Shown: piece by piece, positions 1 through 26,383 of the stretch
Layout of the letters: each line of letters begins with the position of its first letter
Position numbering within the stretch: position 1 is the stretch's first letter
Position numbers and translations under genes: made by a program
The notes under the pieces: generated by a model
Databases searched by the model: none
What the model saw: the letters and a program-made list of their open reading frames with translations, nothing else
Told to the model about the DNA's origin: nothing
From: a virus
Lineage: Duplodnaviria; Caudoviricetes
IMG/VR virus record: IMGVR_UViG_3300046786_000845
Location: 1 to 26,383 of that record
Reading direction: 5' to 3' (one strand)
Length of the DNA stretch: 26,383 nucleotides

Positions 1-237
1 AAAGGCCAGCCGTGCGATCTCCTGAACTACCCGGTCAGCCGTTACCCCGGTACGGGCTGATCGTTCACGCTGAGCCACCTCTATGGCACTTTGAACTGTG
101 TTTTTCTGTAGCAGTGAATAGCCAATTTCAGACGCCCGACGTGCGCTATAACCCGCCCGAATCGCCGCCTGTGTGGCGTTAAAATCGAGCAGGTATTCCT
201 CAACAAAGCACGCCTGCTTAGGCGTCAGCCTCGGCAT
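1..237 (-). CDS. terS: Terminase small subunit (Terminase_2-like), partial, runs off the left edge
   Basis: Not in the ORF track. Manual translation from ATG at 237: MPRLTPKQACFVEEYLLDFNATQAAIRAGYSARRASEIGYSLLQK...TGVTADRVVQEIARLAF, the classic LTxKQxxFxxEYLxDxNATxAAIRAGYS motif. Open to position 1. Confidence 0.92.
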   Translation of the reverse strand, partial: MPRLTPKQACFVEEYLLDFNATQAAIRAGYSARRASEIGYSLLQKNTVQSAIEVAQRERSARTGVTADRVVQEIARLAF

Positions 238-244
238 ATCAGCC

Positions 245-487
245 TCACGGCGCAGGCCAGGCATGCGGATGCAGATTATCAATCCGCAGGTGAATATCCC
301 GATCAGCCCGCATCCGGTCCTCGCGCTCCTGGCTGTCGGCGGCAATCCGTGCGGCGCGATCCTGGCGCCCCTCCTCGGCGGTATAGCGGGCGCCCTCGGC
401 GGCAAAGAAAGTCAGATGCACCACCATAAAGACCAGGACGGCGTTAAACGCGATCAGGCCCAGCAGCGCCCAGTGGCGGGGGATCAT
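245..487 (-). CDS. Small membrane protein (N-terminal TM plus charged helix); possible i-spanin-like lysis accessory
   Basis: 80 aa; hydrophobic WALLGLIAFNAVLVFMVVHLTFF followed by an R/E/D-rich helix; ATGA overlap with the upstream gene; sits in the lysis-to-terminase cluster. Confidence 0.6.
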   Translation of the reverse strand: MIPRHWALLGLIAFNAVLVFMVVHLTFFAAEGARYTAEEGRQDRAARIAADSQEREDRMRADRDIHLRIDNLHPHAWPAP

Positions 488-846
488 TCGACCAGCTCCC
501 GGTTGATGTGCCTCAGGAAAATAGTGCGATTTTCATGGGTGAGATTTTTAATCTCATTCATGGTTTTAATCAGTTCGTTGTTCGAGGCAATCATGTCCTT
601 GTTGACGCTGATCTGGGCCTCGATGACCTGCAATAGCCGCCCATGGAATTCCGAGGCGTTTTTCTCTTTGTCCTGGTATAACACCAGCAGCATTTTCACC
701 GCCACCAATGCGGCTAGCCCGCCGATGCCGCCCTGGAGAATCACCGCCGAGATACTCAGCCCGGTCTCATCCGGGAGAATGAAGCCCTCCGCCGCCAGGG
801 CCAGAGCAGGGGTCATGGCCCACAGGTAGAGGGCGCGGAGATTCAC
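484..846 (-). CDS. Membrane protein, holin-like (TM segment(s) plus coiled coil)
   Basis: 120 aa; signal-like N-terminus (ALALA-A), TM ILQGGIGGLAALVAVKMLLVLY, then a heptad-rich C-terminus; GTGA/ATGA overlaps on both sides. Confidence 0.55.
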   Translation of the reverse strand: MNLRALYLWAMTPALALAAEGFILPDETGLSISAVILQGGIGGLAALVAVKMLLVLYQDKEKNASEFHGRLLQVIEAQISVNKDMIASNNELIKTMNEIKNLTHENRTIFLRHINRELVE

Positions 847-1076
847 TTGGCGAAAACGCCGGTTTTATTGAATAGGCCAGCCAGCACATCAATGGTTTTC
901 TGGATGAGGGGCCAATAGGTCCCGATCTGGCTATTCGTCGCCTCCAGAATGCTTTTGATGGCGGCGGATTTCTCACCGCCCAAGTCCTTGCCGGGGATGG
1001 CCTCTTCCAACGCCTTCATCGCGGTGATGATGGCCGGTATCAATTGCAGCATGGCGATAGCGGTGGCCCAACTCAT
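843..1076 (-). CDS. Hypothetical phage protein (lysis cluster)
   Basis: 77 aa; GAGGGG RBS upstream; stop/start overlaps with both neighbours. Confidence 0.7.
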   Translation of the reverse strand: MSWATAIAMLQLIPAIITAMKALEEAIPGKDLGGEKSAAIKSILEATNSQIGTYWPLIQKTIDVLAGLFNKTGVFAK

Positions 1077-1327
1077 TTCGTTTCCCCTCGGTAAAGCGCT
1101 ATACGCTCGTTGAGAATGTACTGATAACCAAGCATGTGCGTTACTTGGTTGGTTAAAAGACGCCGCTCAGCCTCAGTCAAATCAAAGTACGCATCCATCG
1201 ACAGCATGGCCGTGGCCTCCGAAATCTTTGCGCCTAGTTGACGCGCTTCTTCGTGCATACGTTCTTGCCAATCAGTTATTTCACATCTCCTGGCATTTGA
1301 TGCCGTAGCGGTAGTGGCCTGGGTCAA
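1073..1327 (-). CDS. Small helical-hairpin phage protein resembling the crAss001_48-related family; start uncertain (1327, 1279 or 1258)
   Basis: Pattern WQERMxEExxQLxxKI...FDLTEAERRLLTNQxxHMxxYxxILNERI recognised by eye. Confidence 0.6.
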   Translation of the reverse strand: MTQATTATASNARRCEITDWQERMHEEARQLGAKISEATAMLSMDAYFDLTEAERRLLTNQVTHMLGYQYILNERIALYRGETK

Positions 1328-1457
1328 TAGCCGAACGGTCCGGCTGTCTTATCGGTTGGACCGTCGGGCGGCACTGGATAGGTGGTGTCAGCATAGCGCA
1401 CCCCGCGAACGATAAGCCCGCCATCAATAGGAGCCCGGCGCCGCACCGTGCCGACAA
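1281..1457 (-). CDS. Overlapping small lipoprotein, o-spanin (Rz1)-like candidate
   Basis: From TTG at 1457: MSARCGAGLLLMAGLSFAG|CAMLTPPIQCRPTVQPIRQPDRSAIDPGHYRYGIKCQEM. Lipobox FAGC, 39-aa Pro-rich mature part, encoded in an alternative frame over the 3' end of the 1324-1767 gene. Confidence 0.5.
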   Translation of the reverse strand: MSARCGAGLLLMAGLSFAGCAMLTPPIQCRPTVQPIRQPDRSAIDPGHYRYGIKCQEM

Positions 1458-1767
1458 AAGCCAGAGCCAGACCAGCGACTTCAGCGATCTGAACAACCAG
1501 GGTGGTGAGGGTATTCGCATCAACAATCCAGCCCATGCGCTCGGTAATAACGGCTATCAGGGACACCAGAACACCGATAACGGCTCGTGACTGCCACCAA
1601 GGCTTAGCGCCCGCCGGTGCCGGCGTGGGCATCGCCTCCGGGGTATTGGCGTTGAGCCAGGCCTGATAGGCGCGGGCCGTCGCCGGCCCATAAATCCCAT
1701 CGACCTCAAGCTGCCAGCCGGCGGCGTTCAACTGCCGCTGGATTTTCAGCGTCTCGGCGGGGGTCAT
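1324..1767 (-). CDS. Peptidoglycan-binding domain fused to a two-TM holin-like domain
   Basis: LKIQRQLNAAGWQLEVDGIYGPATARAYQAWL is PG_binding_1-like; Pro/Ala linker; KPWWQSR followed by two TM helices. Start reassigned to ATG 1767 (ATGA overlap with the 35-aa upstream ORF). Confidence 0.75.
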   Translation of the reverse strand: MTPAETLKIQRQLNAAGWQLEVDGIYGPATARAYQAWLNANTPEAMPTPAPAGAKPWWQSRAVIGVLVSLIAVITERMGWIVDANTLTTLVVQIAEVAGLALAFVGTVRRRAPIDGGLIVRGVRYADTTYPVPPDGPTDKTAGPFGY

Positions 1768-1871
1768 GGCCAGCATCTCCACAAACCCGCCAGCGCGATC
1801 ATCAGGCCCAGCACAGCCAGGCCAATCACCGCTGCCAGGAAGGGAGCCATGGCGCTATCGCCATCATTCAT
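1764..1871 (-). CDS. 35-aa single-pass membrane peptide (possible holin/antiholin)
   Basis: Below the ORF-track cutoff. MNDGDSAMAPFLAAVIGLAVLGLMIALAGLWRCWP*; overlaps the endolysin stop and ends in an ATGA overlap with the next gene. Confidence 0.6.
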   Translation of the reverse strand: MNDGDSAMAPFLAAVIGLAVLGLMIALAGLWRCWP

Positions 1872-2310
1872 GTTTTGCCCCGCTCAAAAACAGCGCCCGC
1901 TCGGCGGCGCGGCGGGTGACCAAGCCTGGCAAGACCCGGCCCTTGGCTTTTACCCAGCGATTGAACTCATTCGCCGCGCCGGCATAATCGCCCGCGTTGA
2001 GCTTTTGGAGCAGGGTGGACTTGCGAAAAGCCCCACCGCCGATGTTGAACACCAGACTCACCAGCGCGTCGAATTGCGGCTGCGACAAGGGCACCGTGAC
2101 CCGGCTGTTGACAGCAGATTCCGCCGTGTCGAGGTCGTGATAGAGGCGCAGCACCGCCTGATCGCGGGTGATCGTCATGCCACGCCGCACTCCACCCGTG
2201 GAGCCATAACCGATGGTCCACACCCCGCCCGCGTCACGATAGGCCGTCAATCGCAGGCCCTCGTGGGCTTGAATCAAGGCGATGCCAGCAGGGGAGATGC
2301 TCATGGTCAT
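1864..2310 (-). CDS. Endolysin, GH24 (T4-lysozyme-like) muramidase
   Basis: E-x8-D-x5-T catalytic triad in HEGLRLTAYRDAGGVWTIGYG; QFDALVSLVFNIG, STLLQKLN and GLVTRRAAE motifs; no SAR helix. Confidence 0.95.
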   Translation of the reverse strand: MTMSISPAGIALIQAHEGLRLTAYRDAGGVWTIGYGSTGGVRRGMTITRDQAVLRLYHDLDTAESAVNSRVTVPLSQPQFDALVSLVFNIGGGAFRKSTLLQKLNAGDYAGAANEFNRWVKAKGRVLPGLVTRRAAERALFLSGAKHE

Positions 2311-2358
2311 GGCCCTAGACTGCCTCGCGCGCGGGCGAGGGCGAATTAACGTCGGTAA
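2310..2358 (-). promoter_or_regulatory. Putative Mor/C-activated late promoter inside the 3' end of the activator gene
   Basis: Imperfect dyad TTACCGACGTTAA (2358-2346) centred ~42 bp upstream of the endolysin ATG; -10-like CAGTCT (2322-2317); no good -35. Confidence 0.4.
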
Positions 2359-2755
2359 GTGTTTCTGGGCATAAATCAGCCAATCCCGGCAAGTCCGGCC
2401 GATACTGGGCGAGATGAGCCGCGCGCTGGGATTTGATGATGCGATAGACGTGTATCTCGGTCATGGCAAATTGGCGGGCCAAGGCCCTGATACCCTGGGC
2501 CCCATGCACCGTGCCATCGAAGGCGCGCCACAGGGCCAAATTACGGCGCATCTGGCGCAGCACCTCGTTTTTCGGCAGGTAAAAGCAACCCCCGCCCAGC
2601 ACCGCCGTCATGCGATCCACCACGCGACAGGCCAGGGCGTCCGCCTCGGTCTGCGCAATGCCCGCATCCGTCAGTGCCCAAATAGCCGACTGCAACAGGT
2701 CCGCCAGGGTGCCTTCGTAGTGGCGCGGGGCTGGCGCGCGGGCGGGGTCAGTCAT
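2315..2755 (-). CDS. Mor/C-family transcriptional activator (phage Mu middle/late activator type)
   Basis: LGGGCFYLPK...RRNLALWRAFDG...GIRALARQFAMTEIHVYRII: Mor-family GG-x-x-Y-x-P linker plus C-terminal HTH. Confidence 0.88.
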   Translation of the reverse strand: MTDPARAPAPRHYEGTLADLLQSAIWALTDAGIAQTEADALACRVVDRMTAVLGGGCFYLPKNEVLRQMRRNLALWRAFDGTVHGAQGIRALARQFAMTEIHVYRIIKSQRAAHLAQYRPDLPGLADLCPETLTDVNSPSPAREAV

Positions 2756-3003
2756 GGGGCTCCTACTGGCTGGTGGTAGTCACAGGGTTCCGAAAAACAG
2801 AGCCAGTGCGTCCGCCAGGTCATGCACCGGGTGGCATAGCCTGGCTCATCCCGCCTGGTCCACAGTTGGCACGTTTCCCGGACGGTGCACCGCCCGTCGA
2901 AACACGCCCGCCGCTTCTCCTTGGCCTCCAGGCACCCCTGATACTCCGCCGGATCGGGATAGTCGGCTGATTTGCCCTGGATGGCGTGGTGCGTCTCAAT
3001 CAT
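2752..3003 (-). CDS. Hypothetical Cys-rich phage protein
   Basis: 83 aa with 7 Cys (C-x4-C-x5-C core); AGGAG upstream; ATGA overlap with the Mor gene. Confidence 0.65.
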   Translation of the reverse strand: MIETHHAIQGKSADYPDPAEYQGCLEAKEKRRACFDGRCTVRETCQLWTRRDEPGYATRCMTWRTHWLCFSEPCDYHQPVGAP

Positions 3004-3047
3004 GGGCGGATGTACTCCTGACGGTTGGGAATGGCGGTACGGGCGTC

Positions 3048-3527
3048 CTAGAGGCTCTCGTGATCATCTTGCGAGATGCCGATCAGGCTGATATTGCGCT
3101 CGGCGAATAATTCACGGCTGATGGCCAGCGAGGCCCGCCAGCGGTCCATCAGGTCCGCATCGGCGCCCAGGGGGATGACCACCCGCGCGATCCCCGCTTG
3201 AACGATGGCCGCGGCGCAGGCGTGACACGGCGGGAAAGGCCAGACGTAGAGCGAGGCCCCCTGGGCGCGCCGGGCGCCGATGCGGAGTAATGAGTTCTGC
3301 TCGGCGTGGAGGGTGAGGGCCAGCCGGGTGTCGCGATCCGCCAGGCGCGCGTCGGTGTCGGCGATGCCGGCGGGGAAGCCGTTGTAGCCCTGACTGAGTT
3401 GTTCCTTGTCGCGCGCGATGACGCAGCCAACCTGCGTCGAGGGGTCGTTACTCCAGCCGGCGTAGTGGCGGGCCAGGTCCAGCCAGCGGCGATCCCATTT
3501 GGTTTGGTCGATGGGGGCCTGACTCAT
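3048..3527 (-). CDS. dCMP deaminase
   Basis: SNDPSTQVGCVI, GYNGFP, HAEQN and PCHAC zinc-deaminase motifs; start reassigned to ATG 3527 (AGGAGG RBS, ATGA overlap). Confidence 0.92.
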   Translation of the reverse strand: MSQAPIDQTKWDRRWLDLARHYAGWSNDPSTQVGCVIARDKEQLSQGYNGFPAGIADTDARLADRDTRLALTLHAEQNSLLRIGARRAQGASLYVWPFPPCHACAAAIVQAGIARVVIPLGADADLMDRWRASLAISRELFAERNISLIGISQDDHESL

Positions 3528-3868
3528 GGCGTCCCCTCCTGGGGCTGATGCCACTGGTGCATGGCCCGCTCCACCCACTGATAGGCGCGGCCGTCCTTAA
3601 CCATGGCCCCGGTCACGCGCAGCAGGGTCCAGCCCGCCACGGCGGCGGCGTTGTACTTCTCGCAATCGGCCTCGAAGCCCTGGGGGCGGACATGCCGCCC
3701 GCCGCGATACAGGCCGCCCTCCACTTCCAGGGCCAGGTACTGGGTGGGCCAGGCGAAATCAAAGCGCCATTGCCGGCCGGGGTGAAAGCGGTATTCCCGC
3801 TCCGGGACCGGCAGGCCCAGGGCGCGCAGTTGCAGGGCGAGGGAGGCTTCCAGGGGGGAGGGGGGCAT
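3524..3868 (-). CDS. DUF559/Vsr-like PD-(D/E)xK endonuclease (possible resolvase)
   Basis: SPLE...EREYRFHPGRQWRFDFAWP...LEVEGG...H...DCEKYNAA...GWTLLRVT signature. Confidence 0.85.
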   Translation of the reverse strand: MPPSPLEASLALQLRALGLPVPEREYRFHPGRQWRFDFAWPTQYLALEVEGGLYRGGRHVRPQGFEADCEKYNAAAVAGWTLLRVTGAMVKDGRAYQWVERAMHQWHQPQEGTP

Positions 3869-3908
3869 GGGTTAGGTGGCCTGGGGCAAGGAGGGATTAA
3901 ACATAATT

Positions 3909-4113
3909 AACTACAATAGCCGTCATTCCGTTTCGACGGCCTAAAGCTAGCTAGCAGTAGGAGAGAAGAATTGTTTGTAATAAAAGAGGGGGTACCCCCT
4001 TCCTGGACCCCGACCACGGGAAAGGGGTACCCCCCTGCGATTTGCAGTAAATTCTGGAAGCGTTGCGGTTGCTGGATTAAGGCCGTCGACGCCCGTCGAC
4101 GCCTATTGCGGTT
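3909..4113. repeat. Large imperfect concentric palindrome, putative replication origin
   Basis: Four paired blocks symmetric about position 4011: 3914-3924/4098-4108, 3933-3942/4080-4089, 3967-3972/4050-4055 and 3988-4003/4019-4034; immediately downstream of the primase gene. Confidence 0.7.
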
Positions 4114-6434
4114 TAATCGCATTCATTCACACCCTGGACCGCCACCCAGGCTTCACGTGGCCGCCCCCGCTGCCCGGCCTTGGCCAAGTTCTGCAACTGG
4201 GCCAGGCCCGAGTGATCCAGGGCGGTCAGGATCTCGCTCTGCTCGCGGGGACGCAGGCCATCGAAGGCGGCGGACTTGCGCCCCAGTTCCCGTTGGGTCA
4301 GGCCCTGGGCACCGGCGGCCCGCAGTAGTTCCAGGCACGCGTTCTTGACGCGACCGAAGCGGGAATCGGCAATCGCCCACTTGGCCCGCTCCACCAGGGA
4401 GGCATCGCAGGCCAGGACATAATCGATCGCCCACTGTACCTGGCTGGCGGAGATGGTGCGCAGCCCCATGCCCTCGGCCAGGCAGACCACCATGGCCAGG
4501 CGCATGGCCTTCTCGACGGTGCGCCCGAACAGGGCCTCCAGGCCATGGCGCTCCACGTCGTTCATGCGCGCGAGGATGTCCGCCTCGAAGGCCATCAGGG
4601 AGTGGCGGGCGCCGGCGGAGAAGTCCAGCACGATGGGCGTGGGCTCCAGATCGGCGCCCAGGTCATAGGGTAGCAGGTTGCCGTCCGCGGTCGGCTGACA
4701 GCCCACCGCCAGCAACCATTCCACCACATCCTCCGGCACCGGGGCCGGCTCCGGGTACCGGGAGGGCTGCCGCCCGATGGGCGATTCGCACACCAGGAAG
4801 CGCCCGAGGAAACCGTCGGCGATCCATTGCCGGGACAGGGACTCGTAGAAGGTGGAGGGCGTGGTCATGGCCAGGATGCCCAGGTGCGGCTTGCACACCT
4901 TACGCTGGCGGAAGGCCTCGCGCTGCTCCTTGGAGAGGGTCATCAGGCTATAGGCGGCCGGGCGCAGGGTGCCATGGGCGCGGCCAAAGGTCTCCATGAG
5001 GATGGAGATGGCATCGGCCTTGATCTGGTTGCCATGGGCCTGGGAGGACTCCATCAGCTTGCCGAACTCGTCGATGACGCTGATGTGGCCTGGCTTGTCC
5101 ATCAGGGCCGAGAACACGGCGCCGGGGCTGGTGTAGCCCGAGCCGCCAATGCGCCCTTCCAGACTGGCCGCGGCCAGGGTGTCCTCCAGGACGGTTTTGC
5201 CATGCTCCTTGCCGCTGGCAGTGACGGCGATCCCCAGCAGCCACAGCACCGGCCAATTGTCGCGCGTGGTGCGGTAGCGGCGGGCCATGGCGGTGGCCGC
5301 CGTGGCGATGGCGGCTTGCAGCAACAGATGGGGTTGGGGCTTGTGCGCGGTGGCCAGCCCCCAGGTCAGCAAGTGGCCCAGGACCCCGGGGGCCTGGGCC
5401 AGTAAATGATCCGGCCACAGCTCGGGCTCGCGGGCGGTATAACTCGGGGCGGCGGCTGGCGCCGGGACGGGCTCCGGCACGGGCGGGACGTACGGCGTGC
5501 CATTCACCCACCCCGCATCCATCGCCCGCTTGAACAGGCTCGCCAGTTGCACCCCCTGGCCGTTGTCCTTAAAGCTCCCCCACTTGTCGCGTAGCACCTG
5601 GGCGTCGAATTTCGCCCCGGTCGCGCTCCACTCATGCCACAGGCCGAAGGCATTGGCGGCGCCGGTACTGTGCAGCGCCATGCCGATCTGGAGCCACTGG
5701 TCATAGGTCTGATCGGGATCGAGATAGCCAAGGGCCTGGCGGATCTCCAGGCATTGACTGGCTGGCAGGGGCGGCGCAATGCCGGCGGTACTGACCAACG
5801 GGGCCGCCTGACTGGCGGGCGTAAAATAGGCCACGATCTCCGCCAGGGCCCGCGGGTCGATCGGGCGCAGTTCTCCCGGCGCCTCATCCAGATGGTGCCC
5901 GGTCACGGTCACATAGCGCCCGGTAACCCAGCCCTGCAAGCGCGGGGTGGTGATGGCGCGCTCCAGCGTCCCAAACCCGATGACCCGCACTCCCGTACCG
6001 GACGGCGATATCTCGGCGTAGGTTCCGAGCCGCTGAATGGCCGCCAGGACATTGGCATCAATGACCCCGGTATGCCCCGAGCGCACATGGTCGAAATCCA
6101 GCAGAATGATCTGCGTCTCCTTGCGCACCATGAAGCCGATACCATCCCAGCCGCTGTCATCCTCCTGATAGCCCGCCAGGGCGGTGTAATAATCCGTCCA
6201 GGTGCTGGGATTGATCGACGATGCCTTGTGCCCCTGCACGGTATAGGGCACCTTGTTCATGGCCCCGCCCGCCTTGGGCTCCGCCTTCCACACCACCCAC
6301 TGGTCCAGGTGCTTGATCGCCTCCGGGATCAATTCCGGGCGCACCGGCAATCCCAGCCAGACGTTATGCTCATCCACGAGCGGGCTCCTCAGGCTGGTGT
6401 CGGTCTTAACAGAAGTCGGGAGTAGGGTCGTCAT
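4113..6434 (-). CDS. Primase-polymerase (AEP, NrS-1-like N-terminus) + PriCT-2 + DUF3987-type helicase-like ATPase
   Basis: QWVVW...KVPY...STW...GIGF...LDFDH...YAEISPSGTG (prim-pol); YDQWLQIGMALH...WHEWS...KWGSF (PriCT-2); AVTASGKE Walker A and VIDEFG Walker B; C-terminal wHTH-like region. Confidence 0.88.
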   Translation of the reverse strand: MTTLLPTSVKTDTSLRSPLVDEHNVWLGLPVRPELIPEAIKHLDQWVVWKAEPKAGGAMNKVPYTVQGHKASSINPSTWTDYYTALAGYQEDDSGWDGIGFMVRKETQIILLDFDHVRSGHTGVIDANVLAAIQRLGTYAEISPSGTGVRVIGFGTLERAITTPRLQGWVTGRYVTVTGHHLDEAPGELRPIDPRALAEIVAYFTPASQAAPLVSTAGIAPPLPASQCLEIRQALGYLDPDQTYDQWLQIGMALHSTGAANAFGLWHEWSATGAKFDAQVLRDKWGSFKDNGQGVQLASLFKRAMDAGWVNGTPYVPPVPEPVPAPAAAPSYTAREPELWPDHLLAQAPGVLGHLLTWGLATAHKPQPHLLLQAAIATAATAMARRYRTTRDNWPVLWLLGIAVTASGKEHGKTVLEDTLAAASLEGRIGGSGYTSPGAVFSALMDKPGHISVIDEFGKLMESSQAHGNQIKADAISILMETFGRAHGTLRPAAYSLMTLSKEQREAFRQRKVCKPHLGILAMTTPSTFYESLSRQWIADGFLGRFLVCESPIGRQPSRYPEPAPVPEDVVEWLLAVGCQPTADGNLLPYDLGADLEPTPIVLDFSAGARHSLMAFEADILARMNDVERHGLEALFGRTVEKAMRLAMVVCLAEGMGLRTISASQVQWAIDYVLACDASLVERAKWAIADSRFGRVKNACLELLRAAGAQGLTQRELGRKSAAFDGLRPREQSEILTALDHSGLAQLQNLAKAGQRGRPREAWVAVQGVNECD

Positions 6435-6637
6435 CGCCAGTTGATCCTAGACTCGTGTTTACTGGCGCAATAAAAGCAGCGGGCATAGGGCCGGCGGCAT
6501 TCGTCAAGGTCCTGGCCGCAGTTAATGCACTTCGTCACCAGCGGCAAGGGCCGGGAACGCATCTCGCGCAGGAAAGCGGCGAAGCGCTCAACCTCGCGTT
6601 CGGTAAGGGATGCGACCTGATCCGCGTCATCACTCAT
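6431..6637 (-). CDS. TraR/DksA-like C4 zinc-finger protein
   Basis: MSDDADQ N-terminal acidic tip, helix, then CINCG...RR...CFYC. Confidence 0.75.
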   Translation of the reverse strand: MSDDADQVASLTEREVERFAAFLREMRSRPLPLVTKCINCGQDLDECRRPYARCFYCASKHESRINWR

Positions 6638-6731
6638 CGCGCCGCCCCCAGGTTTGCACCAGCACCCCCAGCCCGATCATGACCGCGATGGGCGCGGCCA
6701 CCGTCAGCAAGCCGTAAAGAATCTCAATCAT
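6630..6731 (-). CDS. 33-aa membrane peptide
   Basis: MIEILYGLLTVAAPIAVMIGLGVLVQTWGRRDE; ATGA overlap with the upstream gene; C-terminal part of the track ORF 6630-7049. Confidence 0.6.
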   Translation of the reverse strand: MIEILYGLLTVAAPIAVMIGLGVLVQTWGRRDE

Positions 6732-7231
6732 GCCCTGGCTCCCGGACGGGGCCAGGCCACAGCCGCAGAAAGGATCCCAGGGGGGAGCTCCGCCCTGGCC
6801 AACATAAAGTGCGCCTGGCAATCCCCACACATCTCTGACCGGGTACTGTTGGCCCGATGGCGGATCACGTAAATCCGCTGCAAGGAGGCGATCTCCTCTT
6901 TTCCGCAACAGGACCACTCGACCCGCCGCTGCCGGGGTCCGCCCTCCAGGCCGACGATGCGGATAGGCCCCACCACAGTCCCCACCCCCAGCTTGCTGTT
7001 GTCCTTCAGGCCCGTTTGCTGGACCTGGTACTGGGCGCAGCGGGCGCATACCGTGCGCTCCAGCCGTTCCGCATCGACCAGCACCCGGTGGCTACGCACC
7101 ATCTCATCCCCGCAGCACTTGGCGCGCACGTCATAGGTGCGATAGCGACAATTGACAGAATCGGTGTTGAGGCGCAGGACTTCAAACGGCCCGCACGTGG
7201 AGCCGATGGGCAGATAGATGGTGGCGCGCAT
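6728..7231 (-). CDS. Hypothetical protein with two tandem Cys-ligand (zinc-ribbon-like) repeats
   Basis: Repeat 1: LPIGSTCGPFEVL...CCG...CARC. Repeat 2: LGVGTVVGPIRIV...CCG...CGDC. AGGA RBS upstream. Confidence 0.7.
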   Translation of the reverse strand: MRATIYLPIGSTCGPFEVLRLNTDSVNCRYRTYDVRAKCCGDEMVRSHRVLVDAERLERTVCARCAQYQVQQTGLKDNSKLGVGTVVGPIRIVGLEGGPRQRRVEWSCCGKEEIASLQRIYVIRHRANSTRSEMCGDCQAHFMLARAELPPGILSAAVAWPRPGARA

Positions 7232-7256
7232 CGTTATCCTGGAAAAACGCTAGGAA

Positions 7257-7287
7257 TAAAAAAGCCGGCCTTTGGTGAGGTGCCGGC
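7257..7287 (-). terminator. Intrinsic terminator downstream of the HTH gene (tR1-like position)
   Basis: Minus strand GCCGGC-acctcaccaaag-GCCGGC followed by TTTTTTA. Confidence 0.7.
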
Positions 7288-7330
7288 AAGGCTCTCTTGA
7301 TAGATGAGAGACGAGGAGGAAACCATGGGG

Positions 7331-7540
7331 CTAGGCAGCCTTGGCTGGCGTGCAGTGATCGAGCGCCCGTTCCAGTGCCAGCAGGGAGCCAATCGAGGGA
7401 TTTTTGAGCGCCCCGGTGGCGAATTTATTGACCCAGGAAAAGGAGATTTCCGGGCCAGCCAGGTGGGCGATCTCGCGCTGGGTAACGGGGGCCTCCCGTA
7501 GGCGGGTCCGCAGGTCAGAGACGTAGGTTTCTAGGTTCAT
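7331..7540 (-). CDS. Cro/Xre-like HTH regulator (69 aa), probably leaderless
   Basis: VTQREIAHLAG.EISFSWVNKFATG..KNPSIGSLLAL is an HTH_XRE pattern; ATG at 7540 lies 7 nt after a -10 box. Confidence 0.85.
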   Translation of the reverse strand: MNLETYVSDLRTRLREAPVTQREIAHLAGPEISFSWVNKFATGALKNPSIGSLLALERALDHCTPAKAA

Positions 7541-7547
7541 GGGTAGT

Positions 7548-7577
7548 AGCATAGTGCAGATAATAGGACTTGTGCAA
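7548..7577 (-). promoter_or_regulatory. Leftward sigma70-like promoter
   Basis: -35 TTGCAC (7577-7572), 18-bp spacer, -10 TATGCT (7553-7548). Confidence 0.65.
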
Positions 7578-7600
7578 GCGAAAAATTATCAAAAAAATGC

Positions 7601-7629
7601 TTTACAGGTGATTATCGTTGCACTATAGT
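7601..7629 (+). promoter_or_regulatory. Rightward sigma70-like early promoter
   Basis: -35 TTTACA (7601-7606), 17-bp spacer, -10 TATAGT (7624-7629), A-tract UP-element-like sequence upstream. Confidence 0.75.
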
Positions 7630-7677
7630 ACTCCTCAAGGCAGCCCACTCCGGGCCGCCAGCCACCGAGGAAGACCC

Positions 7678-7890
7678 ATGAACCGCCCGCCGCTGGACCT
7701 GACCCGCCTGCAAGCCGTGCGCGACCAATCCGCCTCCATCGCCATGTCCGAATGGATCGCCAGTGCCCCGCAGGACGACCTCAAGACGCTCATCACCGCC
7801 CTGGAGACCATCACCACCCTGGCCCACAGCGAGTTAGCTGGCCGGGCCTGGCAGATGTACCCCAGGACCTATCGGCGGAGCGCGGCATGA
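7678..7890 (+). CDS. Hypothetical early protein (70 aa)
   Basis: GAGGA RBS before ATG 7678; ATGA overlap with the next gene; ends RRSAA. Confidence 0.7.
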   Translation: MNRPPLDLTRLQAVRDQSASIAMSEWIASAPQDDLKTLITALETITTLAHSELAGRAWQMYPRTYRRSAA

Positions 7891-8045
7891 TGACTTTTCT
7901 GATGCTGTTGCTCCTAACCGGCGGCCTCGGCGTGCTGTTCGTCGTGCTGGCCTTCGTCAGCGATTACGCCTGGCCGTGGATTGATGCGCTGTGGTACGAG
8001 CGCAATGCACGGCCACAAGCCCGTTATTACCGGAGAAAGCCATGA
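7887..8045 (+). CDS. Small membrane protein (52 aa)
   Basis: MMTFLMLLLLTGGLGVLFVVLAFV TM segment plus basic tail; ATGA overlaps on both sides. Confidence 0.65.
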   Translation: MMTFLMLLLLTGGLGVLFVVLAFVSDYAWPWIDALWYERNARPQARYYRRKP

Positions 8046-8881
8046 TTAACGCCAAGCAAATTTCTGTTAGCCCTGGCCAAGCTGAGGAGTGGTTAAAGCT
8101 CAACACCGCCAATAGAAGGGTCAGAGGGTGGTGGGTAAAATCCTTAGCGACAATGATTAAGCGCGGCGAATGGATTACAACCCATCAGGGTGTTGCTTTC
8201 GCACAATCCGGGAAGCTGCTTGATGGCCAGCATAGATTGATGGCGATAGCTGAATCCGGTATTTCTGTTGACGTAATGGTATTTACCAACGTACCAGACA
8301 AGGCATTTATGGTACTGGATGCTGGGATAAAGCGCAGCGTACCCGATCTAACCGGGCTACCTAGCCGATGCTCAGAAGTCGCAAGGCTTGCAACTGCTAT
8401 TGCCTTACCTGGGTCAGCAACTGGAAAGATGTCATCACAATTCATTCTTGAAGTTGCTAACTGTGGCATCCTTGAGTTACATGAAAAATTGATGAATCGC
8501 TGCCCTACTTCAATCAAATATTTTAGCTGTGCCCCCGTAAGGCTTGCGGCAATACTCTTGGTCATGGATGGAAAAAATGAATCGTATGTTTATGATGTTT
8601 ATGCAAATCTTGTATATCAAGACTTTGACGCATTGCCAGGAATTGCAAAGAGTTTAATCAGGCAAGTTACCGGAGGAACGGTTGCGGCCATAAATTCCTC
8701 TGACACTCTTGGTAGAGCATTAAAAGCTCTGTCGCCAGATTATGGATCTCAAACACTTCTTAAGCTGTCCGACGCTGAAAAAGTAGCGGCAACAGTGTAC
8801 GCAAGATCAATAATAATATCGGCGCTAGAGGCATCGAATAAGCTAAAAAATAATGACTTTGACTCCAACAAACAATCATAA
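8042..8881 (+). CDS. ParB/Srx-fold protein with DGQHR motif
   Basis: NRRV...GEW...QGVAF...GKLLDGQHRLMAI...LDAGIKRS; GGAG RBS before ATG 8042; visibly AT-richer than flanks. Confidence 0.75.
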   Translation: MINAKQISVSPGQAEEWLKLNTANRRVRGWWVKSLATMIKRGEWITTHQGVAFAQSGKLLDGQHRLMAIAESGISVDVMVFTNVPDKAFMVLDAGIKRSVPDLTGLPSRCSEVARLATAIALPGSATGKMSSQFILEVANCGILELHEKLMNRCPTSIKYFSCAPVRLAAILLVMDGKNESYVYDVYANLVYQDFDALPGIAKSLIRQVTGGTVAAINSSDTLGRALKALSPDYGSQTLLKLSDAEKVAATVYARSIIISALEASNKLKNNDFDSNKQS

Positions 8882-8894
8882 ACACGAAAAAGCC

Positions 8895-9266
8895 ATGAAA
8901 ACCGCCATCCTCTCCGCCCTTCTTTTGACCGGCTGCGCGGCACAGCCCTACCAGGCGCCCACGGCCAGCTATCCCCCGCCGGTGGACCACGAAAGCGAGT
9001 GTCTCAAGGCCGTCATCACCATCAACGTCTTCAGCGACATGGCGACCCCCATGCTCAAGAAGTGCAATGCCGGCAACACGGGCGAGTGCATCCGCTTCAG
9101 CCTGTTTTTCGATCAGGTCAAGGGCAACTTGCGGCCGGATCGCATCGTTGAGTGCGTGGATAACCGCTGGCTCAACGTGTTTCACCCGCAAGTCGTGGCG
9201 TTTCGCGCCAAGACGCCAGCGATGAATGCGCAATTGGAGCGGTTCACCCAGAGGATCGGGAAATGA
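8895..9266 (+). CDS. Lipoprotein (123 aa)
   Basis: MKTAILSALLLTG|C lipobox; four further Cys. Confidence 0.75.
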   Translation: MKTAILSALLLTGCAAQPYQAPTASYPPPVDHESECLKAVITINVFSDMATPMLKKCNAGNTGECIRFSLFFDQVKGNLRPDRIVECVDNRWLNVFHPQVVAFRAKTPAMNAQLERFTQRIGK

Positions 9267-9508
9267 TGACGCGCATCAGCGGCATTCCCGCCCGCATCGA
9301 AGTTACCAGCTTCACGCCCTGGCGTCCGGCGCGGCTCTATGGGCATCCCGACAGTTGGGCCCCAGCCGAGGGCGAGATTGAGTGGAGCGTCCTGGACCGT
9401 CACGGACGGCCCGCGCCCTGGCTGGAAAAAAAGCTGACGCCCGCTGAGCGGCGGCGCATCGAGGGCGAGTTGATCGCCAATTGTGAGAACCGAGATGAGG
9501 ATTACTGA
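9263..9508 (+). CDS. Hypothetical phage protein
   Basis: 81 aa; ATGA overlap with the upstream gene; phage-typical PAEGEIEW.VLD..GRPA.WLE.KLT motif. Confidence 0.75.
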   Translation: MMTRISGIPARIEVTSFTPWRPARLYGHPDSWAPAEGEIEWSVLDRHGRPAPWLEKKLTPAERRRIEGELIANCENRDEDY

Positions 9509-9509
9509 G

Positions 9510-10478
9510 ATGGCCAGTCACAATGTTTCACCCGTGCGCGAGCAGATCCGCAACGAGATTCGCGCCGCCCTGGCCAATGGTGCCGCCATGAGTGCATCTG
9601 ACCTTTACGCACATTGCCCGAGTGCCACGGAGTCCACCGAGATCGCCCGCATAGCGCACGACATGCGGCGCACGGGCCTTCTTGATGTAGGCGATAAGGT
9701 GATTCATGCGCTGGGAATGTGGGTTAACACCTATCGCCTGCCCACCCCCGAGGACCCGCGCATCGCGGACGCCAAGCCCATCGTCGTTGAGCGCAAGATC
9801 CCCCGGACCGGCAAGCCACCCAAGCCGGCCCAGGATCACCCCTTCAAGGCGCCTATCAGCCCCAGGGCGCCCCAGGAGCGCCATGAGCGCGTGACCTGCG
9901 ACCTACCTATCCACTTGACGAGCACAGCCCCCCAGGCGGCGGCTGTGGCCCTAGACGAGGTTGAGATGAGCGAAGACCCCATGCCGTATGTCACCGACCC
10001 CGACACCTTCAACCAGGAGCCGTTGGATCCCGAGGCCGATGAGCGTATCGACTCCGACTTGGTGGACGCCCTCCTGGAGCTGGCGCACCTGGAGCCAAAG
10101 GATGCGACCGTCGATGACGCCATGACCCTCGCGAGTGAGTACGTGGGCGATCACCTTGACACCATGGCGCGGCGGCGGGAGGAACTGACCAGGACGGGAG
10201 TGCTGACCGAGACGCCGAAGGTGTGCCAGTGCCTGCGCATCAACAGCCTGCCTCGCCTGCCCAAGGGCTACGCCTATGGCGGGATCAAAGTCTGGATCGA
10301 GTCTGACCACGACATGGGCCATATGACCATCGCGACTCATGAGGAAGGGGGTGGCGCCTTTGCGACCATCAAGGTCGGTGGCCAACTGTCCTTCGATCCG
10401 GGCGAGCTTGGGATTATTGGCCAGGTGGCGGATGCGTTGATCCGGCTGCATGAGGAGATGGGTGATAACCATGAATGA
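9510..10478 (+). CDS. Hypothetical protein with wHTH-like N-terminus and a Pro-rich/acidic linker
   Basis: 322 aa from ATG 9510 (GAGGA upstream); REQIRNEIRAAL...MSASDLY...EIARIAHDMRRTGLL looks winged-helix-like. Confidence 0.65.
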   Translation: MASHNVSPVREQIRNEIRAALANGAAMSASDLYAHCPSATESTEIARIAHDMRRTGLLDVGDKVIHALGMWVNTYRLPTPEDPRIADAKPIVVERKIPRTGKPPKPAQDHPFKAPISPRAPQERHERVTCDLPIHLTSTAPQAAAVALDEVEMSEDPMPYVTDPDTFNQEPLDPEADERIDSDLVDALLELAHLEPKDATVDDAMTLASEYVGDHLDTMARRREELTRTGVLTETPKVCQCLRINSLPRLPKGYAYGGIKVWIESDHDMGHMTIATHEEGGGAFATIKVGGQLSFDPGELGIIGQVADALIRLHEEMGDNHE

Positions 10479-10884
10479 TCTTTCCCACCAACCCCTGCCC
10501 CTGGACCTCGCGTCCTGGGAGCTGATGACCGCTAAACAAGCGGAGGAAGCCGCCAGGCTGCATCGCATCGCCTGCGAAGAGCAAGTCATCACCCTGGTCG
10601 GCTTGAAGCCAGAGGGCACGCAGACCGTCAAGACCGACTATTTCAAGGTGGCAACCGTGCAAAGCCTGACCCGCAGTCTGACGCCCGATGGTGAGGCCCT
10701 GATTGAAGCGGAGGGGATTCCGATTTTCGATCAAGTGGTGCGCTATCGCCCCGAGGTGTCGGTGTCCGGCTTGAAAGCCCTGGCCACGGCGAACCCCGCC
10801 GTCTATGCCAGAGTGATTAAGGCCATTGTTACCAAACCGGGCAAGCCGGCCGTCAAGGTCGAGCCCATTGAAGGAGTCGCATAA
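10471..10884 (+). CDS. Conserved phage protein preceding the Sak4 module
   Basis: 137 aa; coiled N-terminal helix; C-terminal IVTKPGKPAVKVE. Confidence 0.7.
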   Translation: MNDLSHQPLPLDLASWELMTAKQAEEAARLHRIACEEQVITLVGLKPEGTQTVKTDYFKVATVQSLTRSLTPDGEALIEAEGIPIFDQVVRYRPEVSVSGLKALATANPAVYARVIKAIVTKPGKPAVKVEPIEGVA

Positions 10885-11733
10885 ATGGCTATTTCACTGG
10901 CCAACATCAGTCGTACCCGTCACGCCAGCCCGCCGCGGCTGGTGATTTATGGCCCCGAGAAGGTCGGTAAGTCCACCTTCTTCGCCGGGGGGCTGGTCAA
11001 TGGCGTGGTGCAAGCCGCCGCCCCCAAGCCTATTTTCATTCGCACCGAGGACGGCTTGAATGGCTTGGACGTGGATGCCTTCCCCCTGGCCGAAACCTAT
11101 GGCCAAGTCATCGAGGCCATTACCGCCCTGGCGCAAGATGACCATGACTTTCAGACAGTAGTACTGGACTCCGCTGATTGGCTGGAGCGACTGATTCATC
11201 AGTACGTCATCCAGTTGTGTCATCTCGAAGTGCGGGGCGCCAAGACCATGGAAACCGCGCACGGTGGTTATGGTAAGGCCTACAGCATTGCCCTGAATTA
11301 CTGGCGCGAGATCCTGGCCGGCCTGGACTTTCTCAATAAGCAAAAGGGCATGGTAGTGGGTGTCATCGCCCACAGCCAGGTGGTGAGCTTCAATGATCCG
11401 CTTGCAGAGCCGTTTGATATGTGGGAGACGAAGCTACATAAACCTGGAAAGGGTACGGGCGCCCGCGACCTGCTGTCGGAATGGGCTGATGTGATCGGCT
11501 TTGCCCAGCGTGAAGGTTACGTTCGCCGCCAGGACACCACGGATGGGAAACAGGTCGCCCGCGGTATCTCCGTCAAGGGCAAGAGTAACAAGCTGCACTT
11601 GGTGGGCTCCCCGGGCTTTGTCGCCGGTAATCGCTATGGCCTACCGGATGCCATCCCCCTCAACTGGAGCGCTTTTGCCGACGCTCTGGCGACCACCATG
11701 CCCTCGGCAAACAACCCAACAACCCAACCCTGA
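10885..11733 (+). CDS. Sak4-like AAA_24 ATPase (single-strand annealing protein)
   Basis: IYGPEKVGKST Walker A, TVVLDSADWLE Walker B, GYGKAY, IAH and EWADVIGFA motifs; AAGGAG RBS. Confidence 0.88.
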   Translation: MAISLANISRTRHASPPRLVIYGPEKVGKSTFFAGGLVNGVVQAAAPKPIFIRTEDGLNGLDVDAFPLAETYGQVIEAITALAQDDHDFQTVVLDSADWLERLIHQYVIQLCHLEVRGAKTMETAHGGYGKAYSIALNYWREILAGLDFLNKQKGMVVGVIAHSQVVSFNDPLAEPFDMWETKLHKPGKGTGARDLLSEWADVIGFAQREGYVRRQDTTDGKQVARGISVKGKSNKLHLVGSPGFVAGNRYGLPDAIPLNWSAFADALATTMPSANNPTTQP

Positions 11734-11749
11734 ACCTAAGGAAACCATC

Positions 11750-12262
11750 ATGGCTTTTATTCAATTCGACGCGACTGACATCCCCACCGATGCCCCCCGC
11801 GAAGCCCTCCCCGCCGGCGATTATCCGGTGGTGATTACCGACTCCGGCATAAAGATCGCCAAAAGTGGCGGCGAGTACCTGGAGCTGGTACTGCAAGTCA
11901 TCGACGGCCCCTATTGCAATCGATTGGTGTGGGACCGCATCATCCTCAGCAACCCCAGCCCCAAGGCGGTGGAGATTGGCAAGCGCACCCTCTCGCAGAT
12001 TTGCCACGCGGTCGGCTTGCTACAGGTTCAGGACAGCGTCCAACTGCACAACATCCCTCTCATGGCCAGGCTGAAATACAAGGACGACCCGCAATGGGGA
12101 CCGAGCAATGACGTGGGCAGCTATCGCGCCATGAGTCAGGCTCCCGCTACCCCCAGCTTTGCTCAGCCGGCCCCCAGTGCCGCGCCCTTCGCCGCACCGC
12201 CGCCGCGTCCCGCCGCCCCCATAGCGGGTGCCGCCCCGCCGTGGGCGGCCAAGGCGGCTTAG
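11750..12262 (+). CDS. DUF669-type single-stranded DNA-binding protein
   Basis: LPAGDYPVVI...KSGGEYLEL...GPY..RLVWDRI...LSQICHAVG; Pro/Ala tail ending PPW; AAGGA RBS before ATG 11750. Confidence 0.85.
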   Translation: MAFIQFDATDIPTDAPREALPAGDYPVVITDSGIKIAKSGGEYLELVLQVIDGPYCNRLVWDRIILSNPSPKAVEIGKRTLSQICHAVGLLQVQDSVQLHNIPLMARLKYKDDPQWGPSNDVGSYRAMSQAPATPSFAQPAPSAAPFAAPPPRPAAPIAGAAPPWAAKAA

Positions 12263-12270
12263 GCACTGAC

Positions 12271-12294
12271 CCCGCCCGGCGTGATCCGGGCGGG
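12271..12294 (+). other. GC-rich hairpin after the SSB gene (pause/stability element or weak terminator)
   Basis: Perfect 9-bp stem CCCGCCCGG-cgtgat-CCGGGCGGG; no U-tract. Confidence 0.5.
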
Positions 12295-12322
12295 AACCTA
12301 CCCCGTATTGACTGGAACTATC

Positions 12323-13309
12323 ATGGCCCCGCTCCCCAAGCCCACCGCCGCGACCGTGACCGTGACCGCCATCTATCGCGCCTATGAACAGCAGGCCGAT
12401 GCTGGTCAGCGCCCCCGCCTGGGGGCTTCTGTGATCGGGAGGGAGTGTGAGCGTGCCTTGTGGTATGCCTTTCGCTGGGTGCGGCCAGAACAGCATGACG
12501 GGCGGGTGCTGCGGCTGTTCCAGCGCGGTCAACGGGAAGAGGCGATCTTTGTCGCGGATCTGCGTGCCATCGGCTGCACCGTCCACGACGTGGACCCGGT
12601 CACTGGCGAGCAATTTCGCTTTGCCGATCTGAGCGGGCATCTGGGCGGGTCCATGGATGGCGCTGTCCTGGGGGTGCCGGAGGCGCCGCAGACGTGGCAC
12701 TGCGCCGAATTCAAGACCCACAACGCCAAGAGCTTTAATTACCTGGAGAGCAAAGGGGTGGCGGTCGCCAAACCCGAGCATCAGGCCCAGATGCAGTTGT
12801 ACATGGCCTGGTCAGGGATGACCCGCGCCCTCTATCTGGCGGTGTGCAAGGACACCGATGCCCTGTACAGCGAACGGTTACACGCCGACCCCGCGCAAGC
12901 CCAAGCCCTGATCGCCAAGGCTCGGCGCATCATCACCGCCGCTGAACCGCCAGCCCGGATCTCAGAGCGCCCGGATTGGTATCAGTGTCAGTGGTGCTCA
13001 TACCGGACCCTGTGCCATGAGGGCGCCCTACCCGCGGTGAACTGCCGCACCTGTGCCCATGCCACGCCCGAACTGGAGGGCGAAGGTGGGCGCTGGAGCT
13101 GCGCACGCTTCGCCTGCGATCTCCACCTGGAGGTGCAACGGCGCGGCAATGAGTGCTTGCAACACGTCTTCATCCCCGCCCTGGTGCCCTGGCCCGCGGT
13201 GGACGCCGACCCAGAGGCCGGCAGCATCACTTATCAGATGCCTTTGGGGGGGCTGGTGGTGAATGGACCTGGCGGGGTGAGGAGCAAAAATTTAGGAACA
13301 ATTAAATGA
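12323..13309 (+). CDS. Cas4/RecB-like PD-(D/E)xK exonuclease
   Basis: LGASVIGREC; MDG...EFKT...AQMQLYM nuclease motifs; CQWC-x5-C cluster ligands; extra CRTC/C/C/H set. Confidence 0.85.
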   Translation: MAPLPKPTAATVTVTAIYRAYEQQADAGQRPRLGASVIGRECERALWYAFRWVRPEQHDGRVLRLFQRGQREEAIFVADLRAIGCTVHDVDPVTGEQFRFADLSGHLGGSMDGAVLGVPEAPQTWHCAEFKTHNAKSFNYLESKGVAVAKPEHQAQMQLYMAWSGMTRALYLAVCKDTDALYSERLHADPAQAQALIAKARRIITAAEPPARISERPDWYQCQWCSYRTLCHEGALPAVNCRTCAHATPELEGEGGRWSCARFACDLHLEVQRRGNECLQHVFIPALVPWPAVDADPEAGSITYQMPLGGLVVNGPGGVRSKNLGTIK

Positions 13310-13821
13310 AAAAACTTGTATGGCATACCACGGAAGAAATGGAGCCTGATCAAAGTGGTCATTATTTGGTGTGCGGTCAAGGCGGTTTATTGCCACGAGT
13401 TGCTTATTTTGATCGTTTCTGTAGCGGAGGTGATTGGTATGAGGTTGTTTCGGTCAATGTGGCAAGGGATATTTTGCAAGAGCTTTGTCAAATCATGTTT
13501 GGCAAGGAGCTTAATGAGGAGTTCGACGAATACCATGATGACGAGCAATACGAATACGTAAACGATATGCTCACCTGTATTATTGAAGGCTACGATAAAA
13601 AGCATTTTCCACTTTCAGACGCTGAGGTCTTTGCTATGAAAACGAACATCGAAGCATGGTGTGAGTTGCCTGAATATTATACGATTGGCGATGATGAAGA
13701 GTACGTCAACAATCAAGAAGCAATTGATATAACCACGGCGATTGAGCCAGTCATTCGGCGATACTTGATGAATCGCCGTCATCATGCGGGACCAGCCCCG
13801 TGGCTGGCAGAGCAATCATGA
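13306..13821 (+). CDS. Acidic hypothetical protein, DUF551-like frame (W..TEE.P..SG.YLV ... AW.ELPE)
   Basis: AGGA RBS; ATGA overlaps on both sides; visibly AT-richer than flanks. Confidence 0.65.
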   Translation: MKKLVWHTTEEMEPDQSGHYLVCGQGGLLPRVAYFDRFCSGGDWYEVVSVNVARDILQELCQIMFGKELNEEFDEYHDDEQYEYVNDMLTCIIEGYDKKHFPLSDAEVFAMKTNIEAWCELPEYYTIGDDEEYVNNQEAIDITTAIEPVIRRYLMNRRHHAGPAPWLAEQS

Positions 13822-15464
13822 TCCAACTCCGCCCCTATCAACGCACCAGCATCGACCAGCTTTATACCTGGTTCCGCGCCAACCCGGTGGGTAATCCGCT
13901 TCTGGTCCTGCCCACTGGTAGCGGCAAGTCGATCATTCTCGCCACGCTGATCCAAGAGGCCCTGGCCAATTGGCCCCAGACACGGATTTTGATGCTAACC
14001 CATGTCCGGGAGTTGATCGCTCAAAACACCGACAAGCTGCGCGTGGTGTGGCCTGCGGCCCCTCTGGGGATTCATTCCGCCGGGTTACGCCGTCGCGCCA
14101 CCTTTGAGCCGGTCATCTTCGCCGGCATTCAGTCGGTGCATCGCAAGGCGTGGCAGTTGGGGCGGTTTGACTTGATCCTGATTGACGAGGTGCATCTGGT
14201 GGGCAATAGCGCCGACGGCATGTATCGCCGCTTTCTGGCGGAAGCGCGCACCATCAATCCCGCCGTGCGCATTATTGGCTTGACGGCAACTCCCTGGCGG
14301 ACGACCTCGGGTGATCTGACCTATGGCGACGATGCGCTATTCCAGGCCGTGGCCCATGAAGTCTTGATGCTGGATCTGATCCGTGATGGCTATCTGGCGC
14401 CGCTGATCTCCAAGCGCATGGCCACCACCCTGGATGTGTCCGGGGTCCAGACACGCCAAGGAGAGTTCATCGCCCGCCAGTTGGAGCAGGCGGTTGATCG
14501 GGATGACATCACCCAGGCGGCCCTGGATGAGTGTCTGGCCTACGGCACCGACCGCCACAAGTGGCTGGTGTTCTGTACCGGCGTCGCCCACGCCGAGCAT
14601 GTGGCCGAGGCCTTGCGTGGGCGGGGGGTGCCCGCGGGTTGCGTGACGGGTGACACGCCCGCAGCGCAGCGTGACCAACTGATTGCCGATTTTAAGTGCG
14701 GCAAGCTGCGGGCCTTGACCAACGCCAACGTGCTGACCACCGGCTTTGATGTGCCCGCCACCGACCTGCTGGTGATGCTGCGTCCCACCCAAAGTCCCGG
14801 CCTGTTCGTCCAGATGGTGGGCCGGGGCTCGCGCATCGCTCACGGAAAAGACACATGTTTAGTATTGGATTTCGCCGGTAACACGGTGCGACATGGCCCC
14901 GTCGATCAGGTCCGGGCCTGGATACCCAGTGCCCGCGCGGCGACACCCGGCGCGGCCCCCACCCGGGCGTGTCCCCAGTGTCAATCCATCTTACCCGTGG
15001 CGGTGCGGCAATGCCCCGAGTGCAGCTATGACTTCCCAGTTGACGACACCCCCAAGCACGCCGCGCATGCCGTGGATGCCCCCATCCTCAGCAATCAGGC
15101 GGTGACCATTGAGCGTCACGCGGTTCACGCCCTGGAGTTGCAGCGCTGGCCTGGCAAGGATGCCAAGCCCGACACCCTGTGCGTCAGCTATCGCGGTCCC
15201 TTCATGCGTATTGCCCGCGAATGGGTGTGCCTGGAGCATCAAGGTTATGCCCGCACCAAGGCGGTAGCCTGGTGGGGTCGCTTCGCGCCGGGGACCGTAG
15301 TGCCGCGCACCATTGACGAAGCCCTGTCTCGTCAGGACGAATTAGCGCTGCCCGCGGCCATCCGGGTCGCCGTCGGCAGGAAATATCCCGAGATTACCGG
15401 CTATGAATTTGCGCGGCCGCTAACCCCCGCTTACCAACCCTTACCCATGGAAACCCGGTTATGA
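13818..15464 (+). CDS. SF2 (DExH) helicase, RadD/YejH-like, with C-terminal zinc finger
   Basis: LRPYQ, PTGSGKS, DEVH, LTATP, LTTGFD and QMVGRGSR motifs; CPQC-x10-CPEC. Confidence 0.92.
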   Translation: MIQLRPYQRTSIDQLYTWFRANPVGNPLLVLPTGSGKSIILATLIQEALANWPQTRILMLTHVRELIAQNTDKLRVVWPAAPLGIHSAGLRRRATFEPVIFAGIQSVHRKAWQLGRFDLILIDEVHLVGNSADGMYRRFLAEARTINPAVRIIGLTATPWRTTSGDLTYGDDALFQAVAHEVLMLDLIRDGYLAPLISKRMATTLDVSGVQTRQGEFIARQLEQAVDRDDITQAALDECLAYGTDRHKWLVFCTGVAHAEHVAEALRGRGVPAGCVTGDTPAAQRDQLIADFKCGKLRALTNANVLTTGFDVPATDLLVMLRPTQSPGLFVQMVGRGSRIAHGKDTCLVLDFAGNTVRHGPVDQVRAWIPSARAATPGAAPTRACPQCQSILPVAVRQCPECSYDFPVDDTPKHAAHAVDAPILSNQAVTIERHAVHALELQRWPGKDAKPDTLCVSYRGPFMRIAREWVCLEHQGYARTKAVAWWGRFAPGTVVPRTIDEALSRQDELALPAAIRVAVGRKYPEITGYEFARPLTPAYQPLPMETRL

Positions 15465-15682
15465 CCACCCCGCTTGCTTTGACACCTGAGCGCAAGGCCG
15501 ACGTGCTGGCGCAATTAGCCTATCTGACTCACCTGGTGGAGACCCTACCCGCCGAGGCGCGCACTTGCCACGCCTGTTATCAACTGCGCGATCACGGCTG
15601 GTGTGACCAATGGGCGGCGGCCGTTCCCGCCGAGGCGCAAGCGCAAGGATGCGACCAGTGGCAGGCGGAAATCCCTTTTTAG
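15461..15682 (+). CDS. Small Cys4 protein ending in EIPF
   Basis: 73 aa; CHAC...WC...GCDQW; ATGA overlap with the helicase gene. Confidence 0.7.
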   Translation: MTTPLALTPERKADVLAQLAYLTHLVETLPAEARTCHACYQLRDHGWCDQWAAAVPAEAQAQGCDQWQAEIPF

Positions 15683-15771
15683 CGTGGCGTGGTAGACCTC
15701 GGGCTGAGCGAGCCGTTTGGTTCTGGCGGATAACTCAGCGCATTAGCCGGACAGTGGCATAACCCCGGCAG

Positions 15772-15822
15772 CCAGGGCGGCCCTGCCCCTTTCTCGGGGC
15801 CGGCCCTGGTATTTTTCACTTT
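15772..15822 (+). terminator. Putative intrinsic terminator
   Basis: CCAGGG-CGGCCCT...GGGGCCGGCCCTGG stem followed by TATTTTTCACTTTT. Confidence 0.55.
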
Positions 15823-15835
15823 TGCAGGTGGGCCC

Positions 15836-16075
15836 ATGAAAAACACCCTGAACGACCTCTCAAATCACCTCTTCGCCCAACTGGAACGGCTCAGCGACGA
15901 AACCCTGAACGATGACGAACTGGGCGCCGAGATCCGCCGCGCCGGGGCTATTGATCGCATCGCCGCCCAGGTGATCGCCGTCGGCAATCTGGCGGTCAAT
16001 GCCGCCAAGCTGCAAGGCGATATGCTCCCCGGTCAGACGCCCCCGCGCCTGCTGGGACTGGATGGGGGCAATTGA
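15836..16075 (+). CDS. Conserved small phage protein, usual partner of the downstream HNH gene
   Basis: MKNTLNDLSNHLFAQLERL.DE.L...EI.RA.AI motif; AGGTG RBS. Confidence 0.8.
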   Translation: MKNTLNDLSNHLFAQLERLSDETLNDDELGAEIRRAGAIDRIAAQVIAVGNLAVNAAKLQGDMLPGQTPPRLLGLDGGN

Positions 16076-16959
16076 TGCGCAAATTCTGGACCCCGGAATA
16101 TCTGGCCTGGCTGGCGGCGACCTATCGCCAGCAGCGCATCGCGGCCATCCCGGCGCTGTTTGAAGCGCAGTTTGGGATCGCCGTTACCGAATCGTCCGTC
16201 AAGTCCGCCATCATGAACTATCGCCTGCCCAGCGGGCGCCCCAAGGGCCTGCTCCCGGGTGAGCGGCCTGGGCCTACCTGGAGCAAAGAGCGGCTTGACT
16301 GGCTGCGCGCGCACCGGCCGGCCATGCAGATCCCGGCCCTGACCGCCGCCTTTAACCTCCACTTCGGGACTGATTTACAGCCGCACAGCATCGCCAATGC
16401 CATCGGCCGCCATCAGATCCCCGGCCCGGCGGACACCCGCTTTCAGCCGGGATTGGTGCCCTGGAATAAGGGCCTGGCCGGCTATCGCGCGGGCGGGCGC
16501 TCCGCCGAGACGCGCTGGAAGCCCGGCAACCGCGTCTGGCATCAGATGCCCGTGTGGAGCTACCGGCAGGAGACCGACGGCTGCTGGTATTTCAAATTTC
16601 GGGAGGAGGCCCCGCCCGGCTTTTCGCGCCGGGATTGGGTCGCTGTCCATCGCCTCAACTGGGAGGCGGCCCATGGGCCCCTCGCCGCCGGGCAGGTGGT
16701 GATTATGCTCGACACCGACCCCAGTCATTGCGAGCTGGACAATCTGGCCTGTCTGACGCGCCGCGAGCTGGTGTATTTCAACAACCTCAATCACGCCGTG
16801 CCGCCCGAGCGGGAACTGCGCCGGGCCCTGGTGGCGCGAGTCAAGTTGCTGGCGGCGGCGCATGGCCGGGCGGAGGGGCTGGGCATGACCCCGCAACAGC
16901 GGCGGGCGGTGCTGGGGGTGATGCGGCGGCCCGAGCGGGTTTATGGGCAACGGGTTTAA
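16075..16959 (+). CDS. HNH_3-like endonuclease-domain protein with duplicated N-terminal DNA-binding-like repeats
   Basis: Two W(T/S)xExLxWL repeats; TRFQPG..PWNKG; VHRLNWEAAHGP...DNL.CLTRREL...N (degenerate HNH). Confidence 0.75.
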   Translation: MRKFWTPEYLAWLAATYRQQRIAAIPALFEAQFGIAVTESSVKSAIMNYRLPSGRPKGLLPGERPGPTWSKERLDWLRAHRPAMQIPALTAAFNLHFGTDLQPHSIANAIGRHQIPGPADTRFQPGLVPWNKGLAGYRAGGRSAETRWKPGNRVWHQMPVWSYRQETDGCWYFKFREEAPPGFSRRDWVAVHRLNWEAAHGPLAAGQVVIMLDTDPSHCELDNLACLTRRELVYFNNLNHAVPPERELRRALVARVKLLAAAHGRAEGLGMTPQQRRAVLGVMRRPERVYGQRV

Positions 16960-16964
16960 CCCAG

Positions 16965-17198
16965 ATGCTTGCGCAAAATCGCGTTACCGACTGGGGAACG
17001 CCCCATCCGCAATGGGTCTGCGAACATTGCGGGATCAGCAACAATTCTTGGGACAAGAACGGCAACCTGGCCCATGTGTACCGTCAAGCCATGGCCCTGG
17101 GCGGACCCCCACTAGACCTGTGCGGGCTCTGCCGGGCATCCCTGTCTATCACCAAAACCGCCTCCCCACAACAGGGCGACCTGTTCTTATCCTGCTGA
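16965..17198 (+). CDS. Small CxxC-CxxC protein with a C-terminal QGDLF motif
   Basis: 77 aa from ATG 16965; CEHC and CGLC; fills the gap after the HNH gene. Confidence 0.5.
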   Translation: MLAQNRVTDWGTPHPQWVCEHCGISNNSWDKNGNLAHVYRQAMALGGPPLDLCGLCRASLSITKTASPQQGDLFLSC

Positions 17199-17206
17199 TA
17201 ACGGCC

Positions 17207-17440
17207 ATGCCCATGAGCTCCACAACCACCACCCTTGATCTCTGGCCACGTCAGCCGCACTCCACCCGACCCCAGCGTCGCCCGCTCGTTTGCCGTGGTG
17301 TCTATGGCGCCCCCAGCGGGGACGGGCTAGACTCCCTGGCTCGTCTCCTCCTGTCACTCGCCGCCGATGAAGCCGACCAGCCCGCTCGCCAGCCCGACCC
17401 ACGCCTGCGCCTACCTACGATCCAGCAAGGACCGGCATGA
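17207..17440 (+). CDS. Small ORF overlapping the recombinase start (RDF/excisionase candidate)
   Basis: 77 aa from ATG 17207; amphipathic DGLDSLARLLLSLA; position only, no recognised family. Confidence 0.4.
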   Translation: MPMSSTTTTLDLWPRQPHSTRPQRRPLVCRGVYGAPSGDGLDSLARLLLSLAADEADQPARQPDPRLRLPTIQQGPA

Positions 17441-18950
17441 TCTCAGCCTGGACGCCCAGCGTCGGGCGCTCCAGGACTACGCCCACGAGCAGGGTCTGGC
17501 CATCGTCGCCGAATTCGCGGACGCGGTAGAGTCAGGCAAGGACGACGACCGGCCCGGTTTTCAATCCCTGCTGCGGGCCCTGCGCGATCCCGCCCGCGCC
17601 TGGGCGGTGATCCTGGCCCTCGACACCAGCCGCATTGCCCGCCGCCGCCATCTGGCCCTCATCTTCGAGCACGAAGCCGAGAAGGCCGGGGTGCGCATCC
17701 TCTACAAGTCGGTGCCCGATACCGATCCCATCACCGGGATGTTGCTGCGCTCCATCCTCCAGGCCATGGACGAATGGCACTCCCTGACTTCCAAGGCCAA
17801 GGGCCTGGCTGGCATGGCCGAGAGCGTCAAGCAAGGCTGGCGGGCGGGTGGCCAGGCGCCGCGCGGCTACCGGCTTGAGCATCAACCAACCGAGACCTTG
17901 CGCGACGGCCAACCGGTGCTGCGCTCCAAGCTGGTTCCGGGTCCTGATTCTGAAGCAGTGGCCAGCTACTTGAAGGCGCGGGCGTCGGGCAAGCCCCGGG
18001 GCCTCGCCAGCCAGTTATCCGGGATTGTTGGATCACTCAACGAAATGGAGTGGCAGGCTCTGACCTATGCCGGCCACACCACCTGGGGGATGCACCACGA
18101 ACACCGCCCCGGGGGCTACGTCGGCGGAATCAAGCGCAAGCCGCGGGCCGAGTGGCACTTGACCCGCGACACTCACCCCGCCTTCATCACTGACGCCGAG
18201 GCCGAGGCGATCCTGACCCGGCTGGAGGCGCGGGCCGGGCTGCGCACCCGGTCGGGGGATCGTGTCTATCTCCTCTCGGGCCTGCTTCAGGATCCCCAGG
18301 GCCAGCCTTTCTCGGGCGAGACCAGCAAGGGTCAGTCTGCCTATCGGCTGGGCAAGGGCGGGCGGATTGCGGCGCGCATCATCGAGGGCGCGGTCCTGGA
18401 TCAGGTGTTTGCCGATCTCGCCGCGCCAGACGTGGCCAAGGCCATCGCGGAGCGGATGCGCCAGGCGGCAGCCCCCGCCAGCAAGCCGCGCGACCTGGCG
18501 GGGCTGAAGCGCAAGCTGGGCACCCTGGATGGCAAGATTCTTCGGCTGGTGGACCTGATCGCGGCGGCGGGCACGGCGGCCCCCGCTTATCAGCGGGCCA
18601 TTGCCGGGATGGAGCTGGAGCGCGCAGCCATGGCGATGGAACTGGCGCACGCGGCGAGCGAGAGCCGCCAGGCGGAGGTGATCCGCGCCTGGACGGTGGC
18701 GGATGTGGCCCGGCTGCTGGCCAGTCTGCGCAATGCCCTGGAGACGGATCTGGCGGAAGACCGTATCCTCGCCGCGCGGGAAGCGCTGGCGGGGATCGTG
18801 GAAAGGATCACCCTTGATTTAGAATCAAGGGCTTGGGAGATCCATTACAAATTGCATACCGGGGTTAAGATGGCGTCCCCACGGGGGAGCCGTCTAGCCC
18901 CGGTGATTTGGATCAGCCGGGGTCGCCTGCCGCACCGACGAGCGGCATGA
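17367..18950 (+). CDS. Large serine recombinase (integrase)
   Basis: AYLRSS catalytic Ser motif, DRPGFQSLL, DTSRIARR, GGQAPRGY recombinase domain, HPAFI, YLLSGLL, coiled coil. Confidence 0.93.
   Translation: MKPTSPLASPTHACAYLRSSKDRHDLSLDAQRRALQDYAHEQGLAIVAEFADAVESGKDDDRPGFQSLLRALRDPARAWAVILALDTSRIARRRHLALIFEHEAEKAGVRILYKSVPDTDPITGMLLRSILQAMDEWHSLTSKAKGLAGMAESVKQGWRAGGQAPRGYRLEHQPTETLRDGQPVLRSKLVPGPDSEAVASYLKARASGKPRGLASQLSGIVGSLNEMEWQALTYAGHTTWGMHHEHRPGGYVGGIKRKPRAEWHLTRDTHPAFITDAEAEAILTRLEARAGLRTRSGDRVYLLSGLLQDPQGQPFSGETSKGQSAYRLGKGGRIAARIIEGAVLDQVFADLAAPDVAKAIAERMRQAAAPASKPRDLAGLKRKLGTLDGKILRLVDLIAAAGTAAPAYQRAIAGMELERAAMAMELAHAASESRQAEVIRAWTVADVARLLASLRNALETDLAEDRILAAREALAGIVERITLDLESRAWEIHYKLHTGVKMASPRGSRLAPVIWISRGRLPHRRAA
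18858..18904. other. attP: Putative attP inside the integrase gene, with a tRNA-Glu 3'-end core
   Basis: 47-bp imperfect inverted repeat (ACCGGGG...CCCC-AC-GGGG...CCCCGGT); 18871-18886 on the minus strand reads CCCCGTGGGGACGCCA, a tRNA-Glu-type 3' end including CCA. Confidence 0.75.
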
Positions 18951-19010
18951 TGCCGCCCCCAGCCATCGGCTGGACAAATAGCCCGATCCAGGACACCGAC
19001 AGGAAGCGCA

Positions 19011-19655
19011 CTAGCGGATCTTGAGGATATACATGCGCGCTGAGACCCTGGCTGCCGAGGTGCTGCCGCTGGCCATCCTGGCATCGAGGTAATAGGTCTG
19101 ATTGCTGGTGATGGTTTCGGTGTACGGCAAGAAGGCGGTGCCGCCGATGGTGCCATCGCCGGAGCCGCCGGCGGCATAACAGCCATACACATCCTCCACC
19201 AGAATGGTCGAGGTGCCTTTGCGTAGCTGTAGCTCGATACCGTACTGGCTAGCCCCGCTCGCCCGGTAGGCATAGCCGGTAAACTGCGCCAGGATGAAGA
19301 TGACGGTACTGGACGCGATGCCCGTGGTGGTGATGCTCAACTGGCCCGCGAAGCTGGTGGACAGGCTACCGGATGCCGTCTCCACGTCCGTGCCCACGAA
19401 GCCGCAGACTGCCGGCAGGCGGGCCAGGTCCAGGGTGCCGCTGGTGAGGATGGTCGCCGGTAGATTGGGGATGCGCGCCGCGTCGAGGGTTCCGGAGGCG
19501 ATTTTGCTGGCGGGGAGGGCGGGGACCCCGGCCAGGGGTCGCACCTTGTAGAGCTTGTTGGTGCCGCTGGGCTGGACGATGCTCCAGTCGTTGACGCCGT
19601 CCACGGCGGTGGCCTCGTTGGGCAGGTTGCCGGGCAGGAGGTAACGGCTCGTCAT
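19011..19655 (-). CDS. Short tail fibre / receptor-binding protein candidate
   Basis: 214 aa; tandem 18-aa repeat LPASKIASGTLDAARIPN / LPATILTSGTLDLARLPA; Ser/Thr/Gly-rich beta C-terminus; last gene of the tail operon. Confidence 0.65.
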   Translation of the reverse strand: MTSRYLLPGNLPNEATAVDGVNDWSIVQPSGTNKLYKVRPLAGVPALPASKIASGTLDAARIPNLPATILTSGTLDLARLPAVCGFVGTDVETASGSLSTSFAGQLSITTTGIASSTVIFILAQFTGYAYRASGASQYGIELQLRKGTSTILVEDVYGCYAAGGSGDGTIGGTAFLPYTETITSNQTYYLDARMASGSTSAARVSARMYILKIR

Positions 19656-20842
19656 TCGACCAGTCCCTCGATATCCAGGGCCAGGGACTCCCAGGAGGCG
19701 AGCTGGAGAATGCCGCGCAGGTTGGTATAAAAACCGAAGACCCGCAGGCGGTCATAGGTGGTCCCGGCGGCGTTGAAGTCCCAAAACACCGGCTGGCCAT
19801 CCCATTGCGCCAGCAGGTTTTGCACCACGTCGCCGGTGATGACGGCGGGGTCGAGGAAACAGGTGGCCCGCAGTTGGCGCGAGGTACCGCGTTTGATGAA
19901 CGTCACGGTGCCAAAGGTCTCGTCACGCTCCTTGCGGGAAAAGGACAGGATGGAGGACTCCAGGCCCCATTCGGTATCGGCCAATACATAAGCGGTGCCG
20001 GCGCAAAATAGCCCCAGCTTGGCGGGTTGCGTCGCTACGTTGCGTTCCAGCACGATGGCCACGCTCATGACACTGCCGGCGGCCACGGCGGGACCGATGG
20101 CAATAGTGGCGGTGCGAGAGGTGGAGCCGTAGGCGGTGCCGGCGGGGATCAGGCTGGTAACGGTAGCGGTCCTGGCTACCCCGTCGTCCGTAACCGTCGT
20201 TGTCACGGTCTTGACGTTGACCAGGCCGGCGAAACAGAGGCGATCCACATCGCTGGCGCAGGTGATGGTGACCGTCAGGGTGGGATCGACCAGGTTGCCG
20301 CTGTCGTCATAGCCTTCCAGGTAGGTGTTGCCCAGGTAGTCGGTGGCGGCCCAGGCGTTGCTGGCGCCCAGGTCCAGCCAGCGGGCGGCGATGGTCTCGG
20401 TGGTGGAGTTGACGGCATCGGAGGGGCGGACGGTATTGTCGCCGGCGCTGACGGCAATCACGGCGATATAGTCGTGATTATCCGCCGCGTCATAGACCGC
20501 CTGATTGAGGACGATGGCGGCGCCGCTGGCCCAGGCCGGATAGGCGGACTTGCGCACATTGGTGGTATAGGTGTAACCGCCCGAGGTGGCCGAGGGGCCG
20601 CGATCCTCCCAATACGTGGTGGACCACCACCAGGTGTAAACCGTTTTGCCGGGGGCGTTGCTGGAGCTCGAGGTGTGGGCGATCTTGCACCGGAAGTCGC
20701 GCCACACCCCCGTACTCACTTCGTAGCGGCGCATGTCGCCCACGGCGTAGGCGGTGGCGGTGGCCCAGACGGTATTATAGACGTAGGTGGGGCTGGACCC
20801 GGTATAGGCCAGGGCCGATTCCAGGGGGACGATGACTTCCAT
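19652..20842 (-). CDS. Tail-tip (distal-tail-like) protein with two carbohydrate-binding-like inserts
   Basis: 396 aa directly after the tape measure gene; WATATAYAVGD...WEDRGPS and WASGAAIVLNQ...WLDLGAS repeats (CBM5/12-like); C-terminal SFSRKERDETFG...FGFY...IEGL. Confidence 0.7.
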   Translation of the reverse strand: MEVIVPLESALAYTGSSPTYVYNTVWATATAYAVGDMRRYEVSTGVWRDFRCKIAHTSSSSNAPGKTVYTWWWSTTYWEDRGPSATSGGYTYTTNVRKSAYPAWASGAAIVLNQAVYDAADNHDYIAVIAVSAGDNTVRPSDAVNSTTETIAARWLDLGASNAWAATDYLGNTYLEGYDDSGNLVDPTLTVTITCASDVDRLCFAGLVNVKTVTTTVTDDGVARTATVTSLIPAGTAYGSTSRTATIAIGPAVAAGSVMSVAIVLERNVATQPAKLGLFCAGTAYVLADTEWGLESSILSFSRKERDETFGTVTFIKRGTSRQLRATCFLDPAVITGDVVQNLLAQWDGQPVFWDFNAAGTTYDRLRVFGFYTNLRGILQLASWESLALDIEGLVE

Positions 20843-23800
20843 TTAAGCGGCCCTCAGCAGGATCACGTCATCCCGACCCGGCGGCAGGCCGTCGGTGTCG
20901 AATTTACGCAGGCGATCATCGATGCTCTTCAGGGGGGTAATCTGGGCCGTGCCCACCGTGGCAATCACGCTCCGGAGTTCAATGATCTCGGCGCGCAGAC
21001 TGTCAAAGCCGGCGGCTTGCGGGGTGGTGGCTGGGAGCGGGTCCTGGGCCGCCCCGCCCAGGGTGGGGGCCTGGTCCTGATCCCGCAGGGACAGGTAATC
21101 GACCATAGTTTGATTTAGGACCTTCAGCGCCTCGTCGATCGATAGCACGGCGGCATAGGTCCCCAGGGCGATCTCCATCTTTTCGCGGGCATCCTCCAGA
21201 AGATCATCCAGCCGCTTTAACTCCGCGGCGCGCCATTCATCAGCCTGCTGGAGTTGTTCATCTACCGCATCCATCTGCTCTTGCTGCATACGGTCGGCCT
21301 GGGTAAGTTGCGCGTCCAGGGCCGCGGTTTGCGCCTCCAGGGCCTCAAGCTGGCGCTCGGCGGCGGTCTTCTGCGCCAGGCCGAGCCGTTCCAGTTCCAG
21401 AAGGTTGGCATAGGTCGCTTGCTGGTTGCTGCGATAGGCGTTGGCGCTGGCGTAGTTGCCTTTATCGTCCCGGTTGAGCGTGCCCATCACCCGGTCGAAG
21501 GCCTCTTGATCGGGCAAGATGCCCTGGCTGGCCCAGTTGGCAAGTTGGCGGCGGGCCGTAGCCAGGGCTATATCAGATACCGCCAGTTGCCCCCGGATAG
21601 TGTCCAGGGCCGATTGGACGCTCCCCAGGATGCCCTCGATTTTCGACAGGGCCTCTTGAGCAGCGCTGATCTGCGTTTGCAGGGCCTCGCGCTCGGCGTT
21701 GATGGCGGCAATCCGTTCCTCATGCGCGGCGGCGATGGCCTCGCGCTCGGCGTTGATGGCGTCCACCCGGGCCTGATAGGCCTCCTCGACCTGCTGGCGC
21801 TCGGCGGCTACCGCCCGTTCCAGGGCGGCGTAAGCCGCGTTCATGGCCGCCTTGGCGTCCTCAAGGCGGTAGATTTCCTCCAGCAAGGCGCGATTGGTGG
21901 CGTCCAATGCCCCCTTTAATTCCTGCTCGCGTTGCAACCTGAGCACCAGAGCGTCATCCCCCCGGGCGGCAGCCAGGCGCTGTTGCAGGCTGGCGTTTTG
22001 CTCCGCGGCGGCGGCGATGGCGTCAAAGAACTGATCAAAGGTGTCGACGTATTTCAGCAGCTCCTTGACGGCCTCGCCGCCCGCATCGGGTAAAGCCGCG
22101 ATGGTGCGCACAAAGTCTGCCATACCCTTCGGATCGCGCAGGTCGCCTTTATAGCCGGCCTTGCGAAACGCATCCTCGCCCGCCTTAATGCGATCCGGAG
22201 AGGCGCCGTTGGTGGGGCTGAGGACCTCGGCAAAGTCCAGCAGTGAGGCACGTTGCGATAGTTCGGAAAATACCAGATTCAGGGCGTCAAGCCGCCCGCC
22301 GAGGATGGCCATCTGCTCGGCCGTCAGGATGCCACTGGCAACCAGTTTATCGAATTCTTCACGGGTCTTGGGCATGGTTATGCCCCACTTATCAAAGAGG
22401 TCGGTGAGCTCATCAAAGGCTCTTGCCGCTTTATCCTGTGGCCGTAACCAATCCATGAAGGCCTCCACTCCGTCAAATACCGCGTCAAAGGCCGGGGCGA
22501 GCTTCATCAATTCCACATAGAACTTTCTCCCGGCCTCGGTAGTCAGGTCAATACTATTAACGAGGTCAATGAAGGCCTGGCGGTCTTTCATGACCGAGAG
22601 ATCAACGGCGAGGTTGAGGCTCTTGAAACCGGCGGTGATGGCCTTGATGGCCGCCTCGATATTGCGGGTGAATTTGGCCGTGTCGCTAAAGAATTGGTCA
22701 AAATAGACGGCCTGCAATTGCATTAGCCCCGCCATGCCAACCCCGGCCGCGTCCGCCGTTGCGGCCAGGTCGCGGGCCAGGTCGATGAAGGCGGTGCCGG
22801 TGGCGGCCACGGTCTGGCCGGACAGCTCCAGGGCGGTGGAGAGGCCGGTGAGGTTGAGGGACATGCGGGCCAGGGCCTGGGCGATGGTCTCGCCCGCCCC
22901 CTGCGCGTGGCGGGCATAGTCCACCAATTTTAGGGCGTTGGCGGTCAGGTCGTCGCCCAGTTCCAGGATCTTGCCGGCGTCGGTCCCTTCCAGTGCCTTG
23001 GCCATGGTGATGACGGCGGTGGTGGTCTGCATGGCCGTCTCGATCTGCTTGGCCATGCTCTCGGCGGTGCCGGAGAGGTCGCCCACCACCGCCTTCATGA
23101 CCACGGCCACGCTGTCGCCGGTGGCGGCGGCGGCGTCGATGATCTGGGTAAAGGCCACGTCGAAGGCCTCATTCACGTCCATGGCATAATTGAGGATGCC
23201 GGTCCTGGCGTAATGCTCGTTGGAGATTTGCTTGAGGGTCGCTTCGACCTCGGCCGCCACGTCGGCGCCGTAAAACTGTTCCAGGGCCTCGGACATTTTG
23301 GCGAAGCCCTCGAAGACCGCGCGCGCCTCCTCGGCGTCGATGTTGGCGGAGCCCTTGTCGTTCATGCCGAAGGTCAGGCCGAAGCCGCCGGCGACCCCCA
23401 CGCTGTCCTCAAACTGCCCGGTGCCGCCGTGGGTGGTGGCGGCATAGGCGCCGTAGCGGGGCTTCTGGTCCTTTTGATATTTGGCAAAAATGCCGTAAGC
23501 GATGGCGGCGATAGGCAGGGCTGCGATCAGGTAGGGGGCGGCGGCGCCGATGGCGAAAGCCATGGAGCCGGTACTGGCGGCGCCAGAAGACAAGGCCGCG
23601 ACCGATGAGGCTCCGCCCAAGATGCCGGAAGAACTCATAATGCTGGTCGCGGCCATAAAGCCATCCATCAACCCGGTGTAGGTCGCGGCGCTGAACAGGC
23701 TGGTCACCCCACTCCACAAACTCGACCCCATCGACAGCAGATTGCCGAAGCCGCCCGCCCCGCTGGCGGCATTGGCAACGGTGCCGGTAGCCCCCGCCGT

Positions 23801-26095
23801 GCCTGCCCCGCCGGTCATGCCGGCGGTGATGGCCACCACCAGCGGCTTGGTAATCAGGGCGTGGGCCACTTCGGCCAGCCACGAGGTAATGGCGCGCTTG
23901 AGGCTGTCGAGGGTGGACTTGGCGCCGGAAAACAGGTCTTGCCACAGGTTGGCGAAGGTGTCGTCAATGCGCTTGACGGCGTTTTTCCAGACTTCGGCCC
24001 AGGCGTCGGCCTCGTTGTTGTTCTTCTTTTCGGCCTCCGTCAGCTTGTCCATGGCCTTCGCGGCGCCTTCGACCTTCAGGCTTCCATCCGCCAGCACGGC
24101 CGCCAGCTTGGCGCGATCCTCGGCCAATTCGCGCGCCTTGGCGCCTTCGGTGTCGTACTTGTCGATCAGCTTTTGGGCGTCGTTGGTGGCGGTGTCGTAG
24201 GCTTCCGCCACCTTCTTGACCATCTCGGTGTAGTCCTTACCCACCAAGTCGCCCTTGGCGTGGGCCTCGGCAATCAGGTCGGTAGCCTCGGCCAGCTTTT
24301 CGGCGTCATCGCGGGCGGGGAGGAACTGCTTAATCAGGGCGTCAAGGTCTTTCTCGTATTCCTTGGCTTCCTTGGCAGCCGCTTTATTTGCCGCACCTCC
24401 TGCCTTGGCCGCGGCGGTGCTTTTGCCATGTGCGCCAGCCAGATTGTTTTGCTCGAAGGCGTGCAGCTTGGCCGCTATAGCCGCTTTGTGTTGTTGATCG
24501 GCATGGGCGGCGGTGATGACCGAGCCCAGTTCGGTTTCTAAGTTGTCTGCGGCAATCGCCCCCGCCTTCTTTGCGATTTCCTGGCTAGCGGCGGCGATCC
24601 CGGCAGACGCGCGCGTGTTGGCTTCTCCCAGCATGTCGGTGTATTGCACCGCGCCCGACAAGCCTTCCTTGAGGCGATCAAAGCTGAAACCCGATTCAAT
24701 GCTCATGGCCACTTCGCCAGCCAGGACGCCAGCAGATCGACCGATCCAACGAAACAGATTCATGATGTAGTTGACGGCGCCCGATGTGAGCGACATCAAG
24801 CCCGACATGGTGGCCGACCAGACGGACAGGACAGCGTTTCCGGCGGACGAAACCACGGGCGGCAGGCTGTTGAACACGCTTGATACATAGGACGAGAAGG
24901 TAGCCCATACCGCCTCGGAATAGCTGGCGGTCGTCTCCCACACGGCAGACACCGTGGCCCCGACCGTCGTCGTTGTCTGGCCGATGGTGATCGTTTCATC
25001 GCGTAGCGTGTAGAGGACGCCTACCAGGGCGCCGATGCCCGCGATGGCCAGGGTTATGGGATTGGCCAGGAGGATGGCGGCAAAGGCGCCCCACACGCCC
25101 GTAGCGATGCCCGCGGCGGCACTTAGAGCCGTCATCAGGCCGATGGCCCCGCCGATGGCGCCCGCCGTGGCCGCGATGGCGGTGGTGGTGTCGGACCAGA
25201 CGCCGGTTTTCAGTTCGTTGTAGGTGGTGGCGATGCCCTCTCCCAGGCTGGTCATGGTGCTCCCGAAGGCGCTGGCCACGCCATTGGCCCCGGTCATGCC
25301 CTCGCCTAGGCTGGCAATGCCGCTACTCACGTCGTTAAGTACGGTGATAACGCCTTGCGTCAAGCCGGTATCGCCCAATTTGACCCAGAATTGATCCCAG
25401 GCATCGCCCAGGTTGGAGATTGAGCCCTCCAGGGTCTTGGCCTGGCGCTCCATGCCGCCGGCAAACTGCACGTTGCCGATGCCCAGCAGGTATTGCTCAA
25501 TGGCCTGGGCATTGTTGGCAATGGTGGTGGTAACGCCTTGGAAGGTCAGAGCGACGCTGTTGCCCTCCACCTCGGCCTTGACGCCGAACTCCTTGAGGCG
25601 TTCGAACTCGCCGGTGGCCGCGTCCGCTACGGCCTCGACCATCTGGTTGAGGCTCTTACCCATGGCGCCCGCGGTGTTGCCGTAGCTGGTCAGCGCAGCA
25701 ATGGACGGGTCAAGCCCCATGGACTTGAGCTTAATGAAGCCCTGGACCGCTTGTTCCAGGCTATAGGGCGTCTGAGCGGCGAAGCCCTGGAGCACTGTCC
25801 AGGCGGTGCTGGCCTTGTCAACCGACCCCGTCACCGTTTCCAGGCTGGCGCGTAATAGCCCCGCCTGACGATTGGCCGCCGTGAAAGATGCCGCCAGCGC
25901 CCCCACCGACAGCGCGGCGCCGGCGGTCAGGGCCAGGCCTTGCAGGGAGGAAGACAGGGTCTTGAAGCCCCCGGCGGCCGCCTTGGCCTCCTGGCCGGTG
26001 GCGTCGAGCGCGCCCTTGACCTTATTGAGCCCGACGATGGCGGCGGAGCCGTCGGCGTTGATCTGGAGCTTGACGGTTAAGGGGCCGCTAGCCAT
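20843..26095 (-). CDS. Tail tape measure protein (1750 aa)
   Basis: Start reassigned to MASGPLTVKLQINADGS at 26095; tape-measure N-terminal domain (FAAQTPYSLEQ...ADAATGEFERLKEFG); Ala-rich helices, hydrophobic segments, coiled coils. Confidence 0.93.
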   Translation of the reverse strand: MASGPLTVKLQINADGSAAIVGLNKVKGALDATGQEAKAAAGGFKTLSSSLQGLALTAGAALSVGALAASFTAANRQAGLLRASLETVTGSVDKASTAWTVLQGFAAQTPYSLEQAVQGFIKLKSMGLDPSIAALTSYGNTAGAMGKSLNQMVEAVADAATGEFERLKEFGVKAEVEGNSVALTFQGVTTTIANNAQAIEQYLLGIGNVQFAGGMERQAKTLEGSISNLGDAWDQFWVKLGDTGLTQGVITVLNDVSSGIASLGEGMTGANGVASAFGSTMTSLGEGIATTYNELKTGVWSDTTTAIAATAGAIGGAIGLMTALSAAAGIATGVWGAFAAILLANPITLAIAGIGALVGVLYTLRDETITIGQTTTTVGATVSAVWETTASYSEAVWATFSSYVSSVFNSLPPVVSSAGNAVLSVWSATMSGLMSLTSGAVNYIMNLFRWIGRSAGVLAGEVAMSIESGFSFDRLKEGLSGAVQYTDMLGEANTRASAGIAAASQEIAKKAGAIAADNLETELGSVITAAHADQQHKAAIAAKLHAFEQNNLAGAHGKSTAAAKAGGAANKAAAKEAKEYEKDLDALIKQFLPARDDAEKLAEATDLIAEAHAKGDLVGKDYTEMVKKVAEAYDTATNDAQKLIDKYDTEGAKARELAEDRAKLAAVLADGSLKVEGAAKAMDKLTEAEKKNNNEADAWAEVWKNAVKRIDDTFANLWQDLFSGAKSTLDSLKRAITSWLAEVAHALITKPLVVAITAGMTGGAGTAGATGTVANAASGAGGFGNLLSMGSSLWSGVTSLFSAATYTGLMDGFMAATSIMSSSGILGGASSVAALSSGAASTGSMAFAIGAAAPYLIAALPIAAIAYGIFAKYQKDQKPRYGAYAATTHGGTGQFEDSVGVAGGFGLTFGMNDKGSANIDAEEARAVFEGFAKMSEALEQFYGADVAAEVEATLKQISNEHYARTGILNYAMDVNEAFDVAFTQIIDAAAATGDSVAVVMKAVVGDLSGTAESMAKQIETAMQTTTAVITMAKALEGTDAGKILELGDDLTANALKLVDYARHAQGAGETIAQALARMSLNLTGLSTALELSGQTVAATGTAFIDLARDLAATADAAGVGMAGLMQLQAVYFDQFFSDTAKFTRNIEAAIKAITAGFKSLNLAVDLSVMKDRQAFIDLVNSIDLTTEAGRKFYVELMKLAPAFDAVFDGVEAFMDWLRPQDKAARAFDELTDLFDKWGITMPKTREEFDKLVASGILTAEQMAILGGRLDALNLVFSELSQRASLLDFAEVLSPTNGASPDRIKAGEDAFRKAGYKGDLRDPKGMADFVRTIAALPDAGGEAVKELLKYVDTFDQFFDAIAAAAEQNASLQQRLAAARGDDALVLRLQREQELKGALDATNRALLEEIYRLEDAKAAMNAAYAALERAVAAERQQVEEAYQARVDAINAEREAIAAAHEERIAAINAEREALQTQISAAQEALSKIEGILGSVQSALDTIRGQLAVSDIALATARRQLANWASQGILPDQEAFDRVMGTLNRDDKGNYASANAYRSNQQATYANLLELERLGLAQKTAAERQLEALEAQTAALDAQLTQADRMQQEQMDAVDEQLQQADEWRAAELKRLDDLLEDAREKMEIALGTYAAVLSIDEALKVLNQTMVDYLSLRDQDQAPTLGGAAQDPLPATTPQAAGFDSLRAEIIELRSVIATVGTAQITPLKSIDDRLRKFDTDGLPPGRDDVILLRAA

Positions 26096-26383
26096 GACTG
26101 AGGATCTCCCGGGTGACGTTGGGATGGGGCTGAACCGGCGGCTTCGGGGTTTTCGCCCGTTGCTGGCTGATGATGGCCAGGAATTCCCGCTCCAGGACCT
26201 GGATGTCGTCGAAGCGGCGCGGGGGATCGCCGCGCAACTGCATGGCGGCCGCGACCCCGGCATAGTCCAGGCCAGTCGGGGTGCCATCCATCCCGGCGCG
26301 CTGCCATTGGGTCTCGACCGCTAGATACAGGTCCACGCTGGCGACGTTCTCCGGCCACAGTTCGACCGCTTCACAAGCGCCAC
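26088..26383 (-). CDS. Tail assembly chaperone, DUF1799-like; partial, runs off the right edge
   Basis: Frame open to the window edge: ...VELWPENVASVDLYLAVETQW...TGLDYAGV..., immediately upstream of the tape measure gene. Confidence 0.82.
   Translation of the reverse strand, partial: GACEAVELWPENVASVDLYLAVETQWQRAGMDGTPTGLDYAGVAAAMQLRGDPPRRFDDIQVLEREFLAIISQQRAKTPKPPVQPHPNVTREILSHG

What the first reader, a model, noticed from the sequence alone, without database searches (positions are those of the whole stretch)
18858..18950. attP inside the serine integrase gene: integration into tRNA-Glu would rewrite the integrase C-terminus and remove a degron-like tail
Seen: a 47-bp imperfect inverted repeat with a central AC sits in the last ~30 codons of the recombinase. 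It contains TGGCGTCCCCACGGGG (18871-18886), whose reverse complement is CCCCGTGGGGACGCCA. The protein reads ...MASPRG-SRLAPVIWISRGRLPHRRAA*. Known: GGGGACGCCA is the acceptor-stem/CCA end of gamma/beta-proteobacterial tRNA-Glu; C-terminal -AA tails resemble the ssrA/ClpXP degron; mycobacteriophage BPs-type phages use an intragenic attP to remove a degron, but from the repressor and with a tyrosine integrase. Inference: after integration the ORF would run antisense into the host tRNA T-arm (about MASPRG-FEPxxPP*), replacing the last 20 aa. Virion-form and prophage-form integrases would then differ in stability or directionality, giving a recombination-encoded switch on the integrase itself.
Basis: partly seen in the sequence, partly recalled or inferred. 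Interest (0 to 1): 0.85.

Follow-up and report, generated by a model that had tools for sequence, protein, structure and literature searches.

The report
Phage integrase swaps its own tail
This phage's DNA-inserting enzyme has its insertion site inside its own gene, and in related prophages insertion at a glutamate tRNA gene replaces the enzyme's last ~20 amino acids with a few read backwards off the tRNA, which likely removes a destruction tag and may switch the enzyme towards excision.

Summary
Confirmed in its anatomy, unproven in its function. The window is free-form phage DNA with a 527-aa large serine integrase (17367-18950) whose attP (core AC, 18881-18882) lies 22 codons before the stop. 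All 17 of 21 bacterial-genome homologue loci that include the 3' end carry a tRNA-Glu junction, mostly ending ASPRGFEPxxP with the stop supplied by the antisense anticodon. Seven prophages show both ends (12-18 bp repeats, 35-50 kb apart), and joining them in silico restores a longer tail. Free-form tails end Ala-Ala in 43 of 97 proteins (background 7 of 267; prophage forms 0 of 18), and AlphaFold folds the tail as an extra beta-strand. A conserved small ORF overlapping the integrase start is an RDF candidate. Best reading: integration likely removes a degron and possibly unmasks the RDF site. No prophage of this very phage was found, and nothing is assayed. The principle is known from Mx8 Int, the BPs repressor and Dehalococcoides DsiB; a tRNA-Glu-targeting serine integrase family with this tail was not found in my paper searches. 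This scan noted the same design before on other DNA. New variant of a known kind.

The parts
17367..18950 (+). Large serine integrase, free (attP) form, 527 aa: catalytic domain, DBD1, DBD2 with coiled coil; no zinc-binding cysteines
   Evidence: Pfam Resolvase E 1.5e-20; phrog_95 integrase; Foldseek top hits are SPbeta, Bxb1 and phiC31 integrases; the only Cys is residue 14
18858..18904 (+). attP: imperfect inverted repeat with outer motifs (18858-18864, 18898-18904) predicted to be the DBD2 binding sites
   Evidence: the same motif lies 5 bp closer to the core in the tRNA arm in 26 of 35 prophage junctions
18871..18886 (-). 16-nt block identical to the 3' end of tRNA-Glu (T-stem 3' strand, acceptor 3' strand, CCA); restores the tRNA after integration
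18881..18882 (+). Likely crossover dinucleotide AC, matching tRNA positions 65/66 at the T-stem/acceptor junction
   Evidence: Identity between prophage ends stops right after it in G004; free and prophage forms use the same four dinucleotides AC/AA/AG/TA; 12th and 11th base from the tRNA 3' end. The left limit could not be mapped.
18888..18950 (+). Swappable tail, residues 508-527, present only in the free form; would be replaced by about 7 tRNA-antisense residues (FEPxxP type)
18903..18926 (+). Predicted beta-strand of the tail (residues 513-520), with conserved V513, W515 and hydrophobic 519/521
   Evidence: AlphaFold E513-520; DBD2-only model pTM 0.82, block pLDDT 93; column profile
18936..18947 (+). 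Terminal RRAA, degron-like and predicted disordered
   Evidence: the ssrA degron ends Ala-Ala (PMC10638403)
17207..17440 (+). Small conserved ORF (strand-Gly-Pro-amphipathic helix) overlapping the integrase start in the +2 frame; candidate recombination directionality factor (start 17207 or 17213)
   Evidence: +2 frame open in 77 of 87 loci vs 11 and 8 for the other frames; motif in 55 vs 4 and 2; alignment A2; no PHROG match; no atlas hit at 0.9

Best explanation
This is a phage large serine integrase whose attP lies in its own 3' end, so integration at the 3' end of tRNA-Glu swaps the last ~20 residues for a short tRNA-antisense peptide (seen in relatives), which likely removes a protease tag and makes the prophage-encoded enzyme the stable form. 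Steps shown by sequence: intragenic attP, tRNA-Glu target at the T-stem/acceptor junction, both states of the gene, an intact tRNA after insertion, and a stop codon supplied by the antisense of the Glu anticodon. Steps inferred: the free-form tail (basic, Ala-ending) is degraded by ClpXP or a similar tail-reading protease, which keeps integrase low during lytic growth although the gene sits at the end of the early replication operon; integration happens when that proteolysis is outrun; on induction the same operon yields a tag-less, stable integrase plus the overlapping RDF candidate, which excise the prophage. The tail's predicted beta-strand may add a second layer by covering the RDF site (see rival 1; the two are compatible).
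For: Two states interleave on the tree, with a 90%-identical pair L134 (free) / L135 (prophage). 17 of 17 genome loci with a 3' end show the tRNA-Glu junction and none the free tail. Seven prophages have both ends, and in-silico excision gives an open tail of about 14-30 residues past the core; three intervals scanned carry terminase and tail genes. Free tails: Ala-Ala 43/97, terminal Ala 61/97, two or more Arg/Lys in the last six residues 77/97, Asp/Glu in the last five 3/97, against 7, 39, 63 and 107 of 267 background ORFs, and 0 of 18 prophage forms for the first three; 9 of 20 still end Ala-Ala at 60% identity. Basic Ala-ending tails recur where the att site is read in another frame (L034, L139) or is reversed (L107, G426), so the signal is not a by-product of the att DNA. 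The last residues are predicted disordered. Precedent: BPs loses an ssrA-like tag from its repressor by integration, and its integrase carries a proteolysis signal (PMC4557955).
Against: No half-life or recombination data. 54 of 97 free tails do not end Ala-Ala, and none of the seven excised tails does (three end Ala, three Gly, one Arg), so a strict ssrA-type signal is not universal. No attL or attR junction of the window's own phage in 8 runs; the closest prophage-form protein is 67% identical (P0021). Reversed-orientation elements give the prophage form a host-dependent ~100-residue extension (L009), not a clean short end. One near-full-length homologue (L113) showed no att core. No promoter or terminator was found to define the transcript. 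Background ORFs are mechanical calls and include some false genes.
Confidence: 0.6

Rival explanations
1. Directionality switch: the tail's beta-strand packs on DBD2 where the RDF binds, so the free-form enzyme ignores the co-expressed RDF and integrates, while the tail-less prophage form binds the RDF and excises.
For: The tail strand is confidently predicted and conserved beyond the att DNA (W/F at 515 in 85 of 94). In 14 of 16 solved-integrase alignments the match ends at window residues 495-503, so the strand is an addition to canonical DBD2; SPbeta residue 532 aligns near residue 496, and F532 is flanked by the RDF helix (PMC11722253). Extra C-terminal beta-strands are proposed to block the RDF site in other LSRs (PMC12286644). 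The RDF candidate overlaps the integrase start, so both are probably made together.
Against: The tool does not say which strand the tail pairs with. Two of 16 alignments (9dxd_A, 9iu2_A) extend to the tail, and rmsd values are high (3-14 A) because of the coiled coil. The small ORF has no family match, and its RDF role is inferred from size, position and conservation only.
Confidence: 0.3
2. Off-switch: the tail strand is needed for a folded, active DBD2, so the prophage form is weak or inactive (as proposed for DsiB, and like archaeal suicidal integrases) and needs the RDF candidate's strand or a free-form copy to excise.
For: Conserved hydrophobic strand in the tail. McMurdie et al. suggest dsiB may be fully functional only on the circular element (PMC3146451). 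Mx8 integration changes the enzyme's activity (PMC6070905).
Against: The shared part already spans the whole canonical DBD2 of LI, SPbeta, Bxb1 and phiC31 integrases. Prophage-form ORFs stay intact with a clean stop in most loci. It does not explain the basic Ala-Ala end.
Confidence: 0.15
3. Neutral overlap: attP drifted into the gene end for compactness, both tails are tolerated, and the Ala-Ala end is a constitutive tag without state-dependent use.
For: Thr-Gly and Pro-Val around the core are dictated by the att arms; tails vary in length (8-36 residues) and sequence; frame and orientation of att vary.
Against: The tag and the strand lie wholly in the part that integration removes, recur in different frames and orientations, and are absent from all 18 prophage-form proteins.
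Confidence: 0.12

Closest known systems
Myxophage Mx8 integrase (IntP/IntX; PMC6070905 and PMC4383910, passages seen)
   Same: attP inside the int coding sequence; integration gives a new 3' end and an enzyme with changed activity; a tRNA target (tRNA-Asp, recalled).
   Different: Tyrosine recombinase; a much longer segment is swapped (recalled); no degron reported in the passages seen.
DsiB of Dehalococcoides ssrA islands (PMC3146451, passages seen)
   Same: Serine integrase of about 540 aa whose 3' end overlaps attP/attL and runs antisense into a tDNA target; the authors suspected a regulatory role.
   Different: Targets tmRNA, on non-phage islands, CcrB-like with a second recombinase DsiA; C-terminus described as variable, with no defined free-form tail, degron or RDF. 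Sequence kinship to this family was not tested.
Integration-dependent immunity of mycobacteriophage BPs (PMC4557955, abstract and passages seen)
   Same: [quoted passage not shown]
   Different: The gene cut is the repressor; the integrase has its own proteolysis signal, which lies in a gene that attP does not cut; it is a tyrosine integrase (recalled).
Canonical large serine integrases (phiC31, Bxb1, LI/A118, SPbeta SprA; PMC11722253 and PMC12286644, passages seen)
   Same: Domain order and fold; ~46-48 bp attP with a central dinucleotide; DBD2 motif about 5 bp closer in attB; probable small RDF.
   Different: Here attP is inside the gene, the target is a tRNA gene, DBD2 lacks zinc cysteines, and an extra removable strand plus tag follows DBD2.
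Archaeal suicidal integrases, SSV1/pTN3 type (PMC8371274, passages seen)
   Same: att site inside the integrase gene.
   Different: Tyrosine family; integration splits the enzyme into two inactive pieces, whereas here only the last ~20 residues change.

Membership tests
Large serine integrases | N-terminal serine catalytic domain with the Y-x-R-x-S motif | tested here: met
   PF00239 residues 14-157; Y16, R18, S19, S20 invariant in 30 sequences
Large serine integrases | Two C-terminal DNA-binding domains with a coiled coil inserted in DBD2 | tested here: met
   Foldseek E 1e-14 to SPbeta, Bxb1 and phiC31 integrases; DBD2 model matches 9dxh_A Z 10.9, rmsd 10.6, 194 aligned and 4kis_C Z 9.8, rmsd 10.0, 157 aligned. 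PF07508 did not hit the query itself but is listed for many homologues.
Large serine integrases | Short att sites with a central dinucleotide and the DBD2 motif about 5 bp closer in attB than in attP | tested here: met
   Offset -5 in 26 of 35 prophage junctions; free attPs symmetric in 30 of 39; rule from PMC11722253
Large serine integrases | Zinc-binding cysteines in DBD2 (typical; I treat it as not defining, from recall) | tested here: not met
   The only Cys of the protein is residue 14; no conserved Cys in DBD2; the fold is kept
Large serine integrases | attP x attB recombination, reversed by an RDF | not testable with these tools
   Needs an assay; only an RDF candidate was found
Mx8-type intragenic-attP integrases | Tyrosine recombinase | tested here: not met
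   Serine family
Mx8-type intragenic-attP integrases | attP inside int, with the C-terminus replaced on integration into a tRNA gene | tested here: met
Mx8-type intragenic-attP integrases | The two forms differ in activity | not testable with these tools
   No assay
BPs-type integration-dependent immunity | attP inside the repressor gene | tested here: not met
   attP is in the integrase; the repressor-like HTH gene is at 7331-7552
BPs-type integration-dependent immunity | ssrA-like terminal tag removed by integration | tested here: inconclusive
   Sequence signature present and removed; proteolysis untested
Dehalococcoides DsiB integrases | Target is ssrA (tmRNA) | tested here: not met
   Target is tRNA-Glu in all 17 genome loci with a 3' end
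Dehalococcoides DsiB integrases | Second small serine recombinase (DsiA) in the module | tested here: inconclusive
   None among 38 window ORFs scanned, but the contig is partial and not every ORF was scanned
Archaeal suicidal integrases | Integration separates the catalytic domain from the rest | tested here: not met
   507 of 527 residues are kept

The most novel reading that the evidence does not exclude
A family of tRNA-Glu-targeting serine integrases reads its own integration state: the free-form tail is both a protease tag and a strand that shields the RDF site, the RDF is co-translated all the time, and the host's Glu anticodon, read backwards, supplies the stop codon that trims the tail. 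Integration itself thus converts an unstable integration-only enzyme into a stable excision-competent one, with no separate transcriptional control of directionality.
Probability: 0.27. Interest if true: 0.82.

Novelty: new variant of a known kind. Interest (0 to 1): 0.62.

Why it matters
How temperate phages time integration against excision is usually explained by separate control of integrase and RDF genes. Here the recombination event rewrites the enzyme, which gives two natural isoforms for a direct test of C-terminal control of serine-integrase stability and directionality, a question raised for SprA and SCCmec recombinases in PMC12286644. [quoted passage not shown] In practice, genes cloned from prophages carry the tRNA-derived tail and may behave differently from the phage form, and island finders that assume tyrosine integrases at tRNAs or use PF07508 alone can miss them (the query has no PF07508 hit).

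Tried and rejected
Own genome: G000 is the 26-kb contig itself, with no host tRNA. Cultured phages: 35 records matched, none over 80% of the query and all under 35% identity, so no characterised isolate was found. Contigs of 8 of the 24 listed runs were laid on 18300-19400: no joint or tRNA-like loose end at the core; one X20 piece ends at 18882 without loose letters, which is not evidence. Far ends were not found for 10 IMG/VR proviruses trimmed at gene ends, for 3 of 5 records, or for L002, L013, L070 and L010. The pattern was too loose to use. In one search, 7 of 19 stretches did not exist and L057 and L064-L066 came from the wrong contigs, so L015, L017 and L018 have no far end mapped. A class-wide search found 4 of 400 genomes, a sample, not a census. 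RDF candidate: no PHROG family; best atlas score 0.80, a lead at most. No sigma-70 promoter or intrinsic terminator in 16800-19300. The wide VIA search was dominated by coiled coils and added nothing. The palindrome as a stand-alone signal was rejected. 'Two lineages rather than two states' was rejected by the tree. Literature: searches (0 papers; 1 paper, archaeal; 0 papers) gave no description of this family. The TIGER paper (Mageeney 2020) is not held and may bear on serine integrases at tRNA genes. No supplements were read; those of PMC10083194, PMC13626063 and PMC12884075 may list members of this family.

Full report
Observation. The window is a single 26,383-bp virus record with an early/replication operon on the + strand (AAA_24, DUF669, PD-(D/E)XK nuclease, helicase, HNH) that ends in a 527-aa serine recombinase at 17367-18950, convergent with tail genes. 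The 47-bp repeat is weak alone (14 of 22 matches; 14 of 26,323 positions do as well) and its outer motifs are 1 bp off an AC-centred axis. The window has no tRNA.

The protein. Pfam Resolvase, PHROG integrase, and an AlphaFold model whose best Foldseek matches are SPbeta, Bxb1 and phiC31 integrases make it a large serine integrase. DBD2 lacks the zinc cysteines.

Two states in relatives. Of the 120 best protein hits (1,280 found), 18 end in a G-[FIV]-E-P-x-x-x-P-type peptide, 97 have a longer tail, and 5 were left out as unclassified or unanchored. Of 21 bacterial-genome loci, 17 include the gene's 3' end. All 17 show a tRNA-Glu junction: 14 overlap an intact tRNA-Glu on the opposite strand, one contig ends in the tRNA (L004), one keeps only a 3' tRNA fragment (L014), and one is reversed (L009). 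In L019 the integrase itself is broken. Among 100 loci examined, 80 passed the filter for a near-full match and a core; after removing duplicates, 36 are prophage-type and 39 free-type, and they interleave on the tree, with L134/L135 90% identical in opposite states. Of the 20 left out, 10 were inspected by hand: five prophage-type, four free-type, and L113 with no core. Ten of the truncated prophage-type viral records are classed as proviruses by IMG/VR.

Both ends. Seven elements show the core at both ends, 35.5-49.5 kb apart, with 12-18 identical bases: G005 (Lysobacter), G002 (Solilutibacter silvestris), G004 (Silanimonas), G003 (Herminiimonas), G426 (Methylophilaceae, reversed), G421 and G422. 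The three intervals scanned carry terminase and tail genes; G426 has a terminase in its interval. Joining the ends in a script restores an open frame with a new tail in all seven, and an intact tRNA-Glu at the empty site in six (G421 is cut by its contig end).

The site. The core dinucleotide is the 12th/11th base from the tRNA 3' end, the T-stem/acceptor junction, where CCCC-NN-GGGG gives natural symmetry. Identity ends right after it in G004, and free and prophage forms share the same four dinucleotides; the left limit cannot be mapped because the CCA arm must match. The outer motif lies 5 bp closer to the core in the tRNA arm in 26 of 35 junctions, the attB signature of large serine integrases (PMC11722253, passages). 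In six of seven loci checked (the seventh had a wrong coordinate of mine) the prophage stop TGA is the antisense of the last two anticodon bases plus the next A, for both TTC and CTC isoacceptors. For the window's enzyme, residues 508-527 would be replaced by about seven.

The tail. Free tails end Ala-Ala in 43 of 97, Ala in 61, have two or more Arg/Lys in the last six residues in 77, and Asp/Glu in the last five in 3; for 267 background ORFs from the same loci the counts are 7, 39, 63 and 107 (Fisher P about 1e-21 for Ala-Ala, not corrected for kinship; 9 of 20 at 60% identity). In the loci set it is 14 of 38 for Ala-Ala. The ClpX-recognised ssrA degron ends Ala-Ala (PMC10638403, passages); the basic-plus-hydrophobic end also resembles the MuA-type ClpX motif (recalled, no call). 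Against a strict reading, more than half of the tails, and all seven excised ones, end otherwise. AlphaFold makes residues 513-520 a beta-strand after a disordered linker, with the last residues disordered (DBD2-only model pLDDT 92, pTM 0.82). W515 and the hydrophobic 519/521 lie outside the att DNA. Fourteen of 16 alignments to solved integrases stop at residues 495-503, so the strand is probably an addition; two reach it.

RDF candidate. A small ORF overlapping the integrase start in the +2 frame is open in 77 of 87 loci against 11 and 8 in the other frames. It has no family match. RDFs bind DBD2 near the coiled-coil base, and extra C-terminal strands are proposed to block that site (PMC12286644, passages).

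Mechanism. Shown: intragenic attP, target, both gene states, tRNA restoration, anticodon-derived stop. Inferred: the free-form tail is a degron that holds integrase down when the early operon is transcribed from free phage DNA, and the prophage form is stable when the operon fires on induction; this would do at protein level what lambda's sib retroregulation does at RNA level (recalled). I put this at 0.6. Masking of the RDF site (0.3) is compatible with it; an inactive prophage form (0.15) and a neutral overlap (0.12) fit less well. No junction of this very phage was seen in 8 runs, so its own integration rests on relatives, the nearest prophage form being 67% identical (P0021). It occurs in sludge, wastewater and freshwater metagenomes; the host is likely a beta- or gammaproteobacterium, from the tRNA sequence and the relatives' hosts.

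Comparison. It works like Mx8 Int (PMC6070905, PMC4383910, passages) and, for tag removal, like the BPs repressor (PMC4557955, abstract and passages), but is a member of neither. DsiB is a serine integrase with the same overlap on ssrA, whose authors suspected regulation (PMC3146451, passages). [quoted passage not shown] PMC8371274, PMC12884075 and PMC5861418 were seen as passages. Seven searches found no description of this family; the library lacks most subscription papers and the TIGER paper, and supplements were not read. Earlier notes of this scan report the same design on other DNA; they are not independent support, and one gave me the DsiB lead.

Verdict. Real feature, new variant of a known kind; interest 0.62.

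Noticed in passing
L009/G426, L035, L036, L039, L106, L107, L115: attP is reversed relative to the integrase gene, so these phages insert in the opposite orientation; the prophage form in L009 reads about 100 codons into host DNA downstream of the tRNA.
   Followed up: partly
L036:4186-4262, L039:3064-3140, L107:4109-4185: Three reversed-orientation free forms carry a tRNA-Asp(GTC) gene right after the integrase stop; after integration it would sit just downstream of, and in line with, the host tRNA-Glu.
   Followed up: no
L004, L006, L034, L046, L139: The att core is read in another frame (WRPHG...), giving a 14-15-residue prophage tail; two of the three free forms still end in a basic Ala-Ala tail.
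   Followed up: partly
L014 around 2942-2990: The integrase ends in a ~48-nt 3' fragment of tRNA-Glu, not a whole gene, as if a second element had inserted in tandem at the same tRNA.
   Followed up: no
L002, L003, L005-L007, L010-L013, L016, L019, L042: The target tRNA-Glu is usually the last gene of a tRNA-Ala(GGC)-tRNA-Glu pair, transcribed head-on with the prophage integrase, whose mRNA end is antisense to the tRNA.
   Followed up: no
window:19013: In 4 of 8 runs other contigs share the DNA to the right of 19013 but have a different sequence on the left, and contig depth is higher there: related phages with the same tail gene end and another neighbouring module.
   Followed up: no
L002, L012, L006, L011 prophages versus window: The integrase-RDF-attP cassette sits on unrelated phage types (P2-like in G005 and G004, a contractile-tail phage in G002, and the window's phage with a YuA gp49-like gene), so it moves as a module.
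   Followed up: partly
L113: Near-full-length homologue with no att core found and a different C-terminus.
   Followed up: no
P0024: A 66%-identical protein named from Chromatium okenii has the free-form tail; its context was not seen.
   Followed up: no
window:3048-3578 (-), 2315-2755 (-), 4113-6434 (-): dCMP deaminase, Mor-family activator and PriCT-2/DUF3987 primase-like genes lie left of the repressor region.
   Followed up: no
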